Part shown: in pieces, positions 1 through 64,000 of the stretch | How positions within the stretch are numbered: the first letter of the stretch is position 1 | Layout: the number at the start of each line of letters is the position of its first letter | Virus record (IMG/VR): IMGVR_UViG_3300020446_001892 | Span: 19,698-83,697 of that record | Length of the DNA: 64,000 nt | Strand: one strand, 5' to 3' | Origin: a virus | The notes under the pieces: generated by a model | Database searches by the model: none | Told to the model about the DNA's origin: nothing | The model's input: only the letters and a program-made list of their open reading frames with translations | Position numbers and translations under genes: made by a program

Positions 1-1865
1 AATATTTCAGAATCATTTATTAAGTCACTGAATAATCTGCGTCTTTCTGGAGTTAGCATAGGAGCCATATGAATATTACTATATAATTTATTGTCTGGAT
101 CAGATAACGTTATAGTAAATTCTCTATCAATAGCACTATATCCAAATTGATCCCTAGCTGTCACAGTAAACTTATATGTTCTATCAAACCTTGTTGCATT
201 TTGATCTAAGGTAAAAGTTTGTGAATCGAATACAGTTAATCCTGGTTTACCAATAGATCCAAAGCTATTAACTTTACCAATTATTTCTCCTTCTAATGAC
301 AAAGATAAGCCAAAAGGTAAATTTCCTGATTTTATTGTGTAAAGCATTGTAGCGTTAGGAACAGTTGTATTTGCTTTTAATGCTAACGTGCTTATATAAT
401 TTGCACTGAATTCTCCAAGATTTGCAGGAGTTGTCCAAGCAATGGTACTGTCTACTTCTCCTAGCATTTTTACAACAAATGTTTTTTCGCTTTCTGCTAT
501 TTCTTCTTCAACTAATGCAATAGTACCTAAATCTAAACTTGTCTGACTAGGAATAGTATCAATTAATGGAGACGTAAGATTCACAACATCAAAGTCGTTA
601 CTAACATTTACTTGCACGTTAGACACAGTGTATGTTCTACCTAAGTAAGTAAATGTTCTTCCTGGCACTTTTCCAACATATGTAGGATCAAATTTATTCA
701 TTTTAATTTGTGTCAAGCCAGCATTAGTAGACTCATAGGCAAATTTTAAAAGTTGGACTCTATCTGTATCATAACCTATTCTTTTTGCTACAACAGTAAA
801 TTTATATTCAGTTGTAACTGCATTTTGATATGGTACACGCCCAGCTACTTCACCTGTGGTTGTATCCAAAGATAATCCTGGAGGAAGCAAGCTAGGACTA
901 CCGTCGTCGTTAGTACCTTTAAGATAATAAGATACTACACCACTAAGTGTATTTGCATCTATAATATCTAATATTAATGTAACATAATTATTTGCTCTCC
1001 GAAAGCCAAAATCTCTTGGGGTAATCCAGATAGGAACTCTAATATGTGAAATATCAGCAGTAAAAGTATTTGTCCCTACTTGCATAATAGTGTTATCAGA
1101 GCGTAAGAAGTCGTCACCGACAACGTATATTCTAAATTTTCTATTTGCTACTGTATCGCCGTCACTGACAGAAACTATAAATTCATAGTACCTATTTAAT
1201 TTTTTTGGTGATTGAGTAGGTGTGCTTAAATCATAAGTTGTTGTATCATAGTAAAAACTATCAAAACCATTATTATCAGGAATACTCCAGTCATAACCAG
1301 TTTTAAGATCTTCATCATATCCTACTTCATCATAATAACCACTAGCACTCCTTAGTTCTATGGCCCTTATAGGATCAACTATTCCAACTAACCTACCATC
1401 TGTAGTTAGTCTTATGCCTGGAGGTAATTCTCCGCCTAAACTACCTATAAAATATTCTAATTTTTGGCCAGCTTCGGTATCAGTGTCTATAACTTCTAGC
1501 TGAAAATCTATAGGAGCACTATCTAATATATAGTATACACCGTTGTTCCCTGCTGGTAATAAATCTTCAGGAGTTTGCCAAACAGGCAAATCTGCTCCTT
1601 GAACTATTATATTAAATGTTCTATCACTTATTTCGTTATTAAACGTTGCCCTTAAAACAAATCTAAAATTAGTTTCTCTCGGGACTTCTCTTGGTGTGCC
1701 TTTAAGTTGTATACCATCAAGATAAATTCCACCAGGTAACTTTCCGCTTATCAAACTGACTGTAGCATTTGTTTCTGATAGCGGCAAGGTATAAGGAGCA
1801 ATAGTTACTTGCTCGTCAAGTGTAAGAAGTGTTTTACCTGATATTTCTGTCCAATAATTTGCCAT
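1..1865 (-). CDS. Virion structural protein with Ig-like (He_PIG-type) repeats, runs off window start
   Basis: ATG at 1865 (MANYWTEISG...) after AGGGA; repeated LP(P/G)G(L/I)xL...G..xG motifs (LPGGIYLDG, LPPGIRLTTDGRLVG, LPPGLSLDTTTGEVAG); missing from the ORF track because it is truncated. Confidence 0.7.
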   Translation of the reverse strand, partial: MANYWTEISGKTLLTLDEQVTIAPYTLPLSETNATVSLISGKLPGGIYLDGIQLKGTPREVPRETNFRFVLRATFNNEISDRTFNIIVQGADLPVWQTPEDLLPAGNNGVYYILDSAPIDFQLEVIDTDTEAGQKLEYFIGSLGGELPPGIRLTTDGRLVGIVDPIRAIELRSASGYYDEVGYDEDLKTGYDWSIPDNNGFDSFYYDTTTYDLSTPTQSPKKLNRYYEFIVSVSDGDTVANRKFRIYVVGDDFLRSDNTIMQVGTNTFTADISHIRVPIWITPRDFGFRRANNYVTLILDIIDANTLSGVVSYYLKGTNDDGSPSLLPPGLSLDTTTGEVAGRVPYQNAVTTEYKFTVVAKRIGYDTDRVQLLKFAYESTNAGLTQIKMNKFDPTYVGKVPGRTFTYLGRTYTVSNVQVNVSNDFDVVNLTSPLIDTIPSQTSLDLGTIALVEEEIAESEKTFVVKMLGEVDSTIAWTTPANLGEFSANYISTLALKANTTVPNATMLYTIKSGNLPFGLSLSLEGEIIGKVNSFGSIGKPGLTVFDSQTFTLDQNATRFDRTYKFTVTARDQFGYSAIDREFTITLSDPDNKLYSNIHMAPMLTPERRRLFSDLINDSEI

Positions 1866-1895
1866 ATACTAATCCCTATATAGCATATTTATCGT

Positions 1896-2594
1896 TTATA
1901 CTATAGAGCCAAAATCTGAAATTGTTGATGACGGAGTAATTATAGACCCATAATCAACTGTTGTATTTGCAACTACAAAATCTAGAGCAGAAGTGTAATT
2001 ATTTGTAACGTCACCAAAATCAAAACCTCTTACATTCCTCATGCTATTGTACATTGCTGTAACATTAATACCGTCAACTGTACCTGTAAGAGCACCATTC
2101 AACTCGGTAGCTGTAAGTGAATTGACATTGTTTATGTTATTGTTATTAGCATCTAAATTGCCACCTAAAGATGGATTTGTATCACTTTGCACTAATCCTG
2201 TTGCATCTATGTTTACTGTAATTGTGTTGCCTAGTGCTGTAGTGCTTACATTTGTGCCTCCTTGCACAATTAACGTCCTATTTGCACCTGTTACTGCACC
2301 TGTTCCGCTTGTTGCTTGTAAATTGATTGTTCCAGCATTGTTAATTGTTACTGTATTTTCATCGCTTGTAATTTCTATATTTGTACCAGCAACTAGACTT
2401 TTAAGTCCAATGACACCGTTTTCTTTGCTATAGAATATACCAGTACCAGACCCTAAATTAGTTGCAGTAGCTTGACCTTGCACTCTTAAGTCTAAATCGT
2501 CAAAATTATTGTTGACTTTTACAAAAGCCTGCCTTAGGTCATCTCCTGTACCATCATTTGCTAGTGTTCCTACATTAATTCTATCTATCGGCAT
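1896..2594 (-). CDS. Baseplate/short fibre protein with T4 gp9/gp10-like N-terminus
   Basis: N-terminal NDGTGDDLRQAFVKVNNNF motif; LGGNLD fibre motif. Confidence 0.7.
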   Translation of the reverse strand: MPIDRINVGTLANDGTGDDLRQAFVKVNNNFDDLDLRVQGQATATNLGSGTGIFYSKENGVIGLKSLVAGTNIEITSDENTVTINNAGTINLQATSGTGAVTGANRTLIVQGGTNVSTTALGNTITVNIDATGLVQSDTNPSLGGNLDANNNNINNVNSLTATELNGALTGTVDGINVTAMYNSMRNVRGFDFGDVTNNYTSALDFVVANTTVDYGSIITPSSTISDFGSIV

Positions 2595-2609
2595 ACTTGT
2601 CTCCTACTA

Positions 2610-4637
2610 TTATTTATTCTTCTTAATCCTTATGTTAGGATTACGTATTTGTATACCCTTACTTAAAACACGTCGAATGCCTTTTCTTGTTCTACGATCT
2701 ATATTACCTTGATATAAAACTTTAGCATCTCCTCCTTCAAGGCTGTTATAGTCAAACCAATTAGAATCATTAGTGCTTGTAGATTCAGTCCCTATATAAA
2801 AGTCTGACCCGTCTTGTACATCTAAACTTTGTATCCATTTTTTAACCTGTTTATAAGTCCAATCTCTATTGTGTTCTAATACAGTGGATATAAATCCTGC
2901 CGCCACAGGACAAGCCGCACTAGTCCCTCCGAAACCTGTATCTTCAGGGACACCTACACCAGATCCAGTGTTTGCAGTAAATCCTGGATATGTAGAAGGA
3001 TATCGTCCTTCAGATGCGTAATAAGTGTTTGCGGCGAGAGTACCGTCGGCAGGTAGATAACAGTCTATACCTTCACCTCTATCACTATAACCTACTTTGG
3101 CTTCTTTTGAACTTTTATATTCATCGTCTAAAGCACCTATGTTGATTGTTTTGTAATCTATTGCTCCATTACTTTTTACATGTTTACCACCTTGTTGTGG
3201 AAATCCTCTACGATTAGTTGTTCCGGTAACTTCTACACTAAATTCAAAAAATGTGCTTTCTTCTAATGTGTCTGAATTATTTTGGGCGATATAATTATCA
3301 AAATCTGGGTGTCCGTAGTTTACTTGTTTTTGATTACTGTTGCCTGCGGCACATACAAATATTACACCTGAATCAATTAATTCATCTAGAGCAGTTGTTA
3401 AAGAATTTGTTTTCATTTCTGATTTCCAACGCCCGGCGTCTCCTTGTGAGCCCATGTGGCTTAACCAAGCAATACCTGATTCGTTCGTATAAGAAGTTGC
3501 AGAACCACCTCTGTAGTGATAATAATATGTGCCGCCTGGCTGTTTATTAGCTCTATACCCCCAACTGTTTGAACTTAAGGTTGGATTTTTATTCCCGTAG
3601 TCTGGATTGATTGGCTTCATCTGATGAAAAAGTTTTTGTAAATCGAAACCTTGTTCAATACCTGATCCATAGGAACCATACAAATTCAGCACCCATTTAT
3701 TTGCATTGTAAGCCCAACCTTGGGTCCTACCGAAAGTTAATGCACAACAACATGTTGAATGCCTTGTTACAGAAAAAGGTGGAGGGCTTGTGTTATCTCC
3801 ATTACAGTTACTTCTAGTGTAGCTTGAACCTAAAGAACTTACAGTTCCAAATGATTGAAATTTTGTACTCCTGTTAGATGAATTTGTCCACCATCCTCTT
3901 GCAAAACTTTCTACAGGGACAGTGGTCCCGTCGAATCTCGTTGTTAGCCTATTTGCAGAATCTGCGTTAAAATAATCTGGATCCAAGTAGTAAGGAGCAT
4001 CTAAAACTAAGTCCAACAAGTCACATGTACCGTTTCCAGGTAATAAATTGCCTCCTACATAATCTGCAGGCGGAGGTGCACCTGTGCAGTTGTTTTGAAA
4101 CTCTGGATGTCCTATCCATCCTGCACCGTCGTCTGCTACTATGACATCAACATCTTTACCTGAGCCATATTGCTGTATATTGACATCTCCTACATAATTA
4201 TCTGCATAGCCATTTTCTACCCATGGATCTAATTTTTGCATACATCTCCATAATTGGTATCCTGTTCTATTGATGTCATCGTTATTTAAATTATTAGAAT
4301 TTTCAAACTCTCTATGGACTTTTACAGTAGTTTGATACCTATCTATTAATTCTGGACGAGTTGCATATATCTCATCTGGTGGTGGAGCATAAGTTTCAGG
4401 ATATTTCATGTAATCTATATTGATAAATTTTACTCTGGGATCTGCCTTTAAGGCTGTTGCCTCTTCGTCAGTCAATAAATAAGATCCTCTAGTAGGACTA
4501 TGTAATTTTTCATCTTCTACTGCAACTTGTCTACTAGGAACTGATTCATAGGTGTTGCCATCAGCTATTAATTCTGCATGTAATTCAGTCCATTGTTCTG
4601 TAGTGTGTGTTCCTAGCTGGTAGTACTTTTCACTCAT
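2610..4637 (-). CDS. Subtilisin-like S8 serine peptidase, probably virion-associated
   Basis: VIVADDG (Asp), RHSTCC (His), AAGNS (oxyanion Asn), FGGTSAACP (Ser); lies among tail genes. Confidence 0.8.
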   Translation of the reverse strand: MSEKYYQLGTHTTEQWTELHAELIADGNTYESVPSRQVAVEDEKLHSPTRGSYLLTDEEATALKADPRVKFINIDYMKYPETYAPPPDEIYATRPELIDRYQTTVKVHREFENSNNLNNDDINRTGYQLWRCMQKLDPWVENGYADNYVGDVNIQQYGSGKDVDVIVADDGAGWIGHPEFQNNCTGAPPPADYVGGNLLPGNGTCDLLDLVLDAPYYLDPDYFNADSANRLTTRFDGTTVPVESFARGWWTNSSNRSTKFQSFGTVSSLGSSYTRSNCNGDNTSPPPFSVTRHSTCCCALTFGRTQGWAYNANKWVLNLYGSYGSGIEQGFDLQKLFHQMKPINPDYGNKNPTLSSNSWGYRANKQPGGTYYYHYRGGSATSYTNESGIAWLSHMGSQGDAGRWKSEMKTNSLTTALDELIDSGVIFVCAAGNSNQKQVNYGHPDFDNYIAQNNSDTLEESTFFEFSVEVTGTTNRRGFPQQGGKHVKSNGAIDYKTINIGALDDEYKSSKEAKVGYSDRGEGIDCYLPADGTLAANTYYASEGRYPSTYPGFTANTGSGVGVPEDTGFGGTSAACPVAAGFISTVLEHNRDWTYKQVKKWIQSLDVQDGSDFYIGTESTSTNDSNWFDYNSLEGGDAKVLYQGNIDRRTRKGIRRVLSKGIQIRNPNIRIKKNK

Positions 4638-4645
4638 AGTAACTC

Positions 4646-6529
4646 CTATACAATATTAATTGTGCCGTTCATATTTGTGTGAGATGTACATTGGTAATAC
4701 AGTGTTGCAGGAGCACTCATAGGCACCTTAAATGTAACCACACCAATTGTGCCGTTATTTGTTACACCATCGTTATATGGTGTGCCACTTGTACCAGTTG
4801 TTGATTGTATTCTAAAAGGATGGGCTCCTGAGGTATTATTAAAAACATATGTTTCACCTCTACGTAAATATAATGTAGGATCATTTTCTGATGAAGGAAA
4901 CCAAACATTCCCTGGGTCAGTAAACACATAATGATTGATGCCATCTGCACCTAAGTTAAATTGATACTGCACTGTTTTGCCATTTACATCTAAATTTCCA
5001 CCTAATTGTGGAGTCGTATCTTCCACTACATTAGCTATGCCTGCACTACCAGATAAGTTTACCCAAGAACCATTTGCACGACCTTGGAATACATTAGTAG
5101 ATGTGTTATATACTAAATCTGCATTTTCAGGACTAAGAGCATCTCGCTGTGAAGTTGTAACAGCAAGCATTTGAAATGGACCACTTGTTGCTTGTATCCT
5201 TGTTCCTGCATTTAATTCTATTTCATTATCTGAAAATATTTCTGGTGTTCCTGATCCAACTGTATTGAAAGATCCTGTAACATTTAAGTCGTTGTCTACT
5301 GTCAAATTATTTTGTACAATTAAGTCGCTTTCGAAAGTTACTGCTGGAGTAATTGTCATTGCACTACTATCAGATGTATCAATGTTTGATCCGCTTAATA
5401 CTACTGCACCGCCTGTCAAAGATGTTGTAGCATTTAAAGATAATATACCTGAAATATTATCAGCTAAACTTAATGATAAAGCAAAAGCGGCCGCTTCTAC
5501 ATTTATTTCATTTGTAGTGCCTAGAACTTGCATAGTTTCACTTGCAAGGTTTATACTTCCTGTACCTGTGTTTCCTGCTGTGTTAAGAGTGCCTGGCGAA
5601 CCATTAATAGTAATTTCACCTTCTGCATCACTTGAAGTAGTAATACCTGTGCCTCCACTTATTTTAAATGTCTCGCCTCTGTTTATAATTCTTGTTGTAC
5701 TATCGTCTGCCGCTACGGTAATGAATCCACCGCCGCCACCGCCTGACCCACTGCCAATAACTATGCCGTTCATTGTACTATTAGGCGGTAAATCTATTGG
5801 TACAGCATTAGAACCAAATTTTATTTCACCATTAATATACAAATCTTTAAATTGGTTACTTAAACTTCCTAAATCATATAAAGTATCTGCATGCGGTTTG
5901 ACATTACTTCTAATTGTTCCATCTAAATTAACCGCGGCCAATATGCTATCTATCATAACAGTGCTATCGTCTGCAAATACACTACCTACTAAATCTCCTG
6001 AATTGTTAACATCTACTGTAATTGATCCATCTGTAAGTTGCGTTAATGTAACAAATCCTGCATCATTTGTTAGAGTAGAAATATTATCTGCAGGCTGTAA
6101 AGCAGACTGTGCTAACGCTCCTTGTGCTTGTGTCGCCGCATCAGTAATACCATAACCGCCTAGTGTAGTAGGAAGACTAGTTATATCATTAAATGTTACT
6201 GATGTCAAATATCCAGCATCATTTGTTAACACAGAAACATTTTGTCCTTGGCTAACATACTGTGAATCATTTGCAAAAGTTGATACTTGTGTTGGGGTAC
6301 CAATTAAATCACCATAGTCGCCCGTTGTTGCAACCGTTGCAAGATTAAGACCGTTAATAGCAACACCATTTGTAATATTCAAATCATTTGCTGTAATAGT
6401 GCCAGTTGCAGTAATATTAATTGCTCCTGTAATATTATTACCAGTTAGATTTAAACTATCACCATTTGGAAGTTCTTTAATTTTATTACTGTCTGTTGTG
6501 TCTACAACTAAAGGATATCTATCAGCCAT
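4646..6529 (-). CDS. Tail fibre-like protein with C-terminal cupredoxin-like domain
   Basis: Repeated SxLTNDAG(Y/F) and TLGGYGITDA fibre motifs; C-terminal HPF...YYQCTSHTNM. Confidence 0.65.
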   Translation of the reverse strand: MADRYPLVVDTTDSNKIKELPNGDSLNLTGNNITGAINITATGTITANDLNITNGVAINGLNLATVATTGDYGDLIGTPTQVSTFANDSQYVSQGQNVSVLTNDAGYLTSVTFNDITSLPTTLGGYGITDAATQAQGALAQSALQPADNISTLTNDAGFVTLTQLTDGSITVDVNNSGDLVGSVFADDSTVMIDSILAAVNLDGTIRSNVKPHADTLYDLGSLSNQFKDLYINGEIKFGSNAVPIDLPPNSTMNGIVIGSGSGGGGGGFITVAADDSTTRIINRGETFKISGGTGITTSSDAEGEITINGSPGTLNTAGNTGTGSINLASETMQVLGTTNEINVEAAAFALSLSLADNISGILSLNATTSLTGGAVVLSGSNIDTSDSSAMTITPAVTFESDLIVQNNLTVDNDLNVTGSFNTVGSGTPEIFSDNEIELNAGTRIQATSGPFQMLAVTTSQRDALSPENADLVYNTSTNVFQGRANGSWVNLSGSAGIANVVEDTTPQLGGNLDVNGKTVQYQFNLGADGINHYVFTDPGNVWFPSSENDPTLYLRRGETYVFNNTSGAHPFRIQSTTGTSGTPYNDGVTNNGTIGVVTFKVPMSAPATLYYQCTSHTNMNGTINIV

Positions 6530-6559
6530 TTTGGTCCTCGCTACTATATTTATTTTTCA

Positions 6560-9500
6560 TTAAACTCTGCCTACCACAGCGTTTACAACACCTTTGTCCG
6601 CATCGTCTTTTGTATCTATTGCTTTTCCAATTACACTTCCAACTTTTGGATCGTTATCAGCTACTGCATATCCTGGTATTGCACTTGCAACAAGCATGTC
6701 GCCTTTTTGTATTTTGCCGATTACGTTTACAGGGACTTTACCTTGCAATGCAACCAATGTTTTAATACCTGGGCATTCTTGGTTCATTGTATATGCACTT
6801 TGATCACTGACAACTCCTGCTACTTTTGTAGATTTGTGTTCTGTGCTTTCAGTAACTTCTTTTTCTCCGCCAAATATTAATACAGTGCCTACTTCATATT
6901 CTTTATCGCCTTCATAGTATTCCGCCAAGTCAGCATATGTAGCTTCGAATCTAGAATTTGCTGTTAGGCTCCATCTACCTGTGACACTACCTGTGGTTGT
7001 TGCGGCACCTGTTGTTAATGTAGTTGCTTGAATAGTCCCTACAGTCAAACTATGTGTGTTTGGATTGTATGTAAAATGGGCGTCATCAGTATCTATGTAA
7101 GGACGTTGGAATGATGTTCCGTTAGCATCACTAAATAAAACTTGGTAGTTTACTGAATCATTTTTCTCATCAACATTGATATTATTTGCGTTTGTTGCAT
7201 TATCTGCGTTGTCAATAGTTCCTGTAATTTGTCCTGTAACAGTCATTGTATCGTTTACATAAACTGTTCCAGTACCATTAGCTTGAATATTAAGATTTGT
7301 ATCAGTTGTCATACTTCTTATGTCATCTGATTCAATACCTGTTGTAGTTACTTTTGCTTCAACGTTACCTCCTGTAACAAAGGTTACAATATCTGCACCA
7401 CCTTGTGAGAATCCTGTATTTTCTCCTATACCTATTCCAGTCCCTGTTCCATCTAATTCATCTGGAGCTTCTATGAAACTTGTATAAGTCCAACGTGTTC
7501 TTACAGCAGATACTTCCGTTGTGCCACCACCTGCTCCGCCTACAGAACCAAACGGTGAGTTTCTATGCAATACACTTTCTGTATATGCAGATATATCTCC
7601 AACTCTTATTACACCACCTGTGTTAATAGTAGGCTTACTTGATCCAACTGCATCAAGTATTTTTCCTTGTTCTGGTGTGCTAAAAGTAAGTGTATTTGAA
7701 CTTTCACTTAACACAACGTTTGTAGAATTTGCACCTACAATAAATGCAGTTGCGTGTAAGTTTCCGCTATCATCACGTTTTGCAATACTAACATTTTCGT
7801 TATCATATGCAACTTCACTTGTTGTATATACTCCTGTGCCTGTTGTTATAAGTGCTTTTCCAGGATCATTTACTGGATTGCCATATGGCTGTACCGCAGT
7901 AAAGTCTCCGTCTGCTATACCAAGACCTTTATCAACAACATTTGCATAGGTATCAATTTCTGGATCACCAACACCTGCTGTAGTTCTACCAATTATTTGA
8001 TATTGATCTAGTTCAGGTAAATCTGCTAAATCTACTTGATTTTCTTTAAGTGTAACCCAACCATCAGTAACAGTAAAGTCATCGTCATCAAAAGCCGCAA
8101 CACCTAATGATGCTTGTATTGTTTGTGCATCTCCTGTAGGAGCCGCCGCTATTGCTGAGGCAACATTCATATTCAGTTTGCTTTGTACAATAGCATCTGT
8201 AGTGAATTCTGTATTATCAATTGGAGCATGTACATCTGCATTGATTATGCTATCTGCTTCAATCTGTAAATCCCATTCTGTATTTGTTGCACCTCTTGTG
8301 ACAGTTAAATTAATATCACTTGCTGTACTTTCTACAGCTCTTACATATTCATCGATAGGTGCTTCTAATATTGCACTTGAAACACTTGGACTTGTTTGTT
8401 GGACAGATCCTAAATTTGTAAAATCAGTTGCGCCAGGAGTATATGTAAGAATAACAACATTAGCATTCTGTACTTTATCAAATCTTGCTTCCCTTGCTAT
8501 TAATGTACCTGTAGCTCCACCTGATCCTGTTATTTCTTTGTTTGCACTATTAGGGTCAAATAATGTACTTGATTCTGCCTCTACAACTATCTTTCTTACA
8601 CCTGTAGGAACAACTAGTTGTTTTGTTAAATTAGCAGGTGATACAGAATGATCAGTCCAGTTTCTTAAATCTGTAATTTCATCATATGCTGATACAGCCT
8701 CGTCCATAAACTCTTTTGTCACAGCATCTTTTAAATCTGTAGGATCTTGAAGGTTAGCAATTTTATTAGAGCTCATGTCTAATGTAGCTTCCATTCCAGT
8801 TGAACCATTAAGTGCTAAAAATCCTGGATCAAATCTATTTGAACCTGTTAATTGAGCTGTTCCATTATGACCTAATCTTCTGCTCACATAGTTTGCTATA
8901 GCTTTTTCTGTAGGAACTGCTGTATCACTATTATCTGTAAATAGTTCATCATTTGAAAATTCATCAATAGTCACACCTTCTTTAAATCCTAAAGAAGCAG
9001 CTCTACTAATTCCAACTTCACCTGCAAAAGTAATTGATCCTGTAGATTGGTCAACAACAAAATACTTACCTACTCTAAAGAATCCATCGTTATCAGAACT
9101 AATAAAGAAGACTCTTCCTTTTCTTCTTTCCCATACTTGCGAGCTTGTAGCATTATCAGCATCAGTATAAGGACCTGCTTTTGCTTCTAATCCTCCGACT
9201 GCACTACCTAATAAAACATTAGGATAGTTACTTGTGTTAAATCCACCTGTACCAATTTCAGTAAAGTCGTGTCCTGTTGCTCTAAGTAATGAAATTGCTA
9301 TTGTTATTTCAGCTGTTGTACCATTTATTAATCCAGCATAAACATTTCTTTGAACATCATTTACATAACCAATATTGTTGGCTGTACTACCTGTTACGTC
9401 ATTAGCAGTTAACGCTTGTACTTTTAGGAAGTATACACTTTCAGCATCGACCCATGTGCCGCTTGGACCTGTATATGCAGTAAATGTGCTTCCGTTTGTT

Positions 9501-12500
9501 TTTGATGTTAGTCCTGCATCTTCATACAATACAAAAGTGTTTAGCGTTACATCGCCAACAAATTTAGTTGTGCCATTTAATTGTGTAGTTCCTAATATAT
9601 CTGAAAATGTAACTTGATCACCATTTGATAAGCCGTGGGTATTATCTGTAATTGTAATTTCAAAATCACCAGATCCTGCTATCTGAATATCTGTAATTGT
9701 TCCTGTTGTTACAGCACCGTATTCTATGGCTTGCAAAATTCTTGAATTGTATGAAAATATCATACCACCTGTGTATCCTGCATCACCAGGATTTTTAATT
9801 GTTTGATTTACTGTATCAGTAGCATCTTGCAATATACGTATTGCGTCACCTGCGTTTAACGCTTTGACAGAAAGATATTGGTCAGTGTTGTTTGCACCCA
9901 TTTGACCTGTACCGCCTACCAATGATGCTTGTGTACTACGTCCTAAAGGATCTAGTTCAACTTCTACATAGTCAAAATCAGTATCAAATATTGCTTTAAT
10001 TTGTGTGCTAGGAAGATTAGCTCCTTGATCATCAGTAATTGTAAATGAAGTACTTCTATATGTCTTTGTATCACTTTCATCAAAGTTTACTGCTGTACTT
10101 GGACGCTCAGTAATATCTTGACTGTTCACACCATCAAATATTAATGTTTCAGAATGTCTATATTCAATTAAATCATCGTGTGCAATATTTTCTTGTATAT
10201 CTGGAAAGAAGTCTGTGTTAGATCCTGCTTCTTGGATTGTTAATCTATAAATTTCGTTACTGAATGTTCCAGCAGTGCCTTGGAATATTGCACCTACCTT
10301 AACTGTAAGATCGTTTGTAGGAGAAGCTCCTCCCATACTTGTACCTAACAAAGTAATTTCGTCAGCAATAGCATGTCCTTGACCGCTATTTCCTATAGTG
10401 ATACCACTTACAGTACCTGCTGATATACTAACTACAGCTTTAAAACCTGTGCCAGTTCCTGTAGTTGTATTTTGTGTAATTGTAAAGTTTCCGGTTGAGT
10501 TAGCTGGAGTGCCTGTGAAGCCTGCTCCACCTCCAAATGTGCTATCAAGCGAGTTTATACCTGTAACGACAGGAGCTCCATCTGCACCAATGTCACCATT
10601 ATTGTTAGGATCTGATAAATTTTGTATATTTGTAATTTTATAATTTAATGGTCCAACTGTAGAATGCGGAACATAAACAATAGCATTTTTGAGTGGATTA
10701 ACTTTATAATCATAAACTGTAATACTTGTATCACCTACAGCATTTGTAAATGATCCAAAAGTAAATGCCTTGATAGCTTGTGCTTGGTCTCTTGCCAATG
10801 TAACCTGATCTGGAATTTCGTTAGGATCAGCTCCTTCAGCAACTAATCCAAAATTACCATAACCATTAGAACCGTTAAGTGATCTAATCTCTGAACCGTT
10901 TGCCGCATAATATGCCGCATGCGTATAATATGTAAACATACTAACCATTTCAGAGAATGCACCATTATTTGTAACTAGACCATATGCTAAATCATTAATT
11001 TGCGTAAAGTCATTACCTAATATAGATCTATTACCTGCTGTTTGTAAGAATAAATCTTGAATAATATCATCGTCACCGTGACCTGGATCGCCTGGCGAAT
11101 CTCCACCAGCTTTATTATATCCGTTACTACTATTACTACCTGGATCTAAATATAAAACAGCTTTACCTGTTCCGCTATCATAATTTGATATAGCATTAAC
11201 TTGATAGCGTATTCCTTCAAAATAGAATGGAGCTGGTAATTGTGGCAGACGTAATTTAAGTCCTTGTGGTTGTCCTCCTACATCTAAACTTTCTACAGCA
11301 ATAGTAAAAGAATTTAATGTAACTGCACCTCCACTTACACCAACTGATGTAGAACTTCCACTATTTGCAAGGATACGCATAGGAATATTACCTGTATATG
11401 CATCAACATACATACCACCTCTAAATGCTTTTTTGTTTTCACTTTTGGAAAAACTAGATGCAGTTTGAATATACGGTGACTTTGTTAACACTTGTCCTTC
11501 TGGATCAAGCACACACATAAAGCCGCCGTGTCCTTGCACAGTTACATTTCTTACAATAGTTGCATCGTCCAACAAGAAAACATCCATTTGATCATTACGT
11601 AATGGCGGATTCCAAGTACTTGGATTTTCTAAAGGATATTGTACAATATCAATTAATTGTCCAACAAGTGTTACAACACTGGTTACTTCTACCCAAATAT
11701 CTGGATCTAAAATTATATTTGATGTGCCAGGGTCTACAACTTCATTTGCAGATGTAGATGTATGTTTCCTAAGAGCCCTATAATATCTTGCACCGCCTCC
11801 AGTGCCTCTGACTACAAAATCTCCTTGTGCATAAAGATTACCAGCTGACCAAACCGGTTGTACATCACCAGCAGATATATCTGGATCAAAATTAGTACCA
11901 GCATGTTTTGTAGGAGCAGTTCCAACAAGCAGTTGTCCTGCTAAGGTGCTTATGTGACCAATGGCCGCGGCTGTTTGTGATTCCTGTCCTGATACAGCAC
12001 CTGAATAATATTCTCCTTGATTTTCTAAGGCAAATTCTTTACCACCATTTAGCAAATCTCTTACAAGTCCGTCAACAATAATTCCTGTATCACGTCTACA
12101 TTTTTCTTCATTATAAGTGAAGGTGCCTTGAACACCTACATTGACAGTTATAGTGTTTGTACCTGTTGAATCAATATTGATAGCAGTATCATAAGCAGGG
12201 TCTCCTACTCTTGGATATGTATGATTAGTTGCATTATCATCTATATCACACGTAAATGTTAATGAATTTGTAGCAATTTTTATACTTGTTCCTGCAGAAA
12301 GTGTATGAGGACCAATGGTTAGTGTCATGTCTCCTGTAGCTGGATCATAAATTGCATTAGTTACATCATGATTTACGATAGGTGATGCGCCTACATTGAT
12401 AGTAAAAGTATTTGTGTCTGATGCAGTTATAGCAAGAGTTTGTCCAGATGCAGGATCAGTTGACCTTGGATATGTTTTGGTTGCTGTATTACCATCCATT

Positions 12501-15454
12501 GCACAAGTAAAGGATAATGCATTATCAGCAATAGTAATTGTATTTGCTGTTGTTAATCCATGTGTGGCAGAAGTTATAACCATGTTACCGTCAGCAGGAG
12601 TATATACAATATCAGTAATTGGATTAGGTAAATTACCAACATTACTTTGTACTGATCCTGATACAAATGTATGTGCATAAGCACCGCCAGATTGAACTGC
12701 GTTGCTTGCTGTACCACCTACATATGTGTGCGGACTTCCAGTTACAAAACTTGCGTTAACAAAATATATAACTTCATCTTGAATAAATTGTTTATTGCTT
12801 TTTATTACTTTTGCGGCTTGTTTGTAAAATCCTAAATTACTTACATCAGATCCCACTTGTATTGGTTTAGTGTTATCAGACAAGTAATGATTACCAAAAA
12901 ATCCTGTTTGTATACCTTCTTGATTAAAGAACGGCGTTCCTGTGGTATGTAGGGTTACACCATCAAATTCACTATCTCTATAAAAATATGTTCTTGCCCA
13001 TTTACTTTGTGAAACACGTTGTTTCGGACGTATTATTACTCGTCTAAATTCATCACCTTTGAGTGATGTATTATTAGGCAGTCTGATTGGATAGTCTTCT
13101 TCATATTGTCCTGTTTCTACTCTTATTGTAACTTGCTTTTTCTTAACAAAGTTACCCATTTCAAGTTCTTCGCCTGGTGATTGTGTAGCATTGTCCTGTG
13201 TTGCATCAAACTCTTTAGGCTCTAATAATTGCATGAAGAAAGTTGTTTCATTAGTTGTTTGAGAAAATGTAATAATTCTACCTAATGCACCTGATCTCTT
13301 ACCTCTGATAACTTTTCCTGGTAAAGCATCTGTGTTGTCTGGATTAGTTTGGTCAATAAATCCGCTAGAGTTGTTATCTACAGTTAAGAAGTATCTGCTT
13401 CCAAACACTATGTCTGCACCTGACTCAATACCGTTTTGAATAATATTATTGATTAATGCTACATTGTTTGTCACAGAACTTGCGGCATTAGGTTCTGCAC
13501 CGCCACCAATACCATCGCTTACTTGTGTGCCTGAAGTATCTTGTTGGAATTTAGTTTGATAACGTAATCCAATTTTTCCTACAGAAGTATAATTGCTAAA
13601 AGTGCTGTTGTCAAATGCAGTAGTTAAAGAAGCATCTGCAAATAATTCTGCTGTTGTTGCATCAATTACTTTTACAAAAGCAAATTTATCATTTATTTCA
13701 GTCATACCTCCAACACCGAAAAATTGTATAATATTTCCGTCGGATAATCCGTGATCTGTCTGTGTTATAATTCTTCCAGGATTTGCTCCATCAAATTTTG
13801 TTAAACCATTGTTATTTGCAAGCAAATCTTTTTCATTAAGTTTTTTATTTTGTAATATACTATCTGTTATTAAAGTGCCTAAGAAACTAAATGCATTTAC
13901 AGTTTGCTTTAATTGTGTTGTAATTGTAATTCTTCCGCTAACGCTAGAATAATATCTCTCAGCGGCAATCCTTGTCATACTGTTAGCAGTATCACCTCTA
14001 TTAGCGTCTATTCTTAAAGAATCAATTATTAATCCTAAGTCTCTTTCGCAAGTTGCTTTATTGTATGTAAAATTAGGAAATGTGTAGCTTATATACGCAC
14101 TAACTTCTGCTATAATATAATCTTTGTTTAATTTTAAAGTTGCATTAGTAATTGGTGAAGTTGGATTTTCAACTCCTTGCGTATCAGTAACACAGTCGGT
14201 TGTAGTACCACCAGTTGTATGTGCTAATGTTTGAAAATATGGTCCTGGCTCTTCCGGTGCTGTTTTTACTAATTCTTCTGCTCGTCTTGCCGCGGCATTT
14301 ATGGATCTAAAAGCATATGTAAATGATGTGCCTTCTTTTCCATTAGGTACACCTTGCATAGTATCGTCGCCGCTAGTACTAACATGCAACACCTCAGGTG
14401 AACTATATGCAGTGTTATCAACATAATATTTTGTTGCGGCTTGTAAGTCTTCTTCTCCGTTTGGAGTTCCGTCACCTGCTAAATCACCAGGATGATCTGA
14501 AAGGAATAATGTTCCTTCCATTGTGTCACCTTGCCTTCGAGTAATGCTCTTTCTAGGCATACCAACATCACTTAAGAAGTTGCCTGGAAGTGTCGCATCA
14601 TAACCAGCATCTGTAATTTTGTGTGTATCGTTAGCAGATATTGTTCCTGAAACATTAATTTTATTGGCCGCCGCCTCTGATGAAGATTCAGTTCTTGCTT
14701 CTTCTGCTGAATTAAATAATGATAGTTGATCTGTGGTAGCGAATCTAATATAATAGGTTTGGCCTGTAACTAGATTATTTGGATCTGTATCTTCCGCTGT
14801 GAAAATAAATGCTGTACCATTAGCACCACTATCATATCCGTGCCCTGCAATGAATAGGTTACCATCTACATAAGATGTTATAGTTTTAATAAATCCTGAG
14901 GTATCAGCTGGTTCTGGTGCAATTCTAATAGGCAGGCCACTTGTGATATATCTTCTATCTGCGTACCCTCTTGTGATAACAAGATCATCAATCGTGTAAC
15001 TTGTTGTTCTGCCAGGTTGGGAGTTTAAGGCAACTGCGGCAGATTCAGTAATTGCTACGCCGGCAATACCAAAATTTGCGGCGTTAAGATGTGATCCTAA
15101 TGTTGGAGCAGTATTATCATCTACAATAGCACTAAATGTTGTTGATAGGATAATTTTACCAGGTACTGATGCTGTATCAACTGATACACTATCATTATTA
15201 ATAGGATTTAAATCTGAATCACTACCAATTTCACTGTAAATAATGGCTGTACCAGATGCATTGGTTGTAATAATTTTTCCGCCTTCTATGGAATTTGGAG
15301 TATCTCCTAGTGTAGTAAATCCAATTTGTCCACCTTGTCCAAATACTGCATATAATTCTTGGAAGTTTTCATTTACTTTACGAAAGGATTCACGTATACT
15401 ATCGCCGGTGCCGTCATTACCCTCAACACCAATGTTTACATCTTGTTTTGCCAT
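6560..15454 (-). CDS. Giant tail fibre/baseplate protein (2964 aa) with C-terminal autoproteolytic chaperone domain
   Basis: N-terminal NDGTGDSIRESFRKVNENF; AATKYYVD fibre motif; internal repeats; C-terminal YADLAEYY...VAGVVS...GKVPV...IGKA. Confidence 0.8.
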   Translation of the reverse strand: MAKQDVNIGVEGNDGTGDSIRESFRKVNENFQELYAVFGQGGQIGFTTLGDTPNSIEGGKIITTNASGTAIIYSEIGSDSDLNPINNDSVSVDTASVPGKIILSTTFSAIVDDNTAPTLGSHLNAANFGIAGVAITESAAVALNSQPGRTTSYTIDDLVITRGYADRRYITSGLPIRIAPEPADTSGFIKTITSYVDGNLFIAGHGYDSGANGTAFIFTAEDTDPNNLVTGQTYYIRFATTDQLSLFNSAEEARTESSSEAAANKINVSGTISANDTHKITDAGYDATLPGNFLSDVGMPRKSITRRQGDTMEGTLFLSDHPGDLAGDGTPNGEEDLQAATKYYVDNTAYSSPEVLHVSTSGDDTMQGVPNGKEGTSFTYAFRSINAAARRAEELVKTAPEEPGPYFQTLAHTTGGTTTDCVTDTQGVENPTSPITNATLKLNKDYIIAEVSAYISYTFPNFTYNKATCERDLGLIIDSLRIDANRGDTANSMTRIAAERYYSSVSGRITITTQLKQTVNAFSFLGTLITDSILQNKKLNEKDLLANNNGLTKFDGANPGRIITQTDHGLSDGNIIQFFGVGGMTEINDKFAFVKVIDATTAELFADASLTTAFDNSTFSNYTSVGKIGLRYQTKFQQDTSGTQVSDGIGGGAEPNAASSVTNNVALINNIIQNGIESGADIVFGSRYFLTVDNNSSGFIDQTNPDNTDALPGKVIRGKRSGALGRIITFSQTTNETTFFMQLLEPKEFDATQDNATQSPGEELEMGNFVKKKQVTIRVETGQYEEDYPIRLPNNTSLKGDEFRRVIIRPKQRVSQSKWARTYFYRDSEFDGVTLHTTGTPFFNQEGIQTGFFGNHYLSDNTKPIQVGSDVSNLGFYKQAAKVIKSNKQFIQDEVIYFVNASFVTGSPHTYVGGTASNAVQSGGAYAHTFVSGSVQSNVGNLPNPITDIVYTPADGNMVITSATHGLTTANTITIADNALSFTCAMDGNTATKTYPRSTDPASGQTLAITASDTNTFTINVGASPIVNHDVTNAIYDPATGDMTLTIGPHTLSAGTSIKIATNSLTFTCDIDDNATNHTYPRVGDPAYDTAINIDSTGTNTITVNVGVQGTFTYNEEKCRRDTGIIVDGLVRDLLNGGKEFALENQGEYYSGAVSGQESQTAAAIGHISTLAGQLLVGTAPTKHAGTNFDPDISAGDVQPVWSAGNLYAQGDFVVRGTGGGARYYRALRKHTSTSANEVVDPGTSNIILDPDIWVEVTSVVTLVGQLIDIVQYPLENPSTWNPPLRNDQMDVFLLDDATIVRNVTVQGHGGFMCVLDPEGQVLTKSPYIQTASSFSKSENKKAFRGGMYVDAYTGNIPMRILANSGSSTSVGVSGGAVTLNSFTIAVESLDVGGQPQGLKLRLPQLPAPFYFEGIRYQVNAISNYDSGTGKAVLYLDPGSNSSNGYNKAGGDSPGDPGHGDDDIIQDLFLQTAGNRSILGNDFTQINDLAYGLVTNNGAFSEMVSMFTYYTHAAYYAANGSEIRSLNGSNGYGNFGLVAEGADPNEIPDQVTLARDQAQAIKAFTFGSFTNAVGDTSITVYDYKVNPLKNAIVYVPHSTVGPLNYKITNIQNLSDPNNNGDIGADGAPVVTGINSLDSTFGGGAGFTGTPANSTGNFTITQNTTTGTGTGFKAVVSISAGTVSGITIGNSGQGHAIADEITLLGTSMGGASPTNDLTVKVGAIFQGTAGTFSNEIYRLTIQEAGSNTDFFPDIQENIAHDDLIEYRHSETLIFDGVNSQDITERPSTAVNFDESDTKTYRSTSFTITDDQGANLPSTQIKAIFDTDFDYVEVELDPLGRSTQASLVGGTGQMGANNTDQYLSVKALNAGDAIRILQDATDTVNQTIKNPGDAGYTGGMIFSYNSRILQAIEYGAVTTGTITDIQIAGSGDFEITITDNTHGLSNGDQVTFSDILGTTQLNGTTKFVGDVTLNTFVLYEDAGLTSKTNGSTFTAYTGPSGTWVDAESVYFLKVQALTANDVTGSTANNIGYVNDVQRNVYAGLINGTTAEITIAISLLRATGHDFTEIGTGGFNTSNYPNVLLGSAVGGLEAKAGPYTDADNATSSQVWERRKGRVFFISSDNDGFFRVGKYFVVDQSTGSITFAGEVGISRAASLGFKEGVTIDEFSNDELFTDNSDTAVPTEKAIANYVSRRLGHNGTAQLTGSNRFDPGFLALNGSTGMEATLDMSSNKIANLQDPTDLKDAVTKEFMDEAVSAYDEITDLRNWTDHSVSPANLTKQLVVPTGVRKIVVEAESSTLFDPNSANKEITGSGGATGTLIAREARFDKVQNANVVILTYTPGATDFTNLGSVQQTSPSVSSAILEAPIDEYVRAVESTASDINLTVTRGATNTEWDLQIEADSIINADVHAPIDNTEFTTDAIVQSKLNMNVASAIAAAPTGDAQTIQASLGVAAFDDDDFTVTDGWVTLKENQVDLADLPELDQYQIIGRTTAGVGDPEIDTYANVVDKGLGIADGDFTAVQPYGNPVNDPGKALITTGTGVYTTSEVAYDNENVSIAKRDDSGNLHATAFIVGANSTNVVLSESSNTLTFSTPEQGKILDAVGSSKPTINTGGVIRVGDISAYTESVLHRNSPFGSVGGAGGGTTEVSAVRTRWTYTSFIEAPDELDGTGTGIGIGENTGFSQGGADIVTFVTGGNVEAKVTTTGIESDDIRSMTTDTNLNIQANGTGTVYVNDTMTVTGQITGTIDNADNATNANNINVDEKNDSVNYQVLFSDANGTSFQRPYIDTDDAHFTYNPNTHSLTVGTIQATTLTTGAATTTGSVTGRWSLTANSRFEATYADLAEYYEGDKEYEVGTVLIFGGEKEVTESTEHKSTKVAGVVSDQSAYTMNQECPGIKTLVALQGKVPVNVIGKIQKGDMLVASAIPGYAVADNDPKVGSVIGKAIDTKDDADKGVVNAVVGRV

Positions 15455-15525
15455 TATATTTACTCCAGGTTAAACTGCTTAAACATATTTATCGTTTGTT
15501 TTTATAATCTTAATGTAAATACTAT

Positions 15526-15813
15526 ATGTTCATTAAAGAATATAGTATTAAAACTAAACATACACGTAAAAGCAAGTTAGGTGCTGAACATACATATATG
15601 AGAAGCCAAACTATTGCTTTATTTAAGTGTGATAGTTGTGATGAGGAATTTAAACGGCTTAGAAGCAGTATGGATCCTAAGCGTCTAAGTAATAATTATT
15701 TTCATGTTTGTAAAAATTGTAATGCAAAAGTTTTTGCACAGAAAAAAGGCATAGAAAAGAAGCAAATGTGGGATTTGCCTGCAAGTTCTGATATCCCTAT
15801 TAGTAAACTTTAA
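15526..15813 (+). CDS. Small Zn-finger-like protein
   Basis: CDSC and CKNC pairs; TAAATA element 4 nt before the ATG. Confidence 0.65.
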   Translation: MFIKEYSIKTKHTRKSKLGAEHTYMRSQTIALFKCDSCDEEFKRLRSSMDPKRLSNNYFHVCKNCNAKVFAQKKGIEKKQMWDLPASSDIPISKL

Positions 15814-16094
15814 ACAGCAAATGATTCACCACAACCGCAACTGGCTGTAGCATTAGGATTTACTACTTTTAGATAAGATCCGCCTAGCTCTTCTACATAG
15901 TCAACAGTGCAACCAAATACAAACATTTCTGCCATAGGATCTAACCATAGATTTCCTATTGTTGCTTCTTTGTCAGTTACACCCCATTCGTATTGAAAAC
16001 CAGAACATCCTCCACCTTTGACTGTTAGAGATACATTAGGCTTACCTACTTTTGCAAGATAAGCCTTTGCATTATCAGTCAATTGAAGTTTCAT
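15810..16094 (-). CDS. iscA: IscA/HesB-family Fe-S cluster assembly protein
   Basis: GGGCSG and NPNATASCGCGESF motifs; start set at ATGA overlap (16094). Confidence 0.92.
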   Translation of the reverse strand: MKLQLTDNAKAYLAKVGKPNVSLTVKGGGCSGFQYEWGVTDKEATIGNLWLDPMAEMFVFGCTVDYVEELGGSYLKVVNPNATASCGCGESFAV

Positions 16095-16255
16095 TCGCTT
16101 TTCCAGATTGTCCATGCACCGTATGCAATAGCAATGCCTGCCGCAATTTTAGCTAACGGAGCAAGAAACAAAACCATTAAGCCTAGTATTACAAGCGCCG
16201 CACCATCCCAAGATGTGCGTTCCTTCATTCTTGAATCTAACCACTTTTTAATCAT
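16091..16255 (-). CDS. Small membrane protein (54 aa)
   Basis: MIKKWLDSRMKERTSWDGAALVILGLMVLFLAPLAKIAAGIAIAYGAWTIWKSE; ATGA overlaps at both ends; below ORF-track cutoff. Confidence 0.7.
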   Translation of the reverse strand: MIKKWLDSRMKERTSWDGAALVILGLMVLFLAPLAKIAAGIAIAYGAWTIWKSE

Positions 16256-16437
16256 GCGTACTTCTCCCCTTTTGATGTAAAGGAACCGGTAGTTTTCATT
16301 CCTTTTACTTGTTTTTTAACTAAATTAGATTGTTTTACATTTAGTTGTGTTCGACTATTACCACCTGATCCTATTTTATCTGGTCTAGGACTAGTAATTT
16401 TGTCAACTTTTAAGTCTTTTCCACTATCAATATACAT
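16252..16437 (-). CDS. Hypothetical basic protein
   Basis: Translationally coupled to both neighbours; AGGAG SD. Confidence 0.55.
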   Translation of the reverse strand: MYIDSGKDLKVDKITSPRPDKIGSGGNSRTQLNVKQSNLVKKQVKGMKTTGSFTSKGEKYA

Positions 16438-16730
16438 TACTTACTCCTTACGAAAGTATTTAAACTTTCAAGTGTTTTACTTTGTCTGGAGACAGTTCTT
16501 TCAAGAACGCTTATAGCCGCTCGTTGTTTACGTATTTGATCCTCTAAACTTTGCACATACCTAAAACTAGGTACTTGTTGTTCTGCACCGTCCTCACTAA
16601 CCATAACAATATGATCAACTCCTTGCCCTTTTAATCCTCCTGTGACTCTATTTGGATTTTTACCAGAGGGGAGCGAAGGTTGGTCGGTTTGAATCGGCTT
16701 TCTGCCGTACATTTTGTTTAGATAACTCAT
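16437..16730 (-). CDS. Hypothetical protein with C-terminal coiled coil
   Basis: GGAG SD and TAAATA upstream of ATG 16730. Confidence 0.6.
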   Translation of the reverse strand: MSYLNKMYGRKPIQTDQPSLPSGKNPNRVTGGLKGQGVDHIVMVSEDGAEQQVPSFRYVQSLEDQIRKQRAAISVLERTVSRQSKTLESLNTFVRSK

Positions 16731-17796
16731 TATTGTTCTCCGTATAGTATTTATGCAGTGCAACAGATGCTAGATTTTTTGCTTTGCTTTCTACCATAAT
16801 ATCTGCATGTGCCAAAAAACTAAGTGCCCAGTCATTTACAGCATTATTCCACATGTAATCTGAATGAGCTCTAAGTTTAGCTTTTTTGTATTCGCCTGAT
16901 AATAAAATATCCATATCAGGTTTGCTGTCAATAGGATGTTCTACAAGAATATCTTCGCGTGATACGCTGTAATGAATCACAGGACGTACACCACGCCACG
17001 AATCTATTATGCGAGCAAATCTATCGTCGGAGGGAGATATATATTCTCCTGAATTGACCCAGTGATGGTGTATGTCAAGTACAAGTGCGACATCTTCGCA
17101 TAGTTCGAGCGATGCTTCGATCCCCCATTTGTTCTCGTCATTTTCGATTGTAATTGTGTTTCTCGCCTCCGCAGATAATCTTGGGAGGACTGCTTTGATA
17201 CCGGCTGGACCTTGCCTGCCGGATATGTGGACGTTACATTTAAAGTCCTGGAACGATTTGCCATAGCCCATCCATCTGATGCAATCAACATGATATTCAA
17301 ACTCCTCTATAGATCTTTCAACAATGTCCGGGTTGTCGCTTGCAAGTACAGTAAATTGGCCTGGGTGCATCGATAATCTGACATCGAGGGCTCTTGCTGT
17401 TTCACCGACTGGCTTGAAGTGTTTCTCGCAGTAGTCACGAACATCTTGCTTACGCCAATAATAAGACCAAGTAGGCTCGGTATAAACAGGAAGCACATCG
17501 CTACCCAGTCTGACCATACGAAGTTCTGGAGGAAGGCTTCCCACATACTCAATTAACCTTTTGTATGACGCAATGTTGTGAACCATTATGTCCCACAAGC
17601 GTTCTTCAGCTACGTCACGTGTTTGTCTATTCAACCATGCGACAGTTGTGCTACGTGTATTTAGCGGACGTTGTATTTCTTCTAGTAATTTTTTCTTTTG
17701 TGTTTGATCAGGATGCAGATATTTGCAAGCAAACCCTATACGTTTTTGCTGGTTCTTCAAAAAGTCACCTGCTGATGTAAATATTAAATCATTCAT
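16660..17796 (-). CDS. uvsE: UV damage endonuclease UvdE/UvsE
   Basis: IGFAC, RLSMHPGQF, ENDE, LDIHHH and RAHSDY motifs. Confidence 0.9.
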   Translation of the reverse strand: MNDLIFTSAGDFLKNQQKRIGFACKYLHPDQTQKKKLLEEIQRPLNTRSTTVAWLNRQTRDVAEERLWDIMVHNIASYKRLIEYVGSLPPELRMVRLGSDVLPVYTEPTWSYYWRKQDVRDYCEKHFKPVGETARALDVRLSMHPGQFTVLASDNPDIVERSIEEFEYHVDCIRWMGYGKSFQDFKCNVHISGRQGPAGIKAVLPRLSAEARNTITIENDENKWGIEASLELCEDVALVLDIHHHWVNSGEYISPSDDRFARIIDSWRGVRPVIHYSVSREDILVEHPIDSKPDMDILLSGEYKKAKLRAHSDYMWNNAVNDWALSFLAHADIMVESKAKNLASVALHKYYTENNNELSKQNVRQKADSNRPTFAPLW

Positions 17797-18496
17797 TAAT
17801 TATGCCTTTAATTTTCCAGGGTGTAAAGCATACACTTCCTAGACTTATGTGGTCTGCTCCTGCATTGATATATGCTTGAGCATCTTGTTTTGTACTTACA
17901 CCGCCACCTGCAATTACTTGCACATGTGAATGCTTGTTTTTTATGTATTCAATTAGTTTCATAGTATATGGCATAATAATTTTGCCTGATAATCCACCCT
18001 TATCGCTTGGTATTGTATTACTTGCATGTATTTGATTATAGCCTATTTCGACTAATTTGTCAACCATATTATTATCAGCTATAGGAGGTATTTTTACAAT
18101 AGTAAATTCTCCACGCATATGTTCAGGAAACTTATCAAAACTAGGCCAATTCATAGTATCATTACATGCATCTAAATTAGGACAACTAATGTTAAGTTCT
18201 ATATTTCTTTCTGGACCTATGGCTAATAGTATTTTCTCCCAATCAGAAGGATCTAGAGCCGCTAAACTAAGCACCTGGCTGTAAGATGTTTTAAGCATGC
18301 CTGCGAATAGTCCAGGATTACGCAATCCCAATTGATTACGCCATCCCCATCCGGCTTCAGTCTTTACATAACGTAAAGTTTTTATTATCTGTTTAATACG
18401 GCCTGGTCTAGGGTTAACTGTAAATGTTCCTTTAACACTTATAGCATTTTTAAATTTTAAATAATTCCCAAATGGTGCACTTATAAAATATTTCAT
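17789..18496 (-). CDS. Dihydroorotate dehydrogenase-like FMN oxidoreductase
   Basis: NxxGLRNPG, ELNISCPN, VKIPP, SNT, GGLSG, IAGGGV motifs. Confidence 0.75.
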   Translation of the reverse strand: MKYFISAPFGNYLKFKNAISVKGTFTVNPRPGRIKQIIKTLRYVKTEAGWGWRNQLGLRNPGLFAGMLKTSYSQVLSLAALDPSDWEKILLAIGPERNIELNISCPNLDACNDTMNWPSFDKFPEHMRGEFTIVKIPPIADNNMVDKLVEIGYNQIHASNTIPSDKGGLSGKIIMPYTMKLIEYIKNKHSHVQVIAGGGVSTKQDAQAYINAGADHISLGSVCFTPWKIKGIINE

Positions 18497-19311
18497 TTCC
18501 AATTCTCCAATACCCAAGGATCTTCACAATTAGCAGGATTTGGATCTCCGTGAAATACACATAAACAAGTTTCAGGTCTTGGTTCTACATGTTCTATTGT
18601 TGCAAGTTTCCTATTGCCTTTGACACCGCCAGGTGCAAACGATCTATCTGATCTAATTTCCCACTTCCAACTCATTATCCATTCATCTGGGAATAACCTT
18701 GCATTTTTTCCGTTACGGACTGATTCATCATACAAATAGTCTTGATCACCAAAAAATTGTTTTTGAATAGCTAATGGATCTCGCGAGTATTTGTCCCACA
18801 AAAATCCTAATTGTCCAGTTTGAAATCTAACTACACTACTATTGTATCGTTGCCATCCTGGTCTCATAACTCTTGTAAAATCTCTAACTGTACACCAGTA
18901 TCCCGGTTGAAAAACAAATAACCTATCTAAATTACCTGCAACCACAACGTCGAGATCCATATATAAAATAGTGCCTTTAATAGGCAAATCCGCAGAATAC
19001 ATATATGGTTTGCACCACCATCCTGCTAAATTACTTGGTAATGGAATAACTATAATATCTTCATGTAAGCCGTTGGAATCTTCAGTCATACATGCAAACT
19101 TGAAATCAATAGTTGTGTTACGTTTTACCATTCTAAATAAACGGTTTACATAGTCAGCAGAATACTTTGTTCCATGTTTCAAACATAAAACAAAATATTC
19201 ACTTTCCGTTGTTGGAATAGCTAATCTTTTAGACTCTTTTTCTCTACGTCTTAATTCACGTATCCGATGCCATTCTTTTTTAGTGTAAATTTCTTTTTCA
19301 ATCTTAGCCAT
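18493..19311 (-). CDS. Glycosyltransferase-like protein (GT-A, DxD)
   Basis: LKHGTKYSADYV, WWCK, YMDLDVV, GDQDY, FHGDPNP. Confidence 0.7.
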   Translation of the reverse strand: MAKIEKEIYTKKEWHRIRELRRREKESKRLAIPTTESEYFVLCLKHGTKYSADYVNRLFRMVKRNTTIDFKFACMTEDSNGLHEDIIVIPLPSNLAGWWCKPYMYSADLPIKGTILYMDLDVVVAGNLDRLFVFQPGYWCTVRDFTRVMRPGWQRYNSSVVRFQTGQLGFLWDKYSRDPLAIQKQFFGDQDYLYDESVRNGKNARLFPDEWIMSWKWEIRSDRSFAPGGVKGNRKLATIEHVEPRPETCLCVFHGDPNPANCEDPWVLENWK

Positions 19312-19783
19312 CTATGTGTGATATCTTTTGCCATGTAAAGGGTGTATAGATAGCACTATTGGCACCATGCTCTGCACATTCTGCTGACTCGCACCATACT
19401 CTGCCACCTGTGTCATTCTTAACAAGTTCATTAGCAAAGTTCCAAGCATGATAAGCAAAACGCTCTGCACCTACACCATCAAGTTGTACAATCTGTGCAA
19501 GTCCTTTTGTCTCAAGCAATAGTAATTCGTCTTTCATTGGATCATTTTTATCAATCACAGTTTTGTGATCAAAAGTATCTTCTAGCCATTGCTTCAAAGG
19601 TTTCAATCCACCAAAGTCCTGTACCCAGTTCCTATGATCTAAATCACTAGAACCAAACGTAAACTTAAATTGTAAACTGTATCCATGTAAAAATCTACAG
19701 TGTGAATGATCTGCGTGTGGTTGACGGAACACCGCTGAAAGTCCGATGTTGTGTCCGTATGTTTTTGTACTGTAATAAGCCAT
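19304..19783 (-). CDS. queD: 6-pyruvoyl-tetrahydropterin synthase / QueD family
   Basis: HCRFLHGY, DFGGLK, FDH, terminal ExxxNSA. Confidence 0.85.
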   Translation of the reverse strand: MAYYSTKTYGHNIGLSAVFRQPHADHSHCRFLHGYSLQFKFTFGSSDLDHRNWVQDFGGLKPLKQWLEDTFDHKTVIDKNDPMKDELLLLETKGLAQIVQLDGVGAERFAYHAWNFANELVKNDTGGRVWCESAECAEHGANSAIYTPFTWQKISHIDG

Positions 19784-19814
19784 ATTTCTGTGTCCTTGTG
19801 TTTAGTATATAATA

Positions 19815-20381
19815 CTATATATTTTCTATATTGTCAAGCGAAACATTTTCAAATAACCAATTTTTTGGACATGTCCAATCTATTTTATTATATATTTTAA
19901 AGTTAGTATTAGGATAATGTTTAAAAACCATTTCTATTTGATGCACCCAATATCGTGGGTCAACTGCATTTTTTGTACCAGCATCATAACCTAACGTATC
20001 TTTATAGATATTATTTACATTATTTGTGTTTGAATAAAGATCAAATCCAATCATCTTTATATCTTGTGACATTTGAGCACCTAATAACACTGCATAAGGA
20101 CCGCTCCCCCATTGAAAAGGTTCGTCCCAACGTTCATTGCCTTCATATGGCAAATTAGGCACTGTAGCAACATTTTTAAATTGATTTACCCAATCATGAC
20201 GTGTATAAATTTTTCCTTTAAATTGTGCAGACTGGGCTTGTTGCACCATGCGTCTATCTACGCATATAAGATGGTCAACATAAAAGTCTCTTTGAATAGC
20301 ATTGCAACCTATTTTTATGCTGTCTATATTGTTTATATCTAAGCCGGATCTACTTTCACCGTTTCCAATTATCAGAGTCAT
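19815..20381 (-). CDS. Rossmann-like protein (DUF115/MptE/GT29-like)
   Basis: IIGNGESR, GCNA, SG, IGFD pattern. Confidence 0.55.
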   Translation of the reverse strand: MTLIIGNGESRSGLDINNIDSIKIGCNAIQRDFYVDHLICVDRRMVQQAQSAQFKGKIYTRHDWVNQFKNVATVPNLPYEGNERWDEPFQWGSGPYAVLLGAQMSQDIKMIGFDLYSNTNNVNNIYKDTLGYDAGTKNAVDPRYWVHQIEMVFKHYPNTNFKIYNKIDWTCPKNWLFENVSLDNIENI

Positions 20382-20664
20382 TTTCAAACATCTTCTTTGT
20401 TTCTTTTATTTCTTTCAATACTTCTGCAAAGGTTAGTTCGTTTGCTTTTTGATAAGCAAAAATAATTTTTATTTTATCTACGCACCACCACCACCAAAAT
20501 ACACTAACACTTAAAAAAACTAATATTATTGTACAAATGACATTACGCCTATAATCTTCGAAGCCTATTAAGTCTGTCGTCATAAGAATAAAAACAGCCA
20601 AAAACGGTAATGTCCAGGCTGCATATTTCCAATATTTAACTTGCCTTTGTATTTTTTTCCACAT
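20356..20664 (-). CDS. Hypothetical 2-TM membrane protein
   Basis: GGAGG SD; two hydrophobic segments. Confidence 0.6.
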   Translation of the reverse strand: MWKKIQRQVKYWKYAAWTLPFLAVFILMTTDLIGFEDYRRNVICTIILVFLSVSVFWWWWCVDKIKIIFAYQKANELTFAEVLKEIKETKKMFENDSDNWKR

Positions 20665-20719
20665 ATTATTGCCTCCTTGCCTTTTAGCAAGAGTATTTAA
20701 TCTTTTTTTCATTGTTATT

Positions 20720-21829
20720 TTATGATGCTATTTGACCAAAAGGTTTCCAGTCTCCAGGTGAACCTTCTCTTATACATATCCATCCTACATAGCCTGTAGG
20801 TTTAGGATCGTTATTCCATACTATATCACCTAATCTAAAACTTCCTTCAACTGGTGATCCTTTACCAACTTGCATTTTTTTACCTTGGACTTTTAAAGGC
20901 CCTGCAATAGTTAGATCTGCGTCTTCACTAAAATTAGTAACATTAATACCCATTTTTCCTTGCACACTTACTTTATTATTAAGAGTAATTGCACCTGTAT
21001 CTTCTATGTGTATTCTACATTTATTATCAGTAATAATTTTTAGTTCACTTGTCGTCCACGTTCCTAAACTAAAAGTGCCAACATCGTTATGATCTACAAC
21101 AAATTCATGTTCAAGAGACCCTACACTTAATGCACCATTTGGTGATTCATGACCTATTCCTAAACGCATTGTTTCATCGTCATAGAATACAAAATTATCT
21201 AATGTTAGTTTACCATCTATGGACAAATTATGTAATGTGCCTACTGATGTTAAATTACTAGATGTAATATTTGCACCTAATGACTGTTCGCTAATAACAG
21301 GGGTGTTTCCTATTCTAAAATCTTTACCTCTAGGTAAATCTATGCTTTGACTACTAAAAAGTCTATCTTGTTGCATAGTAAGCTGTCTGGTGTTTCCTTC
21401 GCCAGACCAAATTAAGCCTTTGTTACTTACAGAATTATTTTCAGCTTTGAATTCTAAATTACTTGTAGTTTCGTTTCTTACGTCTGCTACAACTTCATCA
21501 ACATTTATCTTTTTTGCATTTATAACTCCGTCAACATTTAAATGTCCGTCGATATTAAGTTCATTTGGAATTTTTTTGATATGAGCAATGTCTACTGAAA
21601 TACCTTTATCTGTAACTTTTAATATATAGTCAGAAGCAGTATCTTTTATACCAGCACTACTAAACTGTGCAATTCTGCCGCCTTGTAATTTATTTCCAGA
21701 TATACTTCTATCTAATACACTAGATAAATCAGGTGCTTGTGGATTTTGTTTAGCAATGGCTTCTACTGCTTGTGATACAGCTTCAAATCCATTACGCATT
21801 TCGTTTAATTTTTGATTCATATTGCTCAT
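20720..21829 (-). CDS. Probable structural/fibre-like protein
   Basis: SNLTSVGTL fibre motif; C-terminal GDIVWN..P...YVGWIC...G.PG.WKPFG; late element upstream. Confidence 0.55.
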   Translation of the reverse strand: MSNMNQKLNEMRNGFEAVSQAVEAIAKQNPQAPDLSSVLDRSISGNKLQGGRIAQFSSAGIKDTASDYILKVTDKGISVDIAHIKKIPNELNIDGHLNVDGVINAKKINVDEVVADVRNETTSNLEFKAENNSVSNKGLIWSGEGNTRQLTMQQDRLFSSQSIDLPRGKDFRIGNTPVISEQSLGANITSSNLTSVGTLHNLSIDGKLTLDNFVFYDDETMRLGIGHESPNGALSVGSLEHEFVVDHNDVGTFSLGTWTTSELKIITDNKCRIHIEDTGAITLNNKVSVQGKMGINVTNFSEDADLTIAGPLKVQGKKMQVGKGSPVEGSFRLGDIVWNNDPKPTGYVGWICIREGSPGDWKPFGQIAS

Positions 21830-21840
21830 GTAAGTATTTA

Positions 21841-23133
21841 TCAAGAAACCTTGAGTATAACAGTTTCAGGGTTACATCTACCATTTAGTTTAGTATCGGT
21901 TGTTTTTATATCATCTAAAAATTTACGCAATTTTACTTTGCCTGAATCCTTAAACTCCTTAAGCTGTTCGACTGGTTTACGTAGAGTTTTCTGTATACTT
22001 AATGATTCGTCATAACCTTGTATTGTTGTGCCTTTTACACTCAATCCAGTGCCATCACGTTGCATGCCTTTAGGGTCAATATTGCTTGCAATATATTTGC
22101 CCAACTTACGTGTTTTTATGTTGAACACCCAAAGCTCATTTGCTCCTATTATCTGTGCAGGATCAATACTTGCTAATTTAAATTTTTCGTCAACTTTACA
22201 AAATTTTAATTTTGCAACAAGTTTATCTGCACTATACACTTTTGGCTTTCGCGGTTTACGTGTAGCTTTTGCACTATCAATTACAAAATCAAGTGCCGCA
22301 ATAAGTTCACCTATTGCAATACGATAATTTTTTATATCAGCTTTTTTAATATGCGAATAACCTTCTTTCAATTGTGCCCAAAGATCTTGATCTAATTCAC
22401 TCATTTTTTTAAGTTGACCTGCTGTAGGGAATCTTTCAAGCTGGTCAAAATCTACAAGAGCATCTACATAAAATGTTTTTAATTTACGTGCATGTGCTTG
22501 CGTTACATTCTTTTCCCTAAAGTGTGTTTTGAAATCAAACCCTTTAGGGTCGAACGACTTTGGGTCAACTAACCAACCTTCAAGCCAATCTTCTATTGCC
22601 TCGCTTTGTATATATGCTTGATCTCGGATACGTTCTTGTATACTAGGAATGTATACGTTTGCTTTCTGCTTTTCTTCTTCCTTTTTGGTTTTTATAGCCT
22701 TTGATCCTGCGCCTATAGCCCGTTCGATGCGTTCTTTCAAAAATTTAGAAGCAGGAGCAACTTTTCCGGTAGTACCAGGTAATGTATCCCAGTATTCGTC
22801 TTCTTTAGGATTGTAATCAGGCATGCCATCTAGTAGTTGTTTTGCAGTGATTGCCGCTGTGATACTAAGTTCATATGATGGAGCGGCTTTAGCATACTTT
22901 ATATCTTCTTTTGTATATCCGTTAGATTCCATCCATTTAAAAGTATGAGGAAATAAATCAGCTGGTTTGTAGTTTTGATAGTAAAACTCTCTACTTGCAC
23001 CTTTGAATCTATGAAACTTTTGGCCGTCCCATTCTTCCCAACCTTCCCATTTAGGTGCTGAAAGTTTATCACCTCTTCTAGTACGAGGTGCCGCACGGAC
23101 CGTTCTCTTTTTAGTTCTTTTCGGCAATGGCAT
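21841..23133 (-). CDS. Hypothetical phage protein (430 aa)
   Basis: Long ORF with AAGGAG SD and its own TTGACA-17-TATACT promoter. Confidence 0.65.
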   Translation of the reverse strand: MPLPKRTKKRTVRAAPRTRRGDKLSAPKWEGWEEWDGQKFHRFKGASREFYYQNYKPADLFPHTFKWMESNGYTKEDIKYAKAAPSYELSITAAITAKQLLDGMPDYNPKEDEYWDTLPGTTGKVAPASKFLKERIERAIGAGSKAIKTKKEEEKQKANVYIPSIQERIRDQAYIQSEAIEDWLEGWLVDPKSFDPKGFDFKTHFREKNVTQAHARKLKTFYVDALVDFDQLERFPTAGQLKKMSELDQDLWAQLKEGYSHIKKADIKNYRIAIGELIAALDFVIDSAKATRKPRKPKVYSADKLVAKLKFCKVDEKFKLASIDPAQIIGANELWVFNIKTRKLGKYIASNIDPKGMQRDGTGLSVKGTTIQGYDESLSIQKTLRKPVEQLKEFKDSGKVKLRKFLDDIKTTDTKLNGRCNPETVILKVS

Positions 23134-23198
23134 GAAAAATCTCCTTAACTGTTTATAGCAGTATATAGCAAAGGTTGTATTATGTCAAGAGAAAATGA

Positions 23199-24176
23199 TT
23201 ATCTAAAACGATTCCTTACCATATCTACAAAAATTTTAACATTAGTAGGCGGTGTTTCTTTTAGTATGCCATGGCCTAAACCACAGACCCAGCCAGTAGT
23301 ATCATTAATTGTATCAAGCCATTTATTAATTTCGTATCTTAAAATTGTTTCTGAATTTTGTAGTAACAAAGTTTCATCAAAGTTTCCCTGCACAAAACCT
23401 GAAGTCACTTTTTGTAATGTCTTGTTGAGATCGATAGTGCTATCTATTCCTATTCCAGTGAATCCTATATCAATTAATTTGTTTAAACTATTGTATGGCA
23501 GATTTTTTGAATAATATACAGTGTGTTCAACTTGTGCTAATTCTTTTAGAATCTTCAAATATTCTTTATCGAATACTCCTTTAGGCATATTGTGTAATCC
23601 ACTGTCAAAAATCATCACACAATCTGCACCAGCATCTGTCTGTTGTCTAATACTTGCTTTTAATAACGGAAGCAAATTATCATTAATAAATTTTATTTTA
23701 AAATTATTAGTTACTTTACTTTTTCCACAGGCATAATTCATAAGTGTCCAAGGCCCGCCTACAAACCCAACAAGATTTTTCTTATATGGTAATTTTTCTC
23801 TTGTAGTTTTTATTGCCCTTGCCTGAAAATCTAAGTGTTTCATCTTACTTTGTCTATATTGATGATTTTTATAATTTTCCTCGGTAAGGTCAAATTCAAA
23901 CTTTGGGCTAGGATTAAATTGTAAAGGTATTCCTAGAGCTTCTATATGGAATAATATATCGCTGAATAAAATTGCCACATCAAAATCATATTCATTTATA
24001 GGTAGCATAGCTACATCTGATGCAACTTGTGGCAGTTTACACATCTGCACAAAAGAAAATTTTTCTTTAAAAGCTCTATATGATGCTTGATATCTTCCTG
24101 CTTGTCTCATCATCCAAATTGGAGGACAAGATTGTTCTACCCTGTTACGGGCATTGTCGAATAATGTTTCGGTCAT
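23199..24176 (-). CDS. hemE: Uroporphyrinogen decarboxylase
   Basis: WMMRQAGRY, AILFSDIL, GGPWT, IFDS, QGNFD, LGHGI. Confidence 0.92.
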   Translation of the reverse strand: MTETLFDNARNRVEQSCPPIWMMRQAGRYQASYRAFKEKFSFVQMCKLPQVASDVAMLPINEYDFDVAILFSDILFHIEALGIPLQFNPSPKFEFDLTEENYKNHQYRQSKMKHLDFQARAIKTTREKLPYKKNLVGFVGGPWTLMNYACGKSKVTNNFKIKFINDNLLPLLKASIRQQTDAGADCVMIFDSGLHNMPKGVFDKEYLKILKELAQVEHTVYYSKNLPYNSLNKLIDIGFTGIGIDSTIDLNKTLQKVTSGFVQGNFDETLLLQNSETILRYEINKWLDTINDTTGWVCGLGHGILKETPPTNVKIFVDMVRNRFR

Positions 24177-24217
24177 CACTTATTTAATGACAGGATAAAA
24201 ATTATTATATTGAGCTT

Positions 24218-24406
24218 TTATTTTTTGACACATTCTATATTGTCAATGTTGCTCTTTTTAAATTTGCCTTCAATATAGATATTAGGTGGGTTGCCATCTA
24301 TAAATTTTTGTTTTGCAATACTGCAACTAAAATAAGTACCCATTTTAATTTCCATGTCTATTTCTGGAACCCCAGAAATTGAAAGTACAAACACCAACCA
24401 ATACAT
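24218..24406 (-). CDS. Hypothetical small protein
   Basis: TAATG coupling, hydrophobic N-terminus. Confidence 0.5.
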   Translation of the reverse strand: MYWLVFVLSISGVPEIDMEIKMGTYFSCSIAKQKFIDGNPPNIYIEGKFKKSNIDNIECVKK

Positions 24407-24606
24407 TAAAAATCTCCGTCCATACCATTGATTGTATAAGTTTTACCTTTATATCCCGCATCCATTTTTTCTTTATCGGACATTTCTTCTGCATCTTTAC
24501 GTGTACGAGGGTTAAATTTTTTCTCCTGCTTCAAATCCTCTGAAGCATTTGAATCTTGGGAACCTGAGACTATACGTTTCAGAATCTTGCGACCTAGTCC
24601 TAGCAT
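24406..24606 (-). CDS. Hypothetical protein, start uncertain (overlaps ligase 3' end)
   Basis: Fills the gap and couples to the next ORF. Confidence 0.35.
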   Translation of the reverse strand: MLGLGRKILKRIVSGSQDSNASEDLKQEKKFNPRTRKDAEEMSDKEKMDAGYKGKTYTINGMDGDF

Positions 24607-25855
24607 CAGCTCTAATCTCTACTAAAGAACCAATGAGGTTATCACGGTTAGCCCAGAACTGATCACGCTGACTGTCAGTGAAACCACTTCCACAGTTAAG
24701 GTGATAATTGTATCCATCGTCTTCTCCTTCTACTATTACGGCACCTAGTCTTCCTTCGTTACGTCCTGTGCCTTCTTCAACTGCAATCACATTAAGTGAT
24801 ACTTCAATAAATGGCTTTGCTTTAAGCCAACTATGTGTTCTTTTGCATTCGTATGGTGCGTTAGGATCTTTGATCATAACCCCTTCATAACCACCGTCTA
24901 CAGCCGCTTTATTAAGCTCTACAAAGCGGTCTTGTCCTTGTTGGGTATCTAAGTCCACATCTTCCCAATCAAGTGTTTGTACGTGTTTTAAGACGTCTGT
25001 ATTTTCATTTACCCAAGCCTTAACTGCTTGGCTTCTAAAAGACTGAGGTTTATCCCACAAACCTTTTTTGAATTCAGATAGTGGGCACATGTCAAACAAA
25101 TGTAAAACTGCATCCTCTGATTGTTTACCATCTTTACGATGTACCTGTTTCATAAGGTCTTGAAAGTTTGCACTCATAACTTCACCATCTAACACTAGAT
25201 CATATGGTGGTTGTTTGTCTTTAACTACTGTTTCTATTTCTGATATAATATGACCAAAGTTATGAAACTGTTTGCCGTTTCTACTAAACATTTCTACTTT
25301 ACATGCTTGCTGATGGCTTGTATCACCTCTAATAATCGTAATCACTCTTACACCATCTAGCTTAACTTCAACTTGCTTTTTTCCAACCATTTTCTTTTCA
25401 TGATTAGCACTATCATGTGCAAGAGGACAAGTAAAAATTGGAATACTATATTGAGGGAATTCTTTTGCAATCTTGTTTACAGTTTTTTCTGATACTCCAC
25501 AACGTAAATCCTTAATTAAGATACGTCTGTAGAAAGTATTCCATTGTTCTGTAGTAGCTACACCCATTGCAAGTTCTATTGCATCACGTGCCGCATGTCC
25601 TGTAAGTTCTCTGTTAATAAGTTGTTCTGCAAGTGTTTTAAAATTTGTCCACGATAATCCTTGACCAGTAAGTACATCATTTCTTTCTGGTACTTGTTTT
25701 ACACCGAAAGTTACAAGTGGATCAAGTGCCATTTTGACACCTTCAAAAAATTCATCTAGCCCTTGTTGCATTGCTACTTTTAGTATTGCTTCTTTAGCTA
25801 GTCTTGAATTATTCTCTTCTAATTGATCAATTATTTCTTGTGGTTGTGTTCTCAT
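24512..25855 (-). CDS. ATP-dependent DNA ligase
   Basis: KLDGVR, SRNGK, LDGE, EGVMIK, WLKAKP, GSGF, RFPRF. Confidence 0.95.
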   Translation of the reverse strand: MRTQPQEIIDQLEENNSRLAKEAILKVAMQQGLDEFFEGVKMALDPLVTFGVKQVPERNDVLTGQGLSWTNFKTLAEQLINRELTGHAARDAIELAMGVATTEQWNTFYRRILIKDLRCGVSEKTVNKIAKEFPQYSIPIFTCPLAHDSANHEKKMVGKKQVEVKLDGVRVITIIRGDTSHQQACKVEMFSRNGKQFHNFGHIISEIETVVKDKQPPYDLVLDGEVMSANFQDLMKQVHRKDGKQSEDAVLHLFDMCPLSEFKKGLWDKPQSFRSQAVKAWVNENTDVLKHVQTLDWEDVDLDTQQGQDRFVELNKAAVDGGYEGVMIKDPNAPYECKRTHSWLKAKPFIEVSLNVIAVEEGTGRNEGRLGAVIVEGEDDGYNYHLNCGSGFTDSQRDQFWANRDNLIGSLVEIRADARTRSQDSETYSLRFPRFKCFRGFEAGEKI

Positions 25856-25919
25856 TGGTGCCTCTCTAATTAATTATGTCTATATAATAGCACCAACAAA
25901 TGCATTTGTCAACCTAAAT

Positions 25920-25993
25920 TGGACACCTAGGCCGGACTCGAACCGGCATACACGGAGTTGCAGTCCGTTGCATAACCATTCTGCCACTAGGTG
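25920..25993 (-). tRNA. tRNA-Cys(GCA)
   Basis: Acceptor CACCTAG/CTAGGTG, U73, CCA; anticodon arm ACGGA-CTGCAAC-TCCGT; GGTTCGAGTCC T arm. Confidence 0.93.
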
Positions 25994-25994
25994 T

Positions 25995-26069
25995 TGGCAT
26001 AGGTGGAAGGAATCGAACCCTCTCTTTCAGGTTTGGAATCTGACGTGCAACCATTGACACTTCACCTAC
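25995..26069 (-). tRNA. tRNA-Trp(CCA)
   Basis: Acceptor GTAGGTG/CACCTAT, G73, CCA; anticodon loop TTCCAAA; GGTTCGATTCC T arm. Confidence 0.9.
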
Positions 26070-26105
26070 AAAAAAAGCCCCTAAACAATTTCTTGCTAGG
26101 GGCTT
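26070..26105 (-). terminator. Intrinsic terminator (attenuator) directly 5' of tRNA-Trp
   Basis: AAGCCCCTAGCAA-GAAA-TTGTTTAGGGGC followed by T7. Confidence 0.88.
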
Positions 26106-26131
26106 CTAAATAACTTTTTTAAAAAGTCACG

Positions 26132-26191
26132 TCAAGACATACCCCTGGGCGTAGGAGAACACCAAAATTGTAATGTATTAGTCTTGATCAT
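26132..26191 (-). CDS. Putative attenuator leader peptide MIKTNTLQFWCSPTPRGMS
   Basis: AAGGA SD; adjacent TGG-TGT codons match the downstream tRNA-Trp and tRNA-Cys; lies between promoter and terminator. Confidence 0.8.
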   Translation of the reverse strand: MIKTNTLQFWCSPTPRGMS

Positions 26192-26214
26192 GTATCTATT
26201 CCTTCTTTATTATC

Positions 26215-26248
26215 TATTTATAATAGCACCTTCAATTGACTTTGTCAA
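26215..26248 (-). promoter_or_regulatory. Sigma70-type promoter overlapping a T4-like late element
   Basis: TTGACA-17-TATTAT with extended -10 TG; TATAAATA at 26222-26215. Confidence 0.8.
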
Positions 26249-26405
26249 CATCTTTTTTATCAATATTTCCTTTATGTCCACAATGTGGACAAAAGAACGT
26301 AAATCTTTCTATGCATAACTTGTCTTCCATAGTTGCATATGTAAACCAATTATTGCATTTATTGCAGGTCAAATGCCAAATTATTTCTTTGACTGCATTG
26401 AACAT
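26232..26405 (-). CDS. Zinc-ribbon protein (57 aa)
   Basis: CNKC and CPHC; TATAAATA 4 nt before ATG 26405. Confidence 0.7.
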   Translation of the reverse strand: MFNAVKEIIWHLTCNKCNNWFTYATMEDKLCIERFTFFCPHCGHKGNIDKKDVDKVN

Positions 26406-26420
26406 AAAGTATTTATAAAC

Positions 26421-26494
26421 TGGAGCGGTATACCGGATTCGAACCGGTGACAAGAGCTTGGAAGGCTCGCATGTTACCACTACACCAATACCGC
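26421..26494 (-). tRNA. tRNA-Gly(TCC)
   Basis: Acceptor GCGGTAT/ATACCGC, U73, CCA; loop CTTCCAA; GGTTCGAATCC. Confidence 0.93.
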
Positions 26495-26503
26495 AGTTTA
26501 TAT

Positions 26504-26863
26504 CTATTCGTGTTCGCCACCTGGATCATTAGGATCTAATTTTACTTTTTTTCCATTGATCCACATGTTCTGTCTTGTGCGGCTTTGTGTGTGATATCCG
26601 TCTTTTAAAAAGAAAGTAGGTTTTTTATTTGCAACTTCAAACGTACCTACGGTAACTGCAATAGCACCTAATAGCATGACGTGAGCTATAGCACTTACCC
26701 CAAACACAAAAAAACTACCTACGTAAAAACTGAATACAATACACCACATCCAAGCTAGTACTTGTAAAACCATGTGTCTTGCATGTAGGTCTGGAATGTG
26801 TCGTAACGGATTTTTTTCTGCATTCATTACAGAATTCCAACTGTCATATACAAATTCTCTCAT
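26504..26863 (-). CDS. Hypothetical membrane protein
   Basis: GGAG SD; two TM segments; ends DPGGEHE. Confidence 0.65.
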   Translation of the reverse strand: MREFVYDSWNSVMNAEKNPLRHIPDLHARHMVLQVLAWMWCIVFSFYVGSFFVFGVSAIAHVMLLGAIAVTVGTFEVANKKPTFFLKDGYHTQSRTRQNMWINGKKVKLDPNDPGGEHE

Positions 26864-26885
26864 TTTATTCTCCAAAAAGTTTCAA

Positions 26886-26961
26886 TGGTGCTGGCACACG
26901 GACTCGAACCGCGGACCTACTGATTACAAATCAGTTGCTCTACCAACTGAGCTATGCCAGC
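26886..26961 (-). tRNA. tRNA-Thr(TGT)
   Basis: GCTGGCA/TGCCAGC acceptor, ACCA end; ACTGA-TTTGTAA-TCAGT. Confidence 0.95.
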
Positions 26962-26981
26962 TTTCTATACTTATCCTAAGA

Positions 26982-27422
26982 TTATTTTTTAAATCTTAAA
27001 GTATATTGCTTACCGTCACTATAAAAAGTGACTGTTGAATGACTATAAACTTCTTCAGATACTTCGTTATATCTTGTGAAATCTTGACACTTTCTTTCTT
27101 GTCTGTAGCCAATAATAGTTTGCTTATTTTTTTTCTTATCAGCGGCAATCATTCCACCAATAACTGCACCAGCGGCTGCTCCGTTGTCTTTTTTCGTAAC
27201 ACCTTTGCCAATTAGTCCGCCAATGATCATTCCGCCAAGCACATCTCCTGCACTTGCGCCACCCCCTGTATCGCCATAAATTGGAACATCTACCCAATTA
27301 CAAACTTGTTCACTATAAGGGATTCTTTTGATTACCTGTTTATAATGATCTTGTACAGTTTCCGCTATGGCAGGAGAACATCCTGCTAAACTTATTAAAC
27401 ATGCAACTAGAAATTTTTTCAC
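26982..27422 (-). CDS. Glycine-zipper exported protein
   Basis: Signal peptide; GGMIIGGLIG...AAAGAVIGG. Confidence 0.7.
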   Translation of the reverse strand: MKKFLVACLISLAGCSPAIAETVQDHYKQVIKRIPYSEQVCNWVDVPIYGDTGGGASAGDVLGGMIIGGLIGKGVTKKDNGAAAGAVIGGMIAADKKKNKQTIIGYRQERKCQDFTRYNEVSEEVYSHSTVTFYSDGKQYTLRFKK

Positions 27423-27728
27423 CTATTCCTCCTTTAAAATTTTAATTGCTTTGAGTCTATCATATCTAAAACTTCTAAATCCTTTAGACTCGATTGCCCA
27501 TACCGCAACTACATTATCATGCTTTTGTGTACTTTCTTTCTTAGGATCTGGAAAATACTTTGCCTGTAGTGTGCAAGGCATCACTCTTTCATCACCATCT
27601 AATTTAGTAAAGGTGACTTCTACTACTTCATTATGAAGTAATTCAATTAGTTCATCTCGTGTTGGTAGCCCTTTTTCTTCTGCTACAAATTTTTCAATTG
27701 GTCCTGTTACCATAAACGCACTCCTCAT
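27423..27728 (-). CDS. SH3/WYL-like phage protein
   Basis: VTFTKLDGDERVMPCTL...WAIESKGFRSFR pattern. Confidence 0.6.
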   Translation of the reverse strand: MRSAFMVTGPIEKFVAEEKGLPTRDELIELLHNEVVEVTFTKLDGDERVMPCTLQAKYFPDPKKESTQKHDNVVAVWAIESKGFRSFRYDRLKAIKILKEE

Positions 27729-27886
27729 AATTCTTCTAATATTCCTAAGCCTTCTGCGGCAATCAAAAAGAAGCCAGCTAAGACAATGTTACCCATTACA
27801 AGCATTACGCCTGCAATAATCCTTACAGCACTTTTTACAAGACTTATATAAAAATGCTTTTTTGAAACGTCAACTGGTTCAGCCAT
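27725..27886 (-). CDS. Small membrane protein (53 aa)
   Basis: [19 protein letters not shown]...AEGLGILEEL; coupled at both ends. Confidence 0.65.
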   Translation of the reverse strand: MAEPVDVSKKHFYISLVKSAVRIIAGVMLVMGNIVLAGFFLIAAEGLGILEEL

Positions 27887-28473
27887 TATCTTTTCTCCAC
27901 AACTTTATCAGCTAACCCATAATCCACTGCTTCTTGTGCAGACATAAATGTGTCACGATCCATATCTCGTTCAAGCTCTTCATATGTCTTGCCTGCCGTA
28001 TTGTGTTTTACATAAAGCTCAGTCAGCATAGTTTTCATTTTTGTTATTTCTTTATATTGAATCTCAATATCGCTTTGTTTACCTCCTGCACCACCACTTG
28101 GTTGGTGAATCATTGTTCTACTGTACGGAAGTACTACACGTTTTCCTTTCGTTCCTGCTTGAGCTAAGAAACTACCCATCGAACATGCCTGTCCAAGCAC
28201 AATCGTTCTTACATCTGGTTTAATATATTGCATAGTATCATATATAGCCATTCCAGCAGTTATAATTCCACCAGGTGAATTAATATACAAATTTATATCC
28301 TTTTCAGGATTTTCGCTTTCAAGGAAAAGCATTTGTGCAACAATTAAGTTTGCAGTAACGTCTTCAACAGGACCGTTCAACATAACAATTCTATCCTTAA
28401 GCAAACGGCTATAGATGTCATAGCTACGTTCTCCTCTAGATTCTTGTTCAACAACCATAGGCACTAAAGGCAT
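27886..28473 (-). CDS. clpP: ClpP protease subunit
   Basis: [24 protein letters not shown] (Ser), MIHQP (His), DRD (Asp). Confidence 0.97.
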
Positions 28474-28664
28474 TATTTTACCTCCACTAATGGTTCAGAA
28501 GTACTAGTATCATGCCAGTCGCCGTTTTCCATAAATCTGCGTGTTGTAGTTTCTTTAACAAACATTCCATCACGTTTTCTATATGTAATAAATTCTTGCT
28601 TAACTACTCCTTTAGTATCAGCTTCAAAAGCACTTACTAAAGGTCCTTCTAATTTACTATTCAT
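28473..28664 (-). CDS. Hypothetical protein
   Basis: Coupled ORF. Confidence 0.55.
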
Positions 28665-28888
28665 TTTCTTCCTTCCTTTAGAACAAAACTATCAGGTCCT
28701 GGCGTTGTGAATTCCATTCCAAACGCATCGCCTACATAAACTCTGCCATTATATTTCATGAATATTTTATTTGTAGCCATATAAACATTCATAGATTCTT
28801 TTACTTTAAAATTGTCTACCTCTGCTTCAACAACTTTATCATTATTTGTGCATGTTACCATACATTTATTATCAAATACTTCTTTCAT
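28661..28888 (-). CDS. Hypothetical protein
   Basis: Coupled ORF, GGAG SD. Confidence 0.55.
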   Translation of the reverse strand: MKEVFDNKCMVTCTNNDKVVEAEVDNFKVKESMNVYMATNKIFMKYNGRVYVGDAFGMEFTTPGPDSFVLKEGRK

Positions 28889-29187
28889 TTTCTCCCTAAC
28901 AGTTTTAAATTTAAAACAAAGTTCTCTACCATTAGTTTAACACATGTAGCTTTCAAAGTCAACACATTATCTTCCAATTCTGCCATATGCATAGCCATAA
29001 GATTAAATGCCTCTTCTTCAGAAATATTCAGTTGACCCCAATCTATAGGATCAACTGAATCACATTCTTTTGCAAGTTCAGCAATTAGTCGCCAGTTTTT
29101 AGTGTACTGGACCAATTGGCTTCTCCTGCCCGTTTGCATACTGCCAATGAGTGACATCACCAGTAAGCCAATATCGCTTACATTCAC
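28885..29187 (-). CDS. Hypothetical protein (true start probably downstream)
   Basis: Coupled at 3' end; 5' part overlaps the upstream ORF. Confidence 0.5.
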   Translation of the reverse strand: MNVSDIGLLVMSLIGSMQTGRRSQLVQYTKNWRLIAELAKECDSVDPIDWGQLNISEEEAFNLMAMHMAELEDNVLTLKATCVKLMVENFVLNLKLLGRK

Positions 29188-29341
29188 TTAGAAAAATATG
29201 CATGCCTTTCCAAGTCTTTCCGTCTTCATCCATATACAAACCTTCAAAAGTACCCTTCCAAACTCCACACGGTTCAAAATAGTACCATAGAGGACGCTCT
29301 GCATCAGGCAAACCATCCTCTATATTATTCCATTCACTCAT
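29099..29341 (-). CDS. DUF551-like small phage protein
   Basis: MSEW..IEDGLP...VTHW pattern. Confidence 0.55.
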   Translation of the reverse strand: MSEWNNIEDGLPDAERPLWYYFEPCGVWKGTFEGLYMDEDGKTWKGMHIFLSECKRYWLTGDVTHWQYANGQEKPIGPVH

Positions 29342-29847
29342 ATAATCTCCTTTACATTAATTGGTGTATAGTTAATTTGTTCTACACTTACACACTTGTA
29401 TGGTCCTTCTGGAGAAGGATTACTATGTATGTGTCCATGTACATTTGTTAAATTATCTTTCCACCTATGTGTTTCTTGTAAAGTTGTTATATGCAATGGC
29501 GTATGACTAAGCACAAGTCCAGGTAATTCTTTCCATAAACTAATGCTTTTGAAGAACGGTGCAAGAAATTTAGGATTATCATGATTTCCTAAAATTAAAT
29601 GTTTGGTACCATTTAATTTTACAAAATTTTCCTGCATCCACTCTACTTTGTTATGACCAAAAAGCACATCTCCTAAATGGTAAACAATATCGTTAGGTTT
29701 GACAACACTATTCCAATTGTCTATCATTGTAGAATTCATCACTTCAACATTAGGAAATTGCCTACAAGGCTTACCTGAGTAATCGTTAAACCTTAATATT
29801 GCTTCGTGATTAAAATGCGTATCACTTATTACCCATGTGTCTTTCAT
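29338..29847 (-). CDS. Calcineurin-like metallophosphoesterase
   Basis: SDTH, LGD, GNHD, HGHIH. Confidence 0.88.
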   Translation of the reverse strand: MKDTWVISDTHFNHEAILRFNDYSGKPCRQFPNVEVMNSTMIDNWNSVVKPNDIVYHLGDVLFGHNKVEWMQENFVKLNGTKHLILGNHDNPKFLAPFFKSISLWKELPGLVLSHTPLHITTLQETHRWKDNLTNVHGHIHSNPSPEGPYKCVSVEQINYTPINVKEII

Positions 29848-29923
29848 GATGTGCCTCATACCTTAACTGTAAATACAGTATAAGACAAAGTTACACTAAA
29901 GTCAACCGTTATTGGTAAATTAA

Positions 29924-30115
29924 TTAATGAATAGTTTCCTCTGCGGTCACATCAACCCCAAAATGTGTTTTACATAAACTTACAATAACCTCAGGAACCA
30001 AATCTTCTTCTTTGCCTTCTGGTATAAAGAGTCCTTTAAGTTCTCCCTTATTAGAAATAATTAGACCCCAATCGTCGTCTTCTAGGCTTTCTTCAAATGT
30101 TATCATCTCGCTCAT
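29924..30115 (-). CDS. Hypothetical acidic protein
   Basis: AGGAG SD before ATG 30115. Confidence 0.5.
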   Translation of the reverse strand: MSEMITFEESLEDDDWGLIISNKGELKGLFIPEGKEEDLVPEVIVSLCKTHFGVDVTAEETIH

Positions 30116-30140
30116 TGTAGACTTTCTCCTCTTGGATATA

Positions 30141-30740
30141 TTATTTTTCATCTTCACTTACTTTTTTACTTATCATTTTGTGGATGCCTGGATTGATTTC
30201 TAATGCATGAGGCATAAAATGATGTCTAATATAATTTCTCCTAAACCCAGTGTCATCATTACTAGGATCAACAAGATAAGGAACATTATGCATATGAGCC
30301 CAAAGTTCAAAATCACGTTTTCTTGTTTTTCTAAAAGGCCTAACAATATGATTTCTACGATACGGAATAATCTTCCCCTCACCATGTAATGAACTAAACA
30401 ACCAAGTTTCTACACAATCATCTAAATGATGACACGTAATGATAGGATAATCATTATGTCTTTCTAAAAAATTGTATCTTTTTTCTCTCCAATAATCCTC
30501 TCTACTTCTGCCTGGAGGTATAGTGCCTTTTGTATAATCATGAAAAAACTCTAGGTCATTATCTCTACAATATTTTGTTACAAATGCATGAGCATCTTCA
30601 GCATGTGCAGTACCATGATGAAAATGATACACAGTAATTTCATGATTTCTTTTCAAAAAATCTAATGCGGACATGCTATCAACTCCGCCACTTACAGCCA
30701 CACCGATCTTACGTGGCAATTTTCCTTGCAATTTGATCAT
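30141..30740 (-). CDS. tilS: tRNA(Ile)-lysidine synthetase, short catalytic-domain form
   Basis: PP-loop SGGVDS, RY, HHLDD..ET, RP, DPSN, RNYIR. Confidence 0.88.
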   Translation of the reverse strand: MIKLQGKLPRKIGVAVSGGVDSMSALDFLKRNHEITVYHFHHGTAHAEDAHAFVTKYCRDNDLEFFHDYTKGTIPPGRSREDYWREKRYNFLERHNDYPIITCHHLDDCVETWLFSSLHGEGKIIPYRRNHIVRPFRKTRKRDFELWAHMHNVPYLVDPSNDDTGFRRNYIRHHFMPHALEINPGIHKMISKKVSEDEK

Positions 30741-31450
30741 TATACTTTATATAATTTTACGTAATTTAGACGTGTTTCATTTGCACTGAATAATTTATTT
30801 TGTGTTTGACTTTTAACTTTTGCTTTAACACGTTTCATTGTGCCTACTTCATGTTCAAATTTATTCATAAATGAAACTAGATTACCGTCCATGACAGCCA
30901 CATAGTTATATGACTCCCATTGTGAACTATATCTTTTATCTAGAATTTTAATAACACCTTCAACATCATCTTTTGCCTTACCGAGGTATTGACTGTCTCG
31001 ATATTCGACCCTAATTTCTTTTTTTAATCCTGTTTCATGTTTATCACGTATTACAAATTCAGGAAGAAATGCTACACGGCCTAGGTTGTTAAATGCCACA
31101 GTATCAGTTGATACACTTTCAATCATGTCTCGTTTGAATTCATCTAGATCACCCAACCCAAGCATTACATATCTTTTCATCCATTTTTTAATTTCAGCGG
31201 CATGTTCATAATCTTGTTCAATGGGCTTGAACATAACAAAATCTGGATCAACGTATTGATTTGCTTTATTAGCAAAATAAAATTTAACCATTTCTTTGTT
31301 ACCATGTTCTGTAGGCTTGTCTTCAGAAAAGCGTTGTGTATGCTTTTGATAACCACTTCTGATTCTATGTGCCGCACAAGCCACTGCAAGTGCATCTTGT
31401 GTTAAAACAGTTTTTAGTGGTACTGAATCTTTTGTAATAAATGTCATCAT
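30740..31450 (-). CDS. Hypothetical early protein, possible C-terminal OB fold
   Basis: Own sigma70 promoter; ...KAKVK...ETRLNYVK C-terminus. Confidence 0.55.
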   Translation of the reverse strand: MMTFITKDSVPLKTVLTQDALAVACAAHRIRSGYQKHTQRFSEDKPTEHGNKEMVKFYFANKANQYVDPDFVMFKPIEQDYEHAAEIKKWMKRYVMLGLGDLDEFKRDMIESVSTDTVAFNNLGRVAFLPEFVIRDKHETGLKKEIRVEYRDSQYLGKAKDDVEGVIKILDKRYSSQWESYNYVAVMDGNLVSFMNKFEHEVGTMKRVKAKVKSQTQNKLFSANETRLNYVKLYKV

Positions 31451-31463
31451 CGTGTTGCCTTTC

Positions 31464-31479
31464 TTTGCCTCATTGTTTA
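31464..31479. repeat. 16-bp direct repeat, copy 1 (TTTGCCTCATTGTTTA)
   Basis: Identical to 33486-33501. Confidence 0.85.
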
Positions 31480-31491
31480 CTTAATATAGCA

Positions 31492-31953
31492 TCAACTATA
31501 ATAAATGTCAATCATTCCTTTATAGAAAGTATCCAATTCTTCTTTTGATCCCATATCGCTTTTAAATTGATTTGCTTTTCTGCACACTATTACATAATTG
31601 CTAATAACATCTTTCCCACCTAGTGATCTTGCAACTTTATGATCAACAGTAGGTTGAAAAAATCCATCATAATTATCTATATTAGGGTTAGTGACTTTGT
31701 TGCGGCCGCGGCCATAATCTAACGGAGTGCCAAAAATAGGACATACGTCTGGTGCAATTTTAGCAAGTGAAAACGGATCACCTTCCCATTTTACAGTGTG
31801 TGCCCAGATTAATTTTAAAAATTGATCTTGTTTTGTAGATTTCTTAAACATTTCAAAAAATGTGCCGTATGTGCTTGCATCATCTTGTGGATGAAATCTA
31901 CGTGAGGAGAGAGCTCGTAAGCCCTCTTCTCTAATTTTGACTAAGTCTGCCAT
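31492..31953 (-). CDS. HNH-family endonuclease-like protein
   Basis: CPIFG; PTVDHKVARSLGG...SNYVIVCRKANQFK. Confidence 0.72.
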   Translation of the reverse strand: MADLVKIREEGLRALSSRRFHPQDDASTYGTFFEMFKKSTKQDQFLKLIWAHTVKWEGDPFSLAKIAPDVCPIFGTPLDYGRGRNKVTNPNIDNYDGFFQPTVDHKVARSLGGKDVISNYVIVCRKANQFKSDMGSKEELDTFYKGMIDIYYS

Positions 31954-33408
31954 TTACATAAACTCCGCAAACTTATCTTCTTGATGTTTTTGTGCTTTAT
32001 TATTGAATGTGTTCACGTCAATAATACTTGTGTACTCAGCAACTTTGCCATTTGTATCTGTGTAAACATAAGGCATATCTATAGTAAAATCTAAGCCGCC
32101 TTTTTCGACAACAGGCAACAAGATATCATAACCTTTTTGTTTGCCCGGCTGTGCTTGAATGTGAGCTTCTCGATTATCTACAAGCGACTTGATTGCTGCC
32201 GCAATCATTAGTCCTCGATTACCGCCTGAAGTAAAGCGATGATCCTTCCATTCCGTGTATTTGCCTGATTTTGTTTTTTCAGGATATTGAGCTCTAATGC
32301 CTTTTAAAACATCTGACCATACCTTACTGCTCGAACTCCAACGTTCGCTCATAACTTGGCCAATCTTAATAAGTAAGTCATCAGTTACAGACTTTTTAGG
32401 CATTTGGGAAAACAATTCTGTCAAGCCCCATACAGGTGCATGATCGATTGCACTGAAGTGCCAAGCATTCCGTACACATTTTAAAGCCATTTCAAATGCA
32501 AATCTATTAGAATAATTGTCTTTACAAAACTCTTTGAAATGTTTTTGCATATGAGCAGTGTGTTTTGTTTCACCTGCACCTGGTGTTGCACTTTCTGGTA
32601 CAGGAGTAATATTTACATTGTCAAATACTCGCATAAGATTGTATGCAGGTTGATCTTCTAACTTTACATCAAGTCCTGCTTGAAGCATTGCTCTTGCACG
32701 ATTGTTACGAACTTTTACAAAGTCGTAATCTGTAATTGGCACAACATCTGCATTACACGCCAAGAACTGATTAAAATCAATGTAAGGCATGTCCTTCATA
32801 CTAAAACCTACAATAAGTGTTTTCACTCCGTGTAGTGCTAGTGCCATAGAACCTTGCATACCGTCATTTAAAAACACACGTTCTTCGTCTGATGCATAAC
32901 GTCCTTTTGCACCAAAAACAAGACTGCTATCAAAGTTCATTGCAATTTCAAACATACGCCACAAGTAAATGACTCGTTGTGCTTTCATATTCATAGCGAC
33001 AAGTGTTTGATCCACAGCCAAACCATTCATCACTGCTTCATCTAAATTATATGATTGAAGTTGCACACCGTATAGTACAGGCTTACCTGTTTCAGGATCA
33101 ATGATAGCATGGAGAGCATCTAGTGCCATTTTAAATGCAGTTACAAAGTCTACAGTGCCCATTGACTCTAAATTAAGGGCACCTTTGCTAACATTTAGAT
33201 TCGGTACATTTGCACGTTTAATTAACGATAGCTTTCTTTGATAATCTTCAGGTTCAAGAAATTTAATAGGTGTCCGTTGTTCTTCCGGACCAAAGAAGAT
33301 TGAAAGATCTTCTCCATAGGCGGATTTGATGCTGTCAGCATATCCAAAGTTAATTGATTGTTTCCAGTTGTCTACATAATTGAATAGACTTACATAAGGT
33401 TCACGCAT
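31954..33408 (-). CDS. ParB/DUF262/DndB-like domain protein
   Basis: AQR...NFD...FLNDGMQ...AL...F..CN resembles the YQR/DGQH/FxxxN signature (degenerate). Confidence 0.45.
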   Translation of the reverse strand: MREPYVSLFNYVDNWKQSINFGYADSIKSAYGEDLSIFFGPEEQRTPIKFLEPEDYQRKLSLIKRANVPNLNVSKGALNLESMGTVDFVTAFKMALDALHAIIDPETGKPVLYGVQLQSYNLDEAVMNGLAVDQTLVAMNMKAQRVIYLWRMFEIAMNFDSSLVFGAKGRYASDEERVFLNDGMQGSMALALHGVKTLIVGFSMKDMPYIDFNQFLACNADVVPITDYDFVKVRNNRARAMLQAGLDVKLEDQPAYNLMRVFDNVNITPVPESATPGAGETKHTAHMQKHFKEFCKDNYSNRFAFEMALKCVRNAWHFSAIDHAPVWGLTELFSQMPKKSVTDDLLIKIGQVMSERWSSSSKVWSDVLKGIRAQYPEKTKSGKYTEWKDHRFTSGGNRGLMIAAAIKSLVDNREAHIQAQPGKQKGYDILLPVVEKGGLDFTIDMPYVYTDTNGKVAEYTSIIDVNTFNNKAQKHQEDKFAEFM

Positions 33409-33485
33409 TGTTTTCTCCTTTTAGCGTTTCAAATTATAGGAACGTTTCTATGTTCCATATACAACAGGCTCATCGCAATTGAATT

Positions 33486-33501
33486 TTTGCCTCATTGTTT
33501 A
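33486..33501. repeat. 16-bp direct repeat, copy 2
   Basis: Identical to 31464-31479. Confidence 0.85.
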
Positions 33502-33529
33502 TTAATAATAACATTATATTTTATTTTTG

Positions 33530-34576
33530 TCAACTAAAAAGTTGCCCGAAGGTATTATCCGCTTGTGCCATTGCACCATAATCAGTTGCTTCATGTACTT
33601 CTTTTGGCACAAATAAACGGTCCATATACTTCTTAATTTGTCTATGTTTCATTCCTATGTCTTGTCCGAAAAACATGCCTCTTTGATCTGCGTTTGCAGG
33701 ACGTCTTACAGCACTTACGCATACATAATCATATTTTGCCATGTAATCATATAAGTCTTGTGGATCATACCCAAACAATTGGCATTGCTTAGGAACTATT
33801 TCAACTTGTACACTAGGACGACATCGTTCAATTGTGTCTTTTGCACCTTGCATAACTAATAGTTCACTTCCTTCTACATCAATTTTAATTGCATTTACGT
33901 CTTGAAAATTGTAACTGTCAATAGTTCTTGCAGGGACAGGAACTAAATTTTGACTTTCGCGAAGTTTAAGTTTGTCACTGTTTAATACAACATGATTGTG
34001 TCCACCGTGATCTGTATGATCCAAAATATCAATTGTGCCTTCATTTCGATTAGTTGCGGCAACTTCATGTACAGTAATATTAGCAACAACATCCATAGGT
34101 TGATGTACACCTTTGTAAGTATACCAACCTGATGTTGCTAATTCGTCACGATATAGATCACCTTCTTGATCTGTGCCTTTCCAATACACGCCTTTCAGTT
34201 TTTGTTGCTTTGCTATTGCAATATTTGCCTTCAACATTTTAAGTGTAGTTGGCGTAGGCTCAAAAGATTCAACATTTTCTGCCCATTCACTATAGGCGAT
34301 AGTGTTATTACCTACATTTGCACCAACATCTACAATGCGTTTTGCATTAGGATATATAGTCCGTATCAGCCTTGAATTATTTCCTTGATAGTATACATTG
34401 TTGCCACTGAAACGTGGACCTTGTAGATTATCGTGTGCAAGTAACCAATAACAACGGCCAAACTTGTTTACAACGAGCCTAAACATTGGATCATTGTATA
34501 ATCCACTTGCTTCGGCAAAATTAAAATTTTCTTTGAATTGTTTTGCTGAGATTTCAGCTGTAATTTTTTGCGGCAT
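33530..34576 (-). CDS. FkbM-family SAM methyltransferase
   Basis: VDVGANVG, SFEP, IKIDVEGSE..V..GA. Confidence 0.88.
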   Translation of the reverse strand: MPQKITAEISAKQFKENFNFAEASGLYNDPMFRLVVNKFGRCYWLLAHDNLQGPRFSGNNVYYQGNNSRLIRTIYPNAKRIVDVGANVGNNTIAYSEWAENVESFEPTPTTLKMLKANIAIAKQQKLKGVYWKGTDQEGDLYRDELATSGWYTYKGVHQPMDVVANITVHEVAATNRNEGTIDILDHTDHGGHNHVVLNSDKLKLRESQNLVPVPARTIDSYNFQDVNAIKIDVEGSELLVMQGAKDTIERCRPSVQVEIVPKQCQLFGYDPQDLYDYMAKYDYVCVSAVRRPANADQRGMFFGQDIGMKHRQIKKYMDRLFVPKEVHEATDYGAMAQADNTFGQLFS

Positions 34577-34610
34577 GTTAATTCTCCCTTAACCAATTTT
34601 CGCTTTTGTA

Positions 34611-35078
34611 TTACTTATCGTGTGTCCACTTAAGGTGTCCTAATTTATGATGCTCAGCCCATTGGATGAACAATCCACATTCTCTACCATGTGCTTCTAT
34701 TTCCCAAGGTTGATCCCAGTAGCCTGGTTCTTTAGTAAGCCACTTGCCTTGCCATCTGTGTTTGTTGGTCCGCGAACTTTCATATAGTTCACCACGAGCA
34801 AATTGTTTTGCATGCACCATTTCATGTGCAACAGTTTCTAGCATCCTACGAAGTTTTGCTTGATTGTTTATTTCAATATCAAACTCTCTAGGACGATGAC
34901 TATCTGCATAGTCTGTAGGAATACAATATCCCCAACTGTCGTCTTTCCCAAAAGGCTTGATACCTATATTAAATTCTAAATTCTGCATACGTGGCATCAT
35001 TTTTGAAACACAAAATTCAACCATACTTTTGACGTATTTTTTTTGTGATCTACTTCCACCGCGAACTGAAATAAGCAT
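34611..35078 (-). CDS. HExxH metallopeptidase-like protein
   Basis: AHEMVHAKQ...PWEIEA. Confidence 0.75.
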   Translation of the reverse strand: MLISVRGGSRSQKKYVKSMVEFCVSKMMPRMQNLEFNIGIKPFGKDDSWGYCIPTDYADSHRPREFDIEINNQAKLRRMLETVAHEMVHAKQFARGELYESSRTNKHRWQGKWLTKEPGYWDQPWEIEAHGRECGLFIQWAEHHKLGHLKWTHDK

Positions 35079-35145
35079 ACAATTACTCCTAAGTATTTAC
35101 TCATTTAGTATAACAAAAGTTGTACTGTATGTCAAGTAATTTGGC

Positions 35146-35361
35146 TTACAAACGGTAGGAAATACGCCCTTTTTGTAAATCGTAGGGTGTCATTTCTACC
35201 AAAACCTTGTCTCCAGCTACTAATCTTATGCGATTTTGACGCATTTTGCCCCCTGTATAGCAGGTAATTGTATGTCCATTTTCTAGTTGTACTTTAAAAG
35301 TTTGACTTGGCAAAACATCAGTAATTTCGCCTTTTATTTCTATTATACCCTCTTTACTCAT
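35146..35361 (-). CDS. infA: Translation initiation factor IF-1
   Basis: MSKEGIIE...LENGH...GKMRQNRIR...GDKV.VE.TPYDL.KGRI.YR. Confidence 0.96.
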
Positions 35362-35542
35362 TATCCTTCATTTCTTCAATGATAATGGTACCTTGATCGC
35401 CCCATTTCACTTTAATTTTTGTTCCTTCAGTCCAACCCTGTTTTTTCATTATTGGTTCAGGTATTGTCATTATAACTTTTTTTTCGTCGCCCGGAACATC
35501 TTTAAATATTTCATCGGCTTTAAATTCTAACATATTAGTCAT
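35354..35542 (-). CDS. AbrB/MazE-like small protein
   Basis: [19 protein letters not shown] pattern. Confidence 0.5.
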
Positions 35543-35563
35543 TACTCCTTGCTAAATATTTAT

Positions 35564-35968
35564 ATGAAGGACGCTTATACCAATGCCTTTTACGGTATAA
35601 TACGCGAAACTCAAGATACACATGGTTATGAATTACCACAACATCTTGAGGCCTATATCGTTATGCTTCTTGCACAACATACAGACCGTCCTAACTTTGA
35701 ACCTACAAAAAGTTTTGCAGAACAATACCTACAATTAAGTTCTAGAATGGATGCAAAAACATTAGGAGATACCTGTCTTTTTGTTACTGGTGTGTTTCCT
35801 AATTATAGAAAGATGAAGAGATCATATTATCAAAATATCGGAATAGGTTCATATTCAAGTATGCATGGAGAACTGTTTGAACAACTTGCCAAACATTTTA
35901 ATTTTTTAGGAGATTTTATTAGTTTAAGTGTTAGGACTATTAAATTTCCATATCGGCCGCTACAATAA
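35564..35968 (+). CDS. Hypothetical protein
   Basis: TAAATA 5 nt before the ATG; GDTCLFVTGVFP. Confidence 0.6.
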   Translation: MKDAYTNAFYGIIRETQDTHGYELPQHLEAYIVMLLAQHTDRPNFEPTKSFAEQYLQLSSRMDAKTLGDTCLFVTGVFPNYRKMKRSYYQNIGIGSYSSMHGELFEQLAKHFNFLGDFISLSVRTIKFPYRPLQ

Positions 35969-36482
35969 ATCTACTATTTTTTGATGATAATATTCCTGGT
36001 CTATGCCAAGTTTTACCAGGAAATATAATCCAACTACCAATACGCATTTCTGCAAAATATTTTCCAGCACCTTCTACGCCACTAGGAGCAAATTCTGTGC
36101 CTGATGTGCTTATATCTATACTATCGTCTGGTTGATTCAAATAAAACACACCACTGACAACTAAATTTTGATCCCTTACATGTTGATGCCAATAAATGTC
36201 CCTGTCTTCTTGTGTATCTAAGTTAGTCATGTATCCCCAACTTTTGATACTTTTAATTTGTGCTTCTTTACTCATGAAAGCAAAGCAAGACCAGATAAAG
36301 CTCATTTTTAAATTGATCCAATGATCTGAATTCAATCCAAATATATTAATATTAGTTTGGTAAGGAGGACTGTTATGCCAGAACTTGCCTGCTTTTATTG
36401 TATTTTCTATATCTCTCATCATACATTGACGTGAGTGTTCAGATATTAGATTATTCCAATCGTAGTATTCATGTATTTGCAT
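35940..36482 (-). CDS. 2OG-Fe(II) oxygenase-like protein
   Basis: WHQH...SGVFYL...GTEF...IFPG..WH...R. Confidence 0.7.
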   Translation of the reverse strand: MQIHEYYDWNNLISEHSRQCMMRDIENTIKAGKFWHNSPPYQTNINIFGLNSDHWINLKMSFIWSCFAFMSKEAQIKSIKSWGYMTNLDTQEDRDIYWHQHVRDQNLVVSGVFYLNQPDDSIDISTSGTEFAPSGVEGAGKYFAEMRIGSWIIFPGKTWHRPGILSSKNSRFIVAADMEI

Positions 36483-37015
36483 TATTCACCAGTTAAATAA
36501 GACATACAATTTTCTGGTGTCGTCTGCTCGTATGGATCGCTATCATCACCGTCATTGTTTATTCCTGGTTCCTGCCACCATTTTTCAACTACACCATCTT
36601 TCAGCACACACATATAGCGCCAGCTTCTCATGCCAAAACCTAAATGATTTTTACCTATTAACATGCCCATGTAACGAGTGAAGTTTCCTGATCCATCTGG
36701 AATTACTTTTACATGTTGTAGTTTTTGATCCCTTGCCCAAGCATTCATTACAAATGCATCATTAACACTTATGCAGTATATTTCATCGATATCATGGTTT
36801 CTAATATCATCATAATGTTTTTCAAAACCAGGTAGCTGGTATGTTGAACAAGTTGGAGTAAATGCTCCTGGTAAACTAAACAATACTACACGTTTACCGC
36901 CGAACAATTCATCACTATTAACATCTTGCCAACGAAAAGGATTAGATCCTTCAATATTTTCATCTCTTACCCTTGTGCGAAATGTAACGCAGGGAGGCCG
37001 AAAACCTTCAATCAT
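36482..37015 (-). CDS. Peroxiredoxin (Prx5 type)
   Basis: PGAFTPTCS, SVNDAFVMNAW, RSWRY. Confidence 0.95.
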   Translation of the reverse strand: MIEGFRPPCVTFRTRVRDENIEGSNPFRWQDVNSDELFGGKRVVLFSLPGAFTPTCSTYQLPGFEKHYDDIRNHDIDEIYCISVNDAFVMNAWARDQKLQHVKVIPDGSGNFTRYMGMLIGKNHLGFGMRSWRYMCVLKDGVVEKWWQEPGINNDGDDSDPYEQTTPENCMSYLTGE

Positions 37016-37165
37016 AAATTATCTCCTTATAGATATAGCTGTATTGTAACAAATTACCTAGTAATTGTCAACCTCTAAATGATATATTGTATTTACTATT
37101 ATAGCCAGTATTATTAGCATATTATGACTAAATACTATTAGCAGAGCGTGAGGGCGTTTTTGTAT

Positions 37166-37444
37166 ATGGAATTTTTATCATTTATAGGCGAGGTTGGGTT
37201 TCCGATTGCAGGTGCAATAGCGGCTGGTTTCTTTGTATTCACAACCTTAAAATTTATCCTTAGTAGTGTGACTGGGTCTGTCAACGGCCTAAAAAATATT
37301 GTATCAGCACTAGATAATAGAGTGCAAACAATGAACAATGATTTAGTAAAAATTGATGCATTACTTAGTTATGTTCTTAATGTAAGGCCTAATATAGATA
37401 GGCTGGCTGCCAACGAAGGCAAAGAGGATGCAAGACGTGACTAG
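37166..37444 (+). CDS. Single-TM coiled-coil protein (YvrJ/holin-like), paralogue A
   Basis: GFPIAGA TM helix then amphipathic helix. Confidence 0.6.
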   Translation: MEFLSFIGEVGFPIAGAIAAGFFVFTTLKFILSSVTGSVNGLKNIVSALDNRVQTMNNDLVKIDALLSYVLNVRPNIDRLAANEGKEDARRD

Positions 37445-37769
37445 TGAATTAGCAACAGCGATCAAAGATTTTGGTTTTCCTATTGTAGCCGCGTGTGGTT
37501 TAGCATATTTTGTATATTACGTGTGGAAATGGGTAACTACAGAAATAAATCCTGTAGTAGGCGAAGCAAGTAAAACTTTGATAAAACTTGTTGATAAAGT
37601 TAGAATGCTTGATAACGACATGATAAGATTAAACACCAAATTATCTATGGTGTTAGAATATAGATCAAAACTTAATCCTAAGCGCCAAGACGAACTACAA
37701 AGATTAGTAGATGAATATAAATCTGCTAATGAAAAGTTTGATAGTACAGGAGAGAAAAATGCAAAATAA
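37428..37769 (+). CDS. Single-TM coiled-coil protein, paralogue B
   Basis: GFPIVAA TM helix; LDNDMIRL matches MNNDLVKI of paralogue A. Confidence 0.6.
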   Translation: MQDVTSELATAIKDFGFPIVAACGLAYFVYYVWKWVTTEINPVVGEASKTLIKLVDKVRMLDNDMIRLNTKLSMVLEYRSKLNPKRQDELQRLVDEYKSANEKFDSTGEKNAK

Positions 37770-37938
37770 AAACTTTGTTAAATCCTATGCTGGCATCATT
37801 AAGGATCCAAAAGGGCAAAAAATATTAGAAAGAAACTTTCATTTTTTTAAATTAAAATCTTCTCAGGAAAAAATGCGTGTAATCAAACGTAATTTTGGCG
37901 TCAACGTCTACATTCCGGACAATGAAGATGCAAGGTGA
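37759..37938 (+). CDS. Hypothetical basic protein
   Basis: AGGAG SD. Confidence 0.5.
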   Translation: MQNKNFVKSYAGIIKDPKGQKILERNFHFFKLKSSQEKMRVIKRNFGVNVYIPDNEDAR

Positions 37939-38053
37939 AGAAAGAAAGTGTAAAAAGTGTGGCCACAGTTGCCATTGTTACCAACCAACCTGTGAAGATT
38001 GTGTGAATGACGTCTGCACAGGATGTGACTGCGAGGAGAAATATCATGAGTAA
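37922..38053 (+). CDS. Cys/His-rich metallothionein-like peptide (43 aa)
   Basis: MKMQGEERKCKKCGHSCHCYQPTCEDCVNDVCTGCDCEEKYHE; 9 Cys, 3 His; overlaps both neighbours. Confidence 0.6.
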   Translation: MKMQGEERKCKKCGHSCHCYQPTCEDCVNDVCTGCDCEEKYHE

Positions 38054-38198
38054 ATGGGATGATTGGTATCATAATCAAAATGATGCGACCCAGGCATGGT
38101 TCGACGAACAATCAAAAAAAGATAACAATCTTATCTTAATGAGTATAGGTGTTGGATTCTTTTTTGGTTTTATTGTCGGCGCATTAGTTTTGCTTTGA
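38046..38198 (+). CDS. Small C-terminally anchored membrane protein
   Basis: GAGGAG SD; C-terminal TM. Confidence 0.55.
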   Translation: MSKWDDWYHNQNDATQAWFDEQSKKDNNLILMSIGVGFFFGFIVGALVLL

Positions 38199-38391
38199 TA
38201 TTATTAAGTTCAGATTCTCTACTAGATTGATTGATATCAAGTTTTGGTTCTTTGCGGCCATCTGCATATTTTCCTAAGCCCATAGCCATTTGTGCATCGG
38301 CTATTCTTCTTTTAAGTATTCGCACCCTGTCTTCAAGATCCATTTCATATTGGTCTATTTCTGTATTAACTTTTTTGAATAATCCAAACAT
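38170..38391 (-). CDS. Hypothetical protein
   Basis: TAATG coupling to the cyclase. Confidence 0.5.
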   Translation of the reverse strand: MFGLFKKVNTEIDQYEMDLEDRVRILKRRIADAQMAMGLGKYADGRKEPKLDINQSSRESELNNIKAKLMRRQ

Positions 38392-40445
38392 TATTTTGTT
38401 GTAGCGATAAAAACGCCATTCCAATCTTTAGGTAAATCTTGTGTCTTCATATATTCACACCTTTCAATCCACATGTCATAGTATCCTTGCATTTTTCCAT
38501 CAAAGTGATTGTGTATTTTATTACATATCTCAATAGCTTTATCAAACTGTTGAGCCTTATATGCTACATGCATGTCCTGATGGTAACGTCTTGTAGTATT
38601 CCAAGCAGGTTTAGAATTATCCAAGACAGTCCATATTCCTATACCTACAGTTTTTCCTTTAACTGCTAGGTCATCTATTTTTAAGTAAAAGAAGTCGTCT
38701 TTGGTTTGTTGATAAGTTGCATCACCAACAAGTAGTACACAACCATACTCTTTACATTTACTTTCTATACGTGCGGCTGTGCTAACACTATCGCCTAGTA
38801 CATCGTATGAGTGTCGTTGCGTGGATCCCATCTCTCCAAGATATCCAAGTCCAGTATTGATACCAGCACCCATACCAACGGGAGGTCTTCCTTCAGAAGT
38901 GATTTTATCATTAAATTTCTCCACTGCATGTAACATATTAAGTCCGCATTGAACTGCTGTTTTAGGATGTTCTGGATCATCTATAGGTGCATTGTGTACA
39001 TGCATACTTGCATCACCTATATACTTTATAACCATACCATCACTATCTAATATAGGTTGTGTGATTGCATCCATGTATCCATTCATTATTTTTGTAAGTC
39101 CTTTTACATCATCACCAAATGATTCACCAAGAGGTGTAAAACCTCTTAGATCAGAAAAGCAAATACTTACTTCTTTTTTCATACCATCTTTGATTAACGA
39201 AGGATTTTCTTGTAGCATACGCACAACAGTTGGTGAAGCATATCCAGCAAATTGTTTTTTAATTTTTTGCTTTTCAAAAAACTCTAATACAAATCTATTA
39301 AAGATAGCATGTAATCCTACAATTAATACTGTCAACACAGGCATAGTAGCGTCAAGAAGATATAGATAATTTATCCAAGCATAATATACACCATATACTA
39401 AACCACCTGTAAATGCTACTATAGACAACCCCGAAAACCAGTAAGGAGTAAATCTTGCAATCAGCACAAGGGCTATGCCCACGACTGCCGTTGTCAATAA
39501 CTCTACGAGTAAAGCCCAAAAAGGCCTTGTTATTTGGTCTCCGTCTATTACTGTCTGTAATGTTACGGCGGCTGGTATGTAATTATATTGTGGGCCGTTG
39601 GGACTTGCAATCAAACCACCTATACCTTCTGCTGTGACTCCTATAATGACAGTTTTGCCTTGAAAATTACTAAACATATCTGGATTAGATGCACTTATTG
39701 TTTCAAATTTTTTATTCCATCGTAACCAAATTTGTCCGTTAGGGTCAGTTTTAATTATAGGGTAACCAGGAACACGCACAGCTTCAATTCCACCTTCATT
39801 AGCTTTTATTTGATAACTAGGGTTTCCTGTAGCTGTCCGTATTACTTCAACTGCTAAAGCAGGATACGTATCTTCCCCGATACGCATAAGGAGAGGCACT
39901 CTACGCACTACGCCATCAATTTCGGGGTTAGTGTTCAGTACACCAACACCGTCAGCATTGTCTCCTAGCAGTTTTATTGGTCCTAACATACCTTGCCATT
40001 CAAAAAGATATGGCAATGGATTTCCAATTTTCGCAACACCTCTTGGGACCGCGTTACGATTCATACCAGTAATAGTACCTGTTTGTGCAATTACTATTCC
40101 GTTATCTACAAGTGCTTGAGCCAAATCAATATCTCCACCAAGTCTATCTGGTTCTGACATAATGATTGGAAGTACTATAATACCTGCACCTGCTTCGCGA
40201 AGTTTCCAGATTATATCTGCAAGGACATCACGCTTCCAGGGCCATTGTCCATACTTTTCAATGGCGGCTTCGTCGATAGTAACAATGCCAACATCCTGGG
40301 AAACTACTTGCTCGCTCGTGTTTTGTAATAGATCAAACTGCTTGAGCCTTGCTGTTTGAACAACAGTACTATCCCCGTAGTGAATAATTAACATCACTAT
40401 AGCCGTAATAAAAGCTATTGTCCAATGTGTGATCCATTTCTTCAT
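38391..40445 (-). CDS. CHASE2-domain class III adenylate cyclase
   Basis: IDE..I.KYGQWPWKR, DGVVRRVPL (CHASE2); 3 TM; FSDLRGFT, KYIGDA, GINTG, YDVLGDSVSTAARIES, VKGK. Confidence 0.93.
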   Translation of the reverse strand: MKKWITHWTIAFITAIVMLIIHYGDSTVVQTARLKQFDLLQNTSEQVVSQDVGIVTIDEAAIEKYGQWPWKRDVLADIIWKLREAGAGIIVLPIIMSEPDRLGGDIDLAQALVDNGIVIAQTGTITGMNRNAVPRGVAKIGNPLPYLFEWQGMLGPIKLLGDNADGVGVLNTNPEIDGVVRRVPLLMRIGEDTYPALAVEVIRTATGNPSYQIKANEGGIEAVRVPGYPIIKTDPNGQIWLRWNKKFETISASNPDMFSNFQGKTVIIGVTAEGIGGLIASPNGPQYNYIPAAVTLQTVIDGDQITRPFWALLVELLTTAVVGIALVLIARFTPYWFSGLSIVAFTGGLVYGVYYAWINYLYLLDATMPVLTVLIVGLHAIFNRFVLEFFEKQKIKKQFAGYASPTVVRMLQENPSLIKDGMKKEVSICFSDLRGFTPLGESFGDDVKGLTKIMNGYMDAITQPILDSDGMVIKYIGDASMHVHNAPIDDPEHPKTAVQCGLNMLHAVEKFNDKITSEGRPPVGMGAGINTGLGYLGEMGSTQRHSYDVLGDSVSTAARIESKCKEYGCVLLVGDATYQQTKDDFFYLKIDDLAVKGKTVGIGIWTVLDNSKPAWNTTRRYHQDMHVAYKAQQFDKAIEICNKIHNHFDGKMQGYYDMWIERCEYMKTQDLPKDWNGVFIATTK

Positions 40446-40452
40446 ACAATAT

Positions 40453-40713
40453 TTATTCTTTAATGATTTTGTCTATGTCAGCATCGGTCCACTTATTTTT
40501 TTTGTGATCTCTATCTTTGAATAATAATGCCGCTCTGTCTGCATACAATGTCTTAGGACAGCGATAATTCTTAAGTGTGCTTGCAAATTCTCTTGAGGAA
40601 TCTTGGCATTGGTAAAAACAATACAAATCTTCACGTTTTATTCGCTGTGTTACTAATGTACATTGTAACATTCCTGCCATTGCTAATTCAATGATCATAA
40701 ATGTAATCTCCAT
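40453..40713 (-). CDS. Hypothetical Cys-containing protein
   Basis: ORF with 4 Cys. Confidence 0.45.
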   Translation of the reverse strand: MEITFMIIELAMAGMLQCTLVTQRIKREDLYCFYQCQDSSREFASTLKNYRCPKTLYADRAALLFKDRDHKKNKWTDADIDKIIKE

Positions 40714-40918
40714 CTTTCACATATACTGGTTTACAGTATGCAGTTATCCTATGTTCGGCAGGCACTAAATCTTTATATCTATAATTACCGTACTGTTTGG
40801 GAATACGTTTTGCATAATAATGACATACATCTATGCTCCGAAAATACATAGGATTTGGTTGTTGTTTTGCAGTTTCACCTGATCCTAAAATTACTATTAG
40901 TAAAAAAGCATGTATCAA
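40688..40918 (-). CDS. Hypothetical small exported protein
   Basis: Hydrophobic N-terminus; C..YA / AYCKP. Confidence 0.5.
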   Translation of the reverse strand: MIHAFLLIVILGSGETAKQQPNPMYFRSIDVCHYYAKRIPKQYGNYRYKDLVPAEHRITAYCKPVYVKDGDYIYDH

Positions 40919-41214
40919 CGCACAAGCCTCCTATCGTTACGTCTTGAATTTGTTTTCTTTTTAGGCTCTTCTTCCTTTTCCCAGTCTAACTTAGGCTCTC
41001 TTGTTTTTTTTACTTCTGCTTTTAATTTATATTCTTCTCTAGTGTCAAGTTGCGTTTGAAACATTGCTCTTACTTCAGGAGCATTTTTTGTTGCTGATAA
41101 AAAGAATAGTATGCCTGACCATCCATTTCCTTTAAATATTAAATGGTCACCTTTATAAAGTTTGCCCGTACCGTAATCATAATCGTAGACAAAGTCCTTA
41201 TAAACATAACGCAC
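40915..41214 (-). CDS. Hypothetical protein
   Basis: Coupled ORF. Confidence 0.5.
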   Translation of the reverse strand: MRYVYKDFVYDYDYGTGKLYKGDHLIFKGNGWSGILFFLSATKNAPEVRAMFQTQLDTREEYKLKAEVKKTREPKLDWEKEEEPKKKTNSRRNDRRLVR

Positions 41215-41696
41215 TAGAACAATCCTTTGGCCTTCCCTATAAAAATAAACATGCCGCCTACAAATACAACTAATACTAAAAGTAAAAATGCTATTGCAAC
41301 ACCATCTAATAGTGCTTTTCTACGTTGCATTTGTTTATAAACTGTTTCCTCTCTTTGCTTACGAATTTTTCTTCTCATATCTTTGAGTTCTTCCATTGTG
41401 CCATAACCAAATCTTAAATTTAGTAAAGCACCTAATTCTTTTTCTTGCTCCATTAATTTTTTTTCGTGTATTAAAAGTGCAAGAGCTTCTTCTTCTACAG
41501 AACCTGCTGCAAAAAGTTTTTTAAATATAGGGGGTTTCTTTTGAGCTTGTTGAGCATGACGGAAGTCACTTGCGGCAGTATACCATTTTCCAAGCTGACT
41601 TGCTACTTGCTCAAATTCTTGACCAGCGTTAACAAATTTTTTTACTGTGCCAAATGCCGCGGTTGCCGCACTTATGGCAGTGATAGGATCTATCAT
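41214..41696 (-). CDS. Membrane protein (MIDPITA family, C-terminal TM)
   Basis: GGAGG SD; coiled coil plus TM. Confidence 0.6.
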   Translation of the reverse strand: MIDPITAISAATAAFGTVKKFVNAGQEFEQVASQLGKWYTAASDFRHAQQAQKKPPIFKKLFAAGSVEEEALALLIHEKKLMEQEKELGALLNLRFGYGTMEELKDMRRKIRKQREETVYKQMQRRKALLDGVAIAFLLLVLVVFVGGMFIFIGKAKGLF

Positions 41697-41745
41697 TGGG
41701 AACCCTCCAATGGTATTTAACTACTAATATATCTCAATTAAGTGT

Positions 41746-42168
41746 TTAGTTAATATTGCACCAATACTGTTCTGCACCTGGCTGGAGAGACTCACAACCT
41801 CGTATTAGTAATTCTAGCATTACAGGAAGATCCTGTGCTATGCCTGTAATTATTGCAAGTATAATAAACAAGAAAAATAATATGAAAGGGCTTAGTAACA
41901 TCAACCACCAATAGGTTCTAAATATTCCGTGTCCGTGTGCTTTACGATATTCACGTTTACGAGCAAACCAATGTACTATTGCTCTTGCTAAACGCTTGAG
42001 TCCGCCTACAAACCAGTCACCTATAAAATGTCTAATAATTCTAACTATTATAAGAACAGGACTTGCAATTACTTCCCAAATCAAAAGTAATGCATCTACT
42101 ACAAGGTCAACAACATGATCGATTGTCCACCATTCTTTAAATCTTTGCCAGCGGCTTTTCTGTGCCAT
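41746..42168 (-). CDS. Hypothetical membrane protein
   Basis: TM segments; TAAATA 4 nt before the ATG. Confidence 0.55.
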   Translation of the reverse strand: MAQKSRWQRFKEWWTIDHVVDLVVDALLLIWEVIASPVLIIVRIIRHFIGDWFVGGLKRLARAIVHWFARKREYRKAHGHGIFRTYWWLMLLSPFILFFLFIILAIITGIAQDLPVMLELLIRGCESLQPGAEQYWCNIN

Positions 42169-42175
42169 GCTGTAT

Positions 42176-43207
42176 TTAGTTTTGTGTTATTGTTATACCA
42201 CAACCGTTTGCATTGGTACATGTACCGGTTAGGTTGTATGTTTTGTTTGAATTGGCTGTTTGATCTAGGTCTAGGTTGTAACCTCCGCCTGCATTTGTTA
42301 GGTCAATGTTTGTGGTGTGATTTCCATAACGTTGAAAAATATCCACTGTATGTCCATCGTCTAATACTACGTCTGCAAACTGTGTATCAGTATTGCCACG
42401 TTGAAGTAAAGTAACATCATTGTTATCGCCGTTAATTTCTACAAATCCTTCATGTTCGCCACTACCACGTTGTGTATGATGAACAGTATTGCTATCACCT
42501 GTTATATAGTTTGCTATATGTAACCCACCTTTATTGTTATCATCTGTTTGATAACTTTCAAGAGTATTGTTGCTACCACTTACTATCCAGTATACGTCAT
42601 TATCGCCTGTTTCGTTAGCATCTACTGTTCCGTCTTCATGCTTGCCTTGCCAGGCCTTAACGGTATTATTGCTTCCATTCACTGTGACTGTGTTAATGTT
42701 GTTACTTTGTTCATGTATTTGTATATCAATACTATTTGTACTACCATCTAATACTTCTGTATACACTGTGTTAGTGTCACCTTCGTCTATAGTGACTGTA
42801 ATTGTATTATTTACATCACCGCCATTTCCTATTTCTGTATGAGTAACATTACTATCTCCGTCAATAGTTACAGACATATCATTATTGTTACCGTGATTAT
42901 CCATAGCACTAATATTAGAATTACCTTGCTGTGTCAAAGTCATTTGTTGATTACCGCCGTGTGTCCATAGCCCTGCACGATTGTTGTTACCTTGTTGTGT
43001 TAATGTAAAGGTTTTGTTATTGCCACCTAGATAAGCATCACCACTTGTAGTGTTAAGACTACGAACTTTGTTATCTTGGCCGTCTTGAGTTATAGTGGCA
43101 GTGAAATGATCACCTACCTGGTTTATATAAAGATCGTTAGCCCAACTAATTGTTGGACTGTTGAATATTAATACTATTAGTGCCTTCTGAACCCAACCTG
43201 TAGTCAT
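42176..43207 (-). CDS. Curlin-repeat protein (CsgA/CsgB-like)
   Basis: Signal peptide, then ANDLYINQVGD and many xQxGxxN repeats. Confidence 0.8.
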   Translation of the reverse strand: MTTGWVQKALIVLIFNSPTISWANDLYINQVGDHFTATITQDGQDNKVRSLNTTSGDAYLGGNNKTFTLTQQGNNNRAGLWTHGGNQQMTLTQQGNSNISAMDNHGNNNDMSVTIDGDSNVTHTEIGNGGDVNNTITVTIDEGDTNTVYTEVLDGSTNSIDIQIHEQSNNINTVTVNGSNNTVKAWQGKHEDGTVDANETGDNDVYWIVSGSNNTLESYQTDDNNKGGLHIANYITGDSNTVHHTQRGSGEHEGFVEINGDNNDVTLLQRGNTDTQFADVVLDDGHTVDIFQRYGNHTTNIDLTNAGGGYNLDLDQTANSNKTYNLTGTCTNANGCGITITQN

Positions 43208-44300
43208 AGATTTCAAAGTCTCCTTGTTTAACATCAATTGTATAATCATACTGTCTATTTAATCTCATACGGATAAAACCACCTTGTTCAAAATCTTCAC
43301 GTTGCCATACCCAATATGGTTCTATTATGTCTAGTCTTATTTGAGTTTTAGGATCAAATCCAACTTGTGGTACGTTACTCAACAGCCTTTCGTTTTGTAA
43401 AGCCAACTCGTCTTTAAACAATGCGGCAAGAGCTTCATTTAATTTGTCTAACATATCATGAAGCATATCAGCTAACATAAAAGCAGTTTCATCTAGTGCT
43501 GTGACCCATATACCTTCGATACTATCAGTTAGAGCATCACCTTCTAAAAAGTCAACTTCTAAAAAATCAATACCAAGGAAGTCTGCTAATTTTCTCTTCT
43601 TTAGTTGTTCTTCTTCGTTGTAATCTTCAATTGGTGAACGTTTACGAAGTATAAGTAAATTGTTTATCATATCTTCTGAAATCTTGAGGATAACTGGCGG
43701 CGTAGGTTTTCTCATGTTATGTGTAGTTTGCGTTGATTGGAATGCCTGATTCATCATCACTATACCAGCATCAGTTTCAACTGTTATTTCTCCTACAAAA
43801 CATGCACCTGCTACATCGCAACTTGGAAGTAATGTAATCATACTGCCACCAAATTCATCAACTACCATAATAAAGTCTGTTCCTCTTACTCCTATAGTAG
43901 CACTAGGTGTTCTAATTTTTACATTTTGTTTGTATCTTTTTGCTATTTGTCCAGATGCATATCTTACAGTGCCAAGACTCGCTTTTAATGATAGTGTACC
44001 TAGATCTCTACTAGGATCATACACAAATTCGTCTATTACTAATCTTGACTGTTCTGTAAGTTCTACTCTTGTTTGATCTATGAAATTAATTTTCATAGTG
44101 CCTTTTGCAGTTACAGCAGTGTCCATGCTTTCAACACCCACGCCTGCTTTACCCTCTATGATTACGGTAGATCCGCGTTCAATAACTCCAGAACCCTTAA
44201 CTTGTCCGATCTCTCCAACATTTGGATATGCAGGAGTAACCAATAAAGCAAATAAAACTAGTAAGCCTAACATCAACCATGTAAATTTGTTAGGCGCCAT
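43146..44300 (-). CDS. FecR-domain exported protein
   Basis: Signal peptide; D...T......I.F.D.T...L...S.L.ID; IRTPSATIGVRGTDF. Confidence 0.85.
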   Translation of the reverse strand: MAPNKFTWLMLGLLVLFALLVTPAYPNVGEIGQVKGSGVIERGSTVIIEGKAGVGVESMDTAVTAKGTMKINFIDQTRVELTEQSRLVIDEFVYDPSRDLGTLSLKASLGTVRYASGQIAKRYKQNVKIRTPSATIGVRGTDFIMVVDEFGGSMITLLPSCDVAGACFVGEITVETDAGIVMMNQAFQSTQTTHNMRKPTPPVILKISEDMINNLLILRKRSPIEDYNEEEQLKKRKLADFLGIDFLEVDFLEGDALTDSIEGIWVTALDETAFMLADMLHDMLDKLNEALAALFKDELALQNERLLSNVPQVGFDPKTQIRLDIIEPYWVWQREDFEQGGFIRMRLNRQYDYTIDVKQGDFEIYDYRLGSEGTNSINIQQSNN

Positions 44301-44301
44301 A

Positions 44302-45036
44302 CTAGTCACTTTGTGTTATATCTACGTCTTGATTATCACCATCGAAATCAGCGTTGACTGTGTTATCGTAAATGCCGCTTTGATCTACAGTGTATGAGCT
44401 CCCGCCTCCAGTTACATCTAATGTTACTGTATGGCCTGAACTATCACCATCACCGTCAATATCAATATCAACTACATTACCTGAACCACTTGAAGATAGA
44501 GTACCGCTTGTAGCTCCACCAGTTGCTAGACTTGCACTATTGTTCACAACTACAGTTAATGCAACACTTTCACCGTCAATGTCAGTTTTAATTACGTTGT
44601 CATCTCCTGTAACAGTAAACGAAACAGTCGCTCCGTCTGCATCTGCTGTATCACCAATGTTAAAGTCATATGTGTTATCGTCACCTGTTGTAGTAATATT
44701 TAAAGTAACGTTTTCACAGTTTGTACCACTAGTGCTATCGCAACTTAGATCGACTTCGTTTGAATCACCAGTGAATGCCCAAGTACCTGTATAAGAAGAA
44801 CCTTGGATATCAGCTACTATAGTGTTAAGATCACCTGTTTGTGTTATGGAGAATGTCATTGAATCTCCATCTAGATTTACATCAGTAGTACTAGTACCAA
44901 TTACGTTGTTTTGTCCATCTTGTGTTATGTCTAAATCAAGCGTGTCCCCCACTTGTTCAATATAGATATCGTTTGCTAAGGCAGGAGTTACGGCGATTAA
45001 ACAAAACAATATCAACCCTCTAATTGTTTTTATCAT
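44302..45036 (-). CDS. Curlin-repeat protein (CsgA/CsgB-like)
   Basis: Signal peptide; ANDIYIEQVGD; QDGQNN, QTGDLN, TGDDN repeats. Confidence 0.8.
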   Translation of the reverse strand: MIKTIRGLILFCLIAVTPALANDIYIEQVGDTLDLDITQDGQNNVIGTSTTDVNLDGDSMTFSITQTGDLNTIVADIQGSSYTGTWAFTGDSNEVDLSCDSTSGTNCENVTLNITTTGDDNTYDFNIGDTADADGATVSFTVTGDDNVIKTDIDGESVALTVVVNNSASLATGGATSGTLSSSGSGNVVDIDIDGDGDSSGHTVTLDVTGGGSSYTVDQSGIYDNTVNADFDGDNQDVDITQSD

Positions 45037-45979
45037 TGTTTCCTTTCTGGCTTTGTTCCTCTATTGGCCAACATAAATCCGACTTATCACAATACAACCT
45101 AGCATTTGGCCATTTATCTAAAGCGTCAGCTAAAGGCAACGGCCTTGATCGTGGTAAAGCACCTTTATATGTTTTGTCTTTGAATTTCCAAAGCCCTTTC
45201 GTTTCACCTTCATATACCAGTTGGACTACACCTGCTTCAATAGCCGCCCTCACAGCGTAATTTACTGGTTCGTTAACGGAATACCCCGTCTCCGATTCTA
45301 TCAATTTAGTTCCCATATCAAGGAACTTAAATATGTCCGCTCCGGACCTTGAGCTTGCGATTGTTTTCTCTGTCGCTATGCTCAGTAGCACTTTTCCACT
45401 GCTTACACTTACAACTCGCATAACAACAGTGACGGTATCTACTCTATACTCAGTCTGTGCACCTAGTCCTAGATACCTAGCGCCTACACCGCCTACAGCA
45501 ACATTAGAGTCATAACCTATAATGCCACCTTCAAGTATAAGCCCTGCAAACACCATCGGCTTAAGTGCTCTAGGACCATTAGGTAAATTCTTTTCATAAA
45601 CTTCTCGTGTATTCCGGATCAGCTGTCTCTCTTTGATCAGATTGTCCATTCCTACACGTTCTACTACTTCAAACCAAGTTTCATTGCCTACTTCTGATAA
45701 AGCCTTAATAACCCATACTTCAGATCCTTGCGTAACTGCACTAGATAGGTTTGCAATGTTATCAGCTGGTTTACGTTGTCCGGTTTTATCCATAAAACTA
45801 TAAACAGCTATAGTCATTTTTTTACCATCTAGTTCGGGTACCTGCATCATTCGCTCTGCTAAAGGTGCTGGCTGTATTCTAGGAGGCCCTGCCTCGTTGA
45901 ATGTGTCCAAGCTCTTTTGCATTGTACCACTGCAACCTGTAAGTATCAATGTGCCTAGTAAAATTAAGATTCGAATCAA
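45020..45979 (-). CDS. csgG: Curli secretion channel CsgG
   Basis: Lipobox LTGC; AVYSF.DKTGQRKP, SSAVTQG, WF.VVER.G.DNL.KERQLIR, EGGIIGYDSN. Confidence 0.93.
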   Translation of the reverse strand: MIRILILLGTLILTGCSGTMQKSLDTFNEAGPPRIQPAPLAERMMQVPELDGKKMTIAVYSFMDKTGQRKPADNIANLSSAVTQGSEVWVIKALSEVGNETWFEVVERVGMDNLIKERQLIRNTREVYEKNLPNGPRALKPMVFAGLILEGGIIGYDSNVAVGGVGARYLGLGAQTEYRVDTVTVVMRVVSVSSGKVLLSIATEKTIASSRSGADIFKFLDMGTKLIESETGYSVNEPVNYAVRAAIEAGVVQLVYEGETKGLWKFKDKTYKGALPRSRPLPLADALDKWPNARLYCDKSDLCWPIEEQSQKGNNDKNN

Positions 45980-46452
45980 AAGTTAAACTCCCCTGCACCA
46001 GGTATTGTAATTGTAGTTGTGCTTCCATCTTCTTCAATAACAGTAAGAGTAATTTCTCCTGTTGTTGCGTCTTTAGCCCAAGTTATTTGTGAGCCTTCGA
46101 TTTCTGCGGTGCCACTTGTTGCACAAGTTGTTGTCGTTGCGTCACAGTCAGCAAACATACTATCTACCATTTGCTTACTAAGAGTAGCGTATATTCTACT
46201 TTCTACGTTCTTAATAAACTTGTTCAGGGTTGTGTTTTCTAATTCTCTTTCTAGCTCCCTCTGTACTCTTGCCTGTTCATCTTTCATATCTTGCTTTCTA
46301 TTATGTTGTAGTTGTTCAACACTTAATACGTGTGATGAATAACCATTGCCATGATGGAAAGCAGGCGATTTAAAGCCCCAAGTCAGTTCACTAGCGAAAG
46401 CAGTATTGGATACCGCCCATACGATTAATGTAGATAGTACTTTGAATTTCAT
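45976..46452 (-). CDS. csgF: Curli assembly protein CsgF
   Basis: Signal peptide; mature N-terminus ELTWGFKSPAF..GNG aligns by eye with CsgF; C-terminal TGEITLT...TTITIP; directly upstream of csgG. Confidence 0.8.
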   Translation of the reverse strand: MKFKVLSTLIVWAVSNTAFASELTWGFKSPAFHHGNGYSSHVLSVEQLQHNRKQDMKDEQARVQRELERELENTTLNKFIKNVESRIYATLSKQMVDSMFADCDATTTTCATSGTAEIEGSQITWAKDATTGEITLTVIEEDGSTTTITIPGAGEFNF

Positions 46453-46524
46453 TAGACACTCCTGCATTTGTATTTATCGTGATCGCTTTTTCCCCTCTCT
46501 TTGGACTCCTAGTATTTATGCAAA

Positions 46525-46542
46525 GTGTAAAAATTTTTACAC
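46525..46542. promoter_or_regulatory. Perfect 18-bp palindrome GTGTAAAAATTTTTACAC (putative operator)
   Basis: Lies between divergent TAAATA elements at 46513-46518 (-) and 46558-46563 (+). Confidence 0.65.
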
Positions 46543-46568
46543 CTACGCACTTCAAACTAAATATTATT

Positions 46569-46808
46569 ATGATTGATCCTAAAACAGAACAAGACATGTT
46601 GTGGGAAGCATTAAGTATTTTTGATAATTACCAAACAAGTCCTACAACATTGCCAAATGAAATTGAAACTATAGAGATAGATAGAATTAAGTCAGCACTG
46701 TCTGCTTTTGAAGGCAACAAAACAAGAGCGGCAAAGTCTCTCGGAATAGGTAGAACGAATTTAATTGCTAAGATTAAAAAGTATGACTTAAGGCATTTTG
46801 AAAGCTAG
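46569..46808 (+). CDS. Stand-alone Fis-type HTH protein
   Basis: ALSAFEGNKTRAAKSLGIGRTNLIAKIKKY. Confidence 0.85.
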   Translation: MIDPKTEQDMLWEALSIFDNYQTSPTTLPNEIETIEIDRIKSALSAFEGNKTRAAKSLGIGRTNLIAKIKKYDLRHFES

Positions 46809-48167
46809 TTTTCCAAATATCTTTGTACTAGCATAATTTTTTCCACCGTTGACTAAAACAACACCGTCAAACTTTGGAGGATAAACACTTCTAAATTCTG
46901 TCACCAATACATCATCAGCAGATCTGGCAATCTGTGTATAAACTTGAACAATACTTGCTTGTTTCATAAATGCCATTAACCCTTGACCAAAACTTGGCAT
47001 TGAATTTAATTCTTTTGCAACAAGTTTTGCAACATTGGTAGTCATATGAAAATATATATTGTAATTTTGATGTTGTAGTTTTGCACCAAATGATTGGTAT
47101 ACTTTCAAAAGTTCTTGGTTATTTGATTGTTGAATATCTTCTAATGTCATCGGCGTTTTTGCCATACTACGTATAAAAGCAGTTGTCTCAGGTTTAAGTA
47201 TTTTAATTTCTTCTGCAACTGATAACGGTCCTTCTAGAGCAGATAGATCATCTATCATTTTAACAATTTTTACAACTTGCTCGTGACTCTTAAGTAACCC
47301 TGGAGAGACTTCTTCGGCTTTTATAATTGCATCTTGTACATTTTTCATGCTTGCGTCTGCACCAGTCTTACCTTTCGAACTGATACCAATTTCTAGTCCA
47401 TCGTCTCTAAGGAATACACTGTCTATCAAATTATGGTTTTTTCCAGCAGGCCAATATAAATCAAGGTCACTCCATTCTTGATTAGGAATCAAATCTTGTT
47501 TCGCGGCTACAATCCCTTGTCCCATATTGACACCTGCCATAATACCAATTGGTTGTAAAATTTCTCCTGCGTAATCTCTAATTGCAGGAGCTATTTCTGT
47601 TTGATTAGGAAAAGTTGCTGGTAGTTTGCCTTGTGCCATTTCTTCAAAACCAGATAATACTTCTGGTTTATCTGCAAGACTAGTTCTAAGTGCCGCCATT
47701 AATGAATCTAATCCCTTATAGCGTTTTTCTTCTATACCTAAAACATCTTGTGGCGTCAATCCTGCTTGCATTTTTGCACCAGCACCTGTTTGAAGTTTAT
47801 AACCTGCGAAATGTTTTGTTATATTCCAATTTGCAGGTAGTCCAACCTGTTTCATTTGGGCAAAATATCTGCCAAATACATGCGTAGCATTTTCTTCGCC
47901 TGGCTCTTTTAGATAAGCAATACCAAATGCTAGTAATCCAGCTGTAGGTTGGTTAGTCCATTCTATAGGAATATCAAGACTGCTTTCAAGTTGTTTTACT
48001 GCGGCATCCCTGTCACTTGCATCTTTAAATTGAGGTGCATCGCTAGGATATGCAATAATTTTTACAAATTCTAATTCGTGATCTGTTTCTGGATGATGAA
48101 ACATTTGTCCTGCTTGTCTGTTAAACAAACCTGATGCTTCAACCATTTTAAAATCTTTGAAACGCAT
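46788..48167 (-). CDS. Hypothetical protein, possible PD-(D/E)xK nuclease fold
   Basis: GE...NLIDSV...ISSKG; late element upstream. Confidence 0.5.
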   Translation of the reverse strand: MRFKDFKMVEASGLFNRQAGQMFHHPETDHELEFVKIIAYPSDAPQFKDASDRDAAVKQLESSLDIPIEWTNQPTAGLLAFGIAYLKEPGEENATHVFGRYFAQMKQVGLPANWNITKHFAGYKLQTGAGAKMQAGLTPQDVLGIEEKRYKGLDSLMAALRTSLADKPEVLSGFEEMAQGKLPATFPNQTEIAPAIRDYAGEILQPIGIMAGVNMGQGIVAAKQDLIPNQEWSDLDLYWPAGKNHNLIDSVFLRDDGLEIGISSKGKTGADASMKNVQDAIIKAEEVSPGLLKSHEQVVKIVKMIDDLSALEGPLSVAEEIKILKPETTAFIRSMAKTPMTLEDIQQSNNQELLKVYQSFGAKLQHQNYNIYFHMTTNVAKLVAKELNSMPSFGQGLMAFMKQASIVQVYTQIARSADDVLVTEFRSVYPPKFDGVVLVNGGKNYASTKIFGKLAFKMP

Positions 48168-48189
48168 GATAACTTCCTATTTTATGTAT

Positions 48190-48882
48190 TTATGCAAGTT
48201 TAGGAAACAACATATCTGTGCAGAAACGATCTACATCTTCTTCTGGTAGGCCTAGACTTTTCATTACATTGGCCGTATGTGGATTTTGTTGCTGGTTTTC
48301 ACAGTAATAGTTTTGACAGGCCGCTACAAGATCAGGAGCACCTTCGCCTTTTGTTTCGCCTACCTCTTCAAAATAAGCATGTAAATTGCTTAATGCTATT
48401 TGAATTATTTCTGTCGCTTCTTCATCTGTTTTTACATTACCAGCGGCAAGCATTTTACCTGTGAAAATATTTCTAGCCCATTCTGGTAGTTCACGTTGCT
48501 TCTCAGGCACAAAGTGTTCTACACTTTCAAAGTAACCTTGTATCATAGGATGATCTGGGTCAGCACTAGGTGAAAAATCATGGAAAGCTCCAGTCATTTT
48601 ATTCTTACCTGCTATTACATCAAAGCCGTATATAGGTGCTGGATTGTCTAGTGTCGGAAAAATGCATACATGCATCATCCAAAGACCTTTTGTTGTTCTT
48701 GCATCAACTACGTCGATATGGGCACGGCGTACATAATCATTAGCCCAAACACGATTAATCCAACCATTGTCTGGACGATTGAAATAGTCCAACCCATCTT
48801 CTTGTATTTCTGTCGCTTGTTCATCAAAAATTTTAATTATATCATCTTTGCAATCAATCAACTTGTTCCAAATAATGCTCAA
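48190..48882 (-). CDS. pcyX: Ferredoxin-dependent bilin reductase, PcyX type
   Basis: RRAHID, WMMH, PIYGFDVIAG, DFSP, QNYYC..Q..NPH; Asp57/His71/Asp88; follows a heme oxygenase. Confidence 0.82.
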   Translation of the reverse strand: MSIIWNKLIDCKDDIIKIFDEQATEIQEDGLDYFNRPDNGWINRVWANDYVRRAHIDVVDARTTKGLWMMHVCIFPTLDNPAPIYGFDVIAGKNKMTGAFHDFSPSADPDHPMIQGYFESVEHFVPEKQRELPEWARNIFTGKMLAAGNVKTDEEATEIIQIALSNLHAYFEEVGETKGEGAPDLVAACQNYYCENQQQNPHTANVMKSLGLPEEDVDRFCTDMLFPKLA

Positions 48883-49420
48883 TATTTAACTCCATTAATT
48901 CTTTAAATAAATTCGTAGATGCAGTAAAACAATATTTGGCTTCTTCTGCCATTGCATCATTTGTTTTTGCACGGATTGCTTCTTTTAATTTTTTCTTGTC
49001 TGCATCAAATTGATACATTCTACCTTCACCAGGTACTTTACGTGCAATCATTTGTCCGCCACTTAAATCGCCCATATGTAAGGTATAGATATGTGCCATT
49101 ATTGCATCCTTATCAGCAATAATTTCTTTCATATGTTTAATGTAATGTTGTGTGCTGTTTGTAACTATAGGTGGACTATCTGATTTCCACAATTCTAAAA
49201 AATCTTGTTCTATTTTTAGTTTTCTTCTTATATCAGGTAAATCATCAAGTAACCCTAGTGCTCCTGCAATAGCTTCAAGTAAATCGTATTTCTTGTGTTG
49301 ATTCCAAAGATAGGTTGCATATAATTCTGGATTAATTTTGCCACTTAACATTACTTTGACAAATGATTGTCTTTCTGCATCTTTATGATGCTCCCAGGTT
49401 AAATCTTTTAAATTACTCAT
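48854..49420 (-). CDS. hemO: Heme oxygenase
   Basis: LK..T...H..AE, HIY..HMGDLSGGQ, EA..CF. Confidence 0.9.
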   Translation of the reverse strand: MSNLKDLTWEHHKDAERQSFVKVMLSGKINPELYATYLWNQHKKYDLLEAIAGALGLLDDLPDIRRKLKIEQDFLELWKSDSPPIVTNSTQHYIKHMKEIIADKDAIMAHIYTLHMGDLSGGQMIARKVPGEGRMYQFDADKKKLKEAIRAKTNDAMAEEAKYCFTASTNLFKELMELNIEHYLEQVD

Positions 49421-49731
49421 TCTTGCTCCAAACGTAGTTGTAATGGAAAGCCGTTGTCTCTAGAAAGTGTAGTAGCTTCTAGAGCCTTTTGTTCGGCGAT
49501 TTCATATGTATATATTCCAACTACGGCAGAACCTTCCTCATGAATGGTTAACATTATTTTTTTAGCAGTTTCTTCTGTATGTTTAAAAATTAATGTAAGA
49601 ATAGAAATAACAAACTCCATAGGAGTTGTATCATCATTTAACATAATGACTTTATAATTTTTTGGAATTTCTAGCTTTTGAGATATTTTTTCATCAATTT
49701 TTACGTCTTCGACAAATTCAGTACTCATCAT
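49417..49731 (-). CDS. clpS: N-end-rule adaptor ClpS
   Basis: YKVIMLNDDTTPMEFV...IH..G.A.VG.Y..EIAE.K...FPL. Confidence 0.93.
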   Translation of the reverse strand: MMSTEFVEDVKIDEKISQKLEIPKNYKVIMLNDDTTPMEFVISILTLIFKHTEETAKKIMLTIHEEGSAVVGIYTYEIAEQKALEATTLSRDNGFPLQLRLEQE

Positions 49732-49778
49732 AATTACTCCTTAGGTTTGGGGGAGATATTTCACTCCCCCTAGACTGT

Positions 49779-50240
49779 TTACTTTTCTGATACAGTTCCT
49801 TCAATAGTTGAGCCTACGTTGATCTCAATCTTCTTAGGCTGTAACTCTTCTGGTACTTCACGTTTTAGATGTATGTTTAACATACCATTCTTTAGTTCAG
49901 CATTGTGAACGTCTACGTGTTCAGCAAGAGTAAATTCTCTACGGAAGCTTCGACCACCGATGCCTCTGTGTAGGTAATTTACATCATCGTCTCCCTTAGG
50001 AGCGGTACCTTCAATTTTAAGTGTATTCTTATCTTTCTCAATTGAAAGATTTTCCATACCAAAGCCAGCAACAGCTAACGAGATCATATACTCGTTTTCG
50101 TTGATTTGTGCAATGTTGTATGGTGGATACCCTTGACTCTTAGAATTTTCAAACAATCTGTCCATTTCGCTGAACATATTGTCAAATCCTACAAAGTGTC
50201 TATGTATTGAGGGTAAGTCTAGAGTTGTTAGTCTTGTCAT
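49779..50240 (-). CDS. Small heat-shock protein Hsp20/IbpA family
   Basis: GFD, YPPYNI, AVAGF, YLHRGI..RSF.R.F.L, NGML.I.L. Confidence 0.96.
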   Translation of the reverse strand: MTRLTTLDLPSIHRHFVGFDNMFSEMDRLFENSKSQGYPPYNIAQINENEYMISLAVAGFGMENLSIEKDKNTLKIEGTAPKGDDDVNYLHRGIGGRSFRREFTLAEHVDVHNAELKNGMLNIHLKREVPEELQPKKIEINVGSTIEGTVSEK

Positions 50241-50245
50241 TGTTT

Positions 50246-50318
50246 TCTCCTTTATTAAGCAAGATTAATTTTAGGATCCTTTCGGCATCCTAGTACAAAG
50301 TAACTCTTACTCTGTACA
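50246..50318 (-). promoter_or_regulatory. ROSE-like RNA thermometer in the hsp20 5' UTR
   Basis: Three hairpins; the last, UCUUGCUU-AAUA-AAGGAGA, pairs UUGCU with the SD leaving a bulged G. Confidence 0.65.
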
Positions 50319-50360
50319 CTTTTATTTATCATTAAAAAACTCCATAATGATAAAATCCGA

Positions 50361-51413
50361 TCAATTTTTATTAAATTGATTGAATACATTATTGACTTGG
50401 TTATTTACACGTACAAATGTGGTACATTTAGCCATATCCTTAAGCCTTTTTGCACCAATATAAGTACAAGCACTTCTAACGCCGCCTAAAATTTCAGTTA
50501 CAGTATCTTGGACAGGTCCTCTATATGGCAGAGTGACTACTTTACCTTCTGCACCACGATAACCGTCTTTTCTACGTCCGTGTCTAGCCATTGCTTCATC
50601 TGAACTCATACCATAGAATGTAACTTTTCCTTCGATTATTTCACCTTCAGACTCGTCATGTCCTGCTAACATTCCACCTAGCATAACAAAATGTGCTCCG
50701 GCACCAAATGCCTTTGCAACATCTCCTGGATACACACAACCACCATCTGCAATTACATGTCCGCCAATACCATTTGCGGCATCGGCACATTCTATGACAC
50801 CTGATAATTGTGGCACACCTACACCTGTCTGTAAACGTGTTGTACAGACTGATCCTGGACCAATACCAACTTTCACTATGTCTGCACCCCGAATGATTAA
50901 TTCTTCTGTCATTTCTGCTGTAACAACATTTCCTGCTATAATCGTTTTATCTGGATAAGTTTCTCTAAGCCTTTCGATGAAGTCTCCAAAATTTTCATGG
51001 TATGCATTTGCAACATCAACACAAATAAATTTAATGTCTGGATATGATTCCAATACTTGTACCATTGTGTTATAGTCCGCGGCTTCTTTATCCCAAATAT
51101 AACCTGTGCCTGTGCAAACACTTATATACTTCAATTTAATACCGTTGCCTACTGCTTCTTTCCAATCTTCTACAGTGTTATGCTTACCTATTACGGTTAG
51201 CATTTTATGATTTTGTAATTCTTTAGCCATTGAGAAAGTACCAACACCATCCATGTTACTTGCAAGAATAGGTATTCCGGTCCACTCTTGTCCACTGTTA
51301 TGGAATTTGAATGTTCTAAGTAAATCTACATCTCTGCGACTTTCTAGTTTACTTCTTTTAGGCTTGAACAATACATCACTGTAGTCTAACTTTATGTCAT
51401 TCTCAATTCTCAT
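50361..51413 (-). CDS. guaC: GMP reductase
   Basis: [40 protein letters not shown]. Confidence 0.93.
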
Positions 51414-52000
51414 TATGCTTCTCCATAATTAAAAGATATGCTTATTCTATCTTTATTGCTGTTATTAAGTCCAACCTTGTGTTTTAACCAACCTGGAAAA
51501 ACAAATAGGCCGCCTGTCTTACTTGCATAATTACTCTGTTGGGCTGTGTAATATGTCACTTTTTCAATCATTGCAGGAGGTATATGATATTCTGCATTAT
51601 CGTTACGTTCAAATGTAATATTGCCTTGGTCTATGTTTGGGTCACTATCTACATAGTAAACACCGCTAAAGATTGCACCAATATGATGATGTAAATTATT
51701 AGATGAGCCTGGATAGTTTACGTTTATCCAAATATTATATAGCTTAGGCATCTTCAAACCAACCTGCCTGCTTATTTCTGCTATCTCTTTATCTAATGTT
51801 TGCACAAATCTATCTATTTCAATATTTTCTTTTGGTCTAAGATCCACACTTTGATAGCCTTTATTATTGCTTATAACTCTACCTTTGTCATCTTCTTTTA
51901 TTTTATCGTAAGCAAATTTCTTTAGTGCAACATTATCAACATTGTTAACAACACTACTCCAAATGACACTAGGGAACCATAACTCGTTGTGCATTGCCAT
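51413..52000 (-). CDS. 2OG-Fe(II) oxygenase-like protein (TIGR02466-like)
   Basis: WINVN, HHH, SGVYY, FPGWL.H.V, RISISFN. Confidence 0.82.
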
Positions 52001-52003
52001 TTT

Positions 52004-52267
52004 TTATTGTCCAAATTCAGCTTTTAATTTTTGTTGTTTTTTGAGCCACCTTGCTCTACCTGCCGCTTTAGCTTTTGCACGTTTTGTGCTAGGTTTAACA
52101 TATTCTTTTCTTTCTCTGACTTCTTGTATAATTCCTGCTTCTTGAACTTTTTTCTTAAACCTTCTTAGTGCGGCGTTGAAGTCACCGTTTCGCACTTCTA
52201 CTTTTAATCCAGGTTTACTCCAGTCTGGATTTTCATTATTATTTCTATATCTATTGTTTCTTCTCAA
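52004..52267 (-). CDS. rpsU: 30S ribosomal protein bS21
   Basis: VEVRNGDFNAALRRFKKKV...R.EYVKPS; TTG start with AGGAGG SD. Confidence 0.9.
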   Translation of the reverse strand: MRRNNRYRNNNENPDWSKPGLKVEVRNGDFNAALRRFKKKVQEAGIIQEVRERKEYVKPSTKRAKAKAAGRARWLKKQQKLKAEFGQ

Positions 52268-52643
52268 AATTACCTCCTGTTGTTATAAAGTCGAGATTAT
52301 AAACACGTTTATTACTAAGCATATTATAATACATATTCTCCCCTTTTGTCAACCAATAAGTTTGAGGTTTTGCAATAATATATGCTAAAATATCACCAAT
52401 TTGTGGTAAACTGTTATCAACATCTAAAATAATAGTATCTGCTATGTTGATAGTAGAAAGAAGCCATTTTGGATCATGTTCTTTTGCATTTGGTTCATAC
52501 AAGTATACATTGAAATATTCGTCTTTAGTAGCTATAATTGAATTGAATTGTTCTTTTGTTTCTTTACTTGGATAGATAAGTAAAAAATTATATGCTTCAC
52601 TAAAGATATGATCAGGTGGAGTAATTAATGTAATGTCGCTCAT
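52251..52643 (-). CDS. Hypothetical protein
   Basis: Intact ORF starting ITLITPPD. Confidence 0.55.
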   Translation of the reverse strand: MSDITLITPPDHIFSEAYNFLLIYPSKETKEQFNSIIATKDEYFNVYLYEPNAKEHDPKWLLSTINIADTIILDVDNSLPQIGDILAYIIAKPQTYWLTKGENMYYNMLSNKRVYNLDFITTGGNFEKKQ

Positions 52644-52647
52644 TTAA

Positions 52648-54756
52648 TCAATCATCTTTATTTTGAATTCTATTCCAAATAGAACTATTGTTTTGTTCTT
52701 CGTTTTGTATATAGCCCTCAGATGATTGTTTATTTTCCGTATTGGATTTAACATATGTTTCCCACGGTAACTTGCTTATTATTCCTTTTACATACATATT
52801 TTTATAATTTTTAATTTTATCATTAGGATGATCTTTTTTCCAAGACTGCTTTGCCTCTCTCCAACCAGGATCCTCATCCTGTTCAGCTAACTCTTGTTCT
52901 CTTAAAAGTTCATCTGATGATTTTTCCGAGACGTCCGACGATTCTACTTTTTTTTTTGAATCTACAGTTTTTGCTTCTTCTGATTCTAATGCTTCTTGAA
53001 CTGTTACAGGTTCGTCATCAACATTAATACTTTTTTCGTATTCGCTTATTTGAGGTGTAGGAATCTGTTCTGTAGTTTCCTCCACTGTCTCCCCTGATGG
53101 AATACTTGGCTCATCGATATCTTCCCTATTTCGTTCATCGTCTGCCACATTAATGTCTTGTAGATCATTTCGTTCTTCGTCCCCATCATCTTGTCTATCA
53201 TCTGTAGGTTCTGGAACTGCATCGTCAGTAGTTGGTGTATCATTATTAGGTCCTTCGTTAGCCATTATCATTGCCGCACGTTTTTGTTCGTATTCTCTCC
53301 AGCTTTCATCTTTAGGCTTCCTTATAAAATCAAATGTATATTGTGAAGCTATTAATAATAAAACTGCTAACGGGTCAAAAACAAATATAATTACAATAAT
53401 TACCCAACGAACTGCTTCCTCAAGTAAGTTTTTATCTGCCTTTTCACCGTAAACAAACTCGGCTATGTATTTAATTGGACCTACTTCTGCTTCAAGTTTT
53501 CTATATTCTGCTTCTAAAGAATATTTTTCTTCTGTCAACAAATCAATTTCGTTATTAGCATTTTTAATACGTAGGTTTTGTTCATCAACAGCCGCATCAA
53601 TTTCTTCAACTTTATCAGTCTGTGCAAGTTGTCCTCTAAGTCTTTCTATTAATTGTTGACTGTTTTTAACTTGATCTTCTGCACTCTTACGTAATCTTTG
53701 TATTTCATCTCTTGCCGTTTGTATGACTGGAGATTCTGTTTTACGCACATCATCTATTTTACCTAGCATTACCAGTTCGCGATCTTTTAATGCAGGAATT
53801 TGCTTTTCTCTTATATTTTTGACTACGCCTGCTAATCTTTCACGTTCTTTTGCTACAGTAGAAGAGGCATCCTTACGTAATTGGGAAACTTCGCCTTGAA
53901 TTTGTGATATACGTTCTTGTTGTGCCGCCACCCATTTTGCAAGAGCTTCTCTAGTATTGTTTCCAAACAATCCATCACTGGATACACCTATAATTGCTTG
54001 CCCTGCTCTAATTTGTGCTTTTTCTGTGCTTTGTAATTGATTGGTGACTCTAATTATTTCTTCTTCAATTTTTTTAATTTGTTGTAGTAATGGATCTACT
54101 GCACCTTGATTTGCTTTTAGGTTAGCAATTTTATCTTCATATTCTCTAGCAGTAGATTCTAAACGTGTAATTTCATTTTGAATGTTTGTAAGCTGATCTT
54201 CATAGGGCTTAGTTCTATTTGCATCACCTGCTCTTGCGTCTTCAATAATTTTATTCTGTTGATCTATTGCAGGCTGAATGCGTTCAAATGCTTTATCAAT
54301 ACGATCTTGTTCTTTATCAATTTGTGCCTGCAGGTTTGCATCTGCACCAGTACCACTAGACTCTAGTTGTTTAATTTTTTGTTCTGCTCTAACTATTATT
54401 CCATCTAGACGTCCCAGTTCTTTATTGATCTGTTCTACCTTAGCTACACTCTCTTCACTTGCACTTGTTTGTTCTATATGAGCTTTAGATAAGAATCCAA
54501 ATATTCCCATACTTGTAATGATCATTAGCACTACAACAGCAATACTTAAATATGTTTTTAGCCACCAGGTTGCCTTCTGCCAATATCTATGCAACCAGAC
54601 TGCGGTGACAAGTTTTGCAACTTCAAGTGTGCCACCCATTATCATAATTGGAACTGCGGCCGCGGCAAATATTGCCACTAAACCTGCAACTGAATAATAT
54701 ATAGCAACCGCACTAATTGTTAATGCGGTTATCATTGTTAATATAGCTAAGAACAT
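52648..54756 (-). CDS. Multi-TM coiled-coil protein with peptidoglycan-binding motif
   Basis: 3 N-terminal TM, long coiled coil containing DGLFGNNTREAL, TM with FDPLA, acidic tail. Confidence 0.7.
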   Translation of the reverse strand: MFLAILTMITALTISAVAIYYSVAGLVAIFAAAAVPIMIMGGTLEVAKLVTAVWLHRYWQKATWWLKTYLSIAVVVLMIITSMGIFGFLSKAHIEQTSASEESVAKVEQINKELGRLDGIIVRAEQKIKQLESSGTGADANLQAQIDKEQDRIDKAFERIQPAIDQQNKIIEDARAGDANRTKPYEDQLTNIQNEITRLESTAREYEDKIANLKANQGAVDPLLQQIKKIEEEIIRVTNQLQSTEKAQIRAGQAIIGVSSDGLFGNNTREALAKWVAAQQERISQIQGEVSQLRKDASSTVAKERERLAGVVKNIREKQIPALKDRELVMLGKIDDVRKTESPVIQTARDEIQRLRKSAEDQVKNSQQLIERLRGQLAQTDKVEEIDAAVDEQNLRIKNANNEIDLLTEEKYSLEAEYRKLEAEVGPIKYIAEFVYGEKADKNLLEEAVRWVIIVIIFVFDPLAVLLLIASQYTFDFIRKPKDESWREYEQKRAAMIMANEGPNNDTPTTDDAVPEPTDDRQDDGDEERNDLQDINVADDERNREDIDEPSIPSGETVEETTEQIPTPQISEYEKSINVDDEPVTVQEALESEEAKTVDSKKKVESSDVSEKSSDELLREQELAEQDEDPGWREAKQSWKKDHPNDKIKNYKNMYVKGIISKLPWETYVKSNTENKQSSEGYIQNEEQNNSSIWNRIQNKDD

Positions 54757-54800
54757 CGTGTAGTATTTACCCGGTTCTTGATACGAAGATATAGTATTGT

Positions 54801-55193
54801 TTATTGGAATCTCCATTTTTTGTATGTTGCACTATAACAAGCAGTTTCCTGCCAATGCTTTTGTTTGTTTTTGTACAACATTGTGTTAAAAAGATAATGA
54901 CATCCTGTAGCATCAATCTGTACAAGTTTGACTATCCCTGCACTAACTCCTGGTACATGCCACTTGCATTCTTCGCCTACTTGCATTTCTCTAAGAGCAA
55001 ACGAAACACATCGATGATATTCATTTTGTGCAATTTTCGGTACAGTATAATAAACTTTCTTAAAATGATTGACGCCTAAAGAATAGGCACTAGTATTTGG
55101 TTGATATTGTGTAGCAACACTAAAGTTTGTAGACTGCGAAGTTCCACAGCCTACAAGTAAACTAGTTAAAGCTAGGATAAGCAAATGCTTCAT
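54801..55193 (-). CDS. Lipoprotein (17-kDa surface antigen-like)
   Basis: Lipobox LVGC; W...G...C...TAC..W. Confidence 0.65.
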   Translation of the reverse strand: MKHLLILALTSLLVGCGTSQSTNFSVATQYQPNTSAYSLGVNHFKKVYYTVPKIAQNEYHRCVSFALREMQVGEECKWHVPGVSAGIVKLVQIDATGCHYLFNTMLYKNKQKHWQETACYSATYKKWRFQ

Positions 55194-55521
55194 TTACTGG
55201 CCTCCAAATAGTATTGCCTCGTGTGTCTGTAAATTTACAAAGTAATGTTTGTCCCATTTTTGGATCACTGCGATTAGAATTAATTGGTCGGCTTAATCTG
55301 CAATCGCTTGCTACACCTGAATCTTTAACCACATGTTCTAGCCTAGGTTTATCTGTACACTCTGTCAAACCTTCAGAACTAACATTATCGCCCTTTGTAT
55401 AAATTTTTGTAGTTTGATAACAATATTGGTCGTCAGTATTATAGACATATTGGGGCTTGCTAGAGCAAGCCGCCAAACTAGTTATTGCTAATACGAGACT
55501 GATTAGACGCAACGTGTGCAT
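55162..55521 (-). CDS. Lipoprotein
   Basis: Lipobox LAAC; AGGAGG SD. Confidence 0.65.
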   Translation of the reverse strand: MHTLRLISLVLAITSLAACSSKPQYVYNTDDQYCYQTTKIYTKGDNVSSEGLTECTDKPRLEHVVKDSGVASDCRLSRPINSNRSDPKMGQTLLCKFTDTRGNTIWRPVNEAFAYPSFN

Positions 55522-55993
55522 TCTTTGCCTCCTGCAATAGCATGTCAAAAACTTCCTTGTTCATTTTTAGTTTTACGAACGTGTAGTATTCACCTTGATA
55601 CTTGAACTTCATACGTTCGTGTGCGATATGCTCTCTAATTGCCACATTATCAACTTTATAACTAATTATTGATCGTGTAGTTCTATTGTTATCTACAATA
55701 TCAATTGTTGTCTCAGAATTAATTACACCGTTAATACGTTTTGCAAATTGATTCATTGCTATAGCATACATCTGTTCTTCAGCACCTTGGAAAAATTTGC
55801 TTTGTCCGCCTCCACAAGCAAAAGCATATTCTTCTTTCCACCAAAAGAATCCTTCTGTACCGCTTTCAGCACAATTAGCATACCATTTAGGTTCTGCATA
55901 ATTTTCTCGTTCAGCAACTTCGGTCATTGTCGAACATGCACCAAGCATGCCAAGAATACCAATCATTGCCGCAGTTTTAAATAAGCCTTTCAT
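55478..55993 (-). CDS. Lipoprotein (LPP20-like)
   Basis: Lipobox LGAC; PKWY. Confidence 0.65.
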   Translation of the reverse strand: MKGLFKTAAMIGILGMLGACSTMTEVAERENYAEPKWYANCAESGTEGFFWWKEEYAFACGGGQSKFFQGAEEQMYAIAMNQFAKRINGVINSETTIDIVDNNRTTRSIISYKVDNVAIREHIAHERMKFKYQGEYYTFVKLKMNKEVFDMLLQEAKNAHVASNQSRISNN

Positions 55994-56070
55994 TCTAGCC
56001 TCCATAGCCTTAGGTTCATATTATCTTTATATTACTATACTTTTGTTGGGAAGTCAAGTATTTTGGTAAA

Positions 56071-56652
56071 TTACTTAGACCATCTATAAAAGATGTGTGT
56101 GCCTATCCTACCTACAAGTGTTAATTCCCTTGCCCATTTAGGACTTACATAGGTTGCATGGTAGTGTGTTGCACCTTCGGTAATACCGCGAAACTTTTTC
56201 TCGTGTGCAATTCTATAAGCAATTTCTTGTGCTAATCTCCAAGCATCATTATCTCTTGTAGAATCTTTTTTACCATCACAATACCAACTAAATTGACATT
56301 TATGTCTAACAGGGTAGTATTGTCTTTCTTCGTCTGTAAGATTAGGATCTTTACGTGTCTTCCAGCTTTCACGAACTGGTCCTTGAAGAACGACTTCGCA
56401 TATCGTATTAGGATATCTTGTATCAAACATTCTATTAATTACCACATCAGCAACTGCATACTGTCCTGCAATTGGTTCGCTTTTTGCTTCATGATAAATG
56501 TTCATAGCAAGACAATATAATTCTGGTTGGTTGTCTTCGTTGTAAAGTTCACCTGGTATTGGATCTTGGAATGTTGAAGCGGATGCCCAGGCAGTAGTGG
56601 ATATTGTAACTGCAAAGATCCATAAGATTAATGTTCTCATTGGAAACCTCAT
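56071..56652 (-). CDS. Cell wall hydrolase (SleB/Hydrolase_2)
   Basis: CLAMNIYHEA..E...GQ.AVA.V..NR, PNTICEVV, CQFSW, GATHYHA.YV.P.W, IG.H.FY. Confidence 0.92.
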   Translation of the reverse strand: MRFPMRTLILWIFAVTISTTAWASASTFQDPIPGELYNEDNQPELYCLAMNIYHEAKSEPIAGQYAVADVVINRMFDTRYPNTICEVVLQGPVRESWKTRKDPNLTDEERQYYPVRHKCQFSWYCDGKKDSTRDNDAWRLAQEIAYRIAHEKKFRGITEGATHYHATYVSPKWARELTLVGRIGTHIFYRWSK

Positions 56653-56693
56653 AATATATTTAAGTTAAAGTGTTAATCATTTTTATGCGTAGA

Positions 56694-57074
56694 TTAGTTT
56701 CTACGCATTCTTGCAATTTCTTTTGCGTCCTCACTGTCGAAGACAGGAACTAAATTGCTCTTATGCATTATCGCGACGCCCAATAATCTTCTTTCGCCTG
56801 AGTATACTTGTCTCTCGGCTGGGGCTGTTGATCCTCCAGGAATAACATCACTAGTAGGGATAGTATTACGGTTACTGCTATAATCAGGGATACTACGAAT
56901 AGGAACGTTAGCATTTTTCTCCTTGTTAGCGGCTATCTGCTCTGGGTGAGCATTCATCTTGCGTAACCACTTATCGTGCTTGGCATTCGCCTCTAATTGT
57001 TTTTTACTCTTGTTCTTAGTTTTTCTTTTTTTAAAGTTAAGTGTGGTCATACCACGTACTAAATGCATTGTCAT
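56694..57074 (-). CDS. Hypothetical phage protein
   Basis: Own sigma70 promoter; MHKSNLVPVF. Confidence 0.6.
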   Translation of the reverse strand: MTMHLVRGMTTLNFKKRKTKNKSKKQLEANAKHDKWLRKMNAHPEQIAANKEKNANVPIRSIPDYSSNRNTIPTSDVIPGGSTAPAERQVYSGERRLLGVAIMHKSNLVPVFDSEDAKEIARMRRN

Positions 57075-57149
57075 GTTGTGCCTGCCTTTCGCCTATTACA
57101 TGTATAATATACTATAGACAGGCACAAAAGTCAACCTGTTTTGGTAAAA

Positions 57150-57413
57150 TTATGCAAATGCTCTTCTTTTCATAATTTTATATGTAGCAACTGGTCTTCC
57201 AGGTGCATCGTTAGATGTTGAATCTACAACTCTTACGTCAAATCCTGCTTCTCTTAACTCTGTAAGTCTAGCACCTGGTGACATAATTTCTAAGTCATCA
57301 GTCAAATCTTCTGTAGTAAACGATTTGCCGTTACCCCAGTAGTTTTGTAGGATTAGTTGGTTTTGTGTTCCTGCCTTGAAGAACTTTGTACCTTTAAGTT
57401 TAGTTGTCATCAT
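57150..57413 (-). CDS. Winged-HTH protein
   Basis: SPGARLTELREAGFDV; AAGGAG SD. Confidence 0.6.
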   Translation of the reverse strand: MMTTKLKGTKFFKAGTQNQLILQNYWGNGKSFTTEDLTDDLEIMSPGARLTELREAGFDVRVVDSTSNDAPGRPVATYKIMKRRAFA

Positions 57414-57495
57414 GTTACTCCTTATTATTGTTATTATTTTCGTTAACATAAACAATAATATACAATAATTAAACGCAAAAGTCAACTATTATTTT

Positions 57496-57933
57496 CTATT
57501 TTGGTAAAACTACTACTCCTTCTCGTAGTAATTTCTCGCGATTTGCCATATGTTTCATCTGGATTTCTTCTTTTGAACCACCAAAATATGCTACTGCATG
57601 GCCGGATTCTATCATATTGTCTGTTAGACGCTTATCATCTATAAGGAAATCTCCTAATATACGTCCAAACTTCCCTTTTTTATCCTCACCACTCTTATCA
57701 ATTTCAGTTTTCAATACTTGCATACTACCGACTGGCATAGCATCTTTAACATATTGTTTAGCGGCTAATCCAAACAATTTTTCAGTTTTATCTCTAGTTC
57801 TTGATTCCGGTGTGTCTATGCCCATCATTCGAACACGTTCTTTCTTTAACCAAACGCCAAATCCGAGATCTATATCTACATCCACAGTATCACCGTCAAC
57901 TACTCTTAATATTTTACATTTATATTCATACAT
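57496..57933 (-). CDS. Thermonuclease (SNase-like)
   Basis: RVVDGDT, RVR..GIDTPE, KFGR.LG. Confidence 0.9.
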   Translation of the reverse strand: MYEYKCKILRVVDGDTVDVDIDLGFGVWLKKERVRMMGIDTPESRTRDKTEKLFGLAAKQYVKDAMPVGSMQVLKTEIDKSGEDKKGKFGRILGDFLIDDKRLTDNMIESGHAVAYFGGSKEEIQMKHMANREKLLREGVVVLPK

Positions 57934-57934
57934 T

Positions 57935-58177
57935 TTATTCCCCTTCTATATCAACTTCCTTCGAAATTCCCTCCGTCGGATCCTTCATCGTCGACTCGTC
58001 TTTCATCTCTGTGTCGTTTTTTTTTGAAAATAAATCTTCAAAACTTAAGGCAGTTACAAAGATGGTTGCGGCTGCCAACATTGGCATTGTGTAGACCATT
58101 TTTTCTGTTATTATTGCAACAGTATAAGTTGGCAATAAAACAGCGCCTGCTTTTATTGTGGCCAACTTCCAATTCAT
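57935..58177 (-). CDS. Hypothetical membrane protein
   Basis: Two hydrophobic segments; coupled. Confidence 0.5.
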   Translation of the reverse strand: MNWKLATIKAGAVLLPTYTVAIITEKMVYTMPMLAAATIFVTALSFEDLFSKKNDTEMKDESTMKDPTEGISKEVDIEGE

Positions 58178-58374
58178 TAGTCACCAAACATTGCTATAAG
58201 CTCTGGTCCAAAAGCACTTGCCGCCCAACCTAAAGCACAAATTGTAACTACTCCTAATACAAGCCATTTCATTTTAAAATCATCAACTTCCATTTTCAGT
58301 GCCACTAATTCGTTTCCAAGTATCCTTACAGCAATTTCTAATTTACCTTTATCGTCAGTCTTGTATTCTGCCAT
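58177..58374 (-). CDS. Hypothetical membrane protein
   Basis: C-terminal TM; coupled. Confidence 0.55.
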   Translation of the reverse strand: MAEYKTDDKGKLEIAVRILGNELVALKMEVDDFKMKWLVLGVVTICALGWAASAFGPELIAMFGD

Positions 58375-58555
58375 ATAAAATTTCCTTTATTGTGTTAGTT
58401 GCAGTTTTAGTGAAAAACCGTGGAGCAAATGCATGAATGACGAGGGCAGGCACTAAAAGTTGTAATTTGACTGCTACCTTTAGTGCTTTAATACAATGTT
58501 GAAATCCTGTTTCACCGACTTCCTCTAAATGTAATTTACATTTTTTACTAAGCAT
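58355..58555 (-). CDS. Hypothetical protein
   Basis: HL..VGET..QH...IHA..P..F. Confidence 0.55.
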   Translation of the reverse strand: MLSKKCKLHLEEVGETGFQHCIKALKVAVKLQLLVPALVIHAFAPRFFTKTATNTIKEILYGRIQD

Positions 58556-58701
58556 TATTTGCCTTGACCGCGATATTTCTTAAATCCGCGTCTCTTATGC
58601 TTATTCATTGTCGATGTAATAGGTTTTCTTCCTTGTGATGTTCCTTTACTAGTAGGTTCGAATATTGATGAAAATAATCCTACATTTTTGCGACCAGCCA
58701 T
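58555..58701 (-). CDS. Small basic protein ending KKYRGQGK (48 aa)
   Basis: AGGAGG SD; TAATG coupling; below ORF-track cutoff. Confidence 0.7.
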   Translation of the reverse strand: MAGRKNVGLFSSIFEPTSKGTSQGRKPITSTMNKHKRRGFKKYRGQGK

Positions 58702-58745
58702 AGCTTGCCTCCTTTATTATCTATGTATTTATTTCAACTGGTCAT

Positions 58746-58772
58746 AAAAAAAGGGCGACATAAAGCCGCCCT
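58746..58772 (-). terminator. Intrinsic terminator
   Basis: AGGGCGGC-TTTAT-GTCGCCC followed by T7. Confidence 0.85.
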
Positions 58773-58794
58773 AGTAAAAAACATTTACATTAAT

Positions 58795-59202
58795 TTAGAA
58801 TGTAAATGAAACACCTACTTCTATTTCTCCACGGTTATTGTCTCCGTTAAAATCGTAGGTTGTTTCTGCATATGCTTTAGAACCTTCATTCAAAGCATAA
58901 TCTAAACCTAATTCTAGCACTGGATAATTTCCATCGTCTAGTAAATTTACTACAGCAAAATTATCTCCTGAGCTGTGATTAGTTTCGTATATTGTAATTG
59001 GCGTTTCGGCCCATAATGATAATGGCCCTTCTGCTGGTGTAAAACGTATTTCTGGTTCAATAGTAATATGATTTGTTTCAGCATCAACTTTGTGAAATGC
59101 TTTCATTTCAGTGTTAAGTGTAAGTCCTGATACCGGTAAGTCGGCAGCATAGACAGTATTTGCGGCAAACAGAGTTGCCAGTGCGATTAAAGTTTTACGC
59201 AT
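58795..59202 (-). CDS. Small outer-membrane beta-barrel protein
   Basis: Signal peptide (VYA); alternating strands; C-terminal GVSFTF. Confidence 0.7.
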   Translation of the reverse strand: MRKTLIALATLFAANTVYAADLPVSGLTLNTEMKAFHKVDAETNHITIEPEIRFTPAEGPLSLWAETPITIYETNHSSGDNFAVVNLLDDGNYPVLELGLDYALNEGSKAYAETTYDFNGDNNRGEIEVGVSFTF

Positions 59203-59301
59203 AATTATTCCTTTATATTTTTCTTAATCTATGTTTGGCGGGGTGATCCTTGATGTCACATTGTACTTATCTAAAATAATAAAAATACTCCCGATATTGA
59301 A

Positions 59302-59331
59302 AGAGAGTGTTGCAATAATACAACACTCTCT
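59302..59331 (-). terminator. 11-bp hairpin at the 3' end of the tmRNA coding piece
   Basis: AGAGAGTGTTG/CAACACTCTCT, short T tract. Confidence 0.6.
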
Positions 59332-59502
59332 ATGATTATTCTGTTGCTAGGTAATCAACCCCGGAAAGCCTAATTAGGCCGCCATTGCCATTTCTGGCGC
59401 ATAATTGTCATTTGCAATTATAAAGTTTCTTCGCGTTAACCGAGCTTAGATCCGGATAACTCCACTCATCTATTAACTACCAGTCGATCCTAGTTCGGCC
59501 CC
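59332..59502 (-). ncRNA. ssrA: Permuted tmRNA, coding piece (3' end approximate); tag ANDNYAPEMAMAA at 59415-59374
   Basis: 5' GGGGCCGAACTAGGATCGAC; resume GCA AAT GAC AAT; tag ends Ala-Ala-stop. Confidence 0.92.
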
Positions 59503-59604
59503 ATCATAAACACACCAATAGTACTTAACAAAATATTCTTTCCATCGATCTCCATATACCTTAATATATGCTTCTCTTATGAAATCAAATTCTGCTTTAC
59601 TCAC
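59473..59604 (-). CDS. Possible 43-aa ORF reading from the intervening segment into the tmRNA 5' end
   Basis: GTG start with AAGGA SD, overlapping the previous stop; MSKAEFDFIREAYIKVYGDRWKEYFVKYYWCVYDGAELGSTGS. Confidence 0.4.
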   Translation of the reverse strand: MSKAEFDFIREAYIKVYGDRWKEYFVKYYWCVYDGAELGSTGS

Positions 59605-59815
59605 AAGTTTCCTTACCACTACATTCTGCAGGGAAACAATGACCTTTCATATGATAGTAACTATTCTCATAACTATGATTCCACATTTTCTGATCTATCA
59701 TATATTCACATTGCGGTTTAGACATAGGTTGTTGTAAAGCAATTTGACCAATGTAATGATCATTGCCGTACATGTCTGCACCCCACATTGTAATTACTAA
59801 TATAAATTCCTTCAT
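59597..59815 (-). CDS. 72-aa protein inside the tmRNA intervening segment
   Basis: GGAG SD 6 nt before ATG 59815; hydrophobic N-terminus, 4 Cys. Confidence 0.65.
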   Translation of the reverse strand: MKEFILVITMWGADMYGNDHYIGQIALQQPMSKPQCEYMIDQKMWNHSYENSYYHMKGHCFPAECSGKETCE

Positions 59816-59834
59816 GCTCTTCTCCGTGTGTTTA

Positions 59835-59897
59835 TGGTGGAGCCGCCGGGTACCGCCCCCGGGTCCTGTATAGCGTTTGAATTGCTTCAACGTTACA
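59835..59897 (-). ncRNA. ssrA: Permuted tmRNA, acceptor piece (5' end approximate)
   Basis: CCGGG-GGCGGTA-CCCGG T arm; CGGCTCC-A-CCA pairs with GGGGCCG giving G3.U70. Confidence 0.92.
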
Positions 59898-59900
59898 TTG

Positions 59901-59931
59901 TATTTATAACACTATATATTATAAATGTCAA
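59901..59931 (-). promoter_or_regulatory. tmRNA promoter: sigma70 plus overlapping late element
   Basis: TTGACA-17-TATAAA with extended TG; TATAAATA at 59908-59901. Confidence 0.8.
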
Positions 59932-60122
59932 GACTTTTTATCATAATGTGATTTGATTTTGTCTGCAAATATTCCTATAAGACCAAATATAAAAATAAAA
60001 ATTAACCAGGCGATTGCTATATATGCACCTACTCCCCATTCATAGTCTACATACATCGGTGCAACCACAGCACTGACTATTCCTGCTATGATGCAGATTG
60101 TCCAATAAATTTTTTTAGCCAT
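59928..60122 (-). CDS. Small 2-TM protein
   Basis: Hydrophobicity pattern; AAGG SD. Confidence 0.55.
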   Translation of the reverse strand: MAKKIYWTICIIAGIVSAVVAPMYVDYEWGVGAYIAIAWLIFIFIFGLIGIFADKIKSHYDKKS

Positions 60123-60157
60123 TTTTAACCTTCTCTATTTTATAGAGTGTAACAGGT

Positions 60158-60391
60158 TTATTTTTGTAAGTCAAGCTCTTTTTCTTTGTTATACTTCATT
60201 AATAAAGTATTAACTTCATCTGTCTTTACTAACCAACCGTGTTCATTTACAACAAAAACATCGCCAGGTTTATAAAGATAATGTTCTTTTCGGGATCCGT
60301 CTTTGCACACACCCATTACTTCTCCTGGCCAATCTCCTCTAACTGTAAAATTTTCTCCTGCTTGTTCTACTGTGTAATCTACCCACATCAT
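60158..60391 (-). CDS. Hypothetical protein
   Basis: AGGAGG SD; late element upstream. Confidence 0.6.
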   Translation of the reverse strand: MMWVDYTVEQAGENFTVRGDWPGEVMGVCKDGSRKEHYLYKPGDVFVVNEHGWLVKTDEVNTLLMKYNKEKELDLQK

Positions 60392-60431
60392 AATTTAAGC
60401 CCTCCTATATGTATTTAGTTATATAGGAGTA

Positions 60432-61595
60432 TTATAATTTCTGTTGTATTTGTTCTACAATATCTTTAGCGGTATATGCACTGAGAGTCCAGCCTAGATG
60501 TCCATGTCCAGTGTTGTAAAAAACTCTTCTTGTATTTGTGCTCTGTCTAACGATGGGCATCATATTAGGTGTCATAGGTCTTAGTCCAGCCCACGGAGTA
60601 ATATTTTCTGTATTAATACCTGGAAATATTTTTTCACTCCAATCGATTAACGGCTTTATTCTTTTTTGTATAATATCGGTATTATATCCATTAAATTCTG
60701 CTGTGCCAGCGACACGTAACCTATCTTCTCCTAATCTTGCTGTAACTATTTTTGCTTCATCATCTAACATACTGGTCCATGGTGCAACATCTGGTTTGTT
60801 GATGGTTATAGAATATCCTTTGACAGGATAAATGTCTAATCTATCACCAATTGTTTTTGCAAGATTCCTTGAACCTATACCTGCACATATAACTACAGGC
60901 CCTCTAAAATGATTTAAATCTTTTATATTTTGTATATTCCTTTGTGCATATTTCACTTTGTATTTGTCTTGTAAAACCTTTGTAAGTTGCACACAAAATT
61001 TATGAATATCTCCTGTGAAGTCTGTAGTATTATACATTCCGCCAAGTATTTTAGGCGAATGCACAAGGGCTGGTTCAATTTGTCTACATTCTTCTGCTGA
61101 TACTGCCCATCTATTCAAACCTGCTTTTTTATAAATTTCATTTACTCTTTTTGCATTTTCAAATTCTTTTGGGTTTGTATAGATATGCAAAATTCCTTTT
61201 TCTACTTTATCAAATTTAATATCTTCAAAAAAAGCAATTTCTTTTAAAAGTTTATGTGCTTGTAATGCCATTACGCAAGTATCAAATGTGCATTTATCTC
61301 CATTAGGTATGGCTTTGATAAATTTTATCAACCAACTATATTTTTCTATATTGAAAGATGGATTTATTTTTAGTGGAGCATCTGCTGTTGCTAACCATTT
61401 TACAGCTTTTAAAATACTTCTAAAGCTGTTCCACACTTCTGCGTTAGACGCACTGAGTTGACCTCCGTTAGCATAGGAGGTTGCCATTGCAGGGTATCGA
61501 CGTTGGTCGAAAATAGTAACATCGTACCCTGACTTGGCTAAGTTGTAAGCAGTTGTTATACCGGTGATGCCGGCACCTATTACTGCCGCTTGCAT
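60432..61595 (-). CDS. dadA: D-amino acid dehydrogenase (FAD-dependent)
   Basis: GAGITG, TSYANGGQLS, IYPVKGYSIT, RVAGTAE, WAGLRPMTP, NTGHGHLGWT. Confidence 0.88.
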   Translation of the reverse strand: MQAAVIGAGITGITTAYNLAKSGYDVTIFDQRRYPAMATSYANGGQLSASNAEVWNSFRSILKAVKWLATADAPLKINPSFNIEKYSWLIKFIKAIPNGDKCTFDTCVMALQAHKLLKEIAFFEDIKFDKVEKGILHIYTNPKEFENAKRVNEIYKKAGLNRWAVSAEECRQIEPALVHSPKILGGMYNTTDFTGDIHKFCVQLTKVLQDKYKVKYAQRNIQNIKDLNHFRGPVVICAGIGSRNLAKTIGDRLDIYPVKGYSITINKPDVAPWTSMLDDEAKIVTARLGEDRLRVAGTAEFNGYNTDIIQKRIKPLIDWSEKIFPGINTENITPWAGLRPMTPNMMPIVRQSTNTRRVFYNTGHGHLGWTLSAYTAKDIVEQIQQKL

Positions 61596-61781
61596 TTACA
61601 TTGTGTTCTTTTTTTCTTGGATTTCTGCTCTACGTGACTTTGTAAGTTTTCCAAGATCGCCTAATGCTTTTCTTGCTCTTGCCGCCGCGGCCTTTACGCC
61701 TTTATCTTCAAAAGTTTCTGACTCGGCAAGGTAATTGTTAAATGCCTGAACAATCTGTTCATGTTGTGATAATTCACTCAT
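61596..61781 (-). CDS. Hc1/histone-H1-like small protein
   Basis: KGVKAAAARARKAL..L.KL.K.RR. Confidence 0.6.
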   Translation of the reverse strand: MSELSQHEQIVQAFNNYLAESETFEDKGVKAAAARARKALGDLGKLTKSRRAEIQEKKNTM

Positions 61782-61803
61782 TTTATTCTCCTTGTAATAT
61801 TTT

Positions 61804-61833
61804 GATTATACTATAATTTCAAAGACTTGTCAA
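61804..61833 (-). promoter_or_regulatory. Consensus sigma70 early promoter
   Basis: TTGACA-17-TATAAT; similar TTGAC(A/T)-17 bp promoters near 19.8, 23.2, 25.9, 29.9, 31.5, 33.5, 35.1, 37.1, 56.0, 57.1, 57.5 and 63.5 kb. Confidence 0.85.
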
Positions 61834-61836
61834 CCA

Positions 61837-62136
61837 TTAATCGCCATCTGCATAAACATCTGTGCTTCCAGTCTGGGCACTATTTGCTACCCAGGAACCG
61901 TGTCCTTTTGTAGCATCGCCTTTTCTATGAACTTTAATGTTGTTGGCATAGACTGTGCCACTACCAGCGGCCGCAGGATCACCACAAGATGTTTTGTCAT
62001 TTATTCTAACAACTTTTTCGTCGTTAGCAAAAACATCTCCTGAGCCTTCAACATACTTTGTTTGATGAAAAGGGTTAGGTGTCGGACTAGCATGTCCTAC
62101 ATGTTTATCCTTATTAGTTCTCACTACACCTGGCAT
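61837..62136 (-). CDS. PAAR-like spike tip protein (T4 gp5.4-like)
   Basis: GH, GS.DVFAN...VVR..D..SCG, GS..VYAN...VHR.GD...GH. Confidence 0.85.
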   Translation of the reverse strand: MPGVVRTNKDKHVGHASPTPNPFHQTKYVEGSGDVFANDEKVVRINDKTSCGDPAAAGSGTVYANNIKVHRKGDATKGHGSWVANSAQTGSTDVYADGD

Positions 62137-62390
62137 TAACTTAAACTATGTCCTGTACCATTATAATTAGTTGCATCAATATAACTTAGTAGTTGTTCAT
62201 AACCACCAACTTTGTTATTGTTTACAATTATTTGTGGGAACGTTCTTGCTTCTGGAAACATTTCCATTACAGTTTCTCTATCAAAGTCTTTACCAAGTTC
62301 TAGATATTTGTACGGGTAGTTACGTGATTCACAAAGCTGTTTTGCTTTTGTGCATGACGGACATAAACTTTTTCCGTAAATAGTTATCAT
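62136..62390 (-). CDS. Glutaredoxin
   Basis: CPSC, RTFPQI, VGGY. Confidence 0.93.
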   Translation of the reverse strand: MITIYGKSLCPSCTKAKQLCESRNYPYKYLELGKDFDRETVMEMFPEARTFPQIIVNNNKVGGYEQLLSYIDATNYNGTGHSLS

Positions 62391-63490
62391 AAACTAAATC
62401 CTTTCAAGGAATCCTTGTCTACATCTTGTTTGATGCCGCCAATAATATATGACTCAACTTCTGTTTCTTGCGGGGCAACTTGTAGTCCGGAACTACTTAA
62501 CCAATGTTGTGTCCAAGGAAGTGGGTTTGTATTTACAGGTTGATCAAATATTGCTTTTAGGTTTAGAGCCTTCAACCTTCTGTTAGCAATATATTCTACA
62601 TATTGATGAAGTAATGCACTATTCAATCCGATCATACTACCATCTTTAAACAAATAGTTTGCCCAATCTTTTTCTTCGGCAACGCATTCTCTCCACAATT
62701 CATAAACATCCTCTTCACACTCTTTGGCAATTTTTGCCATTTCAGGATCGTCTTTACCTTGAGCCCAAAGTTTCAAAACATGTGTGCTAAGTGCTAGATG
62801 TTGTGCTTCGTCTCTAGCTATAAGAGAAATAATTTTTGCAGAACCTTCCATAAGTTTAAGTTCTCCAAATCCAAATGTACATGCAAAAGAAACATAAAAA
62901 CGCAAGCCTTCAAGAATATTTACTGTCATCATTGCAAGGTACAGTTTCTTTTTAACTTCATAAAGATTACCTTGATCTTTATGCATGAAGTTATCAGCCG
63001 CTTCATTAAATGCATCATAGTGCTTTGTTACACTTGTAGCTCTATCTATAATTTTTTTGTCATCAAGAATTGTATCAAACACCTCGCTAGGATCAGGATA
63101 TACATTCTTCATTATGTGTGTGTATGAGCGACTGTGGATTGTTTCAAAAAAGTCCCACGTTACAATACATCCTTCCAGTTCAGGAAGTGATACGTGTGGT
63201 AGGAAAGCTAGACAAGGTCCTCGACCTTGTACACTATCAAGTAAAGTTTGGTATTTTAAATTTGCTGTAAAGATATGTTTTTGTTCTGGTCTAAAATTAG
63301 CATAGTCAGCTCTATCTTTTTGCAGACTAACTTCTTCTGGTCTCCAAAAATAACCTAACATAGTTTGATTTAATTTATCAAACACAGGAAATTTGAACAC
63401 ATCGTATCTTTGAGTATTTTGATCAGCACCAAAAAACATATTTTGTTTTGTGAAATCAACCTTTTCTTTATTGAACACAGTTTTTGCCAT
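62387..63490 (-). CDS. nrdB: Ribonucleotide reductase class Ia beta subunit
   Basis: FWRPEEV, LLDSVQGR, ETIHSRSY, LEGLRFYVSF, RDEAQH, APQETE. Confidence 0.97.
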   Translation of the reverse strand: MAKTVFNKEKVDFTKQNMFFGADQNTQRYDVFKFPVFDKLNQTMLGYFWRPEEVSLQKDRADYANFRPEQKHIFTANLKYQTLLDSVQGRGPCLAFLPHVSLPELEGCIVTWDFFETIHSRSYTHIMKNVYPDPSEVFDTILDDKKIIDRATSVTKHYDAFNEAADNFMHKDQGNLYEVKKKLYLAMMTVNILEGLRFYVSFACTFGFGELKLMEGSAKIISLIARDEAQHLALSTHVLKLWAQGKDDPEMAKIAKECEEDVYELWRECVAEEKDWANYLFKDGSMIGLNSALLHQYVEYIANRRLKALNLKAIFDQPVNTNPLPWTQHWLSSSGLQVAPQETEVESYIIGGIKQDVDKDSLKGFSL

Positions 63491-63559
63491 TTTTTTATTC
63501 CTAACTTTCTTTCTCATAATGTTTTTGTATTTTACTACAAGTTTGTCAGCTTGTCAACA

Positions 63560-64000
63560 TTAAATTGCACAAGCATCACACATTTCATCCTCTTCGTTTG
63601 CCAAAGTCACCGGTTCATGCTCTGGTTGATTATCATGCCAACCTAAATTATGTTGCGGTTCGTCCATTGCTTCACTTGGATCAGTTTTGTAATCATAAGT
63701 GTTTTGATAATAAGATGTCTTCCATCCCATTTTGTAAGTTGTTAGAAGATCCTGTATCATAACACTCATAGGAACTTCGTTATTTTCAAAATGAGTTGGA
63801 TTGTAACTCCAATTACCACTGATAGCTTGGTCGAAAAACTTTTGCATCACAGCCACTGTATTTATATATCCTGTATTGTTTGGCATCTCCCATAACAAGG
63901 TATAGTGGTTTTTTAATGCTTGGTACTGCGGAACAATCTGCTTAAGAGGCCCTTTTTTGCTTTTCTTAACGGACAAGTATCCTCTAGGTGGCTCGATTCC
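63560..64000 (-). CDS. nrdA: Ribonucleotide reductase class Ia alpha subunit, C-terminal part
   Basis: GIEPPR, DQAISGN, KTSYY, terminal CDACAI. Confidence 0.95.
   Translation of the reverse strand, partial: GIEPPRGYLSVKKSKKGPLKQIVPQYQALKNHYTLLWEMPNNTGYINTVAVMQKFFDQAISGNWSYNPTHFENNEVPMSVMIQDLLTTYKMGWKTSYYQNTYDYKTDPSEAMDEPQHNLGWHDNQPEHEPVTLANEEDEMCDACAI

Follow-up and report, generated by a model that had tools for sequence, protein, structure and literature searches.

The element preceding the tRNA-Trp and tRNA-Cys genes of this phage is in our judgement likely to be a ribosome-mediated (leader-peptide) transcription attenuator, through which the phage gates its own tRNA-Trp/tRNA-Cys unit, and the two tRNAs are probably made only when the matching codons are read slowly. 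The preliminary description had proposed such an attenuator for this single locus, and that interpretation is supported by sequence comparison across relatives, without experiment.

The locus, its relatives and the helices of the leader RNA

The element lies on the minus strand of the window, which is the whole stretch of viral DNA analysed (64,000 nucleotides). Its sigma-70-type promoter (26220-26248) is composed of TTGACA (26248-26243), a 17-nt spacer with an extended -10 TG (26228-26227) and TATTAT (26225-26220), and agrees with the consensus at 11 of 12 positions; sites of this promoter family with at most two mismatches occur 13 times in the window, all on the minus strand, with an expectation of 1.93. 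A Shine-Dalgarno sequence AAGGA (26200-26204) is placed 8 nt upstream of the ATG of an ORF of 19 codons plus TGA (MIKTNTLQFWCSPTPRGMS, 26132-26191), which contains the adjacent control codons TGG (26164-26162) and TGT (26161-26159). The intrinsic terminator (26070-26105) is a GC-rich hairpin of -17.2 kcal/mol (RNAfold) followed by seven U (26076-26070), and the run of seven T adjoins G1 of tRNA-Trp (26069) with 0 nt between U-tract and tRNA. A simple terminator scan overlooked this main terminator and reported the small CUCCU/AGGGG hairpin in its place. The tRNA-Trp gene (25995-26069, anticodon CCA) has an encoded CCA end and one A-C mismatch in the anticodon stem; it was missed by ARAGORN at default settings and detected at a relaxed threshold, and scores 45.4 bits with the Rfam tRNA model against a gathering score of 29. 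The tRNA-Cys gene (25920-25993, anticodon GCA), detected by ARAGORN and the Rfam tRNA model, follows 1 nt after tRNA-Trp. Promoter, Shine-Dalgarno sequence, ORF, W and C codons, terminator and both tRNAs had been placed at these same minus-strand positions before. No second copy was found in the same genome with the covariance model R1, whose sole match was the known element (136 bits).

From marine viral contigs 76 distinct homologous elements were gathered, and since the arrangement recurs as so many distinct variants on other viral contigs it is more than chance. An ORF of 15-24 codons containing TGG is present in all 76, starting with ATG (59) or GTG (17) and stopping with TGA or TAA only; in 70 of the 76 it ends at a common stop inside the helix P1 described below. 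A Shine-Dalgarno-like motif by a strict pattern is found in 66 of the 76, and 70 have their own promoter of the form TTGACN-16..18-TANNNT, 23-37 nt upstream of the leader start codon. Its distribution among uncultured marine phages is wide, and some of the contigs that carry it are 270-300 kb long. Among 35 relatives anchored by the neighbouring ligase gene, nine have tRNA-Trp straight behind the promoter without a leader, so the module is dispensable. In cultured phages, blastn with leader plus tRNA-Trp matched only tRNA-Trp genes of unrelated phages, Methylophilales phage Melnitz gave no significant match to the R1 model (best E = 0.25), and the neighbouring ligase has no cultured-phage relative above 34% identity. 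A host or cellular origin was also considered; an exact search of GTDB representative genomes with tRNA-Gly and the 23-nt leader motif returned no match.

The strongest structural element, as judged by comparison of the variants, is a clamp between start and stop that was absent from the preliminary description. This helix, P1, found by minimum-energy folding and by covariation, is a long-range pairing of the start-codon region (CAUG-A-UCAAGAC, 26181-26192, the start codon and codons 2-4) with the stop-codon region (GUCUUGA-CGUG, 26128-26138, the last sense codon, the stop and 4 nt further). Start and stop codons are both maintained through compensatory changes in P1, which covary without exception in the 76 variants (ATG/..TG, GTG/..CG, TGA/TCA, TAA/TTA), and the two consensus helices that make up P1 are 98% and 94% paired. 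The hairpin P2 (26159-26176) pairs ACAUUA (26176-26171) with UGGUGU (26164-26159) and has a 3' arm that contains the W and C codons; the hairpin is 93.7% paired and shows two-sided changes in three of its five pairs. Because TGG lies inside P2, its invariance could be partly structural. The anti-antiterminator hairpin P3 (26141-26157) pairs CUCCU (26157-26153) with AGGGG(U) (26146-26141), a pairing that had been proposed from the window alone and is recovered in the minimum-energy fold; it is 95.6% paired, is also present in the RNAalifold consensus, and its changes are one-sided only. The closed structure accommodates pairing in 95.0% of cells, a share that falls to 36-56% when the partners are slid, and two-sided changes occur at seven pairs, a number reached by 3 of 500 shuffles. 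The terminator covaries in its upper stem, where columns 148/159 form C-G in 25 sequences and U-A in 19.

Leader codons and the tRNA genes downstream

The match between control codons and downstream tRNAs, which had been noted for the window, extends to the relatives. For Trp, tRNA-Trp(CCA) is the first gene past the terminator in all 70 elements with sufficient downstream DNA, and TGG and tRNA-Trp occur together in each of them (70/70). The fetched loci yielded 461 distinct sequence contexts upstream of tRNAs; in these, 44 of 82 tRNA-Trp genes and none of 379 other tRNAs had a strong terminator no more than 12 nt upstream, and leaders for other amino acids were likewise not seen, an adjoining terminator being present in 0/379 non-Trp contexts. 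For Cys, a flanking codon is present in 39/39 clusters with tRNA-Cys versus 22/31 without it, having been lost in the remaining 9 of these 31 (Fisher p = 3e-4). Of the 17 clusters with tRNA-Ile(UAU) or a CAU tRNA, 16 have at least two AUA codons in the leader, versus 1 of 53 clusters without such a tRNA, and at least two CAR codons are found in 7/7 clusters with tRNA-Gln versus 9/63 without. The association of UCR codons with tRNA-Ser has a raw Fisher p of 0.004, and independent pairs are mostly ties; Pro codons after W show no association with tRNA-Pro among the clusters, which, like the Cys codon retained in 22/31 clusters without tRNA-Cys, weighs against the attenuator. Phylogeny-aware pairs point the expected way but are underpowered and not significant, both for Cys (2-3 concordant, 0 opposite, 3-4 ties; p 0.25-0.5) and for AUA (4 concordant, 0 opposite, 1 tie; p 0.125). 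The window itself conforms, with Trp and Cys as cargo, W-C in the leader and no AUA. There is usually one control codon per tRNA and no tandem run.

These observations bear on the possibility that the unit is a small-protein gene or a stand-alone small RNA, the tRNAs being transcribed by constitutive leakage through the terminator and no codon being sensed. Promoter, ORF and terminator do form a self-sufficient unit, and there is apparent conservation at some positions of the peptide (M-x-K-T-N-T, W-P, G-M-S). Trans action of liberated attenuator RNAs and of leader peptides is moreover possible in Sinorhizobium, where the Trp attenuator rnTrpL/peTrpL of S. meliloti resembles the phage element in that the terminated leader RNA is a discrete small RNA, as far as the available parts of these reports go (PMC6614838, PMC7968998); in the same partial sources the trans roles are experimental, whereas there is no sign of a trans target for the phage leader. 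Against such a gene, the conserved codons coincide with P1, P2 and P3, and the 3' block GGGGTATGTCTTGAC is preserved across three reading frames (relatives L008/L022 and L032-34). Entropy at codon positions 1, 2 and 3 is 0.39, 0.48 and 0.48, with no third-position bias, which leaves the peptide free to vary except for W; the amino-acid sequence as such is not conserved, W excepted. An independent gene would not stay joined to tRNA-Trp, as the element does in 70/70 cases, or track the cargo with its codons, which counts against this explanation, as does the absence of any base between U-tract and tRNA in the window. We regard it as improbable, without being able to dismiss it.

That the leader is an untranslated RNA of riboswitch or T-box type, with the P1-P2-P3 junction as an aptamer for a ligand or for tRNA-Trp controlling the terminator, seems very hard to sustain. 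The architecture is aptamer-like, the 3' strand of the closing helix competing with the expression platform, and UGG followed by C complements the 3' end of the window tRNA-Trp, so that UGGC could pair with its GCCA end or with the CCA anticodon. Neither a T-box nor any other riboswitch model matches the leader, however; with the Rfam T-box model in particular, neither the window region nor six relatives gave a hit up to E = 1, and the leader is short for a T-box (about 145 nt) and carries an ORF. The Shine-Dalgarno sequence has ideal spacing, only start- and stop-compatible bases occupy those positions in the 76 variants, and the variable segment changes length by whole codons (70/76 in frame). 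The W-C and C-W classes differ by a one-codon shift of TGG inside P2 that leaves the frame intact, and nothing but decoding accounts for the tracking of cargo by AUA, Cys and Gln codons.

The predicted antiterminator and the modelled switch

The alternative fold (26098-26146) had been described as a pairing of AGGGGU (26146-26141) with GCCCCU (26103-26098) around the hairpin GUGACUUUU (26130-26122) / AAAAGUUAU (26118-26110). This antiterminator is the minimum-energy fold of 26154-26082 (-18.1 kcal/mol, z = -2.2, matched by 8 of 200 shuffles), with further pairs between UCU (26137-26135) of the P1 3' strand and AGA (26107-26105) of the spacer. When a ribosome was represented by masked folding in 51 variants, the antiterminator was the minimum-energy fold in 51/51 with the A-site at codons 1 to W+1..3 (-14.2 to -25.4 kcal/mol), and never formed with the ribosome on the last seven positions. 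The boundary of the switch in silico thus falls 1-3 codons past W, and the model, in which the antiterminator forms only with a ribosome at or before the W/C codons, agrees with the earlier expectation of read-through on a stall at W or C. The terminator is present in the full-length minimum-energy fold of all 51 variants, and before its arm emerges P1 and P3 are each present in 48/51 minimum-energy structures.

Two results limit what can be concluded for this part of the switch. Compensatory changes between the two antiterminator strands, which would have strengthened the preliminary description, were sought in the relatives and none were found; all four G-C pairs are constant, pairing is possible in 94% of cells, and the observed score is reached by 57 of 500 shuffles. 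As the GGGG:CCCC pairs never vary, covariation cannot support the antiterminator. Furthermore, in a ribosome-free leader whose 3' arm has yet to be synthesised, 46 of the 51 variants favour the antiterminator on thermodynamic grounds (median 4.9 kcal/mol). For an untranslated leader to terminate, P1 and P3 must therefore be assumed to act as a kinetic trap.

The mechanism that we propose may be outlined as follows. Transcription would begin at the early-type promoter (26248-26220) and yield a leader of about 145 nt with the 19-codon ORF, whose translation is inferred. If no ribosome engages the ORF, the RNA would fold during synthesis into the closed three-way junction P1-P2-P3, in which P1 would clamp the start to the stop region, by inferred kinetic trapping, P2 would hold the W/C codons and P3 would pair CUCCU with AGGGG; the terminator would then form and RNA polymerase halt at the U-tract, one base ahead of tRNA-Trp. 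A ribosome translating smoothly to the stop would mask the GGGG segment together with the P1 3' strand, and the terminator would again form. A ribosome delayed at TGG, at the adjacent TGT or at an earlier codon is predicted to block P1 and P3, and the freed GGGG and P1 3' strand could then engage the spacer and the terminator's GCCCCU arm. The resulting antiterminator would let polymerase continue into the tRNA genes, a read-through upon stalling that we infer, and RNase P would then free the tRNAs. The codons responsible for the stall are the ones read by the product tRNAs, and the circuit would therefore match supply to demand, as a feedback loop on the capacity to decode UGG and UGU. It may be objected to the attenuator that extra tRNA would not ease stalling caused by shortage of the amino acid itself. 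The biological trigger is likewise inferred, and to name host anticodon nucleases as that trigger is speculation.

PP motifs and TnaC-type peptides stall ribosomes, and most variants carry P or PP after W, but a nascent-peptide arrest sensor (TnaC-like, or EF-P-dependent at W-P-P) that responds to free tryptophan or to elongation-factor state instead of charged tRNA is scarcely credible, because in the folding model a ribosome stalled on the second P or on the stop codon masks GGGG and termination follows, leaving no switch, and also in view of a window leader that reads W-C-S-P-T-P without PP, a peptide poorly conserved beyond W, and P codons that are the CCNCC strand of P3.

On expression of the proposed attenuator there is no evidence either way. 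No leader RNA was found among the assembled contigs of four marine metatranscriptomes, each with no more than 0.10 of the sampled words; the only matches were to tRNAs, over 74-77 nt with full identity to tRNA-Gly and over 56-60 nt with a resemblance to tRNA-Cys, each within foreign flanks.

Relation to known attenuators and significance for phage tRNA genes

The attenuator proposed here can in many respects be compared to the trpL leader of E. coli and to the his, leu, thr, ilv and pheA leaders, with which it shares a short ORF led by a Shine-Dalgarno sequence, control codons and an intrinsic terminator. It also shares with this class a predicted antiterminator that uses the 5' arm of the terminator, an upstream pairing by which the antiterminator strand is locked away unless a ribosome stalls, and control codons placed where the sensing window ends. 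It differs in that tRNAs are regulated instead of biosynthetic enzymes, so that the product itself decodes the control codon; in that the leader usually has a single TGG with codons for other cargo tRNAs and not a tandem run; and in that the carrier is a phage and an extra helix pairs the start with the stop codon. The pheST operon of E. coli has a leader-peptide attenuator (pheM) whose product is an aminoacyl-tRNA synthetase. It resembles the phage element in that attenuation acts on a translation component whose amino acid the control codons specify, and differs from it because the phage product is a tRNA and several tRNAs of differing specificity stand under one leader. T-box riboswitches likewise sense the state of a specific tRNA through a terminator/antiterminator switch upstream of translation-related genes, but they bind uncharged tRNA directly without translation, whereas the phage element has an ORF and would sense decoding speed. 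None of the Rfam leader families reached its gathering threshold in the window (best Phe_leader, RF01859, 23.4 bits versus 55, E = 0.82, 26068-26186), and none matched in six related loci (0/6).

It is possible, although we advance this only tentatively and would not rely on it, that the leader is more generally an evolvable multi-codon decoding meter, in which the codons are rewritten to mirror the cargo and the cargo is switched on only when the host supply of those tRNAs fails. The cargo codons would then be Trp always, and Cys, AUA-Ile, Gln and Ser when present; failure of host tRNAs could come about through shut-off, codon-usage mismatch or a tRNA-cleaving defence, and each leader would record which host tRNAs become limiting. 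The P1 clamp may in such a meter restrict sensing to the first ribosome behind the polymerase.

Phage tRNA genes are currently explained by codon compensation or by escape from tRNA-targeting defences, as stated in the accessible part of one source (PMC10264068). No paper describing attenuation of tRNA genes was found in a literature search that did not extend to supplementary files and in which sources including PMC3890552, PMC7029224 and PMC9004378 were available in part only; within these limits, the preliminary claim that leader-peptide attenuation of phage tRNA genes is undescribed still stands. For fifty years it has been asked why phages carry tRNA genes, and neither current answer is easily tested. 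The phage of this window itself seems to spell out a rule, namely to transcribe its tRNA genes when ribosomes slow at the codons which those tRNAs read. If true, this would be the first leader-peptide attenuation of tRNA genes and would close a feedback loop, the sensor being decoded by the very product that it controls; it would offer reporter systems a small natural device for sensing how fast particular codons are decoded; and it would mean that expression of phage tRNAs is conditional and not constitutive.

The leader locus and its setting

The features of the locus, all on the minus strand of the window (from an 83.7-kb IMG/VR virus record), begin with tRNA-Gly(UCC) (26421-26494) and a small, zinc-ribbon-like ORF with two CxxC pairs (26232-26405), whose last codons overlap the leader promoter TTGACA-17-TATTAT (26248-26220). 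This promoter agrees with the consensus at 11 of 12 positions, has an extended -10 TG, and belongs to a family with 13 matches in the window at no more than two mismatches, all on the minus strand (1.93 expected). AAGGA (26204-26200) lies upstream of the 19-codon leader ORF MIKTNTLQFWCSPTPRGMS (26191-26132), which has TGG-TGT at 26164-26159, and a GC-rich hairpin followed by seven U, ending at 26070, directly precedes tRNA-Trp(CCA), which starts at 26069 (Rfam tRNA model, 45.4 bits). One base after it comes tRNA-Cys(GCA), then another promoter of this type (25912-25884) and a gene for an ATP-dependent DNA ligase. Sequence check and folding reproduced all the coordinates and pairings of the preliminary description. 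The tRNA-Trp gene (25998-26069) was called Trp(cca) by ARAGORN at a relaxed threshold and missed at default, probably because of an A-C mismatch closing the anticodon stem and a G1-U72 pair. A homologue of the two-CxxC ORF sits before a leaderless tRNA-Trp in the related locus L077, and contigs in four marine metatranscriptomes, each from a different study, match the tRNA-Gly exactly over 74-77 nt within unrelated flanks.

Close relatives of the ligase (74-92% identity) occur on at least 80 marine viral contigs, and nothing above 34% identity was found in cultured phages. A curli locus and a two-piece tmRNA, mentioned in other preliminary observations on the window, would fit the pelagimyophage-like marine myophages of PMC7029224, a putative affiliation. 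No cultured relative of the element was found by blastn of leader plus tRNA-Trp against a phage collection, by its covariance model R1 on phage Melnitz or by the ligase search, and R1 found no second copy in the source record. Exact searches of GTDB representative genomes gave no match to the tRNA-Gly and no cellular copy with the 23-nt leader motif, and no leader RNA was seen in four metatranscriptomes. No Rfam family matches the leader; the sole hit in the window was Phe_leader (23.4 bits, threshold 55), and none of six relatives matched.

A conserved leader RNA around a free peptide

Relatives were gathered via the ligase, via a 15-nt leader motif and via a degenerate 23-nt motif; a broad terminator pattern added loci that were mostly unrelated. 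A script scan of both strands of 337 loci for a GGGG...TGT.TT[AG]A anchor followed by a terminator found 76 distinct elements. In the ligase-anchored set, which was not picked by leader motif, the leader is present in 26 of 35 loci with tRNA-Trp, and in 9 of 35 a promoter stands directly before tRNA-Trp without it. Among 461 distinct tRNA upstream contexts from all fetched loci, a strong terminator lies within 12 nt of 44 of 82 tRNA-Trp genes, against 0 of 379 other tRNAs; about 20 further leaders have an insert of 70-95 nt before tRNA-Trp.

All 76 elements contain an SD-preceded ORF of 15-24 codons that includes W (start ATG in 59, GTG in 17); the same stop codon ends it in 70, and a promoter-like site lies 23-37 nt upstream, likewise in 70. 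Length differences between the W region and GGGG amount to whole codons. Three reading frames run through the conserved block GGGGTATGTCTTGAC, with an early TAG stop in L008 and L022 and a frameshift with a later stop in L032-34; the constraint on this block therefore acts on the RNA. Among the 19 distinct ORFs of the 19-codon class (23 of 76 elements), entropy by codon position is 0.39/0.48/0.48, with fixation limited to W, the P that follows it and the codons paired in the RNA. Judged from these sequences alone, the pattern is that of a regulatory leader and not of a functional peptide: the ORF looks translated, although translation was not observed, while the peptide sequence does not appear to matter.

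Untranslated, the leader folds as a three-way junction followed by two hairpins. In helix P1 the start-codon region pairs with the stretch that runs from the last sense codon through the stop codon to the fourth base after it; the W/C codons lie in the 3' arm of P2, and P3 pairs CCNCC with GGGG. Then come a small AU hairpin and the terminator, a GC-rich hairpin with U-tract. Alignment A1 comprises 51 full-length, N-free first-round sequences (L052 and L129, both truncated 5', and L100, which contains N, were left out; L220 was added by hand). In it this structure can pair in 95.0% of cells, against 36-56% with slid partners, and seven pairs have both-sided changes, which 3 of 500 shuffles reach. 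P1 co-varies without exception across the 76 elements: ATG goes with ...GAC[A/G/T]TG and GTG with ...AAC[A/G]CG, stop TGA with codon-2 TCA and TAA with TTA, and AAGAC/GTCTT changes to AAAAC/GTTTT, exactly the changes that preserve start and stop codon. RNAalifold alone recovered P3 and the terminator, not P1.

Several relatives carry additional elements. In 19 distinct variants (L035:2524-2616 and 18 other loci; alignment A2) a conserved structured RNA of about 75-95 nt, absent from the window and not in Rfam, separates the U-tract from tRNA-Trp. Its 10-bp closing stem shows compensatory changes, it also has a CUGCA/UGCAG helix and a GAAA-type hairpin, and co-variation is seen in 5 of its 17 predicted pairs. 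Between terminator and tRNA-Trp, L116 carries a further mini-ORF, MEKGKMTDSEYWRWMKSQVE (12982-13051, minus strand), which contains two Trp codons. In the related phage contig L078 a glutamine riboswitch (glnA RNA, RF01739; 1795-1843; 42.5 bits, gathering score 35) lies a few hundred bases upstream of the leader promoter. In L103 the usual promoter's place, immediately before the leader, is taken by the 3' part of a manA-like RNA (1-78; RF01745, 23.7 bits, E = 0.023) that the locus end truncates, and similar sequence lies upstream of the leaders in L115 and L307.

Leader codons and tRNA cargo

The tRNA genes behind the terminator, here called the cargo, were compared with the leader codons in 70 of the 76 elements, those that have a called tRNA cluster and 600 nt or more of downstream sequence; six cut-short elements were dropped. 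TGG accompanies tRNA-Trp(CCA) as first gene in 70/70, no cluster being without it. A Cys codon flanks W in 39/39 leaders with tRNA-Cys and 22/31 without (Fisher p = 3e-4); in the other nine R, G, N or Y stands there, on several leader backgrounds. AUA is present in 10/10 leaders with tRNA-Ile(UAU) (mean 3.0 per leader) and 13/60 without (mean 0.45; p = 3e-6), and two or more AUA occur in 16/17 with tRNA-Ile(UAU) or a CAU tRNA and 1/53 without; we infer that the CAU tRNAs may be lysidine-type AUA decoders. Two or more CAR occur in 7/7 with tRNA-Gln and 9/63 without, and two or more UCR in 7/12 with tRNA-Ser(UGA) and 8/58 without. Pro codons showed no link with tRNA-Pro in the 70 clusters. The L315 leader (...QQSLIICWCPSQ...) precedes Trp-Ser-Gln-Cys-Ile, and the window fits the rule, with cargo Trp and Cys, W-C in the leader and no AUA. 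Among relatives, some tRNA-Trp genes have a long extra arm and a length of 85-88 nt, and tRNA-Ile(UAU) genes downstream of tRNA-Trp (L023, L048 and others) are about 94 nt, roughly 20 nt over the usual.

Since these rows are related to one another, pair tests were run on a tree of the short flanking RNA. Both point in the right direction without being significant: Cys, 2-3 pairs the same way, 0 opposite and 3-4 ties (p 0.25-0.5); AUA, 4 the same way, 0 opposite and 1 tie (p 0.125). Such a test cannot reach 0.05 with fewer than six informative pairs. The proposal that leader codons co-vary with tRNA identity is supported by the counts; the pair tests that allow for kinship are underpowered.

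Conservation at the RNA level, the freedom of the peptide sequence to vary and codons that match the cargo all count against the element being a stand-alone peptide or sRNA gene. Likewise disfavoured is a riboswitch or T-box-like sensor that works without translation, which would not account for the preserved start, stop and frame or for the codon matching.

Folding with a ribosome and the proposed switch

Only RNA downstream of the ribosome was folded, beginning 10 nt past the first base of the A-site codon and ending where the terminator 3' arm starts. For a ribosome whose A-site is on TGG, the minimum-energy fold joins the GGGG segment to the GCCCC arm of the terminator by at least five pairs in 51/51 variants. 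Further pairs, between the P1 3' strand and the spacer, lengthen this antiterminator, and the AU hairpin caps it; its energies are -14.2 to -25.4 kcal/mol (window -18.1), against -14.8 to -21.8 for the terminators. When the ribosome was stepped codon by codon, the antiterminator formed from codon 1 as far as W+1..3 and at none of the last seven positions, again in 51/51, which agrees in silico with the suggestion that a ribosome stalled at W or C permits read-through; the sensing window thus ends with W and its neighbour. A ribosome at the stop codon leaves RNA that is nearly unstructured (-0.2 to -9.0 kcal/mol), and the terminator can then form. Against a TnaC-like or PP arrest peptide stand the lack of PP in the window leader and the termination that a late stall gives in this model.

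In the untranslated transcript, before the terminator arm emerges, P1 and P3 are each in the minimum-energy fold of 48/51, and the full-length fold has the terminator in 51/51. In the interval between emergence of the 5' arm and of the 3' arm, thermodynamics favours the antiterminator even without a ribosome in 46/51 (median 4.9 kcal/mol). Default termination therefore depends on P1/P3 as a kinetic trap, a role inferred and not simulated. For the antiterminator itself, pairing is possible in 94% of cells, and the observed score is also attained in 57 of 500 shuffles. The compensatory changes anticipated between its two segments do not occur; the GGGG:CCCC pairs are invariant, so covariation cannot support it. 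Anecdotally, L081, L117 and L123 have C-to-U in the terminator CCCC, where G-U pairing with GGGG is still possible.

In the absence of RNA data, our best reading is that the element is probably a ribosome-mediated attenuator of the classical kind, with the tRNAs that decode its control codons as cargo. The trigger, on which no result here bears, could be decay of host tRNAs after shut-off, a codon mismatch or anticodon nucleases. The mechanism class is textbook. We found no description of attenuation-type control of tRNA genes, phage or otherwise, in the literature searched, in agreement with the preliminary description for phage tRNA genes; new to that literature are attenuation applied to tRNA genes, mixed control codons that track the cargo, and a start-stop clamp helix. 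Since the tRNAs made would decode the control codons of their own leader, the arrangement would constitute a supply-on-demand feedback loop.

Follow-up and report, generated by a model that had tools for sequence, protein, structure and literature searches.

The window, a stretch of 64,000 nt corresponding to positions 19,698-83,697 of IMG/VR record IMGVR_UViG_3300020446_001892, derives from an uncultured marine T4-like phage whose RNR beta subunit is nearest to that of Mosig (65.6%). Its minus strand carries a two-piece tmRNA gene in which the acceptor piece lies upstream of the coding piece, and a spacer between the two pieces holds two open reading frames, referred to here as ORF72 and the resident ORF (Table 1). 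Two Rfam models match the gene over their full lengths: RF01849 (alpha_tmRNA) at 59950-59331 on the minus strand with 88.9 bits (gathering 50; model 1-355 of 355), and RF04321 (tmRNA_permuted) at 59896-59374 on the minus strand with 88.4 bits (gathering 47; model 1-213 of 213). The permuted order proposed by an earlier, sequence-only reading is thereby confirmed. That reading had suggested a check by ARAGORN or Rfam, and only the latter recovers the gene; ARAGORN misses it, and indeed found 0/5 of the long-spacer tmRNA genes submitted (the window and four further loci).

Table 1. Features of the permuted tmRNA locus in window coordinates, with contigs that span it.
Feature	Position	Strand	Remarks
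-35-like hexamer TTGACA, putative early promoter	59926..59931	-	TTGAC at the same place in 5 relatives (alignment)
-10-like hexamer TATAAA	59903..59908	-	17 nt after the -35
Acceptor (tRNA-like 3') piece	59835..59896	-	encoded CCA end at 59837-59835; Rfam alignments
Closing helix, 5' arm UAAACACAC	59826..59834	-	common to relatives; with CA of CCA gives the 11-bp repeat 59836-59826, exact reverse complement of 59515-59505
Spacer (intervening segment), 332 nt	59503..59834	-	between CCA end and G1
ORF72, 72 codons + stop	59597..59815	-	coding 59815-59600; stop 59599-59597
Resident spacer ORF, 43 codons + stop	59473..59604	-	GTG start at 59604; stop UAA 59475-59473
Closing helix, 3' arm GUGUGUUUA	59507..59515	-	also codes W-C-V-Y of the resident ORF; followed by UGAU, then G1
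Coding (mRNA-like 5') piece	59331..59502	-	starts GGGGCCG, G1 at 59502; 3' limit is the Rfam match end
Tag reading frame ANDNYAPEMAMAA + stop	59374..59415	-	ARAGORN gives the same tag in relative L288
Hairpin, 11 bp, directly after the tmRNA	59302..59331	-	possible terminator or 3' protective hairpin
Contig from run X1	59463-59866		0 mismatches
Contig from run X2	59463-59857		0 mismatches
Contig from run X4	59481-59866		0 mismatches

The Rfam alignments give the acceptor piece a T-arm of CCGGG/GGCGGUA/CCCGG and a 3' acceptor strand of CGGCUCC-ACCA, which forms a 7-bp acceptor stem with the GGGGCCG of the coding piece, G3 lying opposite U. The coding piece aligns with those of relatives, and the tag frame has the form expected of its class, starting on an alanine resume codon and ending with hydrophobic residues and an AA-stop. 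All 29 consensus pairs are kept in each of the five long-spacer genes (short-spacer mean 0.993, n=15), compensatory changes across 20 genes affect 11 of these pairs, and the tags of the five long-spacer genes are all intact with an AA-stop end. The T-loop is uninterrupted; neither a group I intron family nor a glutamine riboswitch was found in the window at the Rfam threshold. By its sequence, the gene is a maintained, phage-encoded, circularly permuted tmRNA of the alpha type with its parts intact. SmpB (PF01668), which is normally supplied by the host, is absent from the 83.7-kb contig, itself only ~23% complete.

The spacer and both its junctions are spanned by contigs from three runs of three studies (X1, X2 and X4 in Table 1, of which one may be the window's own assembly sample). 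The same layout was found in five further metagenome contigs, with Rfam spans of ~470-607 nt in L293, L294, L295 and L309; the fifth, L310, is cut off at its contig end. That the arrangement is an assembly chimera of two phage variants is scarcely credible. Conserved tmRNA sequence is a site of breakage and rejoining in metagenome assemblies, and contigs here do break inside its conserved parts; however, single contigs run from the coding-piece start through the spacer into the acceptor piece in all three runs, which argues that the arrangement is not a chimera, and the five other contigs show the same layout in other assemblies. In RNA run X15 only the conserved tmRNA parts are covered, and with mismatches, so that its uncovered spacer is uninformative; the remaining RNA runs, with low shares, are likewise uninformative on the spacer.

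The original description of the spacer, as a 332-nt segment closed by a perfect 11-bp inverted repeat that takes in the CA of the CCA end, holds throughout. By analogy with other permuted genes, this segment would be absent from the mature tmRNA. Among 175 distinct alpha-type spacers in viral contigs it is the longest, the other 174 measuring 3-266 nt. The closing helix continues the acceptor stem and is present in both the MFE and the centroid fold (z -3.7). Across 136 non-redundant loops the median number of consecutive closing pairs is 10, and a closing helix of at least 7 bp occurs in 79/136 loops as against 1/136 shuffles, with 80 different 9-nt arms.

A TTGAC...TATAA promoter-like motif stands upstream of the acceptor piece in 6/6 aligned genes, and transcription is predicted to start at ~59896, the first base of the tmRNA_permuted match. 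The consensus scan did not list the TTGACA/TATAAA site because its -10 has no T at position 6. In total, 9 promoter-like sites were returned against 4.8 (sd 2.4) in shuffles, and single promoter matches therefore carry little weight. One further match on the gene's strand, TTGTTA-17-TATGAT at 59531-59503, raises the possibility that the two pieces are transcribed separately, with an internal promoter driving the coding piece and the spacer amounting to an ordinary intergenic region. We regard this as exceedingly unlikely: the -10 in question is the conserved UAUGAU flank, a start ~7 nt downstream of it would truncate the tmRNA within its acceptor stem, and conserved, covarying closing arms would be pointless unless both pieces share one RNA. 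At the opposite end of the gene, the 11-bp hairpin was scored on the plus strand by the scan, and its U tract is weak on the minus strand, which makes a terminator role uncertain.

The 72-codon ORF had been credited with a good Shine-Dalgarno sequence, and its GGAG (59825-59822) indeed lies six nt before the ATG. Searches gave 30 protein homologues and, separately, 42 viral loci, a TTG replacing the start codon in L293-L295, where translation of ORF72 may consequently be weak. Among the in-spacer copies, differences by codon position are 22/13/84 and dN/dS is 0.07, a value which, like that for the resident ORF below, is a sum over non-independent pairs of short sequences; the 21-nt arm region was left out of both calculations because part of each ORF is also under RNA constraint. 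The second ORF, tentatively described at the outset as a coupled frame of 43 amino acids reading through the closing stem into the tmRNA, proved to belong to a conserved family. Its GTG start and the end of ORF72 form an 8-nt stop/start overlap, and an AAGGA (59614-59610) lies 5 nt upstream of that start. The frame continues through the 3' arm and for 27 nt into the mature coding piece, its stop codon falling 28-30 nt inside the mature RNA.

The usual home of the resident family is the tmRNA spacer (28/42 loci), where it occurs alone at 23 loci (18 distinct) and behind ORF72 at 5 (4 distinct); the other 14 loci (11 distinct) carry it as a free-standing gene. For 29 of the 42 loci this was checked with Rfam, and a tmRNA was present at 15/15 in-spacer and 0/14 free-standing loci. 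In 14 distinct sequences of the family, differences by codon position are 591/401/1175 and dN/dS is 0.08, as compared with 1.25 and 1.45 in the shifted frames, and eight core residues are invariant across 20 members. The conserved core ends ...W-C-V-Y-D, exactly at the predicted cleavage site. The dN/dS values indicate purifying selection on each of the two ORFs in its spacer position, bearing out the suggestion that the spacer holds real protein-coding information.

Both families are known solely from uncultured marine viruses. Deposited phages contain no relative of either protein and, by blastn, none of the coding piece, and the sole match of the whole region to deposited phages is 43 nt in Rhodobacter phage RcRudolph; the resident family also has no relative in 185,579 species genomes. 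Searches returned no Pfam family for either ORF (E up to 1), no PHROGs match for 8 proteins, no PDB profile match for ORF72, only viral hypothetical clusters for ORF72 in the ESM Atlas, and nothing there for P0036. Three PDB profile matches to the resident ORF, at E 0.13-0.22, were taken as chance.

In the window, the insertion boundaries given by alignment place ORF72 after the 5' closing arm and ahead of the resident ORF. The insertion measures 225 nt, and with it the spacer has 332 nt against about 119 nt, roughly a three-fold difference. The ORF72 family usually resides just downstream of a tmRNA or elsewhere; 9 of the 40 ORF72 loci scanned with Rfam (40 of 42, L143 and L155 being left out) have it directly downstream of a complete tmRNA. 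The ORF72 of the present lineage is a captured small phage protein gene. The ORF72 copies of the two lineages that carry it in the spacer share 57-58% identity, a divergence which argues that the captured arrangement has been maintained and is not neutral. Apart from the word neutral, the alternative view of the spacer as a landing site for cargo genes is largely borne out: ORF72 was captured, and five other unrelated ORF groups occur in such spacers.

Capture probably happened twice. A single origin of the layout was rejected: two changes are needed on the best tree, and one clade is excluded by the AU test (p 0.0185). This analysis omitted the truncated L300 and L310 and collapsed identical rows; L309 sits on a long branch in it, and the group was named after the data had been seen. 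By eye, the end of ORF72 and the start of the resident ORF seem to share a TGAGTAA or TGACTAA microhomology.

The divergence of the ORF72 copies bears on whether the insertion simply inactivated the tmRNA, leaving the protein genes alone, or nothing, functional. We find this quite improbable. The Rfam score is lower than the 106-137 bits of short-spacer relatives, ARAGORN fails on every long-spacer gene tried, and none of the 174 other distinct spacers is as long; yet a lower score is the expected effect of a long insert, the closing arms are perfect, and every consensus pair and every tag has been preserved in the five genes while their ORF72 copies drifted apart.

Coding spacers are not confined to these two families. 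Five further unrelated groups of spacer ORFs in viral contigs also show coding selection, and the assumption of a usually non-coding excised segment fails for marine viral contigs. Among 123 non-redundant loops, terminal spacer ORFs of at least 25 codons fall into frames 0/1/2 in 11/25/22 loop-frame combinations (58 in total, as raw counts). Of the frame-2 ORFs, 20/22 stop at a UGA 4 nt before G1 that is provided by the conserved (A/U)UGAU flank. The L122-type and MDEV-type families read across G1, as the resident ORF does. A search of openly accessible main texts found no published description of coding spacers in permuted tmRNA genes.

We consider it reasonably probable that the stem-closed spacer of a permuted tmRNA serves as a slot from which small phage protein genes are expressed, two of them in this case; the occurrence of several unrelated, selected ORF groups in spacers points to such a slot. 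Under this model, a single sigma-70-like early promoter would give rise to one precursor. Ribosomes would load at the GGAG directly after the 5' arm and translate ORF72, and the resident ORF would be translated next, either by coupling or from the AAGGA, which falls within the conserved G-K-E codons of ORF72. Translation would take place while the 3' arm is still unmade or is held open. Once the ribosomes have gone, a helix of roughly 20 bp, made up of the acceptor stem and the arms, would form; RNase P would then cut before G1 and the 3' side would be trimmed to CCA, the products being a two-piece tmRNA and a spacer RNA that would subsequently be lost. We infer that use as messenger and maturation are mutually exclusive for any one molecule, since the ribosome-binding site lies against the 5' arm, while the 3' arm and the RNase P site both fall within the resident ORF. 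One transcript would then seem to serve first as messenger and afterwards as ribosome-rescue RNA.

This anatomy entails that passing ribosomes and the closing helix are physically in conflict. Translation might be the point of the resident ORF: ribosomes moving along the 3' arm, across the RNase P site and into the 5' acceptor strand would keep the precursor open, and tmRNA output would drop with an abundance of free ribosomes and increase with their scarcity. The overlap with the 3' arm and with the first 27 nt of the mature RNA is found in the window and in every in-spacer member seen, the families that likewise cross G1 fit the idea, as does a ribosome-binding site abutting the 5' arm, and, in the manner of a leader-peptide ORF, the resident frame takes in the 3' arm (59515-59507) as well as the 5' acceptor strand. 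A device that relied purely on the act of translation would, however, have no need of a dN/dS of 0.08 or of eight invariant core residues, and a leader peptide should be dispensable, whereas this one is conserved and is encoded at 14 loci that have no tmRNA. Furthermore, 22 of the 58 loop-frame combinations lie in the frame of the UGA before G1, so that crossing the cleavage site is not required of a spacer ORF, and the insertion of ORF72 upstream, which would shift the timing, has been tolerated, probably twice. We therefore think it unlikely that gating of tmRNA maturation, an idea raised in the sequence-only reading, is the main role of the resident ORF.

A second alternative concerns the fate of the peptide. 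If RNase P cuts before G1, the resident ORF loses its stop codon and the spacer RNA turns into a nonstop message, whose product could be tagged by tmRNA and destroyed, with the small protein accumulating only when trans-translation is saturated or absent. The regulation of arfA by nonstop mRNA (PMC10107115) offers a parallel, in that loss of a stop through RNA processing may tie the fate of a protein to trans-translation. The position of the resident stop inside the mature RNA is consistent with such a self-limiting message, and so is a conserved core that ends at the predicted cleavage site, a point within 0-2 residues of which the free-standing homologues of L317, L321, L322 and L325 also end. 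Against it, the other free-standing homologues have long unrelated tails, and the frame-2 spacer ORFs retain a stop of their own before G1, to which the likeness to arfA is inapplicable. As a general rule the nonstop message was rejected, given that spacer ORFs would be expected to avoid the UGA at which 20/22 of the frame-2 ORFs stop, and for the resident ORF itself we judge it very unlikely.

It is tempting to speculate that the expression slot is in addition timed and self-erasing, although we regard this extension as improbable. Ribosomes would load only in the brief interval of transcription that precedes synthesis of the 3' arm, and each precursor would yield a small, fixed number of proteins before folding, RNase P cleavage and conversion into tmRNA. 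Late translation of ORFs that cross G1 would be nonstop, and its product tagged by the newly made tmRNA. The insertion of ORF72 would lengthen the interval ~three-fold and add a second protein to a dose-locked unit. If true, one transcript would rigidly couple the early dosage of small proteins to the capacity for ribosome rescue.

Circularly permuted tmRNA genes were reportedly described in Alphaproteobacteria (Caulobacter) by Keiler, Shapiro and Williams in 2000 and by Sharkady and Williams in 2004. The window gene has the acceptor piece first in common with them and would also share a single precursor cut by tRNA-processing enzymes and an intervening segment (IVS) that is absent from the mature RNA. 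Among marine T4-like myophages, two-piece tmRNAs have been recorded in OM43 phage Melnitz, Pelagibacter phage Mosig and pelagimyophage MAVGs, the Melnitz tmRNA directly following an early promoter (PMC9004378). The two-piece genes were found with ARAGORN, and the main text describes no spacer genes and does not contain the word 'intervening' (PMC9004378). Our gene resembles these in being an alpha-type permuted ssrA that follows a putative early promoter and is carried by a phage with T4-like genes. The annotated SsrA of Mosig has the same closing arm, beginning UAAACACA; by our own count its spacer is ~44 nt and has no ORF, in contrast to the 332 nt and two ORFs of the window.

Other tmRNA and rRNA genes accommodate inserts of different kinds. 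Permuted IVSs in the 2025 tmRNA database include an intact tRNA-Ala gene and a repetitive element, and the words 'open reading' do not occur in the main text of that report (PMC11915505); the IVS of the window differs in holding two selected protein genes. In intron-form tmRNA genes, 36 of 883 carry homing-endonuclease genes (PMC11915505). They share with the window a protein gene nested in a stretch of the tmRNA gene that the mature RNA lacks or, in the window, would lack, but the window gene is unspliced and permuted in order, and its small proteins have neither a nuclease nor any other known domain. The IVS with an S23p ORF in helix 45 of Coxiella burnetii 23S rRNA is also closed by a stem; it is excised by a processing nuclease (RNase III) and then degraded, much as the spacer here would be, and its ORF is described as seemingly not made in vivo and decaying (PMC4990558). 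In the window, by contrast, the host RNA is a tmRNA, and its spacer ORFs, which match no Pfam family, evolve under purifying selection.

The textbook picture of tmRNA is that of a non-coding stable RNA, and what is cut out of the permuted precursor has been regarded as disposable. Here, the discarded segment carries selected protein genes, and does so repeatedly and in several unrelated families. Where the same nucleotides are codons, a strand of the processing helix and an RNase P site, the conflict between translation and RNA processing becomes a testable one. There are also consequences for annotation: phage tmRNA surveys based on ARAGORN will miss long-spacer genes, as the program did in every case here. 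Gene-prediction software will annotate the spacer ORFs as ordinary hypothetical proteins and could thereby hide the tmRNA. Finally, the two new small-protein families are associated in position with tmRNA and tRNA genes, and this provides a starting point for considering their function.

The minus strand of the window carries a complete alpha-type permuted tmRNA gene, matched by two Rfam families whose alignments alike show a single long unaligned insert separating the CCA terminus from the GGGG start. The layout described in the sequence-only reading, with the acceptor piece first and a 332-nt spacer closed by an inverted repeat, is present on reading the sequence (see table). The scan it proposed succeeded with Rfam and failed with ARAGORN, which returned three tRNAs only; among relatives, ARAGORN found 5 of 6 short-spacer genes versus 0 of 4 long-spacer ones. 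Rfam also placed a fourth tRNA, missing from the ARAGORN list, beside tRNA-Cys. The tag frame reads ANDNYAPEMAMAA-stop.

Coordinates of features in the window and in related viral or metagenome loci
Locus	Feature	Position	Strand	Basis
Window	RF01849 match	59950-59331	-	Rfam, 88.9 bits (gathering 50)
Window	RF04321 match	59896-59374	-	Rfam, 88.4 bits (gathering 47)
Window	Acceptor piece, CCA end	59837-59835	-	sequence reading
Window	Closing repeat (exact reverse complements)	59836-59826 and 59515-59505	-	sequence reading
Window	Spacer, 332 nt	59834-59503	-	sequence reading
Window	Coding piece, start GGGGCCG	59502	-	sequence reading
Window	Fourth tRNA	25998-26069	-	Rfam, 45.4 bits
Window	387-residue ORF	60432-61595	-	
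L122	tmRNA	2006-2403		Rfam
L122	ORF72 homologue, start	2423		
L122	Free-standing Cys-rich ORF	1361-1612		
L324 (11-904)	tRNAs	11-83, 92-162, 659-732, 747-820, 834-904		
L324 (11-904)	Resident-ORF homologue	338-472		
L317 (373-604)	tRNA	373-446		
L317 (373-604)	Resident-ORF homologue	497-604		

The window derives from an 83.7-kb IMG/VR viral contig rated ~23% complete. Pelagibacter phage Mosig has the RNR beta subunit nearest to that of the window (65.6%), with T4-like cyanophages next. In three sequencing runs from three studies (X1, 59463-59866; X2, 59463-59857; X4, 59481-59866), one of which may be the source sample, the coding-piece start, entire spacer and acceptor piece are spanned by individual contigs at 0 mismatches, and this layout recurs in five metagenome contigs of other assemblies. 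Within 59200-60050, runs X1, X2 and X15 (RNA) also yielded several further tmRNA genes matching both window pieces with 8-36 other letters between them; this phage thus co-occurs with many related short-spacer tmRNAs.

Comparison across genes indicates that the long-spacer tmRNA is maintained. In the predicted precursor fold, acceptor stem and closing arms form one continuous stem in MFE and centroid structures alike (z -3.7). The tRNA-like domain and closing helix retain all 29 consensus pairs in 5/5 long-spacer genes (mean retention in short-spacer genes 0.993, n=15), with compensatory change at 11 consensus pairs and all tags intact. Two pattern scans of viral contigs for the alpha-type acceptor arm, with the coding piece located by motif, gave at least 224 genes with a coding piece and at least 175 distinct spacers; the window spacer is the longest among the matches listed, the other distinct spacers spanning 3-266 nt. 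Closing helices are general, with a median of 10 consecutive pairs over the 136 loops compared; helices of 7 or more pairs occur in 79 of these versus 1 of 136 shuffles, and 80 different closing-arm sequences are represented.

Two ORFs occupy the window spacer: ORF72, of 72 codons, and behind it a 43-codon ORF that, from its distribution, is the resident of the spacer. The latter has six protein homologues (76-93% identity), every one ATG-started, and 42 loci (9 viral, 33 metagenome). It lies alone in a spacer of ~100-120 nt at 23 loci (18 distinct sequences), after ORF72 in a 326-332-nt spacer at 5 (4 distinct), and free-standing at 14 (11 distinct). An Rfam check of 29 of the 42 found a permuted tmRNA around all 15 in-spacer copies tested and at none of the 14 free-standing ones. 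The conserved core of the protein begins near residue 5 and closes with W-x-V-Y, immediately ahead of the RNase P site. Across the initial 81 nt, the closing-arm region being excluded, 14 distinct sequences differ 591/401/1175 times at first, second and third codon positions, and dN/dS (here and throughout a sum over non-independent pairs of short sequences, without a significance test) is 0.08 in frame versus 1.25 and 1.45 in shifted frames.

Free-standing copies take several forms. At loci L289, L311 and L312 the ORF tail consists of ~18 nt of tmRNA 5' end, with the acceptor piece absent and no Rfam tmRNA; such a copy resembles a spacer gene that outlasted its tmRNA, or one that travelled with a tmRNA scrap. 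At these loci, identical in sequence (L289:973-1122), the GTG start overlaps the stop of the upstream ORF. L292 and its relatives bear an unrelated Cys-rich tail within an ordinary operon. Homologues also lie inside tRNA arrays (L324, and L317 directly after a tRNA), so members of the family tend to be found in stable-RNA transcripts that undergo processing.

ORF72 has 30 protein homologues and 42 viral loci. A complete permuted tmRNA was found at 9 of the 40 loci given to Rfam, each time immediately before the ORF72 homologue (L122, for example), and none within the flanks of the other 31. The alignment with short-spacer relatives displays what we read as an insertion event, ORF72 being a captured gene. 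The window and five such relatives share CCA-UAAACACA(C/U); in four of the five, GAG(G) and the resident ORF's ATG follow, whereas the window has GGAG, the ORF72 ATG and 72 codons instead. The ORF72 end, ...UGU-GAG-UAA, then overlaps the resident ORF's GUG-AGU-AAA. The same junction logic holds in L293-L295 (ORF72 89% identical) and in L309 and L310 (ORF72 57%, resident ORF 66-68% identical). ORF72 of L293-L295 begins with TTG at the position of the window's ATG, after an identical GGAG; close relatives thus differ in the start codon of captured ORF72.

In-spacer ORF72 shows codon-position differences of 22/13/84 in lineage A (dN/dS 0.07) and 10/6/28 in lineage B, the two groups of long-spacer genes. 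In a tmRNA-gene tree built without ORF72, with L300 and L310 excluded as incomplete and identical rows merged, the four lineage-A genes group (support 83/94) inside short-spacer genes, L309 is placed elsewhere, and the layout needs 2 changes of state. A single clade of ORF72-in-spacer genes was rejected by the AU test (p 0.0185, with L309 long-branched and the group named after seeing the data). This favours two captures, or exchange of the cassette between tmRNA genes, over one ancient event.

The coding spacer of the window is part of a wider pattern. Comparing spacer length and ORF content across relatives, as had been proposed, brought out further ORF groups under apparent selection. Relatives with a downstream ORF72 carry a different, 47-codon spacer ORF, which stays conserved despite a 1-nt indel in the leader (pairwise dN/dS 0.03-0.45 in frame versus 0.39-2.53 off frame); additional members include an in-frame 4-residue insertion. 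Four more groups bear the same signature in differences by codon position and in dN/dS: MDEV... (25/15/57, dN/dS 0.07), a 62-residue Cys-rich protein (29/8/46, 0.18) and membrane peptides of 44 aa (19/10/40, 0.13) and 38 aa (8/5/23, 0.05). The Cys-rich spacer ORF (L089; also L118 and L186) shares 64% identity (E 5e-30) with a free-standing L122 ORF located two genes upstream of that locus's tmRNA, which makes this a second family alternating between spacers and ordinary sites.

A promoter-like TTGACA-17-TATAAA is conserved in the alignment with relatives and was not listed by the promoter scan. This one early promoter would drive a precursor from which the spacer ORFs could be translated before it folds, is cut by RNase P and is trimmed on its 3' side. 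Since the ribosome-binding site abuts the 5' closing arm and the resident ORF crosses the 3' arm and cleavage site, translation of any given molecule should preclude its maturation, and vice versa. It had been suggested that translation of the second ORF gates maturation; we do not think gating its purpose, because the peptide is conserved and persists at loci lacking a tmRNA, and because other spacer ORFs terminate ahead of the first base of the coding piece.

We found no report of protein-coding tmRNA spacers in the open-access main texts searched. The text of the Melnitz paper (PMC9004378) describes a phage tmRNA in two pieces that follows an early promoter, such genes being found with ARAGORN, and does not contain the word 'intervening'. 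That of the 2025 tmRNA database paper (PMC11915505) names, as contents of permuted intervening segments, a tRNA gene and a repetitive element, and reports endonuclease genes in intron-form tmRNA genes, with no instance of 'open reading'. The nearest analogue outside tmRNA is the ORF-bearing intervening sequence of Coxiella 23S rRNA (PMC4990558). The annotated SsrA of Mosig has a spacer of ~44 nt without an ORF, unlike the two-ORF spacer of the window. In the deposited Mosig genome (MT647606.1, 111467-112109; L328), hypothetical CDS Mosig_00149 shares 29 nt with the beginning of SsrA, whose other end lies within 2 nt of the start of the late-transcription accessory gene. Three genes upstream of the window tmRNA, a 387-residue ORF with a GxGxxG dinucleotide-binding motif at its start resembles, by eye, an FAD-dependent oxidoreductase akin to D-amino-acid or glycine oxidase.
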